From Armatimonadota bacterium (lineage in GTDB: Bacteria > Armatimonadota > SYMT01), in the NCBI GenBank assembly GCA_041690135.1, contig JAWLHY010000005.1, positions 275,261 to 339,260 on the forward strand: 64,000 nt of DNA. The letters are read 5' to 3'. Made by a program: the position numbers and the translations under genes. Shown in pieces: positions 1 through 64,000 of the stretch; the stretch's first letter is position 1, and the number at the start of each line of letters is the position of its first letter. The notes under the pieces are model-generated. The model was not told the DNA's origin and made no database searches. It saw nothing but the letters and a program-made list of their open reading frames with translations.

Positions 1-257
1 CGCACGCGCACGGTGCGGTTGCGGGTGTAGTCGTAGTAGACGGCCTCGCAGGACCGGCAGACATTGCGGTCCCCCACGTCGTCCATTTCGTCTTCGGACT
101 GGACGCCAAGCAGGCGCCAACGAGAGTTACCCAGCGCCTTTTGGACCTGGGGATGACGGGCGGCGTTGGCGGTAAAGGCGGAGACGGAGGCGGTCGGGTG
201 AGGCGAGCCCACCAGGAAGCGAGCGCCGCGCTCGAATACGAGTCCTTCTGTCGTCAC
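1..257 (-). CDS. Hypothetical protein, N-terminal part (runs off the window edge)
   Basis: GTG at 257 preceded by AGGAGAAAGG RBS; open frame MTTEGLVFERGARFLVGSPHP...CEAVYYDYTRNRTVRV to the edge; not in the ORF track because it has no stop. Confidence 0.7.
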   Translation of the reverse strand, partial: MTTEGLVFERGARFLVGSPHPTASVSAFTANAARHPQVQKALGNSRWRLLGVQSEDEMDDVGDRNVCRSCEAVYYDYTRNRTVRV

Positions 258-361
258 GCCGGATATCCTTTCTCCTACCGCGAACCTGCCACCGCGAGCC
301 AGCTAGGGTGAACTTACCGGTCCGATTGCCTGCACCTGGCTATTATACCGGCAGCCACGCG

Positions 362-1096
362 TCAACCGGCGACAAAGCTCGCAATTCGGCCGGGAACCGT
401 CGCATCGAACCCGGCAATGTCGAGCATGCCCGGGTCTTGCGGGTCGGCAATCGTGAAGCTTTCAGACTGCAGGCCCACCACGACCAGGCGCGCCGGAATG
501 TCCATCTCCTGGCGGTACTTCCGGAGCGCCTCGACCGGTGACGGCCTTCCGTGCCACGTTTCGGTATCCGTATATACCGCAAAGACATCGACCGGAAGCT
601 GCTGCTCCAGAGCCCATTCCATCGGAAGGCTGCAGTCCGTACCCCCCATTGGCAGCCGGGAGGTCATGTCCACGATCTCCGCGACGCGGTGGCGCGGGGA
701 GACCTCGAGGGGAGTCAACACCGAGCGTCCGTAACCCCACCGTCCGCCAAGGCCGTCCGGGCCGGCGGTGAAGGCGGCCACGGTCACCTGCCGCTCCAGG
801 GTAAGGGTCGTAAGGGTCAGCGCCGCACTGACGACCCGTGGGCTGAGGCCCGGATAGCCCGGCACCTCTCCAGAGCCCATGGACCCGGAGACGTCCAGCG
901 CTATCAGCCAGCGTTTTCCCGTCGTCTGCATGCCGCTGAACGCGGCGAAGAACAGGGAGTCCAGCGCGTCCGCGGACGGAGGCGCGCCGGGCGCCGGAGG
1001 GTTCGGAAACGCCGGCGAGGCATTCGGAAGTGTCCCCGCCGGCCCTGTATTTATGCGTGCCTGCTGTGGGGCACTCCGCTCTTCAAGAAAAGTCAT
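362..1096 (-). CDS. Ro60/TROVE-family protein, C-terminal vWA domain only
   Basis: Ro60-type vWA motifs GKRWLIALDVSGSM (MIDAS DxSxS), GGTDCSLPM, VFAVYTDTETW and TIADPQDPGMLDIAGFD; only a ~40-aa Pro/Ala-rich N-terminus precedes them; ATG 1096 chosen. Confidence 0.85.
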   Translation of the reverse strand: MTFLEERSAPQQARINTGPAGTLPNASPAFPNPPAPGAPPSADALDSLFFAAFSGMQTTGKRWLIALDVSGSMGSGEVPGYPGLSPRVVSAALTLTTLTLERQVTVAAFTAGPDGLGGRWGYGRSVLTPLEVSPRHRVAEIVDMTSRLPMGGTDCSLPMEWALEQQLPVDVFAVYTDTETWHGRPSPVEALRKYRQEMDIPARLVVVGLQSESFTIADPQDPGMLDIAGFDATVPGRIASFVAG

Positions 1097-1117
1097 GACG
1101 ATCTCGTTCGGCAATCG

Positions 1118-1155
1118 AAAAACAAAAACTCCCCGGCAGAGCCTGCCGGGGAGTT
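1118..1155 (-). terminator. Intrinsic terminator (attenuator)
   Basis: Stem AACTCCCCGGCAG / CTGCCGGGGAGTT (1127-1139 / 1143-1155) with a 3-nt loop, followed on the minus strand by UUUUUGUUUUU. Confidence 0.85.
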
Positions 1156-1177
1156 CGAAGCGGAAACGCTCGGGGCG

Positions 1178-1330
1178 TTACAAATCGAAAGGGGCTCTCC
1201 CGGCAGGCTCTGCACCATGCACGGCACAAGACAGCGTGGCGACGCAGATGGCGCACACCATAACGACGTGCTTGGAACGCGTCTCGCGCTTGCGGCTGGT
1301 GATGGAGTTGGACGAATACCAGTGGCTCAT
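1178..1330 (-). CDS. Putative leader (attenuator) peptide, 50 aa
   Basis: MSHWYSSNSITSRKRETRSKHVVMVCAICVATLSCAVHGAEPAGRAPFDL; lies between promoter and terminator and carries the antiterminator arm (1199-1213). Confidence 0.55.
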   Translation of the reverse strand: MSHWYSSNSITSRKRETRSKHVVMVCAICVATLSCAVHGAEPAGRAPFDL

Positions 1331-1381
1331 CGGAACTCTGCCTGGGTGAGGATCGGGGAACGTCAACATTCCCGGATCGAC

Positions 1382-1410
1382 AGCATACCCGGTGATCGTG
1401 TGGAAGTCAA
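1382..1410 (-). promoter_or_regulatory. Sigma70-type promoter
   Basis: TTGACT-17 bp-TATGCT on the minus strand. Confidence 0.65.
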
Positions 1411-1414
1411 GCAT

Positions 1415-1696
1415 TCACTGGGTGGTTTTACGCTTCTTCTTGGGCTTGTTCTTTCGGAAGCCGAAATACTTCTCGCTGCGATAACGGAGCCAGACGCGCA
1501 GCACCTGGGGGATCTGGTCCTTCTGCTCCTCGGTCAGCGTCATGTAGAGGGCCAACGCGCGGCCGCGAATCCGGCGGCAGGAGGCGTTGTTGTGCGCATC
1601 CCACTCCTTCCGCGCCTCGCGGATCAGCCGGCAGACCTCTTTAACCAGTTCCGCTCCCTGGAGCGGTTTTTCTTCTTTTCCGCCATCATCCGGCAT
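1415..1696 (-). CDS. Small basic conserved hypothetical protein (93 aa)
   Basis: WDAHNN..CR and IPQVLRVWLRYRSEKYFG segments resemble a small family I recall from Planctomycetota; Lys-rich tail; ATG overlaps the end of the MTase gene. Confidence 0.75.
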   Translation of the reverse strand: MPDDGGKEEKPLQGAELVKEVCRLIREARKEWDAHNNASCRRIRGRALALYMTLTEEQKDQIPQVLRVWLRYRSEKYFGFRKNKPKKKRKTTQ

Positions 1697-3953
1697 CTTG
1701 CTGTCCCATCCGGTACTTCTCGTCGTAGTGGAGCAGGTAGTCCTGTTCTTCAGCCGTGAATCCGTAGTGCCCCGCAAGCAGACGGTCGATCGCGTCGAGG
1801 ACCTCCTTCGCCTGCGCGGGGTAATACTCGCGGTACTCGACGGTCCCCGAAGGGTAGCGGCGGGTCCGCGTCCGCGCCGTGGCCTGCAACCGCTCGGCCA
1901 ACCGTTCTCCGCAGTCGCCCAACTCCTCCTGCAAGGGGATCGGAAGCGGGTCGAGCGGGAACGACGCCCACTCTTTCCTTCCCAGGTCGCGGCAGTTGCT
2001 CACCATTTTGAAGAAGAAATAGAAGGCCGTGCTGCTGAGGAGGGCCGCCAGGAGGTGCGCCCGGCGGCAATTGGGCGCCGGGATCCGGTGGTAATGGCCC
2101 GCGCTGGTGCGGGGCGCGCCGGGGTTCGGCGGGAAAGCCAACGCCCGGATCCAGTAGGTCGGCCCATCGTGCAGCCAGACGGCACCCTCCCCCTCCCCAG
2201 TCAGGTCCGTCAACCGTCCCCGGTGCCGGAGGAGCTTGCGGAAAAGGCTCTCGGCCACCGGATGCCCGGACTTGATCGGCATCCCAGTCTCCGGCCATTC
2301 GGAGGCAGGCGTGTAGCGGAGCCGGTCGAACAGGTGCGGTCGCTCAGGCTCGTGCCAGTGTTGATAGGGAGACACGTGGGTGGTCGGTCCGGGCGCGGGA
2401 CCGGTGATCCAGATGGCGAGGCGCTGCTCGACCCCCGGGAAGAGCTTGGCGGGCCGGTTGGAGTAGGTGCTGATCCAGCAGGCCTGCTCCCGCAGGAGCC
2501 CGGCCAACGGGCGAAACCCGGGAAGGGAGACGGAACTGATCGGTACGATGAGCCCCAGGCGCCCCTCCGGTCCGGCAAGCCGGCGGGCCCTCTCGCACAC
2601 CAGGGCGTAGAGATTCTCGCAGCCTTCCGTGGTATACCCGAGGCCGTGGTACTGCCCGCAGGGAGCATAGGCGACGTAGGGTGGATTCCCCACCACCGCA
2701 TCGAAGGCCTGCTTCTCTTCCGGGCACTGCGGCCAGGGAGCGGTTGTGGTCAGGACGTCGGCGGTCTGTAGATGGAGAGACAACTCCACAACCGGCGGTG
2801 TCTCCGCGGCGGAAGAAGGCGGAAGGCGATGGGTATCCGCGAGGAAGCGCAGCAGGAGGCGCATCCGGCACGTTTCGATGGCAGCCGACGAGAGATCGAC
2901 CCCATACAGGTTCCGCTCCAGGATCAGCCGGGTGACCTGGGAAGCCCCCCGGCGGGTCGGCTCGGCCGGGTCGCTTCCGTCGTCGAGTGTTCCGGATGCC
3001 GGGGCATTGTGAGCTTCCGGAGCCAACTGCCGGAGACGGTCGAGGCAGGCGAAGTACAGGGGTCGCAGGACCTCCAGTGCTCCCAGCAGAAACGCTCCGG
3101 ATCCGCAGGTCGGGTCCAAGACCTTAAAACCACACAGGGCGTCTTGAAGGAACCGGCGGATCGCTTCCGGGTTGCCGCATCCGGCGATCCAGTCCAGCAC
3201 CAACCGGCTGAGGTCCAGGTTCCAGGTGATGAAATCCGCGGACGTGGCGATCTCTCCGGCCACCCAGGACCGGCGGCACTCCGCCACGGACACCTGCCGC
3301 TCCCGGCGCTCCTGTTCGGTTTCGTGGGGCAAAGGGTCGGGTTGAATCCGGGTCGGAGGCAGGTAGCGGTCGGGGCTGTGGGGAGCGCGCCAGCCCGGTA
3401 GATCTCGCAATGAAAACGCACCCGCGGCGAGGCCCAGCGCGGCTGCGAACCGATCGAGCACCGCCGGGACCAGCACGCTGCCACAGATGTAGCGTGTGAC
3501 GTCGGGACTGGTGAAGTAGACGCCCTGCCCCTTGCGGTCCTGCTCGCGCTCGCAGAGGGCTCCCAGGAGGGCGGGGCCGATCCGTTCGTCGCCAGGATCT
3601 TCTGCCAGCGTCCATTCCCAGGCGTCGCAGGCCTGCAGCCAGGTTCGGCAAAGGGTATCCGGTACTGGCAGACCGGCATCCACGGTAGCTCCCAGCCAGC
3701 GGCGGGCGGTGGGGCGGAGTACCTCGCGGTCGAAATGACCGTGGTTCTCCGAGTTCGAGGATGTGTCCGCCGGCATCAGTTGCCAGAGCCGCCCGGGTGC
3801 GTATGGGAGCCAGCCCGCGTGGTCGAGCAGGTAGAGGAACACGAACCGCCGGAGGGCGGGCGCGTACTCCGGCCCCGGCAGGGTTCGCAGGAGACTCGCC
3901 AGGCATTTCCGCGGCGCCTGCTCTCTCCCTCCGCTGTTGCGTACGGTGCCCAC
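1686..3953 (-). CDS. Eco57I/type IIG-like amino-DNA methyltransferase with no recognisable endonuclease domain
   Basis: GVYFT motif X, VLDPTCGSGAFL motif I, LYGVD, VVGNPPY motif IV, C-terminal IDRLLAGHYGFTAEEQDYLLHYDEKYRMG; start codon uncertain. Confidence 0.85.
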   Translation of the reverse strand: MGTVRNSGGREQAPRKCLASLLRTLPGPEYAPALRRFVFLYLLDHAGWLPYAPGRLWQLMPADTSSNSENHGHFDREVLRPTARRWLGATVDAGLPVPDTLCRTWLQACDAWEWTLAEDPGDERIGPALLGALCEREQDRKGQGVYFTSPDVTRYICGSVLVPAVLDRFAAALGLAAGAFSLRDLPGWRAPHSPDRYLPPTRIQPDPLPHETEQERRERQVSVAECRRSWVAGEIATSADFITWNLDLSRLVLDWIAGCGNPEAIRRFLQDALCGFKVLDPTCGSGAFLLGALEVLRPLYFACLDRLRQLAPEAHNAPASGTLDDGSDPAEPTRRGASQVTRLILERNLYGVDLSSAAIETCRMRLLLRFLADTHRLPPSSAAETPPVVELSLHLQTADVLTTTAPWPQCPEEKQAFDAVVGNPPYVAYAPCGQYHGLGYTTEGCENLYALVCERARRLAGPEGRLGLIVPISSVSLPGFRPLAGLLREQACWISTYSNRPAKLFPGVEQRLAIWITGPAPGPTTHVSPYQHWHEPERPHLFDRLRYTPASEWPETGMPIKSGHPVAESLFRKLLRHRGRLTDLTGEGEGAVWLHDGPTYWIRALAFPPNPGAPRTSAGHYHRIPAPNCRRAHLLAALLSSTAFYFFFKMVSNCRDLGRKEWASFPLDPLPIPLQEELGDCGERLAERLQATARTRTRRYPSGTVEYREYYPAQAKEVLDAIDRLLAGHYGFTAEEQDYLLHYDEKYRMGQQDAG

Positions 3954-3990
3954 GCCTAGCCCCCCGACCCTGAACGGTCGGGCTCTGGTA

Positions 3991-4210
3991 CTGCACGCTG
4001 CCCACACCCACACCCGCAAGCGGGTACCCGGGCGTAAACCTCGTGGGCGCTCGGTCTGCGGTCAAAGCGGCGGCAGATCTTCTTGACCGGGCGCGGGTGC
4101 TCTGCGGACCGGCGATCTCGATCCGAGCGTCGGTGGTGCCCGCGAAGGTTTACACCCGGGCCGGGCAGCCTTCGGGTGGCGCTTGCGGGTGTGGGTGCGT
4201 GACCGTGCAG
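3991..4210 (+). other. Long branched inverted-repeat structure (candidate ncRNA or REPIN-like element)
   Basis: Nested pairings CTGCACG/CGTGCAG, CACCCACACCCGCAAGCG/CGCTTGCGGGTGTGGGTG, CCCGGGCGTAAACC/GGTTTACACCCGGG, CGCTCGG/CCGAGCG and GGTCAA/TTGACC; C(UUCG)G side loop. Confidence 0.6.
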
Positions 4211-4293
4211 TTTCGGAGCCCCGAGGATTTGCTCGGGAATCACGCCGGCTCGCGGGTGAACGTGTCGCATTGGGCTGTGCCGGTACTCAATGA

Positions 4294-5166
4294 TTACGCG
4301 ATGGGCTCTTCACACCCTGACGCGAGGCTGCGGAGGAGGGCGTGCATGATGCGGGTCGGCTCGAGGAGTTGGGCGTCCGTTAGCGGTCGCTGCCCGGTGC
4401 GAACCATCTCCATGAAGACCGCAAGACCGTCCGCGTAGCAATTGGTGATGTCGATCGTCTCACTTAGCCAGCCTTCGGTGCCGTGGAGGGTGGCGGAGTA
4501 GGTCGCTTTGGCGGATTTGCCCAGGTTCAGGTTGGCCAGCCGTCCGTCGGGCCAGCGGACCACGCTGGTGATGTTTCCCTGGCCCTCGCGGGCGTAGATG
4601 CCCGCGGCCCCGTGGCCGAAGAGCGTGAGCATCATCTCGATAGCGTGGTTGGCGTAGAAGAAGATGCCGCCATACTCGCTCTCCCGGTCCGCCGGTCCGG
4701 ACACCTGCCCCATCCGGATCTCCCCCAACGCGGAGGTACGTTCCCGTAGAGAGCGGATGGCGGGCGTCCAGCGGGTGGTGGAGTATGAGGTCAGCGGTGC
4801 GCCCGATTCCGCCGCGGCCTCCAGCATCGCCTGGCAGTCTTCCAACCGGATGGCGAACGGCTTGTCCACGAAGACGGGCTTCCCGGCACGAATGAACGGC
4901 AGGGCGTGACCGGCGTGGAGGTCGCCGTGCCGCCAGACGACCATCACGGCATCCACGCGGTCCAGCATGTCCTCGAGCGTGGGCGCCAGAAAGGGGATCT
5001 GCCCTTTCTCGATGACTTCCGCGTTCCGGACCGGATCCGTGCCGTAGAGCGCGACGCAGCGCGCATCCGCCCAGCGCGGGTCCCCGGCGCCCTTCTCGGT
5101 GTTCAGGAGTTGAGCGAAAGCAAGGGCGTGCGAGTTATCGGAGCCAACGATGCCGATGCGGAGCAT
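4294..5166 (-). CDS. Gfo/Idh/MocA family oxidoreductase
   Basis: MLRIGIVGSDNSH Rossmann start; VFVDKP motif. Confidence 0.85.
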   Translation of the reverse strand: MLRIGIVGSDNSHALAFAQLLNTEKGAGDPRWADARCVALYGTDPVRNAEVIEKGQIPFLAPTLEDMLDRVDAVMVVWRHGDLHAGHALPFIRAGKPVFVDKPFAIRLEDCQAMLEAAAESGAPLTSYSTTRWTPAIRSLRERTSALGEIRMGQVSGPADRESEYGGIFFYANHAIEMMLTLFGHGAAGIYAREGQGNITSVVRWPDGRLANLNLGKSAKATYSATLHGTEGWLSETIDITNCYADGLAVFMEMVRTGQRPLTDAQLLEPTRIMHALLRSLASGCEEPIA

Positions 5167-5394
5167 GAGAGTCTCGGGAGTGGGAGTGAACCGACAAGAC
5201 ACCAAGCGCGCCAAGAGGGAAAGAGAAGTAGGGAGCTTGGATCCGGCGTTCGGATGGGAAACAGCGGGACACCCTATCCTTCCCGTTCACTTCCCGGATC
5301 ACCTTCCGGGTTATCCGGTGATGAGAGGATCAGGGTAAGAAGAGCTCGGAACGAGACACGGTCGGTATTAGGCCTGGGAAGGGTGATTGCTTCT

Positions 5395-5636
5395 GCCCTT
5401 TCGGCCCCCTGCCCGGTGCTTCGCCGATTGGGATGAGGACGAGGATAAGGATAAGGAGGTCTGGAGCAGAACCAGAATCCTTCCGCCAGTATCTGGTGCA
5501 ATCTTCCGCCCTTTCGGCCCCCTGCCCGGTGCTTCGCGGATTAGGACGAGGATGAGGATTAGGATAAGAATGCCCAGGGCAGAACTCGATCGTTTCTTCC
5601 TTTGATAGGTATGGACCTCGGCCCTTTCGGCCCCCT
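5395..5636. repeat. Direct-repeat array with 113-bp period
   Basis: GCCCTTTCGGCCCCCT begins at 5395, 5508 and 5621; the first two copies extend to 61 bp with 5 mismatches. Confidence 0.85.
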
Positions 5637-5896
5637 ACCCCCGCCACCCACACCCCTTCGGGGCACCCGGTGCCCGGCTGGGGGAAGGTGCTAACCTCAG
5701 ATGGAGTGCGGGTTCACGTACGCCAGGATTGGCAGAGTCCCACAAGACACGACGAGTACTTGCCCATGGCCCGGCGGTGACGGAGAATTCTGCCCTACCA
5801 AACCGCAGCCAGCCTGTCGATCTTTGGGTTCCCCAACCTTCAACCTTCCAACCTGCAACTCAGATCCTGCCCTGCCGAACCATAGCCAATTCCGGA

Positions 5897-6745
5897 TCAG
5901 CCCTTGAGGCCGGTAACCGCGATGCCCTGGATGAAGGTCCGCTGGGCGAAGAAGAAGATGACGATGATGGGGAGCGTCATCAGGGTGGAGGCGGCCATGA
6001 GCAGGGACCATTCGGCGCCATGCTGGCTGACGAACTGCTGGAGCCCAAGGGAGAGGGTGGCCATCCGCTCGTCGTTGAGGTAGATGAGCGGACCCATGAA
6101 GTCGTTCCAGGCGCCGATGAAGGTGAAAAGGCCGACGGTGGCCAGTGCCGGGCGGGAGAGCGGCAGGATGACCCGGCGGTAGATGTCCCACTCCGAGCAG
6201 CCGTCGATGCGGGCCGCGTCGGAGAGCTCCAGCGGGATCGTGAGGAAGAACTGCCGCAGCATGAAGATGAAGAACGCAGTGCCCAGGAAGTGCGGCACCA
6301 CCAGCGGGTAGAAGGTGTCTACCCAGCCCAGCGCGCGGAAGATGCCGAACACCGGGATCAGGGTTACCTGCCCCGGCAGCATCATGGTGGCCAGCAGCAC
6401 CAGGAAGAGAGGGTCGCGTCCAGGCCAGCGGATGCGGGCGAAGCTGTAGGCCACCAGCGAGGAGGAGACCACGGCCCCGAAGACGCTGAGAACGCAGATG
6501 ATCAGGGTGTTTTTGAGAAACAGGAAGAACGGGATGTAGTTGACCGACCGGCCGAAGTTCTCCCAGTGCAGCACTTTGGGGAAGAACACCGGCGGCATGG
6601 CGAAGACTTCCGCATCCGCCTTGAGGCTGGTGATCACCAGCCAGTAGAACGGCAGGAAGAAGAGCCCCAGGCCGATCAGTGCCAGGTGCGACCCCAGGGT
6701 GCCGAGCGCGCGCCTCCCCCACCGCTTCGGATTCCCGCCGCTCAT
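5897..6745 (-). CDS. Carbohydrate ABC transporter permease (MalG-like)
   Basis: EAA loop ELSDAARIDG; multiple TM helices. Confidence 0.92.
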   Translation of the reverse strand: MSGGNPKRWGRRALGTLGSHLALIGLGLFFLPFYWLVITSLKADAEVFAMPPVFFPKVLHWENFGRSVNYIPFFLFLKNTLIICVLSVFGAVVSSSLVAYSFARIRWPGRDPLFLVLLATMMLPGQVTLIPVFGIFRALGWVDTFYPLVVPHFLGTAFFIFMLRQFFLTIPLELSDAARIDGCSEWDIYRRVILPLSRPALATVGLFTFIGAWNDFMGPLIYLNDERMATLSLGLQQFVSQHGAEWSLLMAASTLMTLPIIVIFFFAQRTFIQGIAVTGLKG

Positions 6746-7656
6746 CGGGCCTCGCCTCCGTAGTAGACCCACCGCGCGGAGCTGCGGAAGACCGCGAACG
6801 CGCAGACCAGCGTGACGAGGAATAGTACCCATGCCATGGCGCAGGCGTAGCCCATGCGGAAGTCGACGAACGCCATGTTGAACAGGTGGAGGGCGTAGAA
6901 GAGGGTCGAATCCTGCGGCCCGCCGGTCCCCTTGGTGATGACGTACACCTGGGTGAAGTACTGAAACGAGCCGATGAGACCCATGATCAGGTTGAACAGG
7001 ATCACCGGGCTCAGCATCGGAAGCGTGACGTGCCGGAACTGCGCAGCCTTCCCGGCGCCGTCCAGGGAGGCGGCCTCATAGAGCTGCTGGGGAATATCCT
7101 GGAGGCCGGCCAGGTAGATGACCATGCCCCCACCCGCTCCCCAGAGCCCCATCAGGATCAGGGCGGGCTTCGACCAGTCCGGAGAGTTCAGCCATCCCGG
7201 CCCCGAGAGGCCGACCTTCTGCAGGACCGTGTTGACCAGCCCCATCTCCGGGTTCAGCACCCAGAGCCACAGGATCGAGGTCGCCACGATGGGCGTGATG
7301 CTCGGCAGGTAGTAGACGGTGCGGTAGAACGCCATCCCCTTCAGCTTCTGGTTCATCAGGAGCGCGATAGCCAGGCTGACCACCAGCGTCACCGGCAGGC
7401 CGAAGAGCACCATGTAGAGCGTGTTGCCGAGGGAGGTCCAGAAGAGCGGGTCCTCCGTGAAAAGAATGCGGTAGTTCTCCAGTCCGGCCCAGCGCGGGGG
7501 GCGCAGCGCGTCGTAGTTACAGAGGCTGTAGTAGAACGAGGCGGCGATCGGGTACGCGATCAGCACGGCCAGGTGGAGGATCCAGGGCAGGGCGAACAGG
7601 ATCCCGTTGCGGAGGTTGCGGCGCTGCTCCGCGCTGGGGCGTCGCTTGGGTTTCAT
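6742..7656 (-). CDS. Carbohydrate ABC transporter permease (MalF-like)
   Basis: LYEAASLDGA loop, FRHVTLPML; ATGA overlap with the next gene. Confidence 0.92.
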   Translation of the reverse strand: MKPKRRPSAEQRRNLRNGILFALPWILHLAVLIAYPIAASFYYSLCNYDALRPPRWAGLENYRILFTEDPLFWTSLGNTLYMVLFGLPVTLVVSLAIALLMNQKLKGMAFYRTVYYLPSITPIVATSILWLWVLNPEMGLVNTVLQKVGLSGPGWLNSPDWSKPALILMGLWGAGGGMVIYLAGLQDIPQQLYEAASLDGAGKAAQFRHVTLPMLSPVILFNLIMGLIGSFQYFTQVYVITKGTGGPQDSTLFYALHLFNMAFVDFRMGYACAMAWVLFLVTLVCAFAVFRSSARWVYYGGEAR

Positions 7657-8951
7657 TGCACCTCCCGCAAGGTCCGCTGGAGATCCCGCTCGATGCTCGC
7701 GTCGATCGCATCCAGCAGCGCCTGCGGGTCCCGGCGCCCGAAGATGGCATGCTCCTCCGCGCGGCGGATCTCCTGAACGTAGCGCGGCCAGATCGGCATC
7801 TGGGGCGGCCCGAACACGTTCTCTCCAGCCGCAAGATCGAGAGCGAAGCGGAAGAGCGGCTCCTTCCGGAACTCCGACTGTTTCCCTACGGCCTCCAGCG
7901 GGGGCAGGTTGGTGATCGCGCGGCAGAACTGGGACACCGCGCGCGGGCGGGTGAGCCAGTCGAGGAAGGTCCAGGCCTCTTCCGGGTGGCGGGTCGCGGC
8001 GGGAATCACGAACACGCTGCCGCCCGCGCCGGTCGTGTGCGGACGCCCACCCGGCGGGACCGGGTAGGGAAACCAGCCCCACTCCAGGTCGGGCGCGTAC
8101 CGGCGGATGTGCTCCAGGGCGAACTCCCCCGTCTGCCACATCGCCACCTTGCCGACGAAGAACGGTCCGTTGGGTGTGGAAGTGCCGCCGAACGAAGCTT
8201 CGAAGCTCTCCATCCGGCTAACGTCGTACCTGTCGCCGTAAGAGGCCATCCACTTCAGGGCGGCGACGTTGCCTGGGTGGTTGGCCGTCACCTCGCCGGT
8301 TTTCGGGTTGTACCATTGGCCGCCGAAGACGTAGGACCAGTTCAGCAGGCCGGAGGGGCGCAGGCCGTAACGGAGAAACTGCCCACCCGCGCCGATGCGG
8401 GTGCATGCTTCCGCGGCGGCATCCAGCTCCGTGATGGTGCGGGGCGGCCGCTCCGGGTCGAGCCCGGCCTCCCGGAAGATCCGTTTGTTGTAAACGATGA
8501 AGGAGGTATTGGTGGTCACGGCCAGCGCATAGGTTTTGCCCTGGTACTGGACCATCCGCCGCACGCCGGGGACGAATTCCTCGGGGGAGCGCCCGGAGCG
8601 GGCCATCGTCTCGTCCAGCGGCCGGAGCACCCCCCGCATCGCATAGCCGGCGAGCTCATCCGCCCAAACAGCCGAGCTGACATCGGGCGTAGAGCCCCCG
8701 GCAAAGGCGATCCGCACCTTCTGGTAAGAGCCGGCCACGCTGAGGAGGCGGACCCGGATATTGGGATGGGTGCGATTGAACTCCTCGACGAGCTCCTTCT
8801 GCGCGTCGAGCTCGTGTCCGGTCCACCCGGTCCAGTACCGGATCTCCACCGGCCCGCCCGCTGCCGCCTTGCCGCCGCACCCGGAGGCAAGCAACCCTAC
8901 GAGGGTGGAGATAGCGAACAGCAATAGGGAGATGCGACGGGATCGCATCAT
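7653..8951 (-). CDS. ABC transporter sugar-binding lipoprotein
   Basis: Lipobox LASGC; SBP family 1 pattern (YWTGWTG, EEFNRTHPNI, YNKRIF). Confidence 0.9.
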   Translation of the reverse strand: MMRSRRISLLLFAISTLVGLLASGCGGKAAAGGPVEIRYWTGWTGHELDAQKELVEEFNRTHPNIRVRLLSVAGSYQKVRIAFAGGSTPDVSSAVWADELAGYAMRGVLRPLDETMARSGRSPEEFVPGVRRMVQYQGKTYALAVTTNTSFIVYNKRIFREAGLDPERPPRTITELDAAAEACTRIGAGGQFLRYGLRPSGLLNWSYVFGGQWYNPKTGEVTANHPGNVAALKWMASYGDRYDVSRMESFEASFGGTSTPNGPFFVGKVAMWQTGEFALEHIRRYAPDLEWGWFPYPVPPGGRPHTTGAGGSVFVIPAATRHPEEAWTFLDWLTRPRAVSQFCRAITNLPPLEAVGKQSEFRKEPLFRFALDLAAGENVFGPPQMPIWPRYVQEIRRAEEHAIFGRRDPQALLDAIDASIERDLQRTLREVQ

Positions 8952-9046
8952 GGGTCTGCTGCTCTTTCGATATCGCGAGAGATGGTCGTGCGGCTCATTC
9001 GCTGCCGTATCATTGAATGCAGGTGCCTCTGGCCGTCAACTTTGGC

Positions 9047-9910
9047 CTACCCCTTGATGCCCGACGTGGTCATGCCCTGGATGAAGGTGCGCTGGGTGAG
9101 GAAGAAGAGCACCAGGATGGGGACCGTCATGATCGTGGTGACGGCCATGAGCTGGCCAGGGAAGGAGCCGTACTGGCTGTTGAACATGGCGAGGCCGAGC
9201 GACAGGGTGAAGTTCTCCGGGTTGGCCAGGTAGATCAGCGGGCCCAGGTAGTCGTTCCACGCGCCCAGGAAGCTGAACAGGGCGACCGTGGCGACCACGG
9301 GCCGGGAGAGCGGCATCACGATACGGTAGTAGATCCCCCAGGGGCCGCAGCCGTCGATGCGGGCGGCCTCGGCGAGATCTCGGGGGATGCCCAGGAAGAA
9401 CTGGCGCATCAGGAAGATCGCGAAGGCGCCCCCGAAGAAGTGCGGCACGATCAGCGGGGCGAAGGTATCGACCCAGCCCATCTTCGCGAAGAGGACGAAC
9501 AGCGGGACCATCGTGACCTGCCCCGGCAGCATCATCGTGGCCAGCAGGATGAAGAAGAGCGCATTGCGGCCCTTCCAGGAGAGCATGGCCAGGCTGTAGG
9601 CGACCAGGGAGCATGAGATCACTGTGCCGACCACCGAGAGGACGGCGATGGTCAGCGTGTTCGCCAGCATGCGCGGGAAGGGGATGAACTGGAGTCCCTT
9701 CTCATAGTGCTCGAAAGTGATCGGGTTGGGGATCCAGACGGGAGGCCACGCGTGGAGCTGGGCATCGGTCTTGAGCGAGGACGTGATGAGCCAGTACAGG
9801 GGGATCAGGAACACGACGCTCAAAAAGATCAGCGCGCCGTGGGTCATCGCCGTCCGGACCTTCTTTCCGGCGTGCACGGGACGGGACTTAGGTGTGATCG
9901 CCTGGCTCAA
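9047..9910 (-). CDS. Carbohydrate ABC transporter permease (MalG-like)
   Basis: DLAEAARIDG loop; close paralog of 5897-6745; TTG start overlaps the upstream stop. Confidence 0.9.
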   Translation of the reverse strand: MSQAITPKSRPVHAGKKVRTAMTHGALIFLSVVFLIPLYWLITSSLKTDAQLHAWPPVWIPNPITFEHYEKGLQFIPFPRMLANTLTIAVLSVVGTVISCSLVAYSLAMLSWKGRNALFFILLATMMLPGQVTMVPLFVLFAKMGWVDTFAPLIVPHFFGGAFAIFLMRQFFLGIPRDLAEAARIDGCGPWGIYYRIVMPLSRPVVATVALFSFLGAWNDYLGPLIYLANPENFTLSLGLAMFNSQYGSFPGQLMAVTTIMTVPILVLFFLTQRTFIQGMTTSGIKG

Positions 9911-10845
9911 CCCTGTTCGCCTCCCGCGTAATAGACGTGCCGAGCGCTGGATTTCAATACGACCAGCGTGGCCGCCAGCACCATCAGCAGCAGCACCCAC
10001 GCCATGGCGCAGGCATAGCCCATCTTGAAGTCGCTAAAGGCGACGTTGAAGAGGTAGAGACTGTAGAACGTGGTGGAGTCGACCGGGCCGCCGGTGCCGT
10101 TGGTCATCACGTAAGCGGGCGTGAAGAACTGGAACGCGCCGATGAGACCCATGATCAGGACGAAGAGGATCTGCGGGCTGATGAACGGCAGGGTCACGTG
10201 GCGGAAGCTGTCCCAGCGCTTTGCCCCGTCCAGCCCGGCGGCCTCGTGGAGCTCCTTGGGGACGTCCTGGAGCCCGGCCAGGAAGACAAGCATGCTGCCG
10301 CCCACGTTCCACAGACTCCACATGATGATGGCGGGCTTGCTCCACTCGGGGCTCTGCAGCCAGCCCGGCCCCTCCCGGACGCCGAAGAGGCGGAGCATGT
10401 CGTTGATGGCGCCCTCTTGCGGGCGGAACAGCCAGATCCACAGCACGGCCCCGGCCACGATCGGCACGACCGACGGGACATAGAAGCAGGTGCGGTAGAC
10501 CGCCAGCCCCTTGACGCCGGTGTTGAGCAGGAGCGCCAGTCCAAGGGCGAGCACGATGCCGAGCGGAACCGCGAACGCGGCGTAGTAGACGGTATTCCAC
10601 AGGGACGTGTAGAACAGGGGGTCTTCGAACAGGTGCCGGTAATTCGCCATGCCCACCCAGCGGGGCGGGGTGAGGACCCGATAATTGCAGAAGCTGTAGT
10701 ACAGCGACGCCAGCACGGGGTACGCGGTGAACCAGAGGAGGCCCACGATCGCCGGAAGCGCAAACGCTACTCCCGTCCAGAGCCTCTCTCGCTGTCGGCG
10801 ACGTTGTCCCTTAGTCGGTACCAATCTGACAACTCCTGAAATCAA
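9907..10845 (-). CDS. Carbohydrate ABC transporter permease (MalF-like)
   Basis: LHEAAGLDGA loop; paralog of 6742-7656. Confidence 0.9.
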   Translation of the reverse strand: MISGVVRLVPTKGQRRRQRERLWTGVAFALPAIVGLLWFTAYPVLASLYYSFCNYRVLTPPRWVGMANYRHLFEDPLFYTSLWNTVYYAAFAVPLGIVLALGLALLLNTGVKGLAVYRTCFYVPSVVPIVAGAVLWIWLFRPQEGAINDMLRLFGVREGPGWLQSPEWSKPAIIMWSLWNVGGSMLVFLAGLQDVPKELHEAAGLDGAKRWDSFRHVTLPFISPQILFVLIMGLIGAFQFFTPAYVMTNGTGGPVDSTTFYSLYLFNVAFSDFKMGYACAMAWVLLLMVLAATLVVLKSSARHVYYAGGEQG

Positions 10846-12185
10846 GCGCCGGCAAGCGCTAAGTCCAGCTCAGCCTGCGTATTCTTCCGAGCACGTTCCA
10901 GGGCTTCCGCCGGCGTCATCCGGCCGTAGACGGCCGCTTCCACGGCCCGCTGGAGCTCGCGCATGTAGAACGCCTGCACCGGCATCACGGGGCGTTGGTG
11001 GCGGCTATCCTCCAGGATGCGGACGTAATCGCCGTAGTAGCGCCGGCTGCGACTCTCCGCAAAGTAGGGCGAGTGCCGCATGCCGGGATAGACGCTCATG
11101 GTGCGTCCGAAAAGGGCCGTGCCCTCTTCGGAGTGGCAGAGCCAGCGGATGAACTCCCAGGCTTCATCGGGCTTTGCGGCTCCCCTGGGGATGCTCATGC
11201 ACCAGCCTCCCACCCAGGAGCTCCGGGCTTCTCCATCCGGCGGCGCGGGGATATAGCCGAGCCCGTAATCCAGGTCCGGCGCGTACCGCTCGATGTCGCC
11301 GATGCCGCCGATGTGGAGACACTGCATGCAAAGTTTGCCGGAATAGAAGGGGTTCTGTTCCGCCGTTCCGAAACCCTGGCGCATGCTTTCCACGCGCGCC
11401 GGATCGTGCTTTTTGGCGAACTGGATCATCCACTCCAGGGCCTTCACCACGCGGGGGTGGTCCGCCGTGATGCGACGGGTCTCCGGGTCGTAGAACTCGC
11501 CTCCGAAGGCCCAGCCCCAGGTGAAGATGCTGTTGGCGGGGCCATATTGCGCCCAGGGGATGATGCCGATCTGCCGCAGGACCCCCTGCTCCACGCGCGT
11601 GAGCCGGTCCCCCACTTCGGTTAGCTCGTCGATGGTGGTGGGAGGACGGTCGGGATCGAGGCCGGAGCGACGGAACGCCTCCCGGTTCCAGGCGAACCCG
11701 AAGTTGGGGTCGGCGCTGCAGGTGAGCGCCCAGACCTGGTCGCGGTACTCGCACTGGCGCCAGGTCGGCGGGAAGTACTCTTCGGCCCGGATGCCGGCGG
11801 ACCGGATCCGCTCCGTGAGCGGTTCCAGCGATCCCCATTCGGCCCACGAGGCGACCTGGGGGCCGTCCACGAAGGTCACGTCCGGCGGGGTGCCGGCCGC
11901 CACGGACGTGAAGAACTTCTGATTGGTGGAGAGGTCGTTCTGCGTGAAGACGAGGCGGAGGCGCCGGCCCGGGTGCGCCTTCTCGTAAGCGGCCGCGACT
12001 TTCACGAAGCGTGGGCCCGTGACCCCACTCCAGTTGTGCCAGACGGTGATCTCACCCTCGCGGGTGCGTCCGGGAGATCGGCCGAGGGCAGTCGCGCAGC
12101 CGGAAAGCACGGCGGAACCGGCGGTCGCCGCGGCTCCGGCGACCAATTGTCGCCGGTTCAGAGTTTTGGTTTTCTCACTCGCCAT
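10842..12185 (-). CDS. ABC transporter sugar-binding lipoprotein, Tat-type signal
   Basis: NRRQLV twin-arginine motif, lipobox LSGC, SBP family 1 features. Confidence 0.9.
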   Translation of the reverse strand: MASEKTKTLNRRQLVAGAAATAGSAVLSGCATALGRSPGRTREGEITVWHNWSGVTGPRFVKVAAAYEKAHPGRRLRLVFTQNDLSTNQKFFTSVAAGTPPDVTFVDGPQVASWAEWGSLEPLTERIRSAGIRAEEYFPPTWRQCEYRDQVWALTCSADPNFGFAWNREAFRRSGLDPDRPPTTIDELTEVGDRLTRVEQGVLRQIGIIPWAQYGPANSIFTWGWAFGGEFYDPETRRITADHPRVVKALEWMIQFAKKHDPARVESMRQGFGTAEQNPFYSGKLCMQCLHIGGIGDIERYAPDLDYGLGYIPAPPDGEARSSWVGGWCMSIPRGAAKPDEAWEFIRWLCHSEEGTALFGRTMSVYPGMRHSPYFAESRSRRYYGDYVRILEDSRHQRPVMPVQAFYMRELQRAVEAAVYGRMTPAEALERARKNTQAELDLALAGA

Positions 12186-12305
12186 TGAGTTGAGAGCCTT
12201 TGCGCCCGGCAGAAAGCCGGCTTTTCAAGTCGCGAACTGGAGGAGCGCGATGCCGGCCGCTGCCGGCTCCGCGCGTGACGTCTTCAGCTCCGTACGCTCG
12301 CGGGG

Positions 12306-13022
12306 TCAGGAGGGGGTGCGTTCCAGCAACTTCTTTACGAAAGCCTGGTGCTCGGGGGAGGCCAGGCCCTCTTCCAGCGTCTTCCGGAGAGCTGTGCTGT
12401 CCAGGCGGCTCAGAGCGTGTAAATTCAACCAGAGGCCTGGAAAGACCTCTGAACGGATGACGCCATCATCACCCGCCGCTATCTCCTCGAACGTGCCGCT
12501 GCGATTGATGAACCACCGGGCCTCGTGTGTCCGCACCACGTATACCAGATACTCGCGCACGCCGGCCGCTTCGTAGTCGGCCAGCTTCTTGTGGAGATCG
12601 TAAGAGACGGTGCTCGATGCCACCTCGACCACGAGTTCCGGTGCTCCAGAAATGTATCCACCGTCGAGCTGAGTCTGGCCTCCATGCTGCGGAGCAATCA
12701 GCAGGCAGGCGTCCGGTTGGGGTTCCCCCCACTCCGACAGAAAAACAGTGGCTTCGCTGTGGGCTTCGGTTCCGGGAGTGGCGGCTTCGTAGGTGTCGAG
12801 CCAGGCGAGAACCTTGACATGCGGCCGGGAGTGGTTGGCTCGGACCGGAGACGGCATATACACCACACCTCCTATGAGTTCCGCCCGGGTGCCCGGCGGC
12901 ATGGCGCTGTAGAGCGCATGGAACGTCCGGCGGTCCATGTGGTCGCCGGGTTCCAACAGGGGCTCCTCCGGATCCGGATGGGGCGTATCGGGCCGCAGCA
13001 GAGGGTCGAGCACCGAGGACAT
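12306..13022 (-). CDS. Uma2 family (DUF820) PD-(D/E)XK endonuclease-like protein
   Basis: AELIGGVVYMPSP, EPQPD, APELVVEVASS, KLADYEAAGVREY. Confidence 0.92.
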   Translation of the reverse strand: MSSVLDPLLRPDTPHPDPEEPLLEPGDHMDRRTFHALYSAMPPGTRAELIGGVVYMPSPVRANHSRPHVKVLAWLDTYEAATPGTEAHSEATVFLSEWGEPQPDACLLIAPQHGGQTQLDGGYISGAPELVVEVASSTVSYDLHKKLADYEAAGVREYLVYVVRTHEARWFINRSGTFEEIAAGDDGVIRSEVFPGLWLNLHALSRLDSTALRKTLEEGLASPEHQAFVKKLLERTPS

Positions 13023-13115
13023 CTGTGAACTCCTGGGATGTGGGCGCTGGTCTCTCTCTTTTCTACCGGAAATCCGTAACTAAACGTGCCGGCTTTCTGC
13101 TTTTCCGTTCCGAGG

Positions 13116-14201
13116 CTATGTATCGGCCAGGCGAACCCACGTGAGCTTTTCGTTGGCTTCGAGCACCGCCGCAAGACCTTGCTGGGCGGCGAGGCCGTCC
13201 ACGAAAGTGGCGTCGATATCCCCGTCGGTGGTCCCCCGCAGGCAGGCATCCACGTAGCTGCGCATCATGAGCCCAAGGGCATGGGGCTGCCCGCTGTGGG
13301 CTTCCGGCGGCAGGGGCAGCTCTTCCCAATCGGGGGCCGTGGGGCGGGAGAGGCGCAGCCGTTCCACGTTGCCGCGGCTCAGGCTGGCCTGGAGCGCTCC
13401 CTCCGGTCCCACCACCTCCACGTAGCCGTTCTCCGCGTGCGGCGGGGTAGCCCGGCTCATGAACCACTGCCCGCGGATCCCGCTTTCCGTGCGAAACCAG
13501 GCCGCCGCCAGGTCATCGGTCTCCACCGGCGCGGTCTCGCCGGAATAGACGTCGGTCCCGCTCCGGTTCAGGTAATGGACGAATCCGGTGGTGACCTCTA
13601 TCGGCCCGAGAAGGAACCGCGCCACGTCGTAGAGGTGGGAGCCCATGTCGAAGAGGATGCCCCCGCCGGCCAGGTCCTTCTTTTCTCGCCAGGCGACGCG
13701 GCCACCGGGGCGGAGACCAGTCCAGCCGTCGTATTGAAGCCGGATGTAGTAGGGCTCACCGATGTCCCCGGCGCGGAGGCGACGACGAAGTTCCTGCGTC
13801 CCGTACTGGTAACGGAAGGTGAAGGCGACCTGATGGATCCTGCCGCTTGCTTCGGCGGCCCGGAGCATCCGCTTTACCTCGGGAACATCGATCCCAAGCG
13901 GCTTCTCGCAGAAGACATGCTTGCCGTGCTCGAAAGCGGCGAGCGCCTGCTCCGCGTGGACCGCATTGGGCGTGGTGATGGTTACGCCGTCCAGGTCGTC
14001 CCGTGCGCAGAGCTCCCGGTAGTCGGTATGGACGTCGGGGATGCCGTGCCGGTCGGCCATCTCACGCGCGTGCTCGCGGCGCCGGCCGCAGAGCGCGACG
14101 ATTTCCGCCTGGGGATGGGTTTGCAGTCCGGGGATATGGCAGATTTCGGCAAAGCCGCCGGCGCCGATGACGCCGAAGCGGAGCTTGCGAGCAGGACTCA
14201 T
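13116..14201 (-). CDS. Gfo/Idh/MocA family oxidoreductase
   Basis: GVIGAG, HVFCEKP, GGGILFDMGSH. Confidence 0.92.
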   Translation of the reverse strand: MSPARKLRFGVIGAGGFAEICHIPGLQTHPQAEIVALCGRRREHAREMADRHGIPDVHTDYRELCARDDLDGVTITTPNAVHAEQALAAFEHGKHVFCEKPLGIDVPEVKRMLRAAEASGRIHQVAFTFRYQYGTQELRRRLRAGDIGEPYYIRLQYDGWTGLRPGGRVAWREKKDLAGGGILFDMGSHLYDVARFLLGPIEVTTGFVHYLNRSGTDVYSGETAPVETDDLAAAWFRTESGIRGQWFMSRATPPHAENGYVEVVGPEGALQASLSRGNVERLRLSRPTAPDWEELPLPPEAHSGQPHALGLMMRSYVDACLRGTTDGDIDATFVDGLAAQQGLAAVLEANEKLTWVRLADT

Positions 14202-14260
14202 CCTATTCCTCTAACTTTGGACGGTGCGATTGCTGGGGGGTGGCGCTGGTGCGTAGCGGG

Positions 14261-14369
14261 CGTGAGGAGTGATGCGTAATGCGTAGTGCGTGTGCCGACG
14301 TTTGAGGATGCTGCGAGGGCCGAGGAGTGGCCTCGGACCGAAAAGTGATGCGTGATGCGTGATGCGTGA
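14261..14369. repeat. Heptamer microsatellite-like repeats (GTGATGC)
   Basis: GTGATGC x3 at 14345-14365, degenerate copies at 14261-14291; reverse-complement relatives at 23591-23616. Confidence 0.75.
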
Positions 14370-14451
14370 GGTCTGGGGCAGCATGCGGGCCGTTCTGGCG
14401 GTGGTGAGCGATGCGTGAAGGATGGGGGCGACTGATTCGCCAGGCTTGTTG

Positions 14452-15234
14452 TTACAGGACCGGTAGTTGCGGGATGGGGAGGATAACGAAGTCGCGCCAG
14501 CCGGTGGGGAGACCTTCCTCCTCGTAGTCCCCTTCCTGGAACGCCTCGATGTCCGAGAAGGGGTCCCAGGAGGCGTCCGGAATGCCCAGGTAGCCCGCGA
14601 ACGCCTCCATGTACTCCTCCGCGGTGGAGCCACTTTCCTCCGCATCTTCTTCCCGGTGCTCGATGGCGGTGAGGAGCTCCCAGGCGGTTTCCCGGCTGGC
14701 GTGCGGCGGTAGGAAAGCGTCCACTGCGTCCGGATGCGGAATCTCCCGGCGGTACTCCTCCACCTCTTCGAGGTAGGCGGGGGATTCGGACAATTCTTCC
14801 ATTCGCGCCAGCAAAGCGCTGTCATCCGGATCCTCCTGCCCCTCCGCCTCCAGAGACGCTTCCGCTTGCGTCTGGAGAATTCCCATTTCCACCACCTCGG
14901 AGGGCAGCGCATAACGACCCCGCGAGTGACCGTCCTGGAAGAACTCCACCGACCAGATCTCGCTCTCCACCACCTCCAGCAGCAATCCAGGGCATTCGAG
15001 GGTGGCGGTCAACTGCGGGAGCCACTCGTGCAGGTTGGAGAGGGGCGTCCACAGGCTGATCCATCCGTTGCGGACCGGGGACACGAAGATCCCGTGGGGC
15101 AGGCGGCGGGGCGGCCACGTCGGCACCGCTGCCCCACGCGCGAGCCCCATCCGGAAGAGGGCATCCACCAGGGTTTCGCGCGAGTCGAAGCGGACATGCG
15201 CGCTGGCTATCGTCACGTAATCGGCAAAGCTCAT
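14452..15234 (-). CDS. Acidic hypothetical protein
   Basis: Glu/Asp-rich ORF co-directional with the upstream operon; no family recognised. Confidence 0.7.
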   Translation of the reverse strand: MSFADYVTIASAHVRFDSRETLVDALFRMGLARGAAVPTWPPRRLPHGIFVSPVRNGWISLWTPLSNLHEWLPQLTATLECPGLLLEVVESEIWSVEFFQDGHSRGRYALPSEVVEMGILQTQAEASLEAEGQEDPDDSALLARMEELSESPAYLEEVEEYRREIPHPDAVDAFLPPHASRETAWELLTAIEHREEDAEESGSTAEEYMEAFAGYLGIPDASWDPFSDIEAFQEGDYEEEGLPTGWRDFVILPIPQLPVL

Positions 15235-15313
15235 TCGGAGGTGTGGGTCCAATCTGGGTCAACCGCAGGTTCGGTTGGGGTGTTGCCTGTGATCTTCACC
15301 CGGAAACGGGCTG

Positions 15314-16171
15314 CTAAACCAATCCCGTCAGGAGCGGGCGCAGATAGGCGTCACTGCTTTCGAGGCGTTCCCAAATGTCGGGACCCCCGGGGATCTCGTA
15401 GAGGGCAGGTCCGTGGAAGTCGCTGTTACGGACGGCCTCCAGGATGGCAGCCCAATCCAGGTCGCCCTCGCGGACGTCGCCGAGCACCAGATTACCCGCC
15501 GATTGCTTGAAATGGAACTCGAACAACTCACTTGGCCGCATCTCGGCAACCGTGGCGGCGGGGTCTTCGCGCTCGAACTGCTGGGTGATCTGGTTCGCCG
15601 GGTCCCAGCAGATCTGCGGGGGCGGGCAGCACTCCCCCGTGCGGGCGGCGATAGCGCGGACTAACTCGCGCAACACGCCTACGGGCTGCTTCGAATTTTC
15701 CAGGGCGAGGCGGATGCCCCGCTCGGCGAGGAAGTAGGCGAAGTTGGCGATGCCCGGGGCGAGCCGCTCGATCGTCGCAGGCGAGGTCAGTTCCGCGGCG
15801 GGGCTCAGGTCTACCAGCCGCAGCACCGGCAGAACGCCTTCCGCGGGACCGCCCAGGGCCAGGGCCGCATCGGTGCAGCGCGCGAGGTAGGCGTCGCACG
15901 GCTCCAGTTCAGTGGTCATGAACGGCGCTTCGACGGCGAGGTTGAATCCCAGGCCGGGAACACTTTCCCGCAGGGCGCTCAGCCGGTCCGGGAGGGGCCA
16001 GGGGCGGTCGTCCCCCTCCACCCACTCCTCCGCACCTCCCAGGGCACGCTGGCGCAGCTCCACGTAACCATAGCCGTGCTCCACCGCTCGCCGGCACTGC
16101 TCTTCCAGCGAAGAGGCGGGCAGGAGCGCGCTCCAGCAGTTACTCACCACGCCCAGGGTCAATTTCGCCAT
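15314..16171 (-). CDS. Sugar phosphate isomerase/epimerase (xylose-isomerase-like TIM barrel)
   Basis: YVELR, LALEN, CWDPAN, FHFKQ, GDLDW, LYEI metal-ligand pattern; TAATG coupling. Confidence 0.8.
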   Translation of the reverse strand: MAKLTLGVVSNCWSALLPASSLEEQCRRAVEHGYGYVELRQRALGGAEEWVEGDDRPWPLPDRLSALRESVPGLGFNLAVEAPFMTTELEPCDAYLARCTDAALALGGPAEGVLPVLRLVDLSPAAELTSPATIERLAPGIANFAYFLAERGIRLALENSKQPVGVLRELVRAIAARTGECCPPPQICWDPANQITQQFEREDPAATVAEMRPSELFEFHFKQSAGNLVLGDVREGDLDWAAILEAVRNSDFHGPALYEIPGGPDIWERLESSDAYLRPLLTGLV

Positions 16172-16974
16172 TAGCTACTCCTCTCCCGTCCGGTCCCCAG
16201 TCCGGCGACAAACTCCTGAAGTACCGCGTTGAAGACCGCGGGCTGCTCCAGGAACGGCAGGTGTCCGGCGGCCGGCAGCACTTTCACTTCCGCGTGCGGG
16301 ATCCCCTGCTTCAAGGCCATCGCGGCGGGCAGGGGCGCCACCTGCTCCTCGGCGCCGAGGATGATCAATGTCGGGCAGCGGACCTGCGCCAACAGGGGTG
16401 TCACGTCCGCATCAACGATGGCCTGGCAGGCCGCCGCGTAGCCTTCCGGGTCATTCGCGAGGAGGGCCTGGCGGAACAGGCCGACGAGGGCCGGCTGGGT
16501 GCGGTGCGTGGTGGCGCCGAGTGCGGTGGTCGGCACCAGGTCCGCCAGGGGCGCCATGCCCTGCGTGCGGGCGAGCTCGACTCGCGCCTGCATCTTCTCA
16601 CGGCCGGCGGGAGCCAGGGTGGGAAAGCCGCCAACCAGCACCAGCGCGCTCACCAGCTCAGGATACGCGGCGGCCAGCTCGACGCAGACCATGCACGACA
16701 TGGAACTGCCGGCCACCACGGCCGGGCCGATGCCCAGGCCCCGGATCACGCCCGCGGCGTCGTCGGCCATCATTCGCATGCTGTACGGACCCGCCGGCCG
16801 ATCCGTGCGGCCGTGCCCGCGCGGGTCGAGGGCGGTCACCCGCAGCACCGGGGATAGATCGCGGAGTTGCGAGTACCAGACGTGAGTGCTGGCGCCCAGA
16901 CCGGGCAGGAGCAACAGGTCGGGACCGCTGCCCTGCTGTTCGTAGTGGATCGAAATACCGTTGGATTCAATCAT
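16171..16974 (-). CDS. Alpha/beta hydrolase (PcaD/enol-lactonase-like)
   Basis: DPRGHG, nucleophile elbow GSSMS, AGHLPFLEQP. Confidence 0.88.
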   Translation of the reverse strand: MIESNGISIHYEQQGSGPDLLLLPGLGASTHVWYSQLRDLSPVLRVTALDPRGHGRTDRPAGPYSMRMMADDAAGVIRGLGIGPAVVAGSSMSCMVCVELAAAYPELVSALVLVGGFPTLAPAGREKMQARVELARTQGMAPLADLVPTTALGATTHRTQPALVGLFRQALLANDPEGYAAACQAIVDADVTPLLAQVRCPTLIILGAEEQVAPLPAAMALKQGIPHAEVKVLPAAGHLPFLEQPAVFNAVLQEFVAGLGTGRERSS

Positions 16975-18157
16975 TCTTCCGGGTTCCGAAGCGATGCGGG
17001 TCCAGTGGGCCGATGGGATAGAGGGTGTGACCCCGCGTGAGGAGGTCCGCGACAATCTTGCCGGTGACGGCGGAGAGGAGTAGGCCATTGCGGAAGTGAC
17101 CGGCGGCAATGACGTGACGGTCGTGCGGGCCGCAGAAGCCGACCAGCGGCAGGCCGTCCGGCGTGTGCGGCCGGAACCGCACCCACGAATGCGTCAGCGG
17201 TACTCCGCGGAGGGTCGGGACCAGGGCCTGGGTGTCTTCCCAGATCTCGTTGCACGTGGTGTCCGAAGGCTCCCCCTCAAAGCCGGTGAACTCCACCGTG
17301 CCGCCGCTGATGATGTTGCCTCCGGCAGTCTGCAGCAGTCCGAAGCGGCTCATGATCGCGTGCCTCACCCGTGGTGGCTGCGGAGCGGTGGCTACGAGTT
17401 GTCCCTTCGCCGGTTCGATCGGGATCGAGAGGCGCAGGAACTGCTCCCAATCGTGAGCCCAGGCGCCGGGCGTTACCACGAGGTGCGAGCAGGTGACCGT
17501 TCCCTGATCCGTGAATACGCGGGTGACGTGATCGACCTCCTCGATCCCGTGCACGGTCACCCCCGCACGGATGCGGACGTCATGCTCCTGAGCCCACCGG
17601 GCGAAGGCCGCCCCGAGGCGGGCCGGGTTGATATGCCCGTCCGCTTCATACCGGGCCGCGCCGTACACCTGCTCCGGAGCCAATTCGGGCTCCAGGCGGC
17701 ACGTCTCTTCGGGAGAGAGCCACTCGATGCCGAGGCCCTCGCTCCGACGACGCTCCGTATCCGCGCGCAGGTGTTCCGCCTCCGCGGACGACCGGGCCAG
17801 CACCATTACTCCGTTCCGGCGATACTCCAGCGCTTCCGCCTCCGCCAATCCGGCGATGAGTTGCTGGCTGATGCGGCCGAGTTCATAAAAGGTCCCGCTG
17901 CCGGGCGCCTGCTGTCCGGGCCACAGGCCGCCGCCGTTGGCGCCGGAGGCTTCGGAGAGAAGATCGCCCCGCTCCAGCAGCAGCACCCCCTCCAGATCCG
18001 CCAGCCCGAGGTAGTAGGCGCAGGCCAGACCGACGATTCCACCGCCCACAATCACCACCCGGGCTTGCTCCCGCAACTCCCCCCGGATCCTCCCGCCGGG
18101 CGGGACGAAGTCGGTTTCGGAGACCGTATCCAACCAGTAAGGACGATGTGAGATCAC
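16967..18157 (-). CDS. FAD-dependent oxidoreductase (glycine/D-amino-acid oxidase family)
   Basis: VIVGGGIVG, ASGANGG, RPHTPDGLP, GHFRNGLLLS. Confidence 0.9.
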   Translation of the reverse strand: MISHRPYWLDTVSETDFVPPGGRIRGELREQARVVIVGGGIVGLACAYYLGLADLEGVLLLERGDLLSEASGANGGGLWPGQQAPGSGTFYELGRISQQLIAGLAEAEALEYRRNGVMVLARSSAEAEHLRADTERRRSEGLGIEWLSPEETCRLEPELAPEQVYGAARYEADGHINPARLGAAFARWAQEHDVRIRAGVTVHGIEEVDHVTRVFTDQGTVTCSHLVVTPGAWAHDWEQFLRLSIPIEPAKGQLVATAPQPPRVRHAIMSRFGLLQTAGGNIISGGTVEFTGFEGEPSDTTCNEIWEDTQALVPTLRGVPLTHSWVRFRPHTPDGLPLVGFCGPHDRHVIAAGHFRNGLLLSAVTGKIVADLLTRGHTLYPIGPLDPHRFGTRKND

Positions 18158-18351
18158 GCGGCAATCGCTCCTATCGGGAACCCTCGGTGGAACTGGGGGG
18201 TCCTGTCCACAGCCATCAGCGAGATTTAGCCTGAGTCCCGGCGACAGACCCCTTCCCCGCATCCGTAGAATTATGATTAGATGGGGTTAGTTTAGCCCCA
18301 CCTTTGGGACCCGCTACCCTTCGTCCTCACTCAAGCACCACACGGCCCCCC

Positions 18352-18873
18352 ATGCGAACCCCCAGCAGCCTCGATATCCGTCTCTTCGAGATGATCAATC
18401 GCCGGTACACCCATTCTTTCCTGGACTGGCTGTTGCCCGCCCTCACTCATCTGGGCCTCGGCGGCGTGCAACTGCCGGCGGTGGGCGTGGTGTGGTGGTT
18501 CAACCGGCATGCACCGGCGGGCCAAACGCTCTTGTGGACCACGCTGGTGGCGTTTCTGCTCTCCACGGCGTTCGTGCACCTCATCAAACGGCGGGTGAAG
18601 CGCCTGCGACCGGTGGCCCACACAGAGGTGCGCTTCCTGGCGCCGGTGACCAAGCACGGCTCGTTCCCGTCTGGCCATACCGCCACCACGTTCGCCCTGG
18701 CGACGATCCTGGCCTGGCACTTCCCGGCCTGGAGCGTCCCGATCTTTCTGCTCGCGGCCTTGATCGGCTACAGCCGCGTTTACGTGGGCGTTCATTTCCT
18801 TTCCGACGTGCTGGCCGCCGCGGTGATCGGGGTGGTCTCGGGGCTGATTACGCTCTTGCGGGTCCTCGCCTGA
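18352..18873 (+). CDS. PAP2 family phosphatase
   Basis: KRRVKRLRP, SFPSGH, SRVYVGVHFLSDV. Confidence 0.93.
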   Translation: MRTPSSLDIRLFEMINRRYTHSFLDWLLPALTHLGLGGVQLPAVGVVWWFNRHAPAGQTLLWTTLVAFLLSTAFVHLIKRRVKRLRPVAHTEVRFLAPVTKHGSFPSGHTATTFALATILAWHFPAWSVPIFLLAALIGYSRVYVGVHFLSDVLAAAVIGVVSGLITLLRVLA

Positions 18874-18900
18874 GCGACGCCAGGACAGTTTTTAACAACA

Positions 18901-18940
18901 AAACGGGGCGGGCCGCAAGCGGCTCGCCCCGTTGTTTTTT
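18901..18940. terminator. Bidirectional intrinsic terminator
   Basis: AACGGGGCGGGCCGC-AA-GCGGCTCGCCCCGTT followed by a T-run, with an A-run upstream, between convergent genes. Confidence 0.8.
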
Positions 18941-18973
18941 GATCAGCGCCAATGCCTGGCTTTTGGGCCGAAC

Positions 18974-19333
18974 TTATTCGTCGGCCTTCTTTTCTTCCGC
19001 ACCGGGAAGCTTGTCCGCCTTGATGAGCTCAATGTACTTGGTCTTCTTATCGGCGGCCTTCATCTCTTCGATCTTCTTGAGGGAAGCGGTCAACTCTTCG
19101 GGGCTGACGTTGACCTTGCCCAGCGCCTTCTCCAGATCCTTACCGTAGTGGTTGCGGATCTTGAAGTCGCCCGCCACGTGGCAGAGGCCGCACTTCGCCT
19201 TGGCAATATTGCTATCGGGCTTGACGTTGTAGTTCTTGCCGAAGGCGCCCACGTAAGGCGGGCGGGCCGAGGCAATGCCCGGAAGGAGAGCGATGGTCGC
19301 CAGCGCGGCGATACCGGTAATGAACTTGCGCAT
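18974..19333 (-). CDS. Small secreted c-type cytochrome
   Basis: Sec signal peptide ending ASA; single CGLCH heme motif; Lys-rich. Confidence 0.8.
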   Translation of the reverse strand: MRKFITGIAALATIALLPGIASARPPYVGAFGKNYNVKPDSNIAKAKCGLCHVAGDFKIRNHYGKDLEKALGKVNVSPEELTASLKKIEEMKAADKKTKYIELIKADKLPGAEEKKADE

Positions 19334-19654
19334 GACCTAACTCCGGAGACGGTCCAGGCAGCCAACGCAGGGTGGCATCCTGGCGCCTTATACGATGTGG
19401 TGGGTCGGACGATCCGCTTCAGCCGGGTGCGCGAGTTGCGGCGGCTGCCGGTAGTCTATCCATCACGTAGATTATCGTCATCGGGCGTCGCTTCCTCCTG
19501 GCGCACAAGGCCTCGAATTTTCGGACCGCCGGATTCAACCCGATTCCAGATTCCGGGTGGGGCACGCCGACAAGAATCCTGAATCGAGGGACCGCCCGGT
19601 CCCCGGCCCCCTTGAGAGGGGCGAGCGGGCGGTCCCGGCAGGAGTAAAACGAAC

Positions 19655-19885
19655 ATGCCCACCACAGCCGCCCCTCCGGTCTGCGCCGTTTGCCGCGACC
19701 GCTTCAGCATCGACACGCGCGATTGCTGTGGACGTTGTAACCGCCTGGTCTGCCGCGCCTGCAGCCGCATGCGCGGGCGTTCCCACGAAAGCGTCCTCTG
19801 CGTCGAATGCGCGGGCTCTCCCAAGCCCAGGGGGTTCCAGCGCACCCCCATCTACCGCTCGTGGAAGCGCCTCCTCGCCGGCTAA
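19655..19885 (+). CDS. Small zinc-finger protein (FYVE-like Cys spacing)
   Basis: AGGAG RBS; CAVC...CCGRC..VCRAC...LCVEC. Confidence 0.75.
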   Translation: MPTTAAPPVCAVCRDRFSIDTRDCCGRCNRLVCRACSRMRGRSHESVLCVECAGSPKPRGFQRTPIYRSWKRLLAG

Positions 19886-20223
19886 GGAGCCTTTTTACCA
19901 CGGAGCACACAGAGAACACGGAGAGAAGAGAGACGGGTGAGGCCAACGCCTCGTGGTCGTACTGCGCCCGGAAGGTAGCAGAGGGGCTCGTCCCCGTTGG
20001 TCACGGTACGAGCATGCCGTGAGAAATGCCTCCCTCTGGTACCTGATAGCCCGTCAAGGCCACGGCACGCGCCCGCAGTGTCCCGCTTGACCAGCGTTCA
20101 CGGCCAGGCTGGTCGTGGTCATGCAATATCCCGACGCCAAAACGTGCCGGTTTCGATCACGGAAGCTGCGGTAGTCTCGGCGCATTCCGGTGAGTCGAAT
20201 AAGTGCCTGCGAGTGGGGTGTCA

Positions 20224-20997
20224 TCATCCCGGCTCATACACACGGCTGAAAAGCTCCCCGGCGGGGACGGGTAGCACCATGTCGGCTTCGTGGGAAAGGT
20301 AGGAGGGCTCCGGGTTGATCTCTACGACCCGGGCGCCTGCCTCGCGGGCCAGGCTCGTAATGCCGTAGCCCCCACTCACGGCGCCAGAGGTTCCGATCAC
20401 CAGCAGGAGGTTGGAACTGTCGCGCGTTGAAGCTCTGGGGATTCGGTCGAAAAAGGCGTAGATCCGGTCCAGGTGCTCCGGGTTGAGGTACTCGCCGAAC
20501 CAGACGACGTTCGGCCGGAGCAATCCACCGCACTGGCAGTGGGGCAGGTCTCCTTGATCGATGTCGGCTCGGGAGACGGGTGCGGCCAGAGTCTCGACCT
20601 GCTCGCAGCGGACACAACGCGTCTCCATCAAACTACCGTGGATCTTGACCATCTTCCGGCTGCCGGCGCGCTCGTGGAGGTTATCGACGTTCTGGGTGAC
20701 CAGGAGGAAGTCGTCGCATCCTTGCTCCAACCGCGCCAGGGCAAAGTGCGCAGGGTTCGGCTCCACCTGTCCCAACGCCTCCTGCCGCATCGCATAGAAG
20801 CGCCAGACCATCTGGGGGTCGCGCCGGAACGCCGCGGGCGTGGCGACATCCTCCACCTGGTGCCCTTCCCACAGGCCTCCGCCCCCGCGGAACGTGGGCA
20901 GGCCGCTCTCCGCCGAGATGCCCGCCCCGCAAAATGCCATCACCCGCCGCGCCTCGCGAAGCCACCCCGCAAAGCGTGCTTCAAGATCTGTGGGCAC
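20224..20997 (-). CDS. cobB: NAD-dependent protein deacylase (sirtuin)
   Basis: GAGISAESGLPTFRG, TQNVDNLHERAG, HGSL, CxxC..CxC zinc site, LRPNVVWFGE, IGTS. Confidence 0.93.
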   Translation of the reverse strand: MPTDLEARFAGWLREARRVMAFCGAGISAESGLPTFRGGGGLWEGHQVEDVATPAAFRRDPQMVWRFYAMRQEALGQVEPNPAHFALARLEQGCDDFLLVTQNVDNLHERAGSRKMVKIHGSLMETRCVRCEQVETLAAPVSRADIDQGDLPHCQCGGLLRPNVVWFGEYLNPEHLDRIYAFFDRIPRASTRDSSNLLLVIGTSGAVSGGYGITSLAREAGARVVEINPEPSYLSHEADMVLPVPAGELFSRVYEPG

Positions 20998-21321
20998 CTT
21001 AAACTCCGAAAAGCTACTTTGCCTGCAACCCGGCTGGCAGGTCAAAGGATGACTGGCTGCCGGTGGTGCAGTTCCGCACGGTCAGCACGAGCCGAGATCA
21101 CACGGCGCGATGGGTACAAGCCCAAGACCTGGCGGCGACGGAGCGATCCGCCCTACGTCGGTGCATAATCGCAGGTTACTCCGTTCACCGGGAGCACCCC
21201 CCCAACGAATTCTGCGTAGAGCGAGCACAGTCAAGGGGCCTTCCCTTCTCGTCCCGCTCTCCGTGTGCCCTCAGCGTCTGGGGTGCCCTCTGGGCCATCT
21301 CCGTGGTGAGAGTGCGGAAAG

Positions 21322-22296
21322 TCACGGGTTGCGTTCGAGCACCAGCGCGGCGGCGCCCATAACCCCGGCGCTGTCACCTAGTTGGGCGGGGACGATCTCG
21401 GCGGTCCGGCGCTGGAGCGGCACGGCGCGGCTGGCGACCGTACGGCGGATGGGCGCGAGGAGTAACTCTCCGGCCTGCGCGATACCCCCGCCGATGACGA
21501 ACCGCTCCGGGTTGAGCATGTTGATCAGGTTGGAGACCCCCACCCCGATGTAGAACCCGATCTCGTCCAGGACTTCCTGCGCGACCGCGTCCCCTTCGCC
21601 GGCGGCCCGGCTGACCAACTCGGGCGTGACCTCTTCCCGCGGCGCCATCTCTCGCAAAAGCGAGGCGCGCCCCGACTGGAGTTTCCGGTCGGCGAGCTCG
21701 ATGATCGCGTCGCGGGCGCACATCGCCTCCCAGCAGCCGAAGTTGCCGCACCCGCAGCGCCGACCGGCCGGATCGATGGTGTGATGCCCCACCTCTCCGA
21801 TCGAGCCGTTCGGCCCCATCAGCAGCTTGCCGTCCACGATAAAGGCGCCCCCGATACCGGTGCCGAGCGTGATCATCACCATGTTCCGGACGTCGATCGC
21901 GGCGCCGTAGATGAACTCACCCAGGGCCGCGCATTTGGCGTCGTTCAGGATCCAGGCCGGCACCCCGAGTTGCTGGCCGACGGACGGGCCCACGGGTACA
22001 TCTTTCCAGTGCTCGAAGTTGGGGGACCAGAAGCAGATGCCGGTATTGCTGTCCATAATGCCCGGCAGTCCGATCCCGACCCCGCGGATCGCCTCGATCC
22101 CGACCCCGCGCGCCTTCATCGCCTCACGGCAGGCCGCCACGATCTGGGCCAGGGTGATATCCGGGGCCTGGTCCTGGAGCGACGGGCGCCGGGCCTGGGA
22201 GACAATCTTCCCCTCGGGCGTGATGAGCGCGGCGCGGACGTTGGTTCCCCCCAGGTCGACGCCGATTACGTAGGACGGTGCTGCTTGGTGTGGCAT
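21322..22296 (-). CDS. ROK family sugar kinase (glucokinase-like)
   Basis: GVDLGGTN, NDA, TLGTGIGG, GEVGH, CGCGNFGCWE. Confidence 0.92.
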   Translation of the reverse strand: MPHQAAPSYVIGVDLGGTNVRAALITPEGKIVSQARRPSLQDQAPDITLAQIVAACREAMKARGVGIEAIRGVGIGLPGIMDSNTGICFWSPNFEHWKDVPVGPSVGQQLGVPAWILNDAKCAALGEFIYGAAIDVRNMVMITLGTGIGGAFIVDGKLLMGPNGSIGEVGHHTIDPAGRRCGCGNFGCWEAMCARDAIIELADRKLQSGRASLLREMAPREEVTPELVSRAAGEGDAVAQEVLDEIGFYIGVGVSNLINMLNPERFVIGGGIAQAGELLLAPIRRTVASRAVPLQRRTAEIVPAQLGDSAGVMGAAALVLERNP

Positions 22297-22499
22297 GGAC
22301 TGCTTGTTTGCGGCCGGAAGGGCATGCCGGAATCACCCTCGACGGGCACCGGCGCCCACGGCATCCCTGCAAAATGTATCGCTTTGGCTCACTTCTGGGC
22401 CAGAGTTGGAACCACCTGACCCGCTCCGGAGGGGGTATACTGTAGCGGCTGATGATGAGGGCCTGGAGACGAAGGCCCAGGCTACGGAAGGGAAGCAAG

Positions 22500-22952
22500 A
22501 TGTTCGAGAAGATACTGCTGCCTACGGATGGATCGCGCCACTCGGCGGAGGCCGCCCGGATCGCGGCGGAAGTGGCGAAGAAACACGGCGGCACGGTTCA
22601 TCCCCTCGTTACGGTGGAGTACGGGCACCTGGTGGGCGGCGGACTGTCCGAGGATGTGATCAACGCCGTGCACGACCGCATCCAGGCGCGGGCCCAGCAG
22701 GCGCTGGAAGCGGCGAATGCGGCCATCCAGGAGGCGGGAGCCAACACCTCCGGCGGCAAAGTGCTGGAGGGTCCGGCGCCCAACACCATCGTCCAGGAAG
22801 CGGAAGACGGCGAATACGGCCTGATCGTAATGGGCAGCCGTGGTGTAAGCGAGGAGCACGGCCACGAGCGGCTCATCGGCAGCGTGACGGAGCGGGTGCT
22901 GCATCGCGCGCCCTGCCCGGTGCTGGTGATCCGCGCCGAACCGCGCCCGTAG
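22500..22952 (+). CDS. Universal stress protein
   Basis: ILLPTDGS, LIVMGSRG, GSVTERVLHRAPCPVLV. Confidence 0.95.
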   Translation: MFEKILLPTDGSRHSAEAARIAAEVAKKHGGTVHPLVTVEYGHLVGGGLSEDVINAVHDRIQARAQQALEAANAAIQEAGANTSGGKVLEGPAPNTIVQEAEDGEYGLIVMGSRGVSEEHGHERLIGSVTERVLHRAPCPVLVIRAEPRP

Positions 22953-23318
22953 TCAATCCGAGGACAACAAATCCTTTGGGCTAGGCGAGTAAACTCACGC
23001 CTGCACCAAGCGAAGCCTGCACCCCCTAGGGGTGTAAACCAGCGCAGGCCAAGCAAGCCTGAAGGTTTTGGGGATCCATTCACTGGCCGAGACCCCCAGG
23101 TTGTCGTGGGACGCAACCTACCGCCTCTTCTTTCGTTCCAGATTCTGGAGAGCCAGTAACGGACGGAAGAGGAGGCGGTTATGGTTTCAGTGCATCGTCT
23201 CCGACTTCTGCGCCGGCCAAGGTACAGGATGCGATCCCGGTTACCAAGTTAGCTTCAGTCCGCAGGACTGGCAGGGTACAGGTTGCTGTCCTGGTCATCG
23301 GGATGGGATCAGGGACCT

Positions 23319-23443
23319 TGCCCGGAGTCCCCGAGATATCGGGGCCTCGCAGAAGGCCATTGAGATCCGTCCCGCCCCTGACAGGTATCGGTGGGGGTTC
23401 CCGAAGTGAGCTCACTGCCGAGATATCTCTCGGACTCTGGGCA
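23319..23443 (+). repeat. ~125-bp dispersed structured element, copy 1
   Basis: Terminal inverted repeats TGCCCGGAGTCC / GGACTCTGGGCA; end-to-end homology with the reverse complement of 60522-60647. Confidence 0.85.
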
Positions 23444-23667
23444 CAATCCATACGCACTGTCGTGTTGGCAAAGGGTAGTCGGCGGCCCGATGTTGGGTGG
23501 CCCCGGTATTCCGCGCCGATCCGTCCCATCCGTGTCCTCCGTGTCGAAAAGACTGGCTCATGCGGAACGGATCTCCCTTTGGACCAGACCTCACGCATTA
23601 CGCATTACGCATCACGGCACCATTGCCCGAGCGCTAGGCCCTGGACTCCCACTCGCAAGCGGCACGA

Positions 23668-24723
23668 TCACCGCTTGAGAAGCTCCCTTAACTCGGGATC
23701 CTGGCTGAATTTCCAGATCCGGCCGTCCACGTAGTAGTGCCAGATGACAAGCATCGTGAACGGGACGAACAGCCAGGACCAGCCGGGGCGCATCAGGCCC
23801 AGCGTCTCGATGGCGCCGACGCAGATCCCGTAGGCCAGCGCGGCCAGGCCCCACTTGAGGACCACGTTCCTGATCTGGAACCGCTTCCGCTGGTAGTGGG
23901 TGATCCAGCCCTGGTACTGGATGTCGTGGTAGGCCGTCTCCAGCGCCTCCGCCACGAGGAAGGGGGTCGCGGTGGCGAAGAAGACGAACCAGTGGGTCGT
24001 CAGGGCCGCGCCCATCAGCAGCAGCTTGGGGGTGTTGACCCGCCGGCCCGTGGCGACGAGCCACACCTGACGGAAGCCCAGCGCCACCAGGCTGCTCAGG
24101 AACACGAGCCAGAGGAGCTCTCCCGCCCCGGCGGGGAGGTCCGGGAAACGGACCTTGAGATCGCCGTAGATCTGGATCGGCTCCCGCAGGTCGGCGTAGT
24201 CGTTGAGCAGGCAGGCGAAGGCGCCGGTGTAGAAGGTGGTGAAGTCGAGCCAGTTGTCGAGGGGGGCCTTGTCGCCGTTCAGGCTCTTGTAAATCCGTAG
24301 GAAGCCGGCGTGCTGGCGGATGATGTGCCAGGTGCCGTAGATCGCCGCGAAGACGATCAACTCCGCTTCCCACTTCAGCAGCGCAACCCCCACCCCGGCG
24401 ATCAGGAAGGCGGCGAGACCCCAGGTGTGCAGTGCCTTCCGCCGCTGGAACTCCTCCCGGTCGCCGTGGGTCCGCGCGAAGGTCTGGAAGATGTGCGGGT
24501 GGTCGAAGAAGGCGGTGAAGACGAAGTAGGTGACCAGGATCCGGTCGCCTCCCAGGAACCACCCCATCTTCCCCGCGCCGAGGTACAGGGCGTAGAAGAG
24601 GAACGTGAACGCGCAGCTTCCGATGAAGAAGAACAGGTCGTAGCGCGGGCTCACGATCCACCGCAGAGGGGGATGTTCCGTAGCCGCTGCCCTATTCTCC
24701 AGCCGGATCGCCTCAGCGCTCAC
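23668..24723 (-). CDS. Multi-pass membrane protein with His boxes
   Basis: About 9 TM segments; DHPHIFQT, WHIIRQ, YHDIQY, WHYYVD. Confidence 0.8.
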   Translation of the reverse strand: MSAEAIRLENRAAATEHPPLRWIVSPRYDLFFFIGSCAFTFLFYALYLGAGKMGWFLGGDRILVTYFVFTAFFDHPHIFQTFARTHGDREEFQRRKALHTWGLAAFLIAGVGVALLKWEAELIVFAAIYGTWHIIRQHAGFLRIYKSLNGDKAPLDNWLDFTTFYTGAFACLLNDYADLREPIQIYGDLKVRFPDLPAGAGELLWLVFLSSLVALGFRQVWLVATGRRVNTPKLLLMGAALTTHWFVFFATATPFLVAEALETAYHDIQYQGWITHYQRKRFQIRNVVLKWGLAALAYGICVGAIETLGLMRPGWSWLFVPFTMLVIWHYYVDGRIWKFSQDPELRELLKR

Positions 24724-25145
24724 GGGTAACTCCTATTGGTTGGGACCGATTGAACCACGAAGACACGAAGGACACGAAGTTGGGGTTGGATCAACCACGA
24801 AGATTTACGCCCCACCGGGGTGCACGAAGGGCACGAAGAAGCAAGGGGGTGTTGTCGTACGAGAATTGGTGAATGCGTCAACCTAGAGCGGCACCGGCCG
24901 TGGAGACTTTGGTGCACCGAATGGGCGCAGCGCGGCAGGACGCCGCTGGCCGTGTTTAGGAGTCGGTGCGGTGGACGATGTGTGCGTACCGTGACCAACG
25001 GGGACAAGCCCCTCTGCTACCCTCGCGGTCGCCAGCAAGATCCTCTAACACGAGTTTCGTCGGTGTCATCTCCCGGTGCACTCCTTCCTCTCCCCTCCTC
25101 TCCGTGTCCAACTCCGTGTCTCTGTGTCTCCGTGGTGAGAGAAAC

Positions 25146-26726
25146 CTACGGGCCGTCCCAGCGGTTGGCGCCGTCGAGATAGTACCGGAGGATCCTCGGG
25201 TGGTCGACGGTGGAGACTTCCACCGGCAGCTCACCGGTATCGCCGTCGAACACGGGCAGCACGCGCAGCAGGTCCGGGGTGAGATAGCGTAGGCCTGCGG
25301 GGAGACGCGTGCCGTCCAGCTTGAGCGGGCGCTCGGCGGCCAGGACGAAGCCCCAGTCCCCGAAGCTGGGAACGTAGGTGTGGACCGGCAAGGTGTCGAA
25401 CCCGGCCTTCCGCACGCTGCGGGCGATGCACCAGAACGCCTCGCGGGAGAAGAACGGCGAGCTGGATTGCGTGACGAAGACCCCGCCGGGGCTCAAGTGG
25501 CGGCGCGCAAGGCGGTAGAACTCCACCGAATACAGTTTGGCCAGCGCGTCGCCGTTCGGATCGGGAAGGTCCGCGATGATCACGCCGTACCGGTCGGAGG
25601 TCCGTTCCAGGAAGGCGTGGGCGTCCGTGTTCACCACCCGCACGCGCGGGTCTTCCAGCACCTCCCGGTTGAGCTCTCGCAGCGCCGGAAAAGTCTTCCC
25701 CAGGCGCGTCATCTCCGGGTCTAGGTCGACCAGGGTGACCCGGCGAACCTCCGGCCAGCGCAAGACCTCCCGCACACCCAGCCCGTCTCCCCCACCCAGA
25801 AGCAGTACCTCCTCGCGGTTGGCGGCGAGGCCCATCGCAGGGTGGACCAGCACCTCGTGGTAGCGGTACTCGTCCGTCGAGGAGAACTGGAGGTTGCCGT
25901 CGAGGAACAGGCGGAGGTCGTCGCGCCAGCGCGTGAAGACGATCCGCTGGTAACTGCTCTGCTGGGTGTAGATCACTTCATCGTCGTAGAGGCGGCGCTC
26001 CAGCAGGCTGTTGAGCCGGAGCGAGTTGAAGAAGCCGACCGCCAGCACCACGCCCACGATCCCACACACGGCGGGGGAAACCAGGCCCCGAGCCCGAATA
26101 CGGGGGCCGAAGAGGCGCACCACGTAGAAGGCCACCCCCACGTTGACCAGCCCGACCAGGAAAGCGCTCCGGGTGATACCCAGGGTCGGCAGGAGCAGGA
26201 GCGGGAACAGGACCGAGCCCACCAGGCAGCCCAGGTAGTCGAACGAAAGCGCCTGCGCCACAATCGTGCGGAGCTGGCCATAGCCTTCCAGCAGCCGGAC
26301 CAGGATCGGCAGCTCGATGCCGACGAGGGTGCCGATGAGGATCAGGAAGCCCAGCAGGGCGACCCAGTAGAGGCTGCCGTACGCATAGACCCAGTAAAGC
26401 GTCGCCGCGGAGATTCCGCCCACCAGGCCCAGCAGCAGCTCGAGGCCGACGAAAACCCGCAGCAGGTCGCGGGTGATTCGCTGCGAGAGCCAGGAGCCCA
26501 GGCCCATCGAACCGACGAACAACCCGACGGAAAGCGAGAACTGCGTAACGCTGCTGCCGAGCAGGTACGACGAAACGGTCGCGATCAGCAACTCGTAGAT
26601 GAGCCCGCAGGCCGCCACCAGGAAGATGGAGGCAAGTAAAACCAGCGCCTCCTCGCGGTCGAGGGTGGAGGCGCTGGCTTCCGATCGGGCCGGTACAGCA
26701 GAATCCGGGAGACTATCGGCGGACAA
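25146..26726 (-). CDS. speE: Membrane-anchored polyamine aminopropyltransferase (spermidine synthase-like)
   Basis: N-terminal TM domain (ACGLIYELL), then LFLDGNLQFSSTDEYRYHE, LLGGGDG, VDLD, DLPDP. Confidence 0.9.
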   Translation of the reverse strand: MSADSLPDSAVPARSEASASTLDREEALVLLASIFLVAACGLIYELLIATVSSYLLGSSVTQFSLSVGLFVGSMGLGSWLSQRITRDLLRVFVGLELLLGLVGGISAATLYWVYAYGSLYWVALLGFLILIGTLVGIELPILVRLLEGYGQLRTIVAQALSFDYLGCLVGSVLFPLLLLPTLGITRSAFLVGLVNVGVAFYVVRLFGPRIRARGLVSPAVCGIVGVVLAVGFFNSLRLNSLLERRLYDDEVIYTQQSSYQRIVFTRWRDDLRLFLDGNLQFSSTDEYRYHEVLVHPAMGLAANREEVLLLGGGDGLGVREVLRWPEVRRVTLVDLDPEMTRLGKTFPALRELNREVLEDPRVRVVNTDAHAFLERTSDRYGVIIADLPDPNGDALAKLYSVEFYRLARRHLSPGGVFVTQSSSPFFSREAFWCIARSVRKAGFDTLPVHTYVPSFGDWGFVLAAERPLKLDGTRLPAGLRYLTPDLLRVLPVFDGDTGELPVEVSTVDHPRILRYYLDGANRWDGP

Positions 26727-26737
26727 GGGTTTTTCGC

Positions 26738-27052
26738 TCAGCTAAGCACCACGCACGCCACGATGACGCAGGTGCCGAGAATCACCGCTCCCGCAAGGAT
26801 TGCGGCGGAGAGGTTGTTCTTCTCGCAGATTTCCTTTTCCAGGTCGAACTTGATCGCCATGTCAAACAGCTTGAAGCCGACGATGGCGACGAGCACGCCC
26901 ACCAGGCTGAAGACGATGGTGGAAAGCACCGCCTCCCACAGCGTGGCCGGCCGATAACCGGCGTTTGCCGGGACGCCTTCTCCCTGCGCCATCGCCGCGG
27001 TGGCGATCAGCGAGAGCCCCAGTGTCCCCAAATGAGTGATAGCTTTTCTCAC
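26738..27052 (-). CDS. DUF350 family membrane protein
   Basis: FKLFD...LEKEICEKNNLSAAILAGAVILG; directly upstream of speE. Confidence 0.85.
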   Translation of the reverse strand: MRKAITHLGTLGLSLIATAAMAQGEGVPANAGYRPATLWEAVLSTIVFSLVGVLVAIVGFKLFDMAIKFDLEKEICEKNNLSAAILAGAVILGTCVIVACVVLS

Positions 27053-27245
27053 ACTTCAATCCCCCGTTGAGGATAAGGACTGGGATGATAAGGATAAAGA
27101 TAGGGAATGGGGGTTCCAGATCAACATCGCATTGATCCGATCCCCTCCCTTTCCGCAATGACCAGGGGCGCTACGCGGAATAACGAGCGCTGTCGCTGGA
27201 AACGAGGATCCTTATCTTTATCGTTATCCTTATCCTTATCTGTTT

Positions 27246-27425
27246 CTATTTACCGAATCCCGGTCCGCCTCCGTAGTAACTGCGGCCTCGCAGGCTGCCC
27301 TGTCGAACGCTTTGCGCCCGGATGGAAGCATCGTCGGAAAGGCCCCATCCCCAATAGGAGGCGGCAAAACTCACCATCCCCAGGATGACGACCAGTACAG
27401 ATGCTATGCGGTAGCCTGGATGCAC
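27246..27425 (-). CDS. 59-aa membrane microprotein with Gly-rich GGGPGFGK tail (not in ORF track)
   Basis: AAGGAGAG RBS, GTG start; MHPGYRIASVLVVILGMVSFAASYWGWGLSDDASIRAQSVRQGSLRGRSYYGGGPGFGK. Confidence 0.8.
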   Translation of the reverse strand: MHPGYRIASVLVVILGMVSFAASYWGWGLSDDASIRAQSVRQGSLRGRSYYGGGPGFGK

Positions 27426-27435
27426 GCTCTCTCCT

Positions 27436-28686
27436 TCAATCGTCCGAACGGGCGCTCTCTTTGATTGACTGCACCGTGGAAGGCGAGCCGGCGAGCAGGA
27501 ACCCGAACCCCAGGATCAAGGCGGAGAACCCAAATACGCCCAGGTAGGTCGGATATAGCGCCTCTTGCTTCAACTCGAAGCGGGCCGTGCCGGTACTGCC
27601 GAGGATGCCATCGCGTTCGGCATACATGCGGACGTAGTAGTTGCCCGGCTTCTTCAGCACGAAGTACGTGGATCCGTGCAGGTCGGACTCGTGCCAGTAG
27701 CCGTCCGAATCGTGGCCGGATTCGTCCCACATATCCCGCTGCGCGGCGAACAACTCCTGCTGATTTTCATCCTCGAGAATGGCCTGGACCCAAAAGGAGG
27801 TCTCCCGCATCGAGCCGTGAATCTCCAGGCGGTGGACCCGGTCGACCGCCTTTAGCGGGATGGGGCCGAAGCGCACTCCTTCCGTTCCCACCTCGCTAAG
27901 GTTGACCGAACCAGCGGCGTTCGGCGCCCGGTGGCCGCTGGCGAAGGAGAACGCCCAGACAACGAGCATGAGGATGGAGGCCGCCAGGCAGATTCCGCCG
28001 AAGCGCCGTCGGCTGGCAAGCACCCGCTCCCGTGAGTCGAGGTTCCGCAACTGGTCGCGGAGGTCGAACATGGTGTAGACCATCCGCTGATCGAGAAACC
28101 GGCCCCGATAGTACTCGACCGAGTCTGCGGTCCACTCAATGCTGTAAAACTGGTTCAGGTGGGCGGCATCGAGATAGCCGACTTCCCGATTCGGCACCAC
28201 GACAAAAGGGAACTCGCCCTCAGCATGGGCGACATGGTACTGCCCCTTCGCGGAGACCATGGCCCCCTTCTTTCCGAGGGGGATCAGGGAACCTTCACTG
28301 AAGTGACGAAGCTGGTCCGGTCCTAGTGGCGTATCCGGGGTGAACGGGCGGGAGCTCTTCCACTTGCCCTCGTCGAATTCCAGATACAGCAGGTCGCCGT
28401 CGGGCGCGATCAGCACGAATTCTTCCCAGAGATAAACTCCGTCGGAATCGACCTGGCGCATCACCTGCCGGCCGGTCAGCTCGTATTCGCGGCCCTCAAA
28501 CTTCGCCTTCATTCCCAGCTTCAGGGGTGTCCGGTTCGGGTACTTACGTGCGCTCTGCTGCTCTTGCAGCACGGCGTGGGACAGGCGGACGGGTTGGCCG
28601 CAGTGGATGCACTGCGCCTCCTGTTGGCCGTGCTCCAGCCGCGCACGGCCGCCGCACTTGGGGCAGTTGAGCGAGCGAACCCTCAC
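27436..28686 (-). CDS. DUF4178 domain protein with N-terminal Zn ribbon and C-terminal TM helices
   Basis: CPKCG..CIHCG, PLKLGM, WEEF, AEGEFP; two TM helices. Confidence 0.8.
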   Translation of the reverse strand: MRVRSLNCPKCGGRARLEHGQQEAQCIHCGQPVRLSHAVLQEQQSARKYPNRTPLKLGMKAKFEGREYELTGRQVMRQVDSDGVYLWEEFVLIAPDGDLLYLEFDEGKWKSSRPFTPDTPLGPDQLRHFSEGSLIPLGKKGAMVSAKGQYHVAHAEGEFPFVVVPNREVGYLDAAHLNQFYSIEWTADSVEYYRGRFLDQRMVYTMFDLRDQLRNLDSRERVLASRRRFGGICLAASILMLVVWAFSFASGHRAPNAAGSVNLSEVGTEGVRFGPIPLKAVDRVHRLEIHGSMRETSFWVQAILEDENQQELFAAQRDMWDESGHDSDGYWHESDLHGSTYFVLKKPGNYYVRMYAERDGILGSTGTARFELKQEALYPTYLGVFGFSALILGFGFLLAGSPSTVQSIKESARSDD

Positions 28687-29303
28687 CGCTTATTCTCCAA
28701 CTCGATCTCATGCCGCTCGATCGGGTCCCCGACCCCGAACTCGATGCCGTCGTCCGTGTATTCCAGGAAGGCGATGCGACCGCCCACGTTCCCCTCCACG
28801 AAGTTCACGGGCTTTCCGGGTGCGGCGCGGAAGAAGAGCTGCCCTTCCGCCCCGGCGATCTGTGCCCGGCACCGCTCGGTGACGAAGAAGGCGAGCCCGT
28901 TCACGTCGAACCGGCTGCCGACACGTGCCTGATCGAACGAAGGCGCCGGGGTCCGCAGGCGCTCGACCCGGGACAGGATGATCTCTCCCTCGTCCTCCTC
29001 CAGCCAGCCGGCGCTGCCGTCGTCGAAGGAGAGGTACCACTCGTCCCACACGCCTTCGTCGTAGCGGTAGCGGATCCGGCCGAGCACCCGGAACGCGCGC
29101 CCGCGCAACTTACCGCTCTGGCCGATGGCAAACATGGTCGGCAGCGGTACCAGCTTGGCGAATTTGCCGGCCGGGTTCAATCCCTCGTCCGTGATCTCGA
29201 CGCTGTTCCCACAGTAGGGGCAGGCGACCATCCGAACGAAGCGGTGTTCGACGGGTAAGGGAGCACCGCAGGCAGGACAGTTCAGGGTGGTTGCATCGGC
29301 CAT
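28683..29303 (-). CDS. DUF4178 domain protein with Zn ribbon
   Basis: CPACGA..CPYCG, GRIRYRYDEGVWDEWY, GWLEEDEG, GAEGQL. Confidence 0.85.
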   Translation of the reverse strand: MADATTLNCPACGAPLPVEHRFVRMVACPYCGNSVEITDEGLNPAGKFAKLVPLPTMFAIGQSGKLRGRAFRVLGRIRYRYDEGVWDEWYLSFDDGSAGWLEEDEGEIILSRVERLRTPAPSFDQARVGSRFDVNGLAFFVTERCRAQIAGAEGQLFFRAAPGKPVNFVEGNVGGRIAFLEYTDDGIEFGVGDPIERHEIELENKR

Positions 29304-29310
29304 CGGGTCG

Positions 29311-29802
29311 TTAGCCTCTCTCGTCGCTGTGCGTATCACCGGGCGCACGCGGCTGCTGGGGAATAACGCCGCGAGGTTGCGCAGTGAGCTCCACCCGTTC
29401 CGGGCGGAAGGCGTTCCGCAGCACCGGCAGCACCGCGTGTGGATCGCAGGCGCCGCACACGAACACATCGATGGCCGCGTAGCCATGCTCGGGCCAGGAA
29501 TGGATGCTGATGTGCGACTCCGCCAGCAGTGCCACGCCGGTGATCCCCTGCCCCGGCCCGAAACCGTGGAGTTGCACGTCCAGCAGCGTGGCTCCGCAGG
29601 CCCCCGCCGCCTCCACCAGGGTGGCGCGGATGACCTCTATATCGGCCAGGTTATCCGCTTCCCACAGGTCGATCAGCAGGTGGATACCGGCGGGGCGGTA
29701 GGTCTCGGCGCGGGCAGCGACGATATCACCTTTTGCATTGGCGGGGTAGCTCATCACGTTAGCATTCACCGGCTCAGCGAACAAGGCCTCCCCCATCCGC
29801 AT
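29311..29802 (-). CDS. speD: S-adenosylmethionine decarboxylase proenzyme
   Basis: GIHLLIDL, LLAESHISIHSWPE (pyruvoyl E-S cleavage site), AAIDVFVCG; start uncertain. Confidence 0.92.
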   Translation of the reverse strand: MRMGEALFAEPVNANVMSYPANAKGDIVAARAETYRPAGIHLLIDLWEADNLADIEVIRATLVEAAGACGATLLDVQLHGFGPGQGITGVALLAESHISIHSWPEHGYAAIDVFVCGACDPHAVLPVLRNAFRPERVELTAQPRGVIPQQPRAPGDTHSDERG

Positions 29803-30108
29803 GCCGGTCCGGTTTATCTAACGCGTACAGACGGGATTGGATACGGTGAAGGGAAGACAGCCGGAGCAAGAACCGGGCGCCCACCGAACTTCCGGTTGGG
29901 TGGCTCGCCCGCTGTCTCGCGCTACCGGGTGACAGGCCTGCTCGCTGGCGGCAGTGGGTACGAATGTCCACACCAGGTTCCGTCTTCGAGATCGCAAGGC
30001 GCCGCTGCAAGCGGCGAGTCCACACTGAGACCCAGGACGGTGCTCGCGTTGCCTGGACCGCAATCCTACCGCCCTCTTCACATTCCTCTGTGTGATCTAC
30101 TCCGTGTC

Positions 30109-31101
30109 TCAGTGTCTCCGTGGTGAAGAGCCAGCAGCGAAGCGCTTCCATTCCCGTTCGAGGGCGGTGGGGTCGCCTGGGCCGTTGTGCACGACGATCC
30201 GGTAGCGGAAGACCGTTTCCTTCTCGGCCGGCAGGGAGAAGCTGCTGGCCTGGGAGGGGCAGTAAATGTAGTAAGGCAGGTCCGGCGGCACGCGCAGCCG
30301 GTTGGGGGACCGGGGAGTCGACGGGTGCTCCAGGAGCGCGACCCCGACGGTGCGACCGTCCACCTCGCCGGACATGTCCACCCAGCGCCCGGACGTGAAG
30401 TTGGCCCCGAAACCACTCTTCCCTTCGGAGGTGATCACCCGGAAGCCGTTGCGGTTCTTGATCCAACCACGAGCGCCGCGGATACACATCCCGCCGTAGC
30501 GATACTCGGGAAGCTCCAGCGTAACGCGCGGAGTCTGGCGGGAGGTGAAGTCGAGAACGTAGGCGGCGCCGGCCTCCTGGGGATTGCCGAACGTGGGCGG
30601 GTGCAGGACGACTTCCCAGGTTTCGTCCAGCATCGGCTCCCACTGACCCGCACGGCTGGCTTCCCATACGTGGGTCGCCTGGAACCGGAGCGGCTCGTTG
30701 TCGCGAGACTTCCCTTCGATCTTCGCGGAGCGAATCCGGCCGGTCCCACTGCCGAGATTCCAGAAATCCGGATGGAGCTCGCCGTCACCGGAGCCCACGG
30801 ATGTCTTGGTCCAGGCAAAGAAGACGCCGCGCTGGTGCAGGTGATCCGCGGGGAAGTCGTCCGTCACCGTGGCGCCGCATGGTGCATGAAGCGGATGGAT
30901 GTACGCGCCGCGCTTGAAAAGCGGCGCCGTTCCTGCGGGGCCGGAGACCGGAACGTGGATGTATTCCAGCACCGGGCGCTCGCCGTCCCGCACGTGCAGG
31001 ATTCCGTCCTTCAAGTCCACATTGAGCCGGGGTTTCAAGGGAGCGGCTTCCGCCGCGGCGGCCGTCAGCATCACGCCTGCCAGAAACTCTCTGCGATCCA
31101 T
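30109..31101 (-). CDS. PmoA-family (DUF6807) exported protein
   Basis: Tat-like DRREFL; YIHPL, VTDDFPADHLHQRGVFFAW, YGG, WVDMSG. Confidence 0.8.
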   Translation of the reverse strand: MDRREFLAGVMLTAAAAEAAPLKPRLNVDLKDGILHVRDGERPVLEYIHVPVSGPAGTAPLFKRGAYIHPLHAPCGATVTDDFPADHLHQRGVFFAWTKTSVGSGDGELHPDFWNLGSGTGRIRSAKIEGKSRDNEPLRFQATHVWEASRAGQWEPMLDETWEVVLHPPTFGNPQEAGAAYVLDFTSRQTPRVTLELPEYRYGGMCIRGARGWIKNRNGFRVITSEGKSGFGANFTSGRWVDMSGEVDGRTVGVALLEHPSTPRSPNRLRVPPDLPYYIYCPSQASSFSLPAEKETVFRYRIVVHNGPGDPTALEREWKRFAAGSSPRRH

Positions 31102-31105
31102 GGAC

Positions 31106-32044
31106 CTAACCTCCACCTCGAGATGGGTCTGCTCTCCGGCCGGTGACCAGCACGGACGGGAAGGGATACAGGCGTCCGCCGCTCAGCGCAAAGGCGGAAG
31201 ACCCAGCCCCGCGAACCAGCGCTTTCAAAGCGGTGGACGCAAGACGTGGTCCCAGGGTTCCATAGCGGTCGCCCGGCGTGGGGATGCCGGGAAAGAGGGC
31301 TGTTTCCGCAAGGCCGGCCTGGTTCAGTAGAGACTGCCAGCCGCGCGGCCCCCAGCCCCACCGGTGAATAACGCTGAGGTCGGGAATGCCTGCGCGGACG
31401 AGGAGCCCCCGCCCTCGGGCGTACGTGGTTTTCAAGGGAGCGTGGACGGCGGCGTTCCTTCCGCGCACCACCAGCACACCGCCGGGAGCCAGCGCCCGGC
31501 TCGCCAGATCCAGGGCGCCGCGCGGATCGTCCAGGTGGTCCAGCACGTCCCAGAAGGTGATAACGTCCCAGGGCCCCTCGGGCAGCCCCAGGTCGAAGAG
31601 GGAACCCTGGGTGACCTCCAGACCGCGCCGGCGGCAGATTGCCACGCCCGCGGGGTCGAGCTCCAGGCCGTGAACGCGCGCCCCGCCGGCTTTCGCGGCG
31701 GCCAGGAACCCGCCTTTTCCACACCCGATATCGAGTACGGCCAGCCCGTTACCGCTGGCCTTTCCGAGCAGGTGTCGGGATACCCAACTCCACTGGCTTA
31801 CGGATACCGGGTCTTCATCGCGAACCACGGTGGAAGCACAGTGGTCGTACTGGGCCTCCTCTTCCTGTCGCGAGCTAGAGCGATCGTTCAGGTAGGATCC
31901 GCAGCCCCGGCAAGTGCGGAGGCGCGTTCCGCGAAGATGCTCGGACCACTCCGACTTACGGCAGAGAGGGCAGGCCGGCAGGCTTGCAGCAGCCGATCCG
32001 AAGGAAGATGCATCACCTGGATTAGGCACGGCCTGGGACATCAC
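31106..32044 (-). CDS. Class I SAM-dependent methyltransferase
   Basis: N-terminal CPLC/CRGC, VLDIGCGKG, DVITFWDVLDH, LAPGG. Confidence 0.88.
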   Translation of the reverse strand: MMSQAVPNPGDASSFGSAAASLPACPLCRKSEWSEHLRGTRLRTCRGCGSYLNDRSSSRQEEEAQYDHCASTVVRDEDPVSVSQWSWVSRHLLGKASGNGLAVLDIGCGKGGFLAAAKAGGARVHGLELDPAGVAICRRRGLEVTQGSLFDLGLPEGPWDVITFWDVLDHLDDPRGALDLASRALAPGGVLVVRGRNAAVHAPLKTTYARGRGLLVRAGIPDLSVIHRWGWGPRGWQSLLNQAGLAETALFPGIPTPGDRYGTLGPRLASTALKALVRGAGSSAFALSGGRLYPFPSVLVTGRRADPSRGGG

Positions 32045-32166
32045 CTGGGGCTATCCTCCGACGACGGAATCATACGAAGAATGGGAGAAGGGGAGATGAG
32101 CTGAAAAGCATCTCCCCTTCTCCCATTCTTGTAACGGTGCGCTCGAAAGAGCAGCCGGAGTGCCGG

Positions 32167-33540
32167 TTAATCCGGCAGCGGCTTGCCCTTGGTTTCCGGT
32201 CCCATCGCGGTCCCGATGAAGCCCAGCACGTAGATGAACGTCACACAGGTTGCGGCCATGGGGAACCCGCCTGCCTTGGCGCCTTGCGAGGCGAAGTGTG
32301 CCGCCAGGCCGCCGAGTGCGGAAGGAGCGATCGCCGCGAGGATGCGGGCCGCGTTGTAGCAGAAACCACATCCGGTGGTGCGGAGCCGGGTCGGGAACAG
32401 TTCCGGGAAGTAGATGGTGAACCCGGAGAGCGGCCCCAGGGTGCAGAAGCCCATCAACGGCGCCAGCACGAGGGCGCGCTGCATCGCCGCCTCGCCCGAT
32501 CCGCCGACCCCCCAGAAGAAAATCAACACGGAAGCCCAGGCCGCGGCGAACCAGATGAACAGGGCGGTGCGGCGGTTGGACCGTTCGGCGTGCATCGCGA
32601 AGAGATACATGCCGAAGAACGCCCCCAGGTTCTGGAGCAAGAACATCGTGCTGACTTGCTTACCGATGACCTTGTTGTCGAGGCCGAGGGTCAGCAGTTC
32701 GGCGCGCACGAGGTCCGTGCTGAAAAAGCCCACACCCCAGAGCGCACCAACACCGGCCGTCGCCATCAGCATCGCGGCGATCGTGTTCCGGCGCAGCGTG
32801 GCGTGCGTGAACAGCTCCGTGATGTTCCCCAGTTCCTGGCCGACCGACTTGGCCTCGTGCCACTGCTCGGGCTCCCGGACGGAGCGGCGGATCCACAGCA
32901 CGAGCAGCGCGGGTACCGCGCCGACGAAGTAAGCGATGCGCCAGTTGGCTTCGATGCCGCCTTCCTGCCCACTGATCACCAGCGTGATGACCGACGCCAT
33001 CATGTTTCCAACGGCGGAAAGCGCCTGGAGCAGGCCGAGCGCCATAGGCCTCGAGCGGTTAGGGAACACCTCCGCCACCAGCGCCGCGCCGGCCGCCCAT
33101 TCACCGCCCACGCCCACTGCGGTCATGAACCGCATCCCGGCGTACACCTCCCACGACTGTACGAACGGGGCGCCGGAGAGGCCGGTGAAGATCGCGTAGA
33201 TCAGGATGGTGAGGATCATCGTGCCGGTGCGGCCGATCTTGTCGCCCAGAACACCGAAGACGAACCCACCCACGGACCAACCGATGAGGAAGAGACTGGT
33301 GATCCAGCCGCCTTTCTCCTTGACGGCATCCGACAAGCTCGTGCCGGAGAGCTCCGGATACTGGTGCTGAAGCAGCTCCGCGAGGGAAGGAGCGCGGACC
33401 AGATTGTAGAGGTTCTGGTCCATGGTATCGAAGAGCCACCCGAGGGCGGCGATGATCAGTACCACCCAGCAGTAGCGATCGAGACCTTGATACCAGGCCA
33501 GCTTACGCTCATCGGGGGCAGTCGACGCAGCACTAGACAT
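32167..33540 (-). CDS. MFS transporter
   Basis: GWLFD, GDKIGR motif A, GVGGEW, FPELFPTRLR. Confidence 0.93.
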   Translation of the reverse strand: MSSAASTAPDERKLAWYQGLDRYCWVVLIIAALGWLFDTMDQNLYNLVRAPSLAELLQHQYPELSGTSLSDAVKEKGGWITSLFLIGWSVGGFVFGVLGDKIGRTGTMILTILIYAIFTGLSGAPFVQSWEVYAGMRFMTAVGVGGEWAAGAALVAEVFPNRSRPMALGLLQALSAVGNMMASVITLVISGQEGGIEANWRIAYFVGAVPALLVLWIRRSVREPEQWHEAKSVGQELGNITELFTHATLRRNTIAAMLMATAGVGALWGVGFFSTDLVRAELLTLGLDNKVIGKQVSTMFLLQNLGAFFGMYLFAMHAERSNRRTALFIWFAAAWASVLIFFWGVGGSGEAAMQRALVLAPLMGFCTLGPLSGFTIYFPELFPTRLRTTGCGFCYNAARILAAIAPSALGGLAAHFASQGAKAGGFPMAATCVTFIYVLGFIGTAMGPETKGKPLPD

Positions 33541-33684
33541 AATAGTTGGTCTTTAACTACTCGGTAAGGGTCACTAAAGAGGCGCGGAGGGGCGACCGAG
33601 GGTTGGGAGAGCAGACTGAGGCATCGGGCGACCCGATACGGGTCGCCCGATGTTCGTACTTGAGAGGATGGATCTAAGTGGTGG

Positions 33685-35004
33685 TTAAACCTTCCACATA
33701 TCCTCGGTGATCTTGACGCGCTTGCCTTCGGCCATCGCCTTGTTGGCGGCGATGACGCAGGCCACGTCCACCAGGCCGACGCGACCGTCGCAGAACGGCT
33801 TGCGGTTCGTGCGGATGCAGTCGATCCAGTCTTCCAGGGAGAGGTACCAGTTGTTCTTGCTCTGCGGCGCGCCGCCGGAAGCAAGGGACTGGCCCGCCGT
33901 CTTGGCGCGCTTGTCCTGGTTGGTGGTCGCGGTGGCGTCGAGCTTGATGGCGCTCTTGTTGCCGACCTTGGTCTTGTTCTCGGAGAACTTCTCGAACTCG
34001 AACTCTTCGGTGCCCCGCTCGCGGAACATCATGTTCATGCCCGGGGACTCGCTGACGACCAGGGTGCCCTTGCGGCCCATGAACTGCTCGGCGAAGCCGT
34101 CGAACTCGTTCATCTCGATCGACTGGTAGCAGAGCTTGGCGCCGTTCGGGTACTCGAAGATGACCTGGACGTTGTCGTAAACTTCGCGTCCGTCCTTCCA
34201 GTAGTCCACGCCGCCCATGCCGACGACGGCGGAGGGATACTGCCCGAGGAACCAATTGGTAACGTCGATCTGGTGGCTACCGAGCTCGGCCATCAGGCCG
34301 CGGGAGTACTCGTTGTAGAGCCGCCAATTGAGCAGGTGCTCGAGCTTGGGATCCGGCACCGGGCGGCGCCAGTTGTTGCGGCGGTTCCACTGCGCCCGCA
34401 CGTGGGTGATCTCGCCGAAGTAGCCCTTCTTCACCAGGTCCAGCGCGTGGTGGTAGTCCACGCTGTAGCGGCGCTGGTGGCCGACCTGGAGGATGCGGTT
34501 GCCCTTATCGGCCGCCTTGATCATCTTTTTGGCGTCTTCGACCGTGTACGCCATCATCTTCTCGACGTACACGTGCTTGCCGGCGTTCAGGGCGTCGATG
34601 GCCATCGGCGCGTGGAGATACAGGGGGGTGGCGATGCCCACACCCTGGATGTCCTTGCGCTCCAGCATCTTGCGGTAATCTTTGTATCCCTCGCATCCCG
34701 CGCCGGCGATCTCCAGGCCCTTCTTGTAATTCGGCTCGTAGATGTCGGCGATGGCCACGATCTGCACGTTGCCCATCTTCATGAGCTGGCGCATATCGTT
34801 CTGGCCCTGGGTGCCGGTGCCGATCCAGGCGATCTTCACGGGGTCGGCGTTCTTGGCGCGCTCGACGGCCTGGGCCGCGGCCAGCTTGGGGTCCTGGGCA
34901 GCTTCGATCGCGCGGGCCACGGACATCGGCATTGCCACCGTGGCGGCCGCTGCCAGGGAGCCCTTCAGCATATCCCGGCGGGAGACGTTCTGTTCGTCAG
35001 TCAT
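33685..35004 (-). CDS. Tat-exported Gfo/Idh/MocA oxidoreductase
   Basis: SRRDMLK signal, WIGTG, HVYVEK, GLMAELGSHQID. Confidence 0.9.
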   Translation of the reverse strand: MTDEQNVSRRDMLKGSLAAAATVAMPMSVARAIEAAQDPKLAAAQAVERAKNADPVKIAWIGTGTQGQNDMRQLMKMGNVQIVAIADIYEPNYKKGLEIAGAGCEGYKDYRKMLERKDIQGVGIATPLYLHAPMAIDALNAGKHVYVEKMMAYTVEDAKKMIKAADKGNRILQVGHQRRYSVDYHHALDLVKKGYFGEITHVRAQWNRRNNWRRPVPDPKLEHLLNWRLYNEYSRGLMAELGSHQIDVTNWFLGQYPSAVVGMGGVDYWKDGREVYDNVQVIFEYPNGAKLCYQSIEMNEFDGFAEQFMGRKGTLVVSESPGMNMMFRERGTEEFEFEKFSENKTKVGNKSAIKLDATATTNQDKRAKTAGQSLASGGAPQSKNNWYLSLEDWIDCIRTNRKPFCDGRVGLVDVACVIAANKAMAEGKRVKITEDMWKV

Positions 35005-36037
35005 ACTCTAGTTGCTCCTCATCAGTGGCGCCGTCCGCGATCCGGACGTCGACCTCGCCGAACACCCGGACTTCAGGCCCGGACTGCGTTTCGGCATCCT
35101 TTTCCAACCCCGGGTCGGGCACGAGGATCGCTCCCACACCCGGGTACCTATCAACCAAAGACCGTGTTCCCTCCACCCCCAGGACGAAGGCCGCGGTCGA
35201 GAGCGCGTCCGTATCTGTTGCACTTTCCGCCGTTATGGCGGCGCTCCAGATTCCCTGTGCCGGCCAGCCGGTGCGCGGGTCCAGGATGTGACTGTACCGG
35301 CGCCCTTCGGCCTCAAAAAACTGTTCATAGTCGCCGGAAGTCGAGAGCGCTCGATCGCGCAGCCGCACCACTCCCAGCCGGACTTCCTCATTCCGCGGGT
35401 CCCGAATCCCGACTTCCCAGGCGTCCGCACCCGGAGGAGCGCCCAGGCCGTAGATCGTGCTGCCCCCACCGTGCAGCAGCGCCGCGCGGATCCCATACTC
35501 CCGAAGGACGCTCACCATCGCGTCGATGGCAAACCCCTTTCCAATCGCGCCCAGGTGGAGCTCCACCCCTTCCCGCTGGTAACGGACCGTCCGTTCTTCG
35601 GGATCCAGTTCCAGTAGCGCGCTGCCCACCCGTTCTCGCGCTTCGGCGATTGCCTCGGCGTCGGGCATCCCACCTTGCCCTCGGAAGAACCCCCAACACT
35701 TCACCAGCGGACCGGCCGTGGGGTCGAACGCTCCTTCAGTTATATCGCTCAGACGGACGGCTCTCTGCAGGAGCGCGAACAGTCCCGGCTCCAGGATCAC
35801 CGGACGATACTGGGCCCAAAGGTTCAGATCGCAGATGTCACTGTCCGGCCGATAATGACTGAGCTGCTCTTCCAGCCGCTCGACTTCGTCCAGGGCGTGG
35901 TGAGCCACATCGGCCAGGTAGTCCGGGTCTTCTCCGCAGAGAAGCACCTCGAACCGCGTACCCATAGACACCCGGGAGAGCTTGATGATGCAGGAATCCG
36001 AGCTTTCCGGTTCTGCTGCTGAAGAAGACCCATCCAT
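34997..36037 (-). CDS. apbE: FAD:protein FMN transferase
   Basis: MGTRF, GAFDPT, LGAIGKGFAID, STSGDYE, HILDPRTG, DALSTA; no signal peptide. Confidence 0.92.
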   Translation of the reverse strand: MDGSSSAAEPESSDSCIIKLSRVSMGTRFEVLLCGEDPDYLADVAHHALDEVERLEEQLSHYRPDSDICDLNLWAQYRPVILEPGLFALLQRAVRLSDITEGAFDPTAGPLVKCWGFFRGQGGMPDAEAIAEARERVGSALLELDPEERTVRYQREGVELHLGAIGKGFAIDAMVSVLREYGIRAALLHGGGSTIYGLGAPPGADAWEVGIRDPRNEEVRLGVVRLRDRALSTSGDYEQFFEAEGRRYSHILDPRTGWPAQGIWSAAITAESATDTDALSTAAFVLGVEGTRSLVDRYPGVGAILVPDPGLEKDAETQSGPEVRVFGEVDVRIADGATDEEQLEYD

Positions 36038-36155
36038 TCCTTCTTTTCTCTTCGGCACGGAGACTCCGGGTTCCTTCCGCGGCGGCGCGGTCGCCGGCTA
36101 CTTTCTCAATCTATTTGCGCCGTAATAATCGCAACCTGGTCGGATATGTGCGGTG

Positions 36156-37088
36156 CTACTTCTGGAGGCTCTGCACGCATGGCTGATGCCAGCCCAGCGG
36201 ACTGAATACCGCCAGAAGTTCCTTTAGGCCCAGCGCCGACGGCGGGCGCCCGGCCAGGGCGGATGCCGCGGCTTCCACCGCATTCGTACCGAACGATCGT
36301 CCGTTCAGGCTGGGCGTCGTGGTGAGCAGGCAGGCCACGCCCCGCTCGCGGAGTGCCGCCACATCCTTGGGGGTGGTGGTGTTGGTGACGATCCACTTCC
36401 CCGCCAGCGCACCGGCCCCCGCCGGCATATGCTTGGAGATGAACTTGTAGTCCCCCGCGATCACGTCCGCCCAGGCGTACCACTTTAGATACTTCGGCAC
36501 GTCGCGGCTTTCACCCGTGGGATACAGCCACTCGAAAGGCACGCGCTTGCAGATCGTGGGGAGCAGGACCCGTGTTAGCTTTTGGGTGGTCGCCAGGGAA
36601 TGAAGCGGCACCGGGATCCCCAGGGCGAACATCAGATCGCCGACCACGACCTTGGCGCCCTGCGCAGCCAGTTCCGCCGCCATCCCCCATCGGTCGGCGG
36701 CACAGACCATCAACACTCGCTTCCCGCGCAGGTCCAGTTGGCCGGATTCCACGGCGGTCTGCACGATATACGGCTCCCAGTACTGTTTCAGGACCGATCC
36801 GTCGCAAACGGGCTTCCGGGAGACCACGGAGACCATCTCATCCGCCTTGCGAAGAGAGTACTTCTCCGTGCCGGAGAACAGATAGCGATTGATGCCGCCG
36901 AGCCCGATCGCCGCCACGGCGGGGTCCAGGTCGAGTGCCGCGAGAGTTTCGGTGTAGGTCCGGTAGTTCCGCCCCACCCCACGCCGCTCGATCGTGAGCG
37001 GCACGCCTGACGGCGAGAGATCGGCGGTCCAATCGCGCGAGGGGGACCCCAGGGAGACACTTACGACCTTGCTCGAGGGTTCGCTCAT
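36156..37088 (-). CDS. Conserved hypothetical protein (family often annotated quinate 5-dehydrogenase)
   Basis: VVSVSLGS..RD, GLGGI, GDLMFALG, WLYPTG, TNTTT, GRSFGTN. Confidence 0.75.
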   Translation of the reverse strand: MSEPSSKVVSVSLGSPSRDWTADLSPSGVPLTIERRGVGRNYRTYTETLAALDLDPAVAAIGLGGINRYLFSGTEKYSLRKADEMVSVVSRKPVCDGSVLKQYWEPYIVQTAVESGQLDLRGKRVLMVCAADRWGMAAELAAQGAKVVVGDLMFALGIPVPLHSLATTQKLTRVLLPTICKRVPFEWLYPTGESRDVPKYLKWYAWADVIAGDYKFISKHMPAGAGALAGKWIVTNTTTPKDVAALRERGVACLLTTTPSLNGRSFGTNAVEAAASALAGRPPSALGLKELLAVFSPLGWHQPCVQSLQK

Positions 37089-37092
37089 GGAG

Positions 37093-37752
37093 TCAGCGCA
37101 CCGTTACGCCGTTGTTTTTCTCGAGAAGCTCTCCGACCTGCCGTTTGACGTCCGCCGCCATTCCCGGGGCCTTCTGGCGGAGTTCCGCATAGTGCATCCC
37201 AAAGGCAGCCTCGTAGGTGGGGTCGCTGGTTTGGGACATAGCGAGGAGCTCTTCCAGCACCAGGCGCTGGAGCACGCGGGGAGCATCGGGCAGCTCCTTG
37301 CGTGCGTCCCGGAGAAGGCGCACGCGCTCAACGGGATCTTTGCTCCGGTCCGCCTCGGCAAGGAGACGGGCCGAACGCGCGCAACGGGAACTCCAGTCCA
37401 GCAGGTCCTGGTCTTCGGCCTGCTCGGAGCGGAGTGGGAGGCCCTTGAGCGTGTTATGGGCCGCGATGTCTTCTCCCAGGCGGAAGTAGAGGGCGGCCAC
37501 CTCGCGCCGGATGGGGGTGGGAAGCAGCGGCCGGCGCCCCACGGAGTCCGTGGTGTGGAGCGCGGCCTCCAGTTCTCCGGCGTCCAATTGATGTGCCGCG
37601 CGGGCGATCAGGGCGGCGTGCTCCGCCGAGGCCCGCGAGACCCACACCCCCAGAGACAGCATCCCCGCCGCCACGAATAGGAGAATGATCCACAGCAAGT
37701 TGCGGCGGAGACGCAGGGAGACCGGTGCCAGGGGCTCGCGAGAACGGGACAT
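37093..37752 (-). CDS. Hypothetical membrane-anchored helical protein
   Basis: One N-terminal TM then an alpha-helical, TPR-like region; 4 bp from the next gene; start uncertain. Confidence 0.65.
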   Translation of the reverse strand: MSRSREPLAPVSLRLRRNLLWIILLFVAAGMLSLGVWVSRASAEHAALIARAAHQLDAGELEAALHTTDSVGRRPLLPTPIRREVAALYFRLGEDIAAHNTLKGLPLRSEQAEDQDLLDWSSRCARSARLLAEADRSKDPVERVRLLRDARKELPDAPRVLQRLVLEELLAMSQTSDPTYEAAFGMHYAELRQKAPGMAADVKRQVGELLEKNNGVTVR

Positions 37753-38154
37753 CGAGAAAGCGCGCATACGAGAATGGGTGACACTCCACTCAACGTCGCC
37801 ACCTTGAAGACGGGATGAAGGGTCCATCTGTGAATACGCGTGGGAACTGGAGTAGTTCCCGAAGGTAGAGCAACCTGCTGGCGCCCAGTGCTTGCGAGCT
37901 TGTGTGCGTTTCCTGTCACGCCCAAGGCGTTAGTCTCTTACCAAGGTACTTCTGCGCAAAACGCGCACAAATGGCGTAGCTTCGGAAAGCTAACGAGCGG
38001 ATTCTGCAAAGCGGGAGAACGGGGGCAAAGGCAGCGGCGCGGAAGGCAGGGGGATTGCCCTAGCCCTATGCTCCGCCGGGTGTACTTCGCCGGGTAAACT
38101 CGCAAGCCTGCCCGGCGAAGCATAGGGTCGCTGAGGCTCCTTCGCAAACTGCAA

Positions 38155-38285
38155 GTCCGTATGGATGACACCGTTTCCCTCTTGGTTCCGGCTACGCCGG
38201 GTTAGGTTCAGGGTGCGATGGGAGTCCAGGCGCCAGCCCGGGTTTTGCGAGCGGAGGCCGGCTCCCCTGCGGTGTCAGGACGGAA
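38155..38285 (-). ncRNA. Structured ncRNA candidate (6S-like or TPP-riboswitch-like fold)
   Basis: Closing stems TCCGT/ACGGA and TGACACCG/CGGTGTCA; internal GGGGAGCC...ACCCTGAACC...CCGG-CGTAG-CCGG...AGGGAAAC; in a ~760-bp gene-free interval. Confidence 0.4.
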
Positions 38286-38300
38286 TAGTTCCGGCCCTGA

Positions 38301-38452
38301 GGGGAGTCCGGACGCTAGTCCGGTAGCTCGCGATCCTGGTTTCGGATCCCCATTCTACTAAATCCACTCCGTTGTGCGCCTGGGTGGCTCGCCTTCCGCA
38401 TCAGGATCCTGAGGCATTGGTCGCGAACCGCCGGACTGTGTCCGGACTCCCC
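38301..38452. other. ~150-nt rod-like inverted repeat
   Basis: GGGGAGTCCGGAC/GTCCGGACTCCCC, AGTCCGG/CCGGACT, TCGCGA/TCGCGA and GGATCC/GGATCC nested stems. Confidence 0.65.
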
Positions 38453-38588
38453 GCAAGTTCCACGATTCTAGTCGGGGCGACCACTCCGACAACAATTCCT
38501 CAGATCGAAATGGTGCCGAACGAGGAACCCTGTGGTTACCTTCCGGCGTCCCTCTTTATCCTTATCCGCCCCTCTTTGTCTTTTTCCA

Positions 38589-39599
38589 TCACTCTTCCTC
38601 ATCGCGGTAGCGGCGCGAGAGGAGGCGCTGAACGGCTTCGGGGAGGGGAGCGCCCTCGAACAGTACCCGGCGAAGTTCCTCCAGGATAGGCACGTCGATA
38701 CCCAGCATGGTGGCCAGGCGGCAGGCCGCATCGGTTGTGGGAACGCCTTCGGCGACCTGGTGGAGTTCCTCGCGGGCGTGCTCCAGCGTGTCGCCGCGCC
38801 CCAGGGCCAGGCCGAGTCGATAGTTCCGGCTCAGCGGGCTGTGCGCGGTGGCCAACAGGTCGCCGAGACCGGAGAGGCCGCTGAAGGTGGCTGCCCGCGC
38901 TCCCGCCGCTACCCCCAGGCGGGTCATCTCCGCCAGGCCGCGGGTCAGCATGCTGGCGCGGGTGTTGGCGCCGAAGCCCAGTCCGTCGCACATGCCTGCG
39001 GCGATCGCCAGGGGGTTCTTCAGCGCTCCCCCCAGTTCCACACCCGCCAGGTCGCTGTTGGTGTACACCCGGAAGAAGGGCGTGCTGAACACCTGCTGAA
39101 GCTCGCGGGCCAGGTGCGGGTCGGAGGCGGCCACCACGCTGGCGGTGGGGATGCGCCGCACGATTTCCGCCGACAGGTTGGGGCCGGAAAGGACCGCGAT
39201 ACGGGAGGGGGCGGTCCCGGACAGTTCTTCTTCCACGACCTGGGTAAGGCGTTTACCGGTCTCCCGCTCCAGGCCCTTGGCGGCGATGATGCAGGGAGTC
39301 GCCGCGGCCACCTCGGCGGTAGCGCGGGTGGTGGCACGAATCGCCTGGGTCGGCACCGCCAGCACGATGAGTTGCGCCGCGCCGGCACACTCTTGCAGGT
39401 CGGAGGAGAGGCGGATCCGGGGAGCGAGAGGCAATCCGGGAAGATACCGCGCGTTTTCACGCGCGGTATCGATTTCCCGGGCTCGTTCTGGGTCCCGGCA
39501 CCAGAGCTGGACTTCCCGCCCGTTTTCCGCGAGAAGCCAGGCCAGGGCCGTTCCCCAGCTTCCCGCGCCGAGCACGGCGATCGGCTTTGTAGTCGTCAT
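38589..39599 (-). CDS. gpsA: NAD(P)H-dependent glycerol-3-phosphate dehydrogenase
   Basis: GAGSWGTA, KGLE, LSGPN, GALKN, GLGDL, SRN, AEGV. Confidence 0.96.
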   Translation of the reverse strand: MTTTKPIAVLGAGSWGTALAWLLAENGREVQLWCRDPERAREIDTARENARYLPGLPLAPRIRLSSDLQECAGAAQLIVLAVPTQAIRATTRATAEVAAATPCIIAAKGLERETGKRLTQVVEEELSGTAPSRIAVLSGPNLSAEIVRRIPTASVVAASDPHLARELQQVFSTPFFRVYTNSDLAGVELGGALKNPLAIAAGMCDGLGFGANTRASMLTRGLAEMTRLGVAAGARAATFSGLSGLGDLLATAHSPLSRNYRLGLALGRGDTLEHAREELHQVAEGVPTTDAACRLATMLGIDVPILEELRRVLFEGAPLPEAVQRLLSRRYRDEEE

Positions 39600-39638
39600 G
39601 CCGGAGGCTCCGAGGCCGCGACCTCGCGTGGACAGCCG

Positions 39639-40688
39639 TCAAGATTCGCGGCCAAGCGCATAGAGCGTGATGTCGTGGATCGCCTGTGCGTACGGGTCGG
39701 CACCGTTGGCGCGCGCCAGGGCGTCGAGAGCATTGCGAGTGTGCGCCTCCACCTGGGTCCTCACCCAGTCGGAAGTTTCCAGGGCCGCCATAACTTCCAG
39801 CACGGCGTCCACGTCGCGGGACGCCAACGCCTTTCGGAGTTGCTGACCGCGGTCGGTTCCGGCTGGCGCGGCGCTGAGGGCGTGAACTACCGGCAGGCTG
39901 CGCTTGCCCTGGATCAGGTCGTTACCGACCGGTTTGCCGGTAAGCGAGGGTTCGCCCCAGATTCCGAGGTAGTCATCCCGGCACTGGAAGGCGAGCCCGA
40001 AGCTGCGGCCGAACTCGCCCAGGTCGTCGATCCGCTCCGCATCGTTCGTTCCCAACTGTGCCCCCAGGCGCAGGGCTCCTTCGATCAAGGCCGCCGTCTT
40101 GCCCCCCGTCATCCGGAAGTAAGCGTCCAGCGACATCTCGTCAGCGTCCTGGGCGGCCATGTCGAGATACTGCCCTTCGGTCATCAGGACGATCGCCCGG
40201 TTGACGGTCCGGAAGGCGGCGACCAGGCGATCCGCCGGGCAGTTGCCGGAAAGGCGCAGCAGGGCCGAATCGACCATCGCCTGCATGTTGGAGCCGACGT
40301 TGATAGCCTGCGGAATCCCCCACAACTTCCACACGGTGGGGCGATGACGCCGCTCTTCATCGTTGTCTTCCACATCGTCGTGCACGAGGGAGAAGTTGTG
40401 GATGAACTCGATGGCGGCGCCGCCCGCGGCGGCCACCGGGCCGGAGCCCCCGACGGCCTCGCAGGCGAGGACCGTCAGCACTCCTCGCAGGCGCTTGCCG
40501 CCGTGCTTCTTCCGGTCGGCGGCGGCCATCTTACGCAGCGCTTCGTCGTACCAGCCCAGGTGGTAGCGAGACCAGCGATAGAGGTCCAGGTCGTTCGAGG
40601 CGGAGGCGAGGGTCGCCTCCATTTCTGCATCCAGCCAGGGTACGCGCTCATCGATCAGCGCGGCGGTCACGGAAGGAATCAAGCTCAT
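39639..40688 (-). CDS. Polyprenyl synthetase (GGPP synthase-like)
   Basis: GGKRLR, LVHDDVED (FARM), RRHRPT, EGQYLD, KT, FQCRDDYLG. Confidence 0.92.
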   Translation of the reverse strand: MSLIPSVTAALIDERVPWLDAEMEATLASASNDLDLYRWSRYHLGWYDEALRKMAAADRKKHGGKRLRGVLTVLACEAVGGSGPVAAAGGAAIEFIHNFSLVHDDVEDNDEERRHRPTVWKLWGIPQAINVGSNMQAMVDSALLRLSGNCPADRLVAAFRTVNRAIVLMTEGQYLDMAAQDADEMSLDAYFRMTGGKTAALIEGALRLGAQLGTNDAERIDDLGEFGRSFGLAFQCRDDYLGIWGEPSLTGKPVGNDLIQGKRSLPVVHALSAAPAGTDRGQQLRKALASRDVDAVLEVMAALETSDWVRTQVEAHTRNALDALARANGADPYAQAIHDITLYALGRES

Positions 40689-40856
40689 AGTGGGAAGGTA
40701 ACGGTAGCACGAGGAAACAACCGTCACGTTCGGCCGACCGCGGCCGGACTCCTTCCGCCTGCACGATTACGCGGGAAATGACCGCAACTTTTGTCATGGC
40801 CCGGGGTCGTAGGGAGTTGCGTGAAACATACATCGCTTCACTCCCTTCATGGAGAA

Positions 40857-40889
40857 CCCCGCGGACATAGGTCCGCGGGGATTTTTCTT
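40857..40889. terminator. Hairpin/terminator downstream of the PRC-barrel gene
   Basis: CCCCGCGGAC-ATAG-GTCCGCGGGG; T-run on the plus strand only. Confidence 0.55.
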
Positions 40890-40900
40890 AGCCGATCCGC

Positions 40901-41440
40901 TTAAGCGGCGTTGCGCCCTGTGCCGGGCACGGCCACTATCTCTTCGTCCCCTTCTCCCGTGTCATAAGAGGTGACCTCGGGCTCACTCCAGCTTCCCATG
41001 GAGGGCCCGTCCGTGCTGCGGAGCCGGCCCGTCGCGGTCGCGCCGGTCATTGGCTGGGCGGTGCCCGTGGCGATCTCGGCCGCACTGCGCCCCGGACCGC
41101 CGTGCGGCGCCAGGTTCCGTTCCTGTTCTTCCCGCGTCTCCGGGAGGAGTTCCTGTTCCGTCCAACGGGTCTGGACGAAGTCCTGCCCGATGATCAGCTC
41201 TTCCCAGGGAACGAGGTATGACTTGACATTGAAGTTCATGAACTTCTGATAGTCCAGGAACGCGAAGCACGGTTCGAGGGTGTTCGGATCGACGTACACC
41301 TCTTTCACCGTCCCGACCTTGTGGCCGGTGGTATTCAAAATCTGGTAGCCGCGGATGTCCTGGAAATTGAACTCCCGCTTCCCTTCCAGGTCGCTCATCG
41401 GCATATAGGCCTGCAGGCGGTTGCCGGACGAAGTTTCCAT
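40901..41440 (-). CDS. PRC-barrel domain protein
   Basis: DIRGYQILNTTGHKVGTVKEVYVD...LVPW; GGGGAGG RBS. Confidence 0.85.
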   Translation of the reverse strand: METSSGNRLQAYMPMSDLEGKREFNFQDIRGYQILNTTGHKVGTVKEVYVDPNTLEPCFAFLDYQKFMNFNVKSYLVPWEELIIGQDFVQTRWTEQELLPETREEQERNLAPHGGPGRSAAEIATGTAQPMTGATATGRLRSTDGPSMGSWSEPEVTSYDTGEGDEEIVAVPGTGRNAA

Positions 41441-41567
41441 AAGGCTGCCTCCCCCTTTCGATCTTCTGCTCAGTGCGCCGGCTCTGTTTCTTTCCCGGCA
41501 TCTCGCTCTCGAGCGTGACGCTCGAACCCGATCCGAGCCCACACCGGCCCCGAGACTTCACACGGAT

Positions 41568-41594
41568 GTACCCGGCGGTTCGAGACCCTGAAAC
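41568..41594 (-). promoter_or_regulatory. SigB/SigF-type promoter for the PRC-barrel gene
   Basis: GTTT-17 bp-GGGTAC. Confidence 0.5.
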
Positions 41595-41606
41595 GCCAGG
41601 GAGAGT

Positions 41607-41631
41607 GTTTCGGGCTAACCGCCTCGGGTAA
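41607..41631 (+). promoter_or_regulatory. SigB/SigF-type promoter for the BON gene
   Basis: GTTT-15 bp-GGGTAA. Confidence 0.5.
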
Positions 41632-41747
41632 AGTCGCAGTGATATCCGGGAACGGTGGGTGCAGGGAGGATCGGCGCGGCAGATCCACCAGCGTGGACCC
41701 CACGGATTCCGGAATGTTTTGCGGCAGGGGCCGGCAGGAGGGAATAG

Positions 41748-42407
41748 ATGGCGATTGAGGACCAGAGACTGGTAGCCGAAGTGGAGCGGGCGATTGGGCT
41801 GCTTACCAACGTCAGCCATAACGAGCTGCGAGTGACCGCGGATAAGGGCCGGGTGCGCATCGATGGCGTGGTCCGCCACCTGGATGCCAAGCGGGAAGCG
41901 ATCGAAGCGGCCTGGAAGGTCCACGGGGTGGTGGCGGTGGACGAAGCCATCGCGGTGGAAACGCCCCGCCCGCCGCGGGATACGGTGCATTCGGAGGCTC
42001 TCGACGAGGCCCTGGAGGAGGACGAGGAAGTAGCTGCAATTCGCTTGGGCGCCAATTCCGCGCGAGGGCAGGCGGTAATGGTAGGATCCGCGGAGTCCGT
42101 TCGGGAACTGGGCCGGGCGATGGATACCGCTTCCGAAGTGCGGAATACGACGAACATCATCGACAGCGCTCGGATCGGCAATCCCTACGGTCCGGACCAG
42201 GTTCAATTAGCGAACGCAGTGGCGGACGTGATCCGCCGGCATCCGGTGCTGCACAACCGCCAGATCCGGCCGATCATCGAAGATACGGGGAAAGTCGTCC
42301 TCACCGGTCAGGTGCAGAATGAAAGCGAGAAGCGCGAAGCTCTCAACGCCGTCTCCGGAGTTCCCGGTCTGCACAGTGTCCGCGAGGATCTCGAGATCGT
42401 GCCGTAG
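41748..42407 (+). CDS. BON domain protein (3 BON repeats, no signal peptide)
   Basis: GRVRIDG..AWKVHGVVAV; GKVVLTGQV..VPGLHSVREDL; AGGAGG RBS. Confidence 0.88.
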   Translation: MAIEDQRLVAEVERAIGLLTNVSHNELRVTADKGRVRIDGVVRHLDAKREAIEAAWKVHGVVAVDEAIAVETPRPPRDTVHSEALDEALEEDEEVAAIRLGANSARGQAVMVGSAESVRELGRAMDTASEVRNTTNIIDSARIGNPYGPDQVQLANAVADVIRRHPVLHNRQIRPIIEDTGKVVLTGQVQNESEKREALNAVSGVPGLHSVREDLEIVP

Positions 42408-42422
42408 TGGCGTTCCTGATCC

Positions 42423-42467
42423 GCGAATTGCGCGAATGGAGCGAATGGAGCGAATGGAGCGAATGGA
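42423..42467. repeat. 9-bp tandem repeat GCGAATGGA
   Basis: Four exact copies plus one variant. Confidence 0.9.
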
Positions 42468-42619
42468 GACGCGCGCGTCGAATCGAGGCGCGGGTGCGGA
42501 GGCTCCGGTGGGTAACCACCGGAGCCTGACTTTTTGCGTAGCATCCCCGTGACCCTTCGGGCGGCAGTTGCATCCAAGTAGGCGGGACTGAGAACCGTGC
42601 CTGCAGGAGCTTCGTCGCC

Positions 42620-43168
42620 ATGCGTGCTTCCAATATGATGCCGGAGTCGGCCGAACCCCGCGGCCACCGGCAATTGAGTCACCTCCCGCAATCCCAGGTG
42701 GCCAGTCTACTGGCCTCCCACCGGCCGGCTCTCCGTGCCTTTATCTGCCGGCGCGGGTTTACCCCCGACGATGCGGAGGACCTGGCCCAGGAGACGATCC
42801 TGCGCGCGTGGTGCCACCAGGCCAGCTTTCAGGGCCCCTGCCTGGCGGCGTGGCTTTACCGGATCGCCGCAAACCTCACGGTGGACACGGTGCGGCGCCG
42901 GCGCCTGCGGACGGTCCCCCTCGATCTGGCGGAGCAGGCGACGCTGTTGACCGACGAGGCCTGCACAGCATCAGCGACCTACGAGCTCATCCGGGACAGG
43001 ATGGCGGATCTCTCTCCCGAGCAGCGGGAGATCCTGCGGCTACGGTATGAGGCGGATCTATCGATCGTGGAGATTGCCGGGCGCCTCCGGTGCACGGACG
43101 GGGCCGCCAAACTCCGCGTTTTCCGTGCGGTCGAAGCCCTACGCCAGCGCTGCGGTGTGCATCGATAG
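42620..43168 (+). CDS. ECF RNA polymerase sigma factor
   Basis: DAEDLAQET, AWLYRIAAN, LSPEQREIL, EIA, KLRVFRA. Confidence 0.92.
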   Translation: MRASNMMPESAEPRGHRQLSHLPQSQVASLLASHRPALRAFICRRGFTPDDAEDLAQETILRAWCHQASFQGPCLAAWLYRIAANLTVDTVRRRRLRTVPLDLAEQATLLTDEACTASATYELIRDRMADLSPEQREILRLRYEADLSIVEIAGRLRCTDGAAKLRVFRAVEALRQRCGVHR

Positions 43169-43313
43169 GCAACGCCGAGGGCCGGTGCCGACGTAGATAC
43201 CGGTGAGGGGTGGGACAACTTCCAGAGGGATGGGCACGTCAAGAGTTACAGTGCCTCCGGCATTCTCCCCCAGGGCCGGGGAGCCAACCTGATCTGGATG
43301 CTGCACTGAGCGA

Positions 43314-44732
43314 ATGACACTACTACGACACTGGACGATCCGGAGACGACGAGTCACTTTGACGCACAGTTCGGCACGGCAGAGGGGGGCACAGATCGGT
43401 TTCCGCCCGAGGGCTGTCGGGCTGGCCCTGGTGATGACGATTCTGGGCGCACTGCTCGCCGGATGCAATACCGGACGCTCCGTGCCCGGAACCACGCGCG
43501 TCTCCTTCATGGTGTTCGGCGATCCGGCGGAGCTGGCGGCCTACCGAAAACTGGTGGCCGCGTTCGAAGCGAAACAGTCCGAAGTTCGCATCCAACTGAT
43601 CCACATCCCCAGTCAAAAGGAGTACCGGCGACGGCTCGCCGCGGACTTCACCGGCGGCGCTCCGGCGGATGTCCTGCTGAGCAACTATCTGCGGTTTAGC
43701 GATCTGGCGTCGCGCGGCGGGGTCGAGATCCTGACTCCCTACTTCGTCCGCAGCACAGTTCTGCGGGAAGAGGAGTTCAATCCCCTCGTTCTAAAAGCGT
43801 TCACGTGGCGGAACCGGCTCTACGGCATCCCGCAAAACGTTTCGAGCCTGGTCGTCTACTATAACAAGGCCCTGTTCGACGCGGCCGGTCTACCGTACCC
43901 GGAGGACGACTGGAACTGGAATGATTTCGTGCGGACGGCCAGGGCGTTGACGCGCGATGTGGACAGCGACGGGCGGACCGATCAGTACGGCCTGGGGGTA
44001 GAGCCGACGCTGACCCGTCTTGCTCCTTTTATCTGGCAGAACGGCGGAGAGCTCGTGGATAACCGTCTGGAACCGACTCGGCTCCGGTTGTTGGAAGCTC
44101 CCGCCGTGGAGGCAGCGCAATGGTTTGTGGACCTCCAGGTGCGCCACGGGGTAGTCCCCAACCGGGTGGAAGAGCGAGCCGAAGAGAGTGAAGCGCGCTT
44201 CCTCAATGGGCGCACGGCCATGTTCCTGAACAGCCGCCGGGGAGTACCCACCTATCGGGAGATCCGGGGCTTCGATTGGGACGTGGCGCCGCTGCCCCGG
44301 GCTAAGGAGCGGGCCGGGATCCTGCATTCCGATGCCTATTTCATCGCCCGCTCCAGCCGCGTGAAGGACGCCGCGTGGCGGTTCATCGAGTACGCCTGTT
44401 CCCGGGAAGGGCAGGAGATCATCGCTGCCTCCGGGCGCACGGTGCCTTCCAATATGACCGTTGCTGCCTCCGCTGCTTTCCTCGATCCGGAGCGCAAGCC
44501 TCAGAACAGTCGTGTCTTCCTCGACACGGTACCGGTGATGCGCGCGGCGCCGCAGCACGCGGGCTGGGTGGACATCGAAGAGATCGCCAGCGACGAACTG
44601 GAGCGGGCGTTTTACGGTGAGGTGGAGCTCGCCGAGGCGCTGCGGCGGACCGTGGAGCGGACCCAGAACGTCTTCAATGAGTACGGGCCGGGGGCGGTTT
44701 CCGTGGCGGTTCCACCGGCGCCGGGGCATTGA
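43314..44732 (+). CDS. ABC transporter sugar-binding lipoprotein
   Basis: Lipobox [25 protein letters not shown]; true start probably downstream of 43314. Confidence 0.88.
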
Positions 44733-45628
44733 TCGCGGGCATGGGGAAGTCGCGTCGTAAACCCCGCACTGCCGGGAGAGAATGGCTCCTGGTGCCTTTT
44801 CTGGGGGGAGCGCTGCTCCTGGTCGGCGTACCGGCGCTGCTCTCCTTCGCGCTGGCGTTCACGCGATATGATGCGCTCGGACCGCCGCAGTGGGTGGGGT
44901 TGGCGAACTTCACGGAAGCGCTGCGCGATATCCGCCTGGGCGCCGCGATCCATAACTCCGTTTACTTCATCGCCCTGGCGGTCCCGCTCCGGCTGGTGGG
45001 GGCCCTACTGCTGGCGCTCCTGCTGAACCGTCCGTTCCGCGGAGTGGGCGCCTGCCGGGCGGCGGTGTACCTACCCACGGTGATTCCGGATGCGGCCTAC
45101 GCCCTTATCTGGCTCTGGATCTTCAATCCCGTCTTCGGACCACTGAACCTGGTGCTGGGGGCACTGCGGTTACCGACCCCCACCTGGTTGGCCGACCCGG
45201 CCACGGCGAAGCTCGTCTTCGTGGGGATGTCGCTGTTCCAGATTGGGGAAGGGTTCGTGATTCTGCTTGCCGGCTTGAAGAGCATTCCGCGGGAGTATTA
45301 TGAGGCGGCCCACGTGGCGGGTGGGAGCCGGTGGCAGGCATTTCTGTGCATAACGGCGCCGCTGCTGTGGCCCTGGCTGGCGCTGTTGACGTTTCGGGAC
45401 GTCATCCACAGCTTCCAGTACACCTTCACTCACGCCTTCCTGATGACGGGCGGGGACCCATACTACTCCACGCTCTTCATGCCGCTGTTGGTCTATGAAG
45501 AAGCCTTTGACCGGTTCCGGTTCGGTGTGGGATCGGCGGTGATGCTGCTGATGTTCCTGCTCACCGCCGTGATGATCGCGGCACTCTACCGGGTGTTTCG
45601 AGGACGGGGATACGCCGATGCCGCGTGA
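44729..45628 (+). CDS. Carbohydrate ABC transporter permease
   Basis: YYEAAHVAGG loop, WVGLANF. Confidence 0.9.
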   Translation: MIAGMGKSRRKPRTAGREWLLVPFLGGALLLVGVPALLSFALAFTRYDALGPPQWVGLANFTEALRDIRLGAAIHNSVYFIALAVPLRLVGALLLALLLNRPFRGVGACRAAVYLPTVIPDAAYALIWLWIFNPVFGPLNLVLGALRLPTPTWLADPATAKLVFVGMSLFQIGEGFVILLAGLKSIPREYYEAAHVAGGSRWQAFLCITAPLLWPWLALLTFRDVIHSFQYTFTHAFLMTGGDPYYSTLFMPLLVYEEAFDRFRFGVGSAVMLLMFLLTAVMIAALYRVFRGRGYADAA

Positions 45629-46436
45629 GTGGCCGCGTGCCGTCACGGCGCTGGCGGTGTCCCTCCTGTTTTTGGTCCCATTGGTGTGGGTTTTCTCCGC
45701 CTCGCTGCGGCTGCCCGGGCTCCCCCCGCCCCGCGTCATCGAGTGGCTTCCCGCCGCGCCGGCGTGGAGCAACTACTCTCGGTTGTTCGAGCTTTTGCCC
45801 TTCGGGCGGTACCTGGTGAACTCCTTAATCGTCGCAGGCCTGGCCGTGCCGCTCACGCTGCTCACCGCCTCGTGGGCCGGGTTTGCGATGGCCGGGCTCG
45901 ACGCCCGCCGCCAGGAAGGGCTGGTGGTCCTCTCGGTGGCGTTGCTGATGGTGCCGGTGACCGCCCTCTGGCTCATGCGGTATGTGCTCTTCAAGTGGTT
46001 GGGCCTTCTGGACTCCTTCGCGGCCCTGGTGGCGCCGGCCGTGATGGGCTCCAGCCCGCTGTTCGTACTGCTGTACTACTGGACGTTTCGCCGGATTCCC
46101 GGCGAGCTCTTCGCCTCGGCTGCGGTGGATGGGGCGGGAGTAATAGCCCAGTGGCGGCGGGTGGCGATGCCGCTGGCGGGTCCCACCACGATCGCCGTGA
46201 GTATCCTCACGTTTCTGATGTACTGGAGCGACTTCATCCACCCGCTGCTCTACCTCAAGTCCGAGGCGCTCTACACGCTCCCCGTGGGCCTGCAGCAACT
46301 CCAGCAGTTGGACCGCACTAACTGGCCTCTTCTCATGGCCGCGTGCGTGGTGTTTACCGCGCCGACGGTGCTGCTCTTCCTGATCGTCCAGCGCTACTTT
46401 CTCCAGGACAGCCCCCTCTCCGGTCTCAACGCCTGA
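45618..46436 (+). CDS. Carbohydrate ABC transporter permease
   Basis: ELFASAAVDGA loop, TLPVGL. Confidence 0.9.
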   Translation: MPREWPRAVTALAVSLLFLVPLVWVFSASLRLPGLPPPRVIEWLPAAPAWSNYSRLFELLPFGRYLVNSLIVAGLAVPLTLLTASWAGFAMAGLDARRQEGLVVLSVALLMVPVTALWLMRYVLFKWLGLLDSFAALVAPAVMGSSPLFVLLYYWTFRRIPGELFASAAVDGAGVIAQWRRVAMPLAGPTTIAVSILTFLMYWSDFIHPLLYLKSEALYTLPVGLQQLQQLDRTNWPLLMAACVVFTAPTVLLFLIVQRYFLQDSPLSGLNA

Positions 46437-46573
46437 GATTCACGCATGGGGCGGCACGGAGCACGATGGAGCAGGCGACTTGATGCCCGGCTGCCGCTCC
46501 ATCTCGTATGTCGATTGCCATACGCCCCACGGATCCCGCTGTCGCTCCGGATGAATGCGGCCTAGCCCGTGTA

Positions 46574-47032
46574 TTACACGCCGCTGTGCCCGAACCCGCC
46601 GGCACCCCGTTCCGTGTCCGGCAAATCCTGCACTTCGACCCAGTGCGCCCGCATGACGGGCGCGATAACCAATTGGGCGATGCGGTCGCCGCGTTGGAGG
46701 GTGAACGGCTCGTGACCGTGATTGATCAGAATGACGCGGACGACGCCCCGGTAGTCGGGATCGATGGTGCCCGGACTGTTGACCATCCCGATTCCGTGGC
46801 GGATAGCGAGGCCGCTGCGAGGGCGAACCTGTCCCTCGTAGCCCTCCGGAATAGCGATGCGGATTCCGGTGGAGATCAGCCGGCGTTCTCCGGGTGCCAG
46901 GGTGACTGCCTCTTCGACGGCGGCGCGGAGGTCCATCCCCACGGCTCCGGGGGTGGCGTAGGCCGGAATGGGAAGGTCGTCGCAGCCTTCTTCCCGGCAG
47001 ATGAGAACTTTGACTTGATGGCTGGGTTTCAC
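46574..47032 (-). CDS. dut: dUTP diphosphatase
   Basis: GMDL, RPRSGLA, NSPGTIDPDYRG, GDRIAQ, RGAGGFGHSG. Confidence 0.96.
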   Translation of the reverse strand: MKPSHQVKVLICREEGCDDLPIPAYATPGAVGMDLRAAVEEAVTLAPGERRLISTGIRIAIPEGYEGQVRPRSGLAIRHGIGMVNSPGTIDPDYRGVVRVILINHGHEPFTLQRGDRIAQLVIAPVMRAHWVEVQDLPDTERGAGGFGHSGV

Positions 47033-47105
47033 GACGGTAGGTTCTGGGGAAAGCAGGTGTCTGCCTGCTTGCGAGGGTTGCTACTTTTGGCGACACCGCC
47101 CTCCA

Positions 47106-47855
47106 CTATTCGGTGGATGCCGCCCGTTCCGAGAGGCGATCGAAGGCGAAGCGGGCCAACGGCGCCATGTTGATTACATCTTCGGCATTGTAGGAGAGTA
47201 GGAGCTGGAGTGCTTCCTCGCTGCCCCACCTTGCTTCTCGCCAGAGCCGAACGGCGTCCCAGCCACCCAGGCCGGTGGTCTCCGCGCTCCGTGCCAGGCC
47301 CAACTGCTGCTCGATGTTCTTCAAGCCACCCTTGAGACCCAGCCGCCGTAAGGTGGGACAGAGATCGAGGTGGAGCTGGTCGAACGGCATCCGGGGAAAC
47401 GCTCGCCGGAGAACGGGAATATCGAACCCGCTGCCGAAGAAGGTAACGATCAGCGCCGCTTCGTCCAACGCGTCTTCGAACTCCAGCAGGTTCCGGTCCC
47501 GCACGTATTGTTTCAACTCTCGCCCGTTGTAGAGCCCGATGACCGTCACGCTGTCGAAGTCAGTGCCTCCGTCCGTCTCGATGTCCAGATAGACTACGCG
47601 GCCGGGAAAGGCGTGTAAGGTGCGCCAGTGGTCGCGCGAAGGCAGGCGTTCCTGGAAGAAACGGAAATCGCCGCGTTCCAGGGCCTCCGGCGAGCGGCTG
47701 ACCACGTCCAGGACCGACGCCAGGGGGAGGCGCGGAAGGCGAAAAGAGGTGGGGTTGGACAGGAACGATTGCCAGCAGTCGGCGCCTTGCGCCCAGAGGC
47801 GCTTTTCCGTTTGGTAGCCGATTCCCTGGACGTGAATGAAGGTCTTTTCGAGCAT
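47106..47855 (-). CDS. YprB-like RNase H-fold exonuclease
   Basis: YLDIETDG, VTFFGSGFDIP, HLDL, GGLKNIE, YNAEDV. Confidence 0.88.
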   Translation of the reverse strand: MLEKTFIHVQGIGYQTEKRLWAQGADCWQSFLSNPTSFRLPRLPLASVLDVVSRSPEALERGDFRFFQERLPSRDHWRTLHAFPGRVVYLDIETDGGTDFDSVTVIGLYNGRELKQYVRDRNLLEFEDALDEAALIVTFFGSGFDIPVLRRAFPRMPFDQLHLDLCPTLRRLGLKGGLKNIEQQLGLARSAETTGLGGWDAVRLWREARWGSEEALQLLLSYNAEDVINMAPLARFAFDRLSERAASTE

Positions 47856-48034
47856 AGAGGGGACGCAGGTACTGCGAGTTGAAACGAGTGCGACGTGCCA
47901 GGGTACCACAAGGAAGAAGTGGTGTCCACGGAGGGCACCCGCGGACGAGGGGCAACGGAAAGCTCCGCGGACGTTACAATGGATCGATGGAGGCGGCCCG
48001 TCTCCGACCTCAAGGAACTTCAGGATACATCCCG

Positions 48035-49468
48035 ATGCGTCGTCGCTTACTCGCGTTTCCACTCCTCGCCGCTGCACTCACCGCGTTCGGAATTCCGCGC
48101 CCCTCCTTTAGCGCGGATCCGTCTTACGATCTGGTGATCTCCGGCGGGCGCGTGATGGATCCGGCCACAGGGACGGACCGCGTGGCGGACGTGGGGATCC
48201 GGGGTGGCAAGGTGGTCACCACGAGCGGGAAGGACCTCCGAGGAAAGATCCGCCTCGACGCGCGCGGGAAAGTGGTGGCACCCGGATTCCTGGACATTCT
48301 CGCCAATACGCACCCCGAAGGTGACCGGTACAAGGTCATGGACGGCGTCACCACGGTCGTCGCCACGCACGGTGGGCCGATCGAGGTGGCGAAGTGGCAC
48401 GCGGACCAGGCCGCCCGGGGCCCCCTGGTCAGTTACGGAACGGTTGTGGGGCATTTCGCGCTTCGGGCCGCAGTGGGGGCTACGGACCGGAACCAACCGG
48501 CTACGCCGGAGCAGGTCCGGAAGATGGCCGACCTGGCGGAGAAGGCTCACCGGGAAGGAGCCGTGGGGGTGGGGTTCGGAGTTGAGTACATCCCCGGCAC
48601 GAGTGGCGAGGAAGTAGTGGGGTTGGCGGAGGTGGCCGCGCGCCACCGGACGTCGGTCCATTCCCACATCCGCCTCCCCCACCTGCTCGACCCGTTCCAG
48701 GGGATCAACGAGCTGATCGCGGCCTCGGCGGCTACAGGCGCCCGCGTGCAGGTGATCCACATCGGCAGCATGGCGATCCGCCGTCAGAAGGAGGCGTTGG
48801 CCCTCATCGACCGCGCTCGCCGGCGCGGCATCGACATCGCGGCCGATGTCTACCCGTACGATGCCTGGATGACCCGCCTGGAGAGCGCTATCTTCGATCC
48901 CGGATGGCAGGAGAAGTACCTGCTGGACTACAGCGACCTGGTATGGGTCCGCACGGGTGAGAGGATCACGGCGGAGACGTTCCCGAAGTTCCGGGCGATG
49001 GGCGGCCCCGTGGCCTGCCACCAGATTCCGGAAGAAGACATCGAAACGGCGCTCCGGCACCCGGCCGTCAGCGTGGCGAGCGACGGCTACATCGGCGAAA
49101 CGGCGGCGGACCACCCCCGGGGCGCCGGCACCTTTGCCCGCGTGCTGGGTCGCTATGTCCGCGAGCGGAAGGTGATCCCCCTGATGACCGCTTTGAAGAA
49201 GATGACCGTCCAGCCCGCGCAGCGCCTGGAGCCGGGCGCCCCGGCCCTGAAGAAGAAGGGCCGCCTTTCTCCCGGGATGGACGCGGACGTGACCGTGTTC
49301 GATCCTGCTACCGTCATCGACCGGGCCACCTTCCAGAACCCGCGCCAGTTCAGTGCCGGAGTCACCCACGTCGTAGTCAACGGCGTCGCCGTGGTTCGCG
49401 ATGGGAAGCTGGCCATCGAAACCCAGGGCCCCGGAAAACCGATTCGCGGAGGACGGCCACGCAAGTGA
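48035..49468 (+). CDS. Secreted amidohydrolase (N-acyl-D-amino-acid deacylase-like)
   Basis: Signal peptide, VVAPGFLD, VASDG, HPRGAGTF, KGRLSPGMDAD. Confidence 0.88.
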   Translation: MRRRLLAFPLLAAALTAFGIPRPSFSADPSYDLVISGGRVMDPATGTDRVADVGIRGGKVVTTSGKDLRGKIRLDARGKVVAPGFLDILANTHPEGDRYKVMDGVTTVVATHGGPIEVAKWHADQAARGPLVSYGTVVGHFALRAAVGATDRNQPATPEQVRKMADLAEKAHREGAVGVGFGVEYIPGTSGEEVVGLAEVAARHRTSVHSHIRLPHLLDPFQGINELIAASAATGARVQVIHIGSMAIRRQKEALALIDRARRRGIDIAADVYPYDAWMTRLESAIFDPGWQEKYLLDYSDLVWVRTGERITAETFPKFRAMGGPVACHQIPEEDIETALRHPAVSVASDGYIGETAADHPRGAGTFARVLGRYVRERKVIPLMTALKKMTVQPAQRLEPGAPALKKKGRLSPGMDADVTVFDPATVIDRATFQNPRQFSAGVTHVVVNGVAVVRDGKLAIETQGPGKPIRGGRPRK

Positions 49469-49565
49469 GCAGCCGGTGATCCAGACCAGTACATCCCCAC
49501 CCCCTGGATGCGGAATAACGCCTGGAAGTTTGCTCACGGAAAGATTCCGACGCTGCGCGGGCTAA

Positions 49566-49588
49566 CACGAAAGCACGAAAGCACGAAA
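49566..49588. repeat. 8-bp tandem repeat CACGAAAG x3
   Basis: Seen directly in the sequence. Confidence 0.8.
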
Positions 49589-49751
49589 AGTGTAAAATCC
49601 CCCAGATCTGCAGTGTGCAGGAGGGACATAGCCGTTCGAAGGAGAACGAACGTCACCCATCGGCCGGTTGGTGACCGTGAATAACTCGGACACCAACCAG
49701 TTACTTCCCAATCCTTATCTTTATCCTCACCGGGTCCTTATCTTCCCCGGG

Positions 49752-51353
49752 TCAGTTCTTTCCGTCTTTCTCCCGGAGGAGTTGCGGCGGGAAATCGGCT
49801 GGGCGACTCCCGCCCCGGCGGCGGAGGTTCTGCTGACCGCCGCGGTCGGGCAGCAGTGGGATGTGCATGCCGTGGGTCTGGTCCAGGGTCTCGAAGAGCT
49901 GCCGGTTCAGGTTGCGGACCAGTTGCTGGTGCTGCGGTTCTCGAATCAGGTTTTTCCGCTCCTTGGGGTCCGCCTGCAGGTCGTACAGCTCGTCGGTATC
50001 CCAGATGCCGTGATAGCGGATGTATTTCCACCGGCTCCCCCGCAGGGCGTGCATCGTGGGCGTCTGGGGGAAGTTCCGCTCCCAGTAATACTCGTAGAGC
50101 AGGTAGTCACGGAGCGGCTCCGTGGCCTTTCCCTGGGAATGCGCCAGGAACGACCTGCCGTCCATTCCCTCGGGAGCACGCAGGCCCGCGGCCTCCAGCA
50201 GCGTGGGGGCCACGTCGATGTTGGCCACCGGCTCCTTGACCTGGGTGCCGCCCTTGAACAGGTCGGGGCAGTGGGCCAGCAGGGGAACCTTCATCGACTC
50301 CTCGTAGGCAGCGCGCTTGTCGATCAGGCCGTGCTCTCCGAACATGAAGCCGTTGTCGCCCATGAACATGATCAGGGTTGAGTCGAGCATTTTCCGCTTG
50401 CGGAGATACTCGATCACCCGCCCGACGCTGTCGTCCACGGCCAGCAGGGTTTCGCAGTACCGCTTGTAGTACTCGCCCACGTTCAGGTCGCTGTGGTACG
50501 GGAAGTCGACGCCGTGCCAGCTATTCCGCTGGTTCTTCACCCACATCGGCTTGCCGGCGTAGTTCTCCTCCGTGTTGGCCTGGGTGACCGGTGGAGTGAA
50601 GATCTTGTCCTTGTACCGTCCCTGGTGTCGCTCCGCCGGCACGAAATCCGCATGTACCGCCTTGTGCGAGAGATACAGGAAAAACGGCTGATCATCTTTC
50701 TGTTCGTCAAGCCACCCGAGGGCGTAATCGGTCAGCTCATCCGTGATGTAGCCCTTCTGCGGCACGCGCTTGCCGTTGACGTTCAGTCCGTTGCGGCTGG
50801 GCAGGTAGGTCCCCTGGCCGCGGAAGCTGACCCAGTAGTCGAAGCCCGGCTGTGGAGCGTCGGAGTCGCCGCCCATGTGCCACTTGCCCACAAATCCGGT
50901 CCGGTAGCCCGCCTTCTGCAGGTACTGAGGAAAGTACACCGTGCCTTCCGGCACCGGGTTGTTGTTATCGACTACCCCGTGGCGGTGCGCGTACAGGCCG
51001 GTGAGCACGGAAGCGCGGCTGGGCGAGCAGAGGGCGGTGGTGACGCACGCGTTCGTGTAGTGAATGCCGTTCTTGGCCAGGTAGTCCAGGTTCGGCGTTT
51101 CCAGGAACGGATGGTTCATGAAGCCCATCGCGTCGTAGCGGTGGTCGTCCACCAGGATGTAGACGATGTTCCGGGCCTTTCCGCCGGGGATCCTGTCCAG
51201 GGTGCGCAGTTGCGGCCGCACGGCTTCCTTGCGGTTTGCCGCCTGCGCCGCGCCCGCCGGTTTGCTCCCGGACAGCGTTACCAGGCCCGTGCCTACCGCC
51301 AGGCCGGCAAGGATCGACAGGGCACTCTTCAGCTTCAGTGCTTTAGATTTCAT
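49752..51353 (-). CDS. Cys-type sulfatase (secreted)
   Basis: LVDDH, CSPSRAS, GKWH, HKAVH, GDNG. Confidence 0.95.
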   Translation of the reverse strand: MKSKALKLKSALSILAGLAVGTGLVTLSGSKPAGAAQAANRKEAVRPQLRTLDRIPGGKARNIVYILVDDHRYDAMGFMNHPFLETPNLDYLAKNGIHYTNACVTTALCSPSRASVLTGLYAHRHGVVDNNNPVPEGTVYFPQYLQKAGYRTGFVGKWHMGGDSDAPQPGFDYWVSFRGQGTYLPSRNGLNVNGKRVPQKGYITDELTDYALGWLDEQKDDQPFFLYLSHKAVHADFVPAERHQGRYKDKIFTPPVTQANTEENYAGKPMWVKNQRNSWHGVDFPYHSDLNVGEYYKRYCETLLAVDDSVGRVIEYLRKRKMLDSTLIMFMGDNGFMFGEHGLIDKRAAYEESMKVPLLAHCPDLFKGGTQVKEPVANIDVAPTLLEAAGLRAPEGMDGRSFLAHSQGKATEPLRDYLLYEYYWERNFPQTPTMHALRGSRWKYIRYHGIWDTDELYDLQADPKERKNLIREPQHQQLVRNLNRQLFETLDQTHGMHIPLLPDRGGQQNLRRRGGSRPADFPPQLLREKDGKN

Positions 51354-51625
51354 ACCAGTTCTTTTGGGTCACTGTTTGGGGCTATGCGGCCCCCAATTGG
51401 TGGAAGTGAGTGCGGTTGGCCTCCGTGGGCCTCCCATCCGCGTTGCTCTTGTGCTGGGTCACACCAAGCGAGGGGCGGAGCAGAGTGCCAAGCCAGGGTC
51501 ACAACTACGCGCTTGCGTTCGCCCATCAAATCCGGGAGCGGGCGAGCACAGCGGCCCCCTACATTTCGGCTTACCAGAACCAGATCCCATGCCACTCCGG
51601 CCAACAGGCTTTGACTACCGCGCCA

Positions 51626-53002
51626 TTAGGGCGACTGCGGGGGTGCTGACCATTCGAAGGCCCAGCGTTCATGCAAGCTCCGGAGGCGGGCGACGACCTC
51701 CGGATGCCGGGTGGCGCGGTTCATTCTTTCCGTCGCGTCCTCGGAGAAGTCGCTGAGGAAGAGTTGATCCGGTCCTTGGAGGCGCTTACCGACTTCGGTG
51801 TCGGCCGCGTTGAATACCAGCTTCCAGCTTCCCTCCCGCACGGCCCACTGGTTCCCCAACTGCCAGTGGAACACCGGGTGCGGGCTGGCGGCCTGCGAAG
51901 AGCGCAGGACGGGGAGCAGGCTCCGACCGTCAATGGTCCGCTCCGGCAGTGGCGCCTTACAAAGCTCCGCGATCGTTGGGTACCAGTCGATGCTCACGGC
52001 GAACTGGTCGCGTACCTCCCCAGCGGGGATGGTTCCCGGCAGGCGGGCAATGCATGGGACGCGAATGCCGGCTTCCAGCATGCTGAACTTGGAGCCGCGG
52101 TACGGCCCCGCGTTGCCCCCGCCGAAATTGGCCCGTTCCTCGGTCGAGTGCCCGTGATCGCTCAGAAAGACCACCAGGGTATTCTCCCGCAGTTTTAATT
52201 GGTCCAGCCGATCGAGGACCTCCCCCACCGCCCCATCAACGGAAGATACCATGGCTGCGTAAGAGCGGCGGGGCTCCGGGAGTTTCGCGTACAACTTCCG
52301 GTACTTCTCCTGAGCCTGCAGCGGATAGTGGGGCGAGTTGAGGGGCAGATACATGAAGAACGGACGATCGCGGTTCTCACCAATGAACCGTTTGGCCTCT
52401 CGGACCACCAGATCGCTGAAGTGCTTCCCCTCGGAGTAGATTTCGGTGCGGTCTCGCCAGAGATCGTGGAGAGGGGGTCCCTGCCAGTAGAAGGTGTGCG
52501 AGAGGTTATCGATGCAGCCGGACCGGTGCCCGAAAAAGCGGTCGAAGCCCTGGCCCAGGGGATCACACTCGGGGATGGTGCCCAGGTGCCACTTGCCGAA
52601 GAGCGCCGTGCGGTAGCCGGCTCCCTTCAACATCTCCGCCAGCGTTACCCGGTCGGTGGGCATCCCCGCCGCTCCCGGCCGTGATGAGACGTTCCCCACC
52701 ACTCCCGCCCGCTGCGGATAGCTGCCGGTCAGCAGCGCCGCACGCGAGGGAGAGCAGACCGGGCTGGCCGTGTAGAACTGCGTAAACCGCACCCCTTCCC
52801 GCGCCAAACGGTCCAGGTTCGGGGTGTGCAGGTCCTTCGATCCGTAGCAGTTGAGGTCCAGGGTGCCCTGGTCGTCCGAAAAGATCAGGACCACGTTCGG
52901 CGGCCGGGAAGTCCCCTTCGCCTCCGCCTTGCTGAACACTCCTCCCGCGGCCAGGAAGCCTGCCAGCACGAGGAGTGCAGCCTTGTTAGAGATGAGTTGC
53001 AT
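51626..53002 (-). CDS. Cys-type arylsulfatase (secreted)
   Basis: PNVVLIFSDD, CSPSRAA, GKWHLG, PHYP, SDHG. Confidence 0.95.
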   Translation of the reverse strand: MQLISNKAALLVLAGFLAAGGVFSKAEAKGTSRPPNVVLIFSDDQGTLDLNCYGSKDLHTPNLDRLAREGVRFTQFYTASPVCSPSRAALLTGSYPQRAGVVGNVSSRPGAAGMPTDRVTLAEMLKGAGYRTALFGKWHLGTIPECDPLGQGFDRFFGHRSGCIDNLSHTFYWQGPPLHDLWRDRTEIYSEGKHFSDLVVREAKRFIGENRDRPFFMYLPLNSPHYPLQAQEKYRKLYAKLPEPRRSYAAMVSSVDGAVGEVLDRLDQLKLRENTLVVFLSDHGHSTEERANFGGGNAGPYRGSKFSMLEAGIRVPCIARLPGTIPAGEVRDQFAVSIDWYPTIAELCKAPLPERTIDGRSLLPVLRSSQAASPHPVFHWQLGNQWAVREGSWKLVFNAADTEVGKRLQGPDQLFLSDFSEDATERMNRATRHPEVVARLRSLHERWAFEWSAPPQSP

Positions 53003-53240
53003 CAGGTGGAAGAGGCACACAGCCTGGGATCCGTTGCGGTCCAGTGTTGTCGAACCCAGCCATTTCCGGTGTCGTGTCACAACTCCACGTTAACCTGGAG
53101 ACCCGGAGATCATGCAGCGCGCATGATCTCCGATTTGCGATTTCGACGAAAAGGGCCGGCAGACTGTCCGTCGGGAAGTATGGCCTCGCCTCTCTCCGTG
53201 TCGGTCTCCGTATCTCCGTGGCTAAGCCTTCCGGGTGGGT

Positions 53241-54302
53241 CTACTTCGCACGCGCAATCCGGTGCGGCGTGCTCTGGTAGTGCATAGCAAGCAGATCCAT
53301 GCCGAAGTCACCTTTGAAGTCGCGCCACACGCAGTGGACGTGGTTCGCGTCGTTCTGGGTGTTGTCGTACTCAATCAGGAAAGTGGAGCCCTGGATGCGG
53401 TAATAGTGGGGCTGGTTCTTCTCCAGGCCGCCCATCCAGGCGAACTTGACGTTGTCGATGCCGGCCTTACGGATCTTCTCCAAGCGCTCCCGGGCCAGCT
53501 TCTGCGGCTGGGCATTCGCATACTCCCGGATGATCCCCAGCAGCATGCCCTGCTGCTCTTTGGAAAGGTCTTTGTAGGCGATACCCTTGTCTTCCTGGAT
53601 CGCCGCCTGGCGCTGAGCGCTGGTCAGGATGTCGGAGGGCGCCTTATCGGACACGACAGCCTGCTTTTGCTGCTCGGTGTTGAGCGATTTGATAAGGGCG
53701 CGCCCCAGGTCTTCCTCGGCGCCCAGCACGCGTGTCCCTCGCGCGGGAGCTCCGGGTACGTCCGCGCGGACTTCGCCCGGGTTCGTGCCGAAGAACTGCG
53801 GCGTGGAGGCGATCGCCTTGCCGTTGATCACCGTCCAGTTCAGGGAGCAGTGGTGGCCTTCATAGCGGAAGCCCCAGGTTCCCTTCTCCGAGGGCTCGCC
53901 GAATACGGTGAAGTAGTACAGCTCGCGGTCGCGGGTAGCGTTGTTGTTCTCCACGACCCGCAGGATGCCTTCCAGCTCGCGGATCGAACCCGCCTTCTGG
54001 TAACCCTTCTCACTGAGCCCGGCTCGCAACAGCGCGAGGGCCGCCTTCTGCTGATCGGGGGTCATCTCCTTGAGGGGCAGCCCCTTGCGCTGGTTGAACT
54101 TGGGGACGAAGTGCCAGTTCAGGCGCTCCTGGACGTCATTAAACGGGATGACCGCCTTGGTCTTGCGGGGTGCGTCCAGCGATGCCAGGAACTTGTTGGC
54201 CGCACCGGCCATCGCAGCCTCGGGGCGGTTGTTCTGCGCCGAAACTGTTAGCGCGGTGGCGCAGGACAGCACACCCAGCGCGCACATCGTGGGTCGGAAC
54301 AT
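53241..54302 (-). CDS. DUF3500 family exported protein
   Basis: WHFVP, RKGL, WGFRYEGHH, PQFFG, YYRIQG, HVHCVWRD..GDFG. Confidence 0.88.
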   Translation of the reverse strand: MFRPTMCALGVLSCATALTVSAQNNRPEAAMAGAANKFLASLDAPRKTKAVIPFNDVQERLNWHFVPKFNQRKGLPLKEMTPDQQKAALALLRAGLSEKGYQKAGSIRELEGILRVVENNNATRDRELYYFTVFGEPSEKGTWGFRYEGHHCSLNWTVINGKAIASTPQFFGTNPGEVRADVPGAPARGTRVLGAEEDLGRALIKSLNTEQQKQAVVSDKAPSDILTSAQRQAAIQEDKGIAYKDLSKEQQGMLLGIIREYANAQPQKLARERLEKIRKAGIDNVKFAWMGGLEKNQPHYYRIQGSTFLIEYDNTQNDANHVHCVWRDFKGDFGMDLLAMHYQSTPHRIARAK

Positions 54303-54666
54303 GATCGAAACTCCTTGAAAAACGAGGAGCACAAGGCCATCGGCTCGCGCCGGGGAACCGGTGCACACTACCTACTTCGTTCCGCAAGTCTTCCGGACTT
54401 CCCTGTATGGGTTCTTTGTTGCGAGTAAGAATGCCGTTCCCTCGCGCTCTTGCCTCCCCGGCCCAGAGTTGTCCCTTGCGTGTCACAGCTCCGATCGGAA
54501 ACCTTGCGAGATGACGGTGGTTGGACGATTTTGGGACCTTACGACTTGGGGTGATGGTCGTGCCGGAATGACGGCGCTCATCAAATCTCCCAGGGGAAAT
54601 GCCGGCGGAGCCGGTTTGACGGTAACCTGCTTGAATGCCTTACCCGCGCGCGGTGACTTTGCCACG

Positions 54667-56766
54667 ATGAACTCCTCTGAATCTGCATTTCACCTGTCGG
54701 AATCCGCCATCGGACCGGAGCTTATAGTTCTGGCCGGTCATACGGCGCCGGTCGAATCCGCCGTCTTCTCTCCAGACGGCACGCAGTTGGCCACCAGTGG
54801 CCGAGACGGGCAGGTCATTTTGTGGGAGTGCGAGTCCGGCATGGTACGGCGCGTCTGGCAGCACGAACATGGAGCGTCGTGGCTCGCGTTCTCGCCCAAC
54901 GGGCAGACCCTGGCAACGACGGGCCACGGTATCGACCTCTGGAACGTGGATTCCGGGCGATGGGAAGGCCGGTTCCCAGTGCCCGCAGCGGCGGTCCAAT
55001 TCTCGCCCGACGGCGCGGCTCTCACGGCGGTCGAGTGGGATCAAATCGTCTGCCTCGATAGCAGCAGCGGCCACCGGCTCCGTGAGATCCCGCTCGTGGA
55101 GCCTCTGGGCACATCTCCCCCGCGCGTCGCCTTCTCGGCCGACGGCTCCACGGTGGCGGCGGCCGCATGGGATAATCGAGGGCACCATGTGCGCATCTGG
55201 GACCTACCCTCCGGCACCCTGCGACGGCTACGGCGCATGCCACGCACGTTCTGGTGGAAGGAGCGTGACTCCGCCACCGGTAAACTTCGCAAGACCCACG
55301 GAGCCCAGGCCGACGTACAGTGTCTCGCGCTCTCTCCCGACGGTCGCCGGCTGGCCGTGGGCGGCCACTTTACTCTGTGGATCTGCGATACACACACGGG
55401 GCGGCGCACCCACTTCCTGGCTTGTGGGTGTTCGGGCTATTGGTCGCTCGCTTTCTCGGGCGATGGCGAGCTGCTGGCCGCCGGAGGAAACGATGGTGTG
55501 GTGACGCTCTGGCGGGTTCGCTCCGGCGAGGCGACCGCCAGCGCCGCGACGGGATCGAGCCACAACTGGATCTCGGCGGTCGCCTTTAACCGAAGGGGAG
55601 ACCGGCTCGCCACGGGCACCCACAAAAAGCAGGTAGATCTCTGGCGACCGGACACCGGTGAGCGGAATGCGCGTTTTGCGGCGCTGGACTTCGAGGCATC
55701 CGCACTGGCTTACTCCCCTGATGGCGGGCAGATCGCCGTCAGCTACACGGATGGAACCCTACGGCTCTGGTCCGCCCGTACGGGTCACCTGGTGTGGGTG
55801 GTAAGGACCGCTCCGCCTTTCCCCACGCACCTGGAGTTCTCAGCCGACGGGCGAACCCTCCGCTCCGGTCGCGTTCCCGACCCGCTCGCTGCTGTCTGGA
55901 ATGCGGCGACCGGCGAACTGATTCAGACGGCAGGCCAGGCGTCCGACGCGGAGTTGGGCAATCAAGCCCCGCGCTGCGAGGGGATCGCGCCGGACGGGCA
56001 ACTGAAGGCCGTCTCCCAGGGATGGGAGGGACGCATCGAATTGCGGTCCACAGACCCGGACCAGGTGCTGAAAGTGCTTCCGGAGATCGATGAGCCGGAT
56101 CTGGTCGTGTCGCTGACGTTCTCGCCTGACAGCCGGATCCTGGCGGCAGGTTACCACGGTTTTCGTGTGCGCCTCTGGAATGTTGAAACCGGCCGCCTGC
56201 TCCAACTGCTCCTCTCCCACGGCGATGCCAACGCCTACCTCGCCTTCTCACTGGACGGAACACAGCTGGCGGTGGGAGGCAATTACGACTCCGAAGTCGT
56301 GCTCTGCAATCTGGTGGCGCAATCCGTGCCGGTCCGGCTCGTCCTGACTCGTGGGGAGAAGGGAGAAGCATCGGAAAAGCTGGCGGATTTCTGGGACGTT
56401 CCGGTAGAGCAGGTTCCGACCCACGACATAAACCTGGTCGGCCACACCGGCAACATCCGCGGGGTCGCCTATTCCCCCGACGGCCGCGCGGTAGCCACCG
56501 TGGCCGCCGATGCCGCGCTTAAGCTCTGGGACCCAATTAATGGGCGGCTGCGCGCGACCTTGCTTCCGCTCCCATCCCCGGTGTCGGATGTGTCTGCGGA
56601 ATGGATCGCCTACACGCCGGAAGGCAACTACGTGGCTTCCGCCGGTGGGCACGGCTACGTCGGCTGGCGCCTGGGAACAGAGCTCCTGCCAGGTTCGGTC
56701 TACGCCAACTCGCGCTGCGACTCGGGCCAGATCGCCCGGTCCCTGGACTCCAACCCTGCGGATTGA
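54667..56766 (+). CDS. WD40-repeat beta-propeller protein
   Basis: About 13 GH...FSPDG...LW[DE] repeats; C-terminal WIAYTPEG. Confidence 0.9.
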   Translation: MNSSESAFHLSESAIGPELIVLAGHTAPVESAVFSPDGTQLATSGRDGQVILWECESGMVRRVWQHEHGASWLAFSPNGQTLATTGHGIDLWNVDSGRWEGRFPVPAAAVQFSPDGAALTAVEWDQIVCLDSSSGHRLREIPLVEPLGTSPPRVAFSADGSTVAAAAWDNRGHHVRIWDLPSGTLRRLRRMPRTFWWKERDSATGKLRKTHGAQADVQCLALSPDGRRLAVGGHFTLWICDTHTGRRTHFLACGCSGYWSLAFSGDGELLAAGGNDGVVTLWRVRSGEATASAATGSSHNWISAVAFNRRGDRLATGTHKKQVDLWRPDTGERNARFAALDFEASALAYSPDGGQIAVSYTDGTLRLWSARTGHLVWVVRTAPPFPTHLEFSADGRTLRSGRVPDPLAAVWNAATGELIQTAGQASDAELGNQAPRCEGIAPDGQLKAVSQGWEGRIELRSTDPDQVLKVLPEIDEPDLVVSLTFSPDSRILAAGYHGFRVRLWNVETGRLLQLLLSHGDANAYLAFSLDGTQLAVGGNYDSEVVLCNLVAQSVPVRLVLTRGEKGEASEKLADFWDVPVEQVPTHDINLVGHTGNIRGVAYSPDGRAVATVAADAALKLWDPINGRLRATLLPLPSPVSDVSAEWIAYTPEGNYVASAGGHGYVGWRLGTELLPGSVYANSRCDSGQIARSLDSNPAD

Positions 56767-56972
56767 CCCCTCCTACGGTCGAACGAGTGGAGCGGCGCGG
56801 GAAGCCCCTGCCCAAAGCGAACGCGGCTGCTCGGTGGCGTGCTGAAGGGATGTCCTCAATGGTGTTCTCCCCTACCCCTTTCGTGCCGCCCGTGTTATCC
56901 CACCCTGTCAGGTTGGCGGCTCGTTCGCTTCGGACTGCGTACGGTCGTTTGCGGTGGGTGTCACGGAGCGTT

Positions 56973-56998
56973 GTTTGATTGCTGGTGGGATGGGGTAG
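56973..56998 (+). promoter_or_regulatory. SigB/SigF-type promoter upstream of rplY/ctc
   Basis: GTTT-16 bp-GGGTAG. Confidence 0.45.
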
Positions 56999-57067
56999 AG
57001 GTACTCGCTTAAACCCGCAACCGCGAGTGCAAGCCTGTATCATCAAGTCGAACAGACGGAGGAACCG

Positions 57068-57754
57068 ATGCCAGACCAGAGTCGACCACAGCTCACGGCA
57101 GAGCCCAGGGTCCGGGTGAGGAAGAAGTCCGAGATCCGGTATCTGCGACGGATGGGACAGATCCCCGCCCTTGTCTACGGGCACGGAGATCCGGAAACGA
57201 TCAAAGTCAGCGCCCGCTCCGTGGCGGAGTACCTGCGCCACCACACTTCCGGAGGGATCCTGGATCTCAACCTTACCGAGCGCACCACGCCGGTGCTGAT
57301 CCGGGAGATCGACCGGGATCCGGTTTCCGGACAGATTATCCACCTGGGCTTCCAGCGAGTGGACATGCGAGAACGGCTCAAGACGACCGTGCCGCTGGAG
57401 TTCATCGGCGAAGAGAGCCTCATCCAGGACCAACTGGTGCTGCAACGCCAGATGGCGGAGTTGGAGGTCCACGCTCGCGCGGACCAGCTTCCGGAAGTGA
57501 TCGTCGTGGATGTCAGTGGTGTGGAGGCCGGACAGAGCATCCGTATTGAAGACCTCCAGTTGCCGGAAGGGATTGAACCGACGAAAGACCCGTCGCAGTT
57601 GGTGGCTTCGGTGACGCATCCGTCGGTGCCGGCCGATGTCGAAGCCGCGCTGGAAGCCGAAGAGGCGGCACGGGTCGCCACGGTGGAAGCGCATGCCGGC
57701 GAGGCTGCCGAAGAGGAAGAAGAGGAAGAGGTCACGGAAGCGGCCGCTACCTGA
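57068..57754 (+). CDS. rplY: 50S ribosomal protein L25 / general stress protein Ctc
   Basis: LRRMGQIPALVYGHG, RDPV..IIHLGF, long CTC-type C-terminus with acidic tail; GGAGG RBS. Confidence 0.92.
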   Translation: MPDQSRPQLTAEPRVRVRKKSEIRYLRRMGQIPALVYGHGDPETIKVSARSVAEYLRHHTSGGILDLNLTERTTPVLIREIDRDPVSGQIIHLGFQRVDMRERLKTTVPLEFIGEESLIQDQLVLQRQMAELEVHARADQLPEVIVVDVSGVEAGQSIRIEDLQLPEGIEPTKDPSQLVASVTHPSVPADVEAALEAEEAARVATVEAHAGEAAEEEEEEEVTEAAAT

Positions 57755-57824
57755 TCTTCGAGAGTTGTGGGTTAGTGCCCACGCGCCTTCTCAGGGACCG
57801 GATGCCGGCGGGCATCCGGTCCCT

Positions 57825-58274
57825 TTATCCTGCTCCCCCTTGCCCTCCGGCTCTCGACTTCCGGGCTCCACCTTTCCGCCGGCGGCGGGCAACGGTACTT
57901 AGCCGCTCTCGGAGATAGGCCTCACGATCCGCGGCGTAGTTGCCCGCCGGATCACGTGCCGGTACGCGCGACGGCCAAAAGGTGAGAAACACCAGGGCGG
58001 CCACCACAAGGGTACCCAGGAGAGCCTGCAGAGCCGGCAGATTGCTCCACAGATAAAGGGCAGTCGCTGTCGTCCATGCAACTCCAAGGAGGGTCCACTC
58101 CTCAACCAGTAAGCCGGCAACCAGGAACTGGGAGTGGTAATTCCGCCAGTTCCGGTCCCGTACGATCTCACGAACGGTTTCCCAGAGAAGTGCGAGGAGT
58201 ACGAACCCGCAGAAAATCTCCAGTCGCGGGTCCAGTTCAAAACCGAGCAGGTGCCGGACGCAGAGTAGGAGCAT
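57825..58274 (-). CDS. Hypothetical membrane protein
   Basis: 3-4 hydrophobic segments; no family recognised. Confidence 0.5.
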   Translation of the reverse strand: MLLLCVRHLLGFELDPRLEIFCGFVLLALLWETVREIVRDRNWRNYHSQFLVAGLLVEEWTLLGVAWTTATALYLWSNLPALQALLGTLVVAALVFLTFWPSRVPARDPAGNYAADREAYLRERLSTVARRRRKGGARKSRAGGQGGAG

Positions 58275-58402
58275 GGGAGGTGCCGGGTTTAGGATGAGGT
58301 GTCATCAACCGTATGTTGGTTCACCCTTGCCCTCGGTGTTACCTGCGGTCGAGATGTGAGTGAGACCAACCTGAACCCCAGCCATTTTGACCTACCGGGG
58401 CA

Positions 58403-58481
58403 CCCGAAAGCCTGAAGGCGAAGAGAGCCTCAAAGCCCGAAGGCCCGAGAGCCCGAAAGCCTGTAGGGCAGAGAGCCTGAC
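58403..58481. repeat. Degenerate 8-bp tandem repeats (CCCGAAAG/CCTGAAGG type)
   Basis: CCCGAAAG CCTGAAGG CGAAGAGAG CCTCAAAG CCCGAAGG CCCGAGAG CCCGAAAG. Confidence 0.7.
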
Positions 58482-58809
58482 CACCCTCCGCCAGTGTCCA
58501 TCAAAAGGAGGGGACTTGGCTCCTCGATATCCAACTTCCGGCCACTGCGGGAGAGGCGTTCCGCAACCGATACCTGAGACAAATCCGGTAGATTGGCCCA
58601 CGAGCCACCCCCCGAGGGGCAACCAACACGGCAACCGGAATCATGCCAGCGCATAGGGAGCCCGGTCCGTCCGGTTCCACCGTCAATCTCAAAGTTTTTG
58701 GGTCAGTGTGGAAGAATTCACTCCGGACGGGTGAAATCGGCCCTCCAACCTTTGGAGGATCCGCCGATACTGGATAACTGGACTACATTAGATCAGGTTG
58801 TGCGCAGCC

Positions 58810-59907
58810 ATGCCGATGCCGGGCGTTTTCACCAAACTGGCCCAGAGGATTGCTACCCCGCCCTCTCCGCGTCGCGAAGAGCATCCGGACGAAGCGGAAC
58901 GGACGGAGGCGGCCCTGGCGCTCGCCCGCGAACTTCTCCATAGTATCGAGCAGTTCATCATTTCCACGCCCGACCTGGATACCAGCCGCTTCTTGCAGCG
59001 GATGCGGGGCACGGCTGCCGGCCTGACGGGTAAGGTCGATCCCCCGACGATTCGCCTCTACCAGGACTGGACCCGCAAAGCCGTCGGCATGTTCGCCGGC
59101 CTGCAGCGGCGTTACGTGGCGGAGCGCGAAGAGGAGATGTGGCGGCTCCTGGACCTCTACTCCCAGCATGCCGTCCAAGGCCAGAGTCGCTCCACGGAGT
59201 TGATCGACGCCATCCGCATCTCGCACCAGAAGATGCGGAAGTACGCGTCGCTGGAGGATATCCGCGAGGCTCGGGAGGCATTGGAGGCAGAGGTCAAGGA
59301 GACGCAGCGTCTGGTTGCCCTGAAGATCCGGGAAGATAAAGAGCGCATCAACTCGCTGGCCCGGCAGGTGGCGCAACTGGAAGCAACGCTGGCGGCGGTG
59401 CGGGGTCAGGCCAATTACGACGTATTGACCGGCATTTACCACCGGGGCGTCTTCGAGATCAAGCTGCGGGAGTTGATGTCCGCCGGCCATCCCTGCGGCC
59501 TGGCGATCGTAGATATCGATAACTTCAAGACGATCAACGATACCCTGGGTCACCCTATCGGCGACCGCATGCTGCAGCAGGTGGCGCAGGTCTTGAACCG
59601 GGTGGCCCGCACCACCGACCTGGTGGCCCGCTTCGGCGGCGACGAGTTCTGTTTCCTCTCGGTCGGCGCCACGCCGGAACAACTCGCGCAGCGCCTCGCC
59701 GGTGCGGTGGCTCGCCGGCACGTGCGACTGGAGATCGAAGAGCAGCGTGTGGTCTCCGTGCTACTCTCCCTCAGCGTGGGCGTGGCCACCTCCAAGACGG
59801 GTGAGTACCCGGAGCAACTCCTGGACCGCGCCGACCAGGCCCTACTGCTGGCCAAGCGTGGCGGCAAAGGCGGAATTCGCATGGCCGCCGGAGTTGTTGA
59901 CTTCTAA
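58810..59907 (+). CDS. Diguanylate cyclase (coiled coil + GGDEF)
   Basis: DVLTG, DIDNFKTINDTLGH..GD, RTTD I-site, RFGGDEF. Confidence 0.93.
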   Translation: MPMPGVFTKLAQRIATPPSPRREEHPDEAERTEAALALARELLHSIEQFIISTPDLDTSRFLQRMRGTAAGLTGKVDPPTIRLYQDWTRKAVGMFAGLQRRYVAEREEEMWRLLDLYSQHAVQGQSRSTELIDAIRISHQKMRKYASLEDIREAREALEAEVKETQRLVALKIREDKERINSLARQVAQLEATLAAVRGQANYDVLTGIYHRGVFEIKLRELMSAGHPCGLAIVDIDNFKTINDTLGHPIGDRMLQQVAQVLNRVARTTDLVARFGGDEFCFLSVGATPEQLAQRLAGAVARRHVRLEIEEQRVVSVLLSLSVGVATSKTGEYPEQLLDRADQALLLAKRGGKGGIRMAAGVVDF

Positions 59908-60446
59908 CGCTTGAAGAGAACGGTGAATTTGCCGGGCTCCCGGTCGAACGTCGCTTTGCTTTCACCGTTCTCGAAAAGGTAGACCTGTCGCTCGTGGGTG
60001 CTCCGCGGGTTCTCCTCACCGGGCTTGAACCAGTTGCCGGTTACCGGGTCCTGAGCTTCCTTCAAGTAGAGCCAGGGCTTCTCGCGCATCCAGCCCACAC
60101 ACGGCTCGCAGCAGAGATAGTAGAGGCCGTTGTTCACCTCCGCCCGCCGGGTGCGCTGCACGAACCCTTTGAAGTTCGGCTGTACTGTGCAGTAGACGGT
60201 CTCCTTGACGTACTTTTCAGGAAACGAAGCGAACTTGTCGCGGCAGCCGACAGCACAGAAGAAGCGGGGCTGACCGTTGACCCACACCCGCAGGGTCCGG
60301 GCATCCACCGCCAGCACCTTGCTGTCGGTGGTGCAGAGCGCGCGCTTCGGTAACTTCAATGTGGAAGACTGCGCCCAACCTCCGGTCGCTGCCGCTACCT
60401 CCAGACCGATCGCCAGTCCGACTGCCAGCCAGTTGGGTTTGCGCAT
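59904..60446 (-). CDS. Exported YHS/TRASH-repeat protein
   Basis: Signal peptide; three YHS-like units (FFCAVGC..F..PEKY, YYLCCEPC, DPVTG...YLF...F..EPGKF). Confidence 0.8.
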   Translation of the reverse strand: MRKPNWLAVGLAIGLEVAAATGGWAQSSTLKLPKRALCTTDSKVLAVDARTLRVWVNGQPRFFCAVGCRDKFASFPEKYVKETVYCTVQPNFKGFVQRTRRAEVNNGLYYLCCEPCVGWMREKPWLYLKEAQDPVTGNWFKPGEENPRSTHERQVYLFENGESKATFDREPGKFTVLFKR

Positions 60447-60521
60447 AGTCGCCTTCCTTCGCAATTCTTGGGGCATGGACCAGGATCGAATTCTGATTAC
60501 CCAGGGCAACGTCTTGACCCC

Positions 60522-60647
60522 TGCCCGGAGGCCCCGAGAGTTATCTCGGCATGAGCTACCTTAGGGATCCCATACCGGTACCTGTCTGGGGCGCGGCGGA
60601 AGTCAACGGCCTTCTGCAGGACCCCGATAGCTCGGGGACTCCGGGCA
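60522..60647 (-). repeat. ~125-bp dispersed structured element, copy 2
   Basis: Reverse complement aligns end to end with 23319-23443. Confidence 0.85.
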
Positions 60648-60692
60648 TGCACCAGAACTTTATCCTGTTACACAGGACAACATCCTGACCTC

Positions 60693-60763
60693 TGCCTGGA
60701 GTCCGAGAGCTATCTCGGCAGGAGCATCCTTTGGGCTTTCTTGCCGGTTGACCTTAGTCTGGA
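60693..60763 (-). repeat. Partial third copy of the ~125-bp element
   Basis: TGCCTGGAGTCCGAGAGCTATCTCGGCAGGAGC matches one end of copies 1 and 2. Confidence 0.7.
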
Positions 60764-60803
60764 GATTGGATCAGAGCGCTATCTTGGATATGGAATCCGG
60801 GTC

Positions 60804-61748
60804 CTAATCAGCCGAAGGCTTCGGTGCCGGATACCTTGCGAACATGTCATCGAGAACCTGGCGCAATTGAGCCCGATGTTCTTCCGGGAGGTCGACGAGT
60901 GGCGGGCGAACCGGGCCGGCTCCTTCGGGTCCCAGGCGGCCGAGCAGGTTCACCGCAGCTTTCACGTAAGCAACGGCGTACCCTTTCCGCAGATCGCGCA
61001 CCCGGCAGATCCGTTCGATCACGTTGAGCAGGATGTCTCGCTGGGTTTCCGCGTCGCCGTCCGCTACCGCCTGGTGGAATTTGAGCGTGACGTGCGGTGC
61101 GAAGTTGGAAAGGGCGGAGGAGTAGCCCCGGCACCCGAGCGCATAGAACGAGGGGTAGGTCATTTCGGCGGTCGGCATGCCGTTCATGTAGGCGAGGCGA
61201 TCCCCCAGTTCCAGGTAGATCCGCCCGAACTGCTCCAGGTTGCCGTGCCCATCTTTAAAGCCGACCACGTTGGGCAGTTCCGCCAGGCGGGACACCGTGC
61301 CGACGCTGTAGAGCGCATTATCCCGGTGGTAAAGGATGATGGCCTGGGAGGTGCTCTCCGCAATCTCCCGCACGTGGCGGTACAGTCCTTCCTGTTCCGG
61401 CTGGATCAGGTAAGGCGGGAGCAGCAGCAGGCCGTCCGCACCCGCTCCCTCGGCCGCCGCCGCGAAGCGTTTCGCGATCGCCGTACTGTAGCCGCAGCCG
61501 GCAAAGACCGGCACGGCCCCGGCCACTTCCTCCACGGCGGCGGCCACCGCGTCCCGGAACTCCTCCAGTGCAAGGTTGAAGAACTCGCCCGTTCCGGCAC
61601 AGACGAAGATGGCGTGAACGCCGGTGCCTTTCATCCAGCCGACGTGGCGGCGGAAGGCATCCAGATTGAGGGAACCGTCCGGGTGGAAAGGGGTGACCGG
61701 GAATCCGAACACTCCCCGGAGTTGCGCGCGCGTGGTCTCGTAGTTCAT
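60804..61748 (-). CDS. kdgD: 5-dehydro-4-deoxyglucarate dehydratase (DapA family)
   Basis: FPVTPF, AGTGEF, LLLPPYL, VGFKDG.G, GMPTAE, YSSA, GYAV..VKA. Confidence 0.88.
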   Translation of the reverse strand: MNYETTRAQLRGVFGFPVTPFHPDGSLNLDAFRRHVGWMKGTGVHAIFVCAGTGEFFNLALEEFRDAVAAAVEEVAGAVPVFAGCGYSTAIAKRFAAAAEGAGADGLLLLPPYLIQPEQEGLYRHVREIAESTSQAIILYHRDNALYSVGTVSRLAELPNVVGFKDGHGNLEQFGRIYLELGDRLAYMNGMPTAEMTYPSFYALGCRGYSSALSNFAPHVTLKFHQAVADGDAETQRDILLNVIERICRVRDLRKGYAVAYVKAAVNLLGRLGPEGAGPVRPPLVDLPEEHRAQLRQVLDDMFARYPAPKPSAD

Positions 61749-61843
61749 GGGGGAATCCGTCCTGTCCAAACAAGTCCCCGAATTATAGCGCGACCCCGCT
61801 TACCCGGGCGCAGCGAAGGATAGAATACGTCCGGAGGTGAGGG

Positions 61844-62161
61844 ATGGCTCTCAAACAAGTAACCCAGGCAGACTTCGAAACGGAAGTGCTCCAGCACGAC
61901 GGATGGGTGATCGTCGACTTCTATGCCACGTGGTGTCCGCCGTGTCGCGCCCTGGCGCCGCTCCTCGAGCGTTTTGCGGAACAGAACGCGGAGCGGGTCA
62001 AAGTGGTGAAGCTGGATACGGATCAGGATGAGGATCTGGCGACGCGTTACGGAGTACGCACGATTCCGACCTTGATCTCCTTCAAAGCAGGTGAAGAGAA
62101 AGGACGGGCCATTAACCCACAGTCCCGCTCGCGGATTGAGGAACTGGTGCCGAACGACTGA
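61844..62161 (+). CDS. trxA: Thioredoxin
   Basis: VDFYATWCPPC, IPTL; GGAGGTG RBS. Confidence 0.93.
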   Translation: MALKQVTQADFETEVLQHDGWVIVDFYATWCPPCRALAPLLERFAEQNAERVKVVKLDTDQDEDLATRYGVRTIPTLISFKAGEEKGRAINPQSRSRIEELVPND

Positions 62162-62349
62162 ACCTGCGGGCTGTCCGCATAGTGGATGGGGGCGGGCGGT
62201 GGCAACTGTACCCTACGGTCCGCCCCGCCCGCGCTCGTGTTCATGTTCGGAACTCGGAATTCTGTGGCCTTGTCACTGCGCAGAGCGGGCGTCGTCAATG
62301 AATTTGCGCGACCAGTGACCCGCAAGCCTCCAGCCCCTCGGAGCTCCCA

Positions 62350-62928
62350 TTAATCTTCCCGGCTCTTGCCCGCTTTATCCTTATCGCTTCGGTCATTATC
62401 GCCCCGGTCCTTATCTTGATCTTTAGCGGACTCCGCCACTTTCGCCTGGATGCGGGTTCCCTGCTTGATAGTGACGTGGCTGCCTTTGATGAAGGCGCCT
62501 CCCACCAGGCCCGCCGGGCCGAGGACCAGCAGCCCGGCTCCAGAAGCACCCGGGCCGACCGCGCGGAAACGCCCGCCGCTGGAGTAGGATTCGAGTGGGA
62601 CCAGGTCCCCATTCACGTCTTTCACGTCTTCCAATCGGACCAGCAGGCGAGCCCGCTTGCCGAACGGTCCGGGCTTCTTGATCTCCTTGACCACGCCGCG
62701 AGCCGGTGCATCCTGCCGGATCAGGGTCCTGCCGTTGAGGACCACGTCCGTGTAGACGCGCAGCTTGATCTCATCACCCTGCCGGGCTTTGCGCGTGCTC
62801 ACGTCCTCCAGGAATTCCAGCATGACGACCGTGCCCGAGGGAACGCGGTGCTCAGCCGCCGCAACGCCGGAAAACAGCAGCGCGCCGACGCATGCCAGGG
62901 CCTCCCAACTCAACTTGCCGGTGTTCAT
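62350..62928 (-). CDS. Exported hypothetical protein
   Basis: Signal peptide; VPSGT...G..LI...A.G.V beta-rich domain and IKQGT; charged tail. Confidence 0.7.
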   Translation of the reverse strand: MNTGKLSWEALACVGALLFSGVAAAEHRVPSGTVVMLEFLEDVSTRKARQGDEIKLRVYTDVVLNGRTLIRQDAPARGVVKEIKKPGPFGKRARLLVRLEDVKDVNGDLVPLESYSSGGRFRAVGPGASGAGLLVLGPAGLVGGAFIKGSHVTIKQGTRIQAKVAESAKDQDKDRGDNDRSDKDKAGKSRED

Positions 62929-63118
62929 CGTACCTACTCCCTCTCCCTCTCCGTCGACTCTTACTCCATGTTATCGGCATACGCTCTCTCGTTTGCAGTC
63001 ACGCCGTGCGGACGCTCACGTACCCGGATCGAACTGGTAATCCCACCTTCGAGAAACCTGTCACTCCCAATCGGTCGGCGTGTCTCATAGGCCGGCAGAC
63101 CACGGATGGGAGACGCTG

Positions 63119-64000
63119 ATGATCGACGTCTACGGGCCCCCTTCTCATCTTTGCGACGGAGTTAGACGGCGGCAATTCCTCAAGATCGGTTCGCTCGGTT
63201 GCCTGGGGCTCACGCTCCCCGGCTTGATGCGGGCCGAGGCGGCGGCGCCGGCTTCCGAACGGCGACAGACTTCCTGCATCCTGCTCTGGCTTCAGGGCGG
63301 GCCGAGCCAGATCGATACGTTCGACCCCAAGCCGGACGCGCCCTCGGAAATTCGAGGGCCATTTCGTCCGCTGGAGACGAACGTCTCGGGCATCCGGGTT
63401 GCCGATGTGTTTCCCCGGCTTGCGCGACAGGCCGACAAGTACGCCCTGTTGCGCTCGGTTCATCATCCTTCCCCCGCGCATATCGTCGGCCACCAGTATA
63501 TGCTGTGCGGCATGGGCAACGGCCAGATCGCCTACCCCAGCATGGGGGCGGTGGTGGCAAAGCTGCGCGGCGGGAAGTCGCTGCTGCCGTCGTGGATGAT
63601 GCTCCCGAACATCGCCTACGAAACGAATGCCACCCCCGAGAGGCTGTGCCAGACGGCAGGCTACCTGGGGTCGGAGTACAACGCGGTGTTGCCCCAGGGG
63701 GACCTGGTGAAGGGCACACTCACCTTAAGGGAGTTGGATCCGCCGGCGGGGGTTTCTCCGGACCGGCTGGCGCGCCGACGACAATTGCTAGACACGGCAT
63801 TGGGCCGGGAACTGGCGCAGGTGGAGCCGACCCGCTCCGCTGATGCGATCTATCAGCGGGCGTTTGCCCTGATGGACTCTTCCGGGGTGCGGCAGGCGCT
63901 CGACCTGCGCCACGAGCCGGATCCATTGCGGGACCGATACGGGCGCAATCACGTTGGTCAGGGCGCCCTGCTGGCCCGACGCCTGGTGGAGACGGGGGTG
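63119..64000 (+). CDS. DUF1501 domain protein (3' part beyond the window)
   Basis: CDGVRRRQFLKIG, CILLWLQGGPSQIDTFDPKP, GPF..TNV.G, GQGALLARRLVE. Confidence 0.92.
   Translation, partial: MIDVYGPPSHLCDGVRRRQFLKIGSLGCLGLTLPGLMRAEAAAPASERRQTSCILLWLQGGPSQIDTFDPKPDAPSEIRGPFRPLETNVSGIRVADVFPRLARQADKYALLRSVHHPSPAHIVGHQYMLCGMGNGQIAYPSMGAVVAKLRGGKSLLPSWMMLPNIAYETNATPERLCQTAGYLGSEYNAVLPQGDLVKGTLTLRELDPPAGVSPDRLARRRQLLDTALGRELAQVEPTRSADAIYQRAFALMDSSGVRQALDLRHEPDPLRDRYGRNHVGQGALLARRLVETGV

What the first reader, a model, noticed from the sequence alone, without database searches (positions are those of the whole stretch)
1096..1410. Complete ribosome-dependent attenuator in front of a Ro60-family gene
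Seen: a TTGACT-17-TATGCT promoter, a 50-codon leader ORF with a Val/Cys-rich run (VVMVCAICVATLSCAV) and a strong terminator (1118-1155). A segment inside the leader (1199-1213) is a perfect 15-nt complement of the terminator 5' arm plus loop (1136-1150), making a mutually exclusive antiterminator. Established: this is the geometry of ilv/leu/thr-type attenuators, where stalling upstream of the antiterminator arm permits read-through. Inference: the controlled gene is a Ro60 homolog rather than an amino-acid biosynthesis gene. The leader may therefore sense translation stress or tRNA(Val/Cys) loss and induce an RNA quality-control factor. The leader ends in GRAPF, a near match to RAPP/RAGP arrest motifs.
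Basis: partly seen in the sequence, partly recalled or inferred. Interest (0 to 1): 0.85.

Follow-up and report, generated by a model that had tools for sequence, protein, structure and literature searches.

The report
Terminator switch before truncated Ro60 gene
A promoter, a short reading frame and a strong terminator with a competing hairpin sit in front of a Ro60-derived gene that has lost its RNA-binding half; a related bacterium has the same leader ahead of a complete Y RNA-Ro60 gene cluster, so it is probably a read-through switch whose signal is still unknown.

Summary
These are the TTGACT-17-TATGCT promoter-like site, the 50-codon ORF, a 13-bp terminator with a T tract, and a perfect 15-nt complement to the terminator. 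That complement is exceptional: of 200 strict terminator hairpins in the 9.1-Mb genome, none of the other 199 has an upstream complement longer than 8 nt.

Two things change the reading.
- **The downstream gene is not a whole Ro60.** It has only the vWA half and no TROVE domain.
- **The leader is conserved in one other genus.** In G006 a homologous promoter, ORF, hairpin and terminator follow the same small gene. There they precede Y-RNA-like elements and a full-length rsr.

The ORF's start and stop positions are kept in G006. The peptide, the Val/Cys run, GRAPF and the strong antiterminator are not.

Best reading (0.45): a read-through (attenuator-type) leader inherited from a Y RNA-rsr locus, probably sensing ribosome position rather than Val or Cys. 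Rivals are an independent small RNA or peptide gene, or a decaying locus. No transcript data could be obtained.

The parts
1415..1696 (-). orf93: a conserved small basic protein gene. Its stop codon (1417-1415) lies 4 nt before the -35 box. It is the syntenic anchor of the leader.
   Evidence: 814 homologs with E<=0.01. Present in 6 of 6 other genomes of the family. Differences in related metagenome contigs fall at steps of 3. It is followed by the homologous leader in G006.
1382..1410 (-). Sigma-70-like promoter, TTGACT-17-TATGCT.
   Evidence: 9 of 12 matches and the only hit in 4.2 kb. G006 has TTGACA-18-TATCTT at the same place after orf93.
1333..1350 (-). Segment A (region 1): resembles the terminator 5' arm and ends in the conserved CAGAGTTC (1340-1333), 2 nt before the ORF's ATG. 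It pairs with segment B in short transcripts and with the terminator 3' arm in the full-length fold.
   Evidence: I3; A:B -22.3, A:T3 -23.6 kcal/mol. A:T3 is also possible in G006 (-18.4).
1178..1330 (-). Leader ORF: 50 codons plus TAA.
   Evidence: Start and stop positions are conserved in G006; the peptide is not.
1195..1213 (-). Segment B (region 2, antiterminator arm). 1199-1213 is the perfect 15-nt complement of 1136-1150. The conserved core is TGCCG(G/A)GAGAG.
1165..1179 (-). Hairpin P: a 5-bp stem and 5-nt loop around a shared CGAG. The ORF's stop codon overlaps its 5' base.
   Evidence: The same kind of hairpin, with a different stem sequence, is present in G006. Under MAFFT's sequence alignment the two hairpins are offset by 2 columns.
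1118..1155 (-). Intrinsic terminator: 13-bp stem (1155-1143 / 1139-1127), loop GCT, T tract down to 1118.
   Evidence: hairpin alone -26.8 kcal/mol. The homologous 13-bp terminator in G006 is shown.
362..1096 (-). vWA-only derivative of Ro60/Rsr, 244 aa. Its ATG lies 21 nt after the T tract, so transcription must pass the terminator.
   Evidence: 55% identity to the genome's full-length copy. Searches show ortholog P0002, 80% identical and the same length. One search shows DxSxS, T153 and D177 invariant across the four aligned sequences.

Best explanation
The stretch 1118-1410 (minus strand) is a cis-acting read-through switch of the attenuator type.

**Proposed mechanism.** A promoter right after orf93 starts a roughly 260-nt leader. 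Four related segments can pair in two ways:
- A:B plus T5:T3, which forms the terminator and stops transcription at about 1118-1122.
- B:T5 (with A:T3), which is the antiterminator and lets RNA polymerase run on into the gene that starts 21 nt later.

The most likely input is the position of the ribosome translating the 50-codon leader ORF when the polymerase reaches the terminator. A ribosome lagging in codons 1-37 leaves B free to capture T5. A ribosome over codons 38-49 masks B. This would report general translation speed or coupling, not a particular amino acid.

**Proposed origin.** The module was inherited from a locus where it preceded Y RNAs and a full-length rsr, as it still does in genus G006. 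In the window's lineage the Y RNAs and the TROVE half of rsr are missing, and the antiterminator is much stronger.

**Shown:** the sequence elements, their rarity in the genome, the alternative folds, the homology and synteny with G006, and the domain content of the gene.

**Inferred:** that the terminator works, that the ORF is translated, that ribosome position sets the outcome, and the direction of evolutionary change.
For: - All elements are present.
- The 15-nt complement is unique among 200 terminator-like hairpins of the genome.
- The two folds lie close in energy: forced terminator -104.5, forced antiterminator -109.5, free fold -111.1 kcal/mol.
- In growing transcripts A:B (15 pairs) forms first and is replaced once T5 is out.
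- The ribosome mask switches the fold between codons 37 and 38.
- The vWA gene's ATG is 21 nt past the T tract, which leaves no room for a promoter of its own. Yet the gene looks maintained: ortholog P0002 is 80% identical, has the same 244 aa and start, and keeps the metal-site residues.
- G006 has the homologous module directly after its orf93. The pairwise alignment shows 194 of 254 aligned columns identical, with score 69.5 against 20.2 +/- 6.0 (maximum 41.5) in 200 shuffles. It is followed 30 nt later by tRNA-like and stem-bulge-like elements, then a full-length rsr.
- No other promoter-like site was found on that strand between the G006 terminator and rsr.
- ORF start (CAGAGTTC + 2-3 nt + ATG) and stop (22 against 27 nt before the stem) are kept while the peptide is not. 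Only 2.0% of 20,000 G006 interior shuffles place the stop in that range.
- In both genomes B resembles the 3' arm and A resembles the 5' arm.
Against: - There are only two homologous sequences, so no real covariation test is possible.
- In G006 the B:T5 duplex is weak (-10.1 against -29.6 kcal/mol). The terminator stays in the minimum-energy fold at every ribosome position tested there, and the best alternative costs 9.6 kcal/mol.
- No canonical Shine-Dalgarno 4-mer precedes the leader ATG in either genome, although 37% of 3715 first ATGs of long ORFs in this genome have one, against 9.5% of 9278 internal ATGs. The stretch before the ATG is base-paired in both alternative folds.
- The codon score of the ORF is poor, and an ORF of this length arises in 10.5% of shuffles.
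- Region 1 lies before the ORF rather than inside it, unlike classical attenuators. A ribosome stalled mid-ORF would therefore not mask it.
- The genome's own full-length rsr on contig C2 has a promoter directly before its Y-RNA-like element and no such leader.
- There are no transcript data of any kind.
Confidence: 0.45

Rival explanations
1. An independent small transcription unit. The promoter and terminator bound a roughly 260-nt small RNA (or a fast-evolving small-peptide gene) that acts on its own. The alternative pairings shape that RNA rather than switch the terminator. The downstream gene is reached only by leakage.
For: - The promoter, the 5' and 3' segments and the terminator are conserved, while the middle 120 nt is not alignable. 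That pattern is common in small-RNA genes.
- In the full-length fold the 5'-proximal segment A pairs with the 3' end (A:T3). This is possible in both genomes, at -23.6 and -18.4 kcal/mol.
- The strong B:T5 pairing is absent in G006.
- The module sits beside a cluster of other non-coding RNAs in G006.
Against: - No Rfam family matches at E<=1 apart from chance-level hits that rest on the hairpins.
- The vWA gene starts 21 nt after the T tract and appears maintained. It therefore needs read-through.
- The conserved ORF boundaries are not expected for a non-coding RNA.
Confidence: 0.3
2. A decaying locus with no regulation. The terminator simply ends the methylase-orf93 transcript, the vWA frame is a remnant of a deleted rsr, and the 15-nt complement is a relic of a partial inverted copy of the nearly palindromic hairpin.
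For: - rsr is plainly truncated: no TROVE, and only positions 338-529 of 531 of the Rsr model are matched.
- The neighbouring methylase matches only the distal part of a type IIG profile (best stretch at positions 749-1096 of 1100).
- Segment B differs from a direct copy of the 3' arm plus loop only in the loop (D1: 80% identity).
- No terminator lies between orf93 and the leader.
Against: - G006 has its own promoter-like site at the same spot after orf93, and the same module before an intact rsr.
- P0002 keeps an open 244-codon frame at 80% identity with intact DxSxS/T/D residues.
- A 15-nt perfect complement is unique among 200 terminators.
Confidence: 0.15
3. One reading: a classical amino-acid attenuator that senses charged tRNA-Val or tRNA-Cys, helped by a GRAPF arrest motif.
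For: There are 5 Val and 3 Cys among codons 22-37, and stalling at any of them leaves the antiterminator in the equilibrium fold.
Against: - The run is not consecutive and reads as an ordinary hydrophobic segment.
- The G006 peptide has no such run and no RAP motif.
- RAPP-type arrest needs Pro in the A site (PMC10951233, passages read).
- Arrest at RAP-F would mask segment B and favour termination (codons 47-48).
- No homolog of the peptide was found among 1.84 billion representatives.
Confidence: 0.05
4. A type I toxin-like gene: a small hydrophobic peptide whose mRNA is locked by 5'-3' pairing.
For: The 50-aa peptide has a charged N-terminus and a 16-17-residue hydrophobic core. The ribosome-binding region is paired in all folds. 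It sits beside a restriction-modification-like gene.
Against: - The G006 peptide is hydrophilic.
- No antisense promoter was found.
- There are no PADLOC or Pfam hits and no paralogs in the genome.
Confidence: 0.03

Closest known systems
Leader-peptide transcription attenuators of amino-acid operons (trp, his, leu, thr, ilv); the description here is recalled from general knowledge
   Same: A promoter-proximal short ORF, an intrinsic terminator just before the structural gene, a mutually exclusive antiterminator, and a further upstream segment that can sequester the antiterminator arm (1:2, 2:3, 3:4).
   Different: - There is no run of codons for one amino acid.
- Region 1 lies before the start codon, not inside the ORF.
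- The ORF is long (50 codons).
- The controlled gene is a Ro60-derived vWA protein (in G006, Y RNAs and rsr), not a biosynthetic operon.
Ribosome-stalling attenuators that respond to translation inhibitors, such as tylosin-dependent stalling on the yxjB leader in B. subtilis (PMC6851288, abstract seen in search listing)
   Same: The peptide sequence need not match a metabolic pathway. Read-through depends on where the ribosome sits relative to the antiterminator arm. This is the known class it would most resemble in operation.
   Different: No drug-dependent stalling motif is known or conserved here. The downstream gene is not a resistance gene. Nothing has been tested.
Bacterial rsr-Y RNA loci (Deinococcus, Salmonella, Mycobacterium smegmatis; PMC4201824, abstract and passages read)
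   Same: In G006 and on contig C2 of this genome, tRNA-like and stem-bulge-like RNA elements lie within about 1.3 kb upstream of rsr on the same strand. This matches what that paper describes.
   Different: - The window's copy has neither Y RNA nor TROVE.
- A terminator-bearing leader ahead of such a locus was not found in print. Searches turned up only one review holding all the terms, and it was not read. In the one paper read (PMC4201824) the only match to 'attenuat' refers to an attenuated strain.
- The Salmonella operon is under RtcR control (PMC7790460, abstract in listing).
RAPP / SecM-type arrest peptides (PMC10951233, PMC12992588; abstracts, and passages of the first)
   Same: The tripeptide R-A-P occurs near the C-terminus of a leader peptide.
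   Different: - The fourth residue is Phe, not Pro or Gly.
- The motif is absent in G006.
- The hydrophobic segment ends only 13 residues before the stop, so it would still be inside the exit tunnel. It could not report on membrane targeting (this last point is an inference from general knowledge).

Membership tests
Leader-peptide (ribosome-dependent) transcription attenuator | A short ORF between the promoter and the terminator. | tested here: met
   The ORF spans 1330-1178. Its start and stop positions are conserved in G006, where 2.0% of shuffles reproduce the stop position. By itself the ORF is not significant, since 10.5% of shuffles contain one.
Leader-peptide (ribosome-dependent) transcription attenuator | An intrinsic terminator immediately upstream of the regulated gene. 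| tested here: met
   A 13-bp GC-rich stem plus T tract, 21 nt before the ATG. It is conserved in G006.
Leader-peptide (ribosome-dependent) transcription attenuator | A mutually exclusive antiterminator overlapping the terminator's 5' arm. | tested here: met
   A 15-nt perfect complement, unique among 200 terminators. In G006 it is only weak, so it is met for the window but not shown to be conserved.
Leader-peptide (ribosome-dependent) transcription attenuator | A cluster of regulatory codons for the sensed amino acid, conserved among orthologs. | tested here: not met
   Val and Cys are scattered through a hydrophobic stretch, and the G006 peptide is unrelated.
Leader-peptide (ribosome-dependent) transcription attenuator | A ribosome stalled at the regulatory codons masks region 1 and frees region 2. 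| tested here: inconclusive
   Equilibrium masking gives the antiterminator for codons 1-37. However, region 1 (1350-1333) lies upstream of the ATG and is masked only at initiation or the first few codons.
Leader-peptide (ribosome-dependent) transcription attenuator | Termination and read-through respond to leader translation in vivo or in vitro. | not testable with these tools
   No RNA run holds the locus. The laid contigs do not cover 1065-1421.
Ro60 / Rsr | A TROVE (HEAT-repeat ring) domain that binds Y RNA and misfolded RNA. | tested here: not met
   Pfam gives only PF25045. The Rsr equivalog scores 207.5 bits against a cut-off of 900, covering model positions 338-529 of 531. The genome's one TROVE match is on contig C2.
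Ro60 / Rsr | A C-terminal vWA domain with metal-site residues. | tested here: met
   PF25045 at E 5e-56. DxSxS (D68, S70, S72), T153 and D177 are invariant in the 4-sequence alignment. Their assignment to the metal site is from general knowledge.
Ro60 / Rsr | A Y RNA gene nearby on the same strand. | tested here: not met
   There are no Y RNA, YrlA, stem-bulge or tRNA-like hits at E<=1 in window 1-6000 or in L004. They are present at the full-length loci.
RAPP / SecM-type arrest peptide | R-A-P/G in the P site with Pro (or Gly) in the A site. | tested here: not met
   The sequence is RAPF. The requirement is taken from PMC10951233. The motif is not conserved in G006.
Type I toxin-antitoxin | A small hydrophobic toxin together with a cis- or nearby-encoded antisense RNA. 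| tested here: not met
   The hydrophobic core is present only in the window's peptide, and no antisense promoter-like site was found.

The most novel reading that the evidence does not exclude
In this bacterial family (probably Armatimonadota), a translated-leader attenuator is the ancestral gate of a Y RNA-Ro60 operon. The RNA quality-control particle would then be switched on when ribosomes lag behind RNA polymerase. In the window's lineage the same switch has been kept, its antiterminator has been strengthened, and it now drives a TROVE-less vWA protein with a function of its own.
Probability: 0.2. Interest if true: 0.7.

Novelty: new variant of a known kind. Interest (0 to 1): 0.5.

Why it matters
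How bacteria decide when to make Ro60 and its Y RNAs is known for few species. The Salmonella operon is under RtcR control (PMC7790460, abstract). In Deinococcus, small RNAs encoded upstream of rsr rise after UV irradiation (PMC4201824, passage read).

A leader that couples read-through to ribosome progress would be a different and directly testable route from translation stress to RNA surveillance.

The locus also shows that the vWA half of Ro60 can persist alone: two organisms carry it at 80% identity. This gives a handle on what that poorly understood half does.

If the switch proves inert, the finding reduces to a well-preserved relic of a deleted rsr locus.

Tried and rejected
- **Y RNA idea for the leader.** No Rfam match was found beyond chance-level hits that rest on the hairpins (ncS037, c4-2, mir-3155; E 0.05-0.7, far below gathering scores). 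Nothing was found in L004 either.
- **Repeat or mobile element.** The 321-nt leader has no second copy in the genome. The peptides have no paralogs.
- **BLAST of 950-1420 against 400 genomes of the phylum.** Only short chance matches appeared. The search also missed G006, so it was too insensitive to count as evidence of absence.
- **Motif pattern in 401 genomes.** It matched G000, G006 and G191. G191 is an unrelated terminator after a different gene.
- **Motif scan of all 210 fetched loci (1.14 Mb).** The module occurs only in loci of the window and of the G006 contig. L071, L205 and L210 share the contig length and offsets, so they are one instance and not three.
- **Scans for relatives of P0002.** Neither the genome contigs nor the metagenome-contig scan returned a locus matching its first 35 residues.
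- **Leader peptide searches.** One search returned only the query itself as a candidate. The other returned the query plus two repeat-like proteins matching residues 4-45, which lie mostly upstream of the 50-codon ORF.
- **Sequencing runs.** No RNA holder is listed. Two soil runs hold 15-16% of the sampled words. The laid contigs cover parts of 402-1064 and 1422-1778, and nothing in 1065-1421.
- **N-terminal extension of the vWA protein as the old Rsr N-terminus.** MAFFT lines up MT(F/Y)L and (A/T)PQ, and the DNA around the ATG looks similar. BLASTP finds nothing at E<=100, so this remains unproven.
- **Covariation.** The hairpin P and terminator stems differ between the two genomes while still pairing. 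The helices are offset by 1-2 columns in the sequence alignments, so no formal compensatory change is claimed.
- **Read-through of the single TAA.** The leader ORF and the vWA frame are in the same frame. This has a one-in-three chance, and a terminator lies between them, so the idea was dropped.
- **Defence-system membership of the vWA gene or orf93.** PADLOC gave no hits.
- **Supplementary tables of PMC4201824** (lists of Y RNA loci) could not be consulted.
Full report
**1. What is there**

All features lie on the minus strand. The sequence after the stop codon of a small gene (orf93, 1696-1415) runs as follows.
- TTGACT (1410-1405), 17 nt, TATGCT (1387-1382).
- About 50 nt of untranslated leader ending in CAGAGTTC.
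- ATG at 1330, then 50 codons to TAA at 1180-1178.
- A small hairpin.
- A 13-bp GC-rich stem-loop (1155-1127) with the tail TTTTTGTTTTT down to 1118.
- 21 nt later, the ATG (1096) of a 244-codon gene.

The promoter-like site is the only one in the first 4.2 kb, where shuffles give 0.4. Positions 1199-1213 are a perfect 15-nt complement of 1136-1150, which covers 8 nt of the 5' arm, the loop and 4 nt of the 3' arm.

**2. Is it more than chance?**

I collected 200 strict terminator-like hairpins from the whole 9.1-Mb genome. The criteria were a perfect stem of at least 8 bp and at least 6 T in the following 8 nt. For each I took the longest exact complement between its 5' arm, loop and first 4 nt of the 3' arm, and the 150 nt upstream. 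The result was 5 nt or less in 113, 6 in 44, 7 in 34, 8 in 8, and 15 only here.

Region 1090-1380 folds with z = -5.2, and 0 of 200 shuffles are as stable. Its minimum-energy fold holds the antiterminator.

The ORF alone is not remarkable.
- All three sense frames are largely open.
- 10.5% of 2000 dinucleotide shuffles contain a complete ATG ORF of at least 50 codons.
- Its codon score (-0.016) lies at the 4th percentile of real coding windows. 20% of 5334 spurious ORFs reach it.

**3. Alternative folds**

A further segment A (1350-1333, just before the ATG) resembles the terminator's 5' arm.
- In transcripts that end between 1199 and 1150, the minimum-energy fold pairs A with B (12-15 pairs).
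- Once the 5' arm T5 is transcribed, the fold switches to B:T5. In the complete leader, A pairs with the 3' arm T3.
- Forcing the terminator gives -104.5 kcal/mol (with A:B). Forcing the antiterminator gives -109.5. The free fold is -111.1.
- Masking 28 nt around a P-site codon leaves the antiterminator for codons 1-37, and for a ribosome at codon 50 or the stop codon. It gives the terminator for codons 38-49.

These are equilibrium folds. They show that the geometry allows a ribosome-dependent switch, not that one operates.

**4. The downstream gene is not a whole Ro60**

- It matches only the Ro60 vWA domain (PF25045, E 5e-56) and has no TROVE domain.
- NCBI's Rsr model aligns only positions 338-529 of 531, scoring 207.5 bits against a cut-off of 900.
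- The genome has one complete copy (TROVE plus vWA, 554 aa) on contig C2, 55% identical over the vWA part.
- In 60 relatives, 17 places matched. Fifteen lie in open frames of 527-636 aa, one in a 163-aa frame that I did not examine, and one is a marginal match.
- Among 240 database proteins of similar length, only P0002 shares the 45-residue N-terminal extension. It is 80% identical and 244 aa long.
- DxSxS, T153 and D177 are invariant across the four aligned sequences.

An open frame kept at 80% identity suggests the vWA-only protein is maintained. This is an inference, because the DNA of that contig could not be fetched.

**5. The turning point: a homologous leader before a complete Y RNA-rsr locus**

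orf93 belongs to a large family of small basic proteins (814 hits). It is present in all 6 other genomes of the family.

Of the 8 orf93 loci in other genomes, one continues with the same module. That is G006, contig C274. After its orf93 it carries, in order:
- TTGACA-18-TATCTT.
- CAGAGTTC, 3 nt, then ATG.
- A 45-codon ORF.
- A 5-bp hairpin around CGAG.
- TTTGAAC.
- A 13-bp terminator.

The two leaders align at 194 of 254 columns, with score 69.5 against 20.2 +/- 6.0 in shuffles.

Thirty nt after the G006 terminator come two tRNA-like matches and a stem-bulge (Y-RNA-like) match. A full-length rsr follows. This is the layout described for bacterial Y RNA loci (PMC4201824; passages read). No other promoter-like site was found on that strand between the terminator and rsr.

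The leader's association with Ro60 is therefore ancestral. The window's locus looks like the same locus after loss of the Y RNAs and the TROVE half. The direction of change is inferred.

P0002 and an orf93 homolog (P0124, 94% identical) each lie on a contig of 5,420 nt. This is very probably one contig, so the window's arrangement seems to recur there.

**6. What is and is not conserved between the two leaders**

Kept:
- The promoter position.
- CAGAGTTC followed by ATG.
- An ORF ending 22 nt (window) or 27 nt (G006) before the stem. In G006 the other two frames have 4 and 3 stops. Only 2.0% of 20,000 interior shuffles end the ATG frame 19-31 nt before the stem.
- The core TGCCG(G/A)GAGAG of segment B.
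- A hairpin around CGAG.
- TT(C/T)GAAC.
- The terminator.
- The possibility of A:T3 pairing, at -23.6 and -18.4 kcal/mol.

Not kept:
- The peptide, which is unrelated and hydrophilic in G006.
- The Val/Cys run.
- GRAPF.
- The strong A:B pairing (-22.3 against -8.7 kcal/mol).
- The strong B:T5 pairing (-29.6 against -10.1).

In G006 the terminator stays in the minimum-energy fold whatever the ribosome position. With two sequences, and helices offset by 1-2 columns in the alignments, no formal covariation can be claimed.

**7. Explanation**

The best-supported reading is a read-through switch of the attenuator type, inherited from a Y RNA-rsr locus. Three points carry the case.
- A maintained gene that starts 21 nt after a strong terminator needs a way through it.
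- The window offers a uniquely strong antiterminator.
- The conserved ORF boundaries with a free peptide sequence fit a leader whose translation, not its product, matters.

The weak points are the poor antiterminator in G006, the missing Shine-Dalgarno sequence, the paired start region, and the lack of any transcript data.

I put this at 0.45. Within it, ribosome position is the most likely input. Val/Cys-specific sensing gets about 0.05. RAPF is not an arrest motif by the published requirement for an A-site proline (PMC10951233), and it would favour termination in any case.

Rivals:
- An independent small RNA or peptide gene (0.3).
- A decaying locus with a relic hairpin copy (0.15).
- A type I toxin-like gene (0.03).

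**8. Comparison with what is known, and novelty**

It works like a leader-peptide attenuator, but it fails that family's defining feature of a conserved cluster of regulatory codons. It also places region 1 before the ORF.

It most resembles attenuators that read general ribosome stalling, such as the yxjB leader (PMC6851288, abstract).

I found no paper linking Ro60 or rsr to an attenuator or leader peptide. The one paper holding all the terms is a broad review, which I did not read.

I file it as a new variant of a known kind, unverified. Interest is moderate: 0.5 overall, and 0.7 if the translation-sensing control of a Y RNA-Ro60 operon is real (probability about 0.2).

Noticed in passing
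L001 1034-1416 (own genome, contig C2): The genome's full-length rsr is preceded by a promoter-like site (TTGACG-18-TATTCT, 1034-1063). A stem-bulge/Y-RNA-like match follows at 1333-1401 (RF01656, 36.5 bits, just under the gathering score of 38) and ends 16 nt before the start codon. Sequence resembling tRNA D and T arms lies between the two. Similar matches sit beside full-length Ro60 genes in relatives (L005, L007, L010, L011, with tRNA-like hits in L008, L010-L012, L014). These look like ordinary bacterial Y RNAs of the YrlA type.
   Followed up: partly
window 1415-1696 (-): orf93 is a conserved protein of about 90 aa with a lysine-rich tail. It has 814 database relatives, many in records named as cyanobacteria and Armatimonadota, and some sources label it 'Precorrin-3B methylase'. 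It has no Pfam, NCBIfam or PADLOC match. It neighbours the rsr-derived locus in two genera. Differences in related soil contigs fall at steps of three, as expected for a coding gene. Its function is unknown.
   Followed up: partly
window 1686-4019 (-): The 777-aa Eco57I-family methyltransferase matches mainly the distal part of a type IIG restriction-modification profile (best stretch at profile positions 749-1096 of 1100). It may be an N-terminally shortened or orphan enzyme. Its stop overlaps the start of orf93 by 11 nt.
   Followed up: no
window 1097-1180 (-): The leader ORF and the vWA frame are in the same reading frame, separated by a single TAA, with the terminator lying in between. This is probably coincidence.
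   Followed up: partly
whole genome (G000): Only 200 strict intrinsic-terminator-like hairpins (perfect stem of at least 8 bp, T-rich tail) were found on both strands of 9.1 Mb. Canonical intrinsic terminators therefore seem uncommon in this organism.
   Followed up: no
L210 3935-3975 (-), G006: A 7-bp hairpin (CGCAGGC / GCCTGCG) with a T-rich loop lies just before the strong ribosome-binding site of the full-length rsr. Its sequence loosely resembles the stretch between the window's T tract and the vWA start codon. It could mark the deletion junction.
   Followed up: no
Its record title names a class from a different phylum than the titles of the other nearest hits, which suggests a taxonomic label problem.
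   Followed up: no
just outside the window start (L004 about 1030-1136): A masked run of N lies inside the gene downstream of the vWA gene. That gene could not be read through.
   Followed up: no
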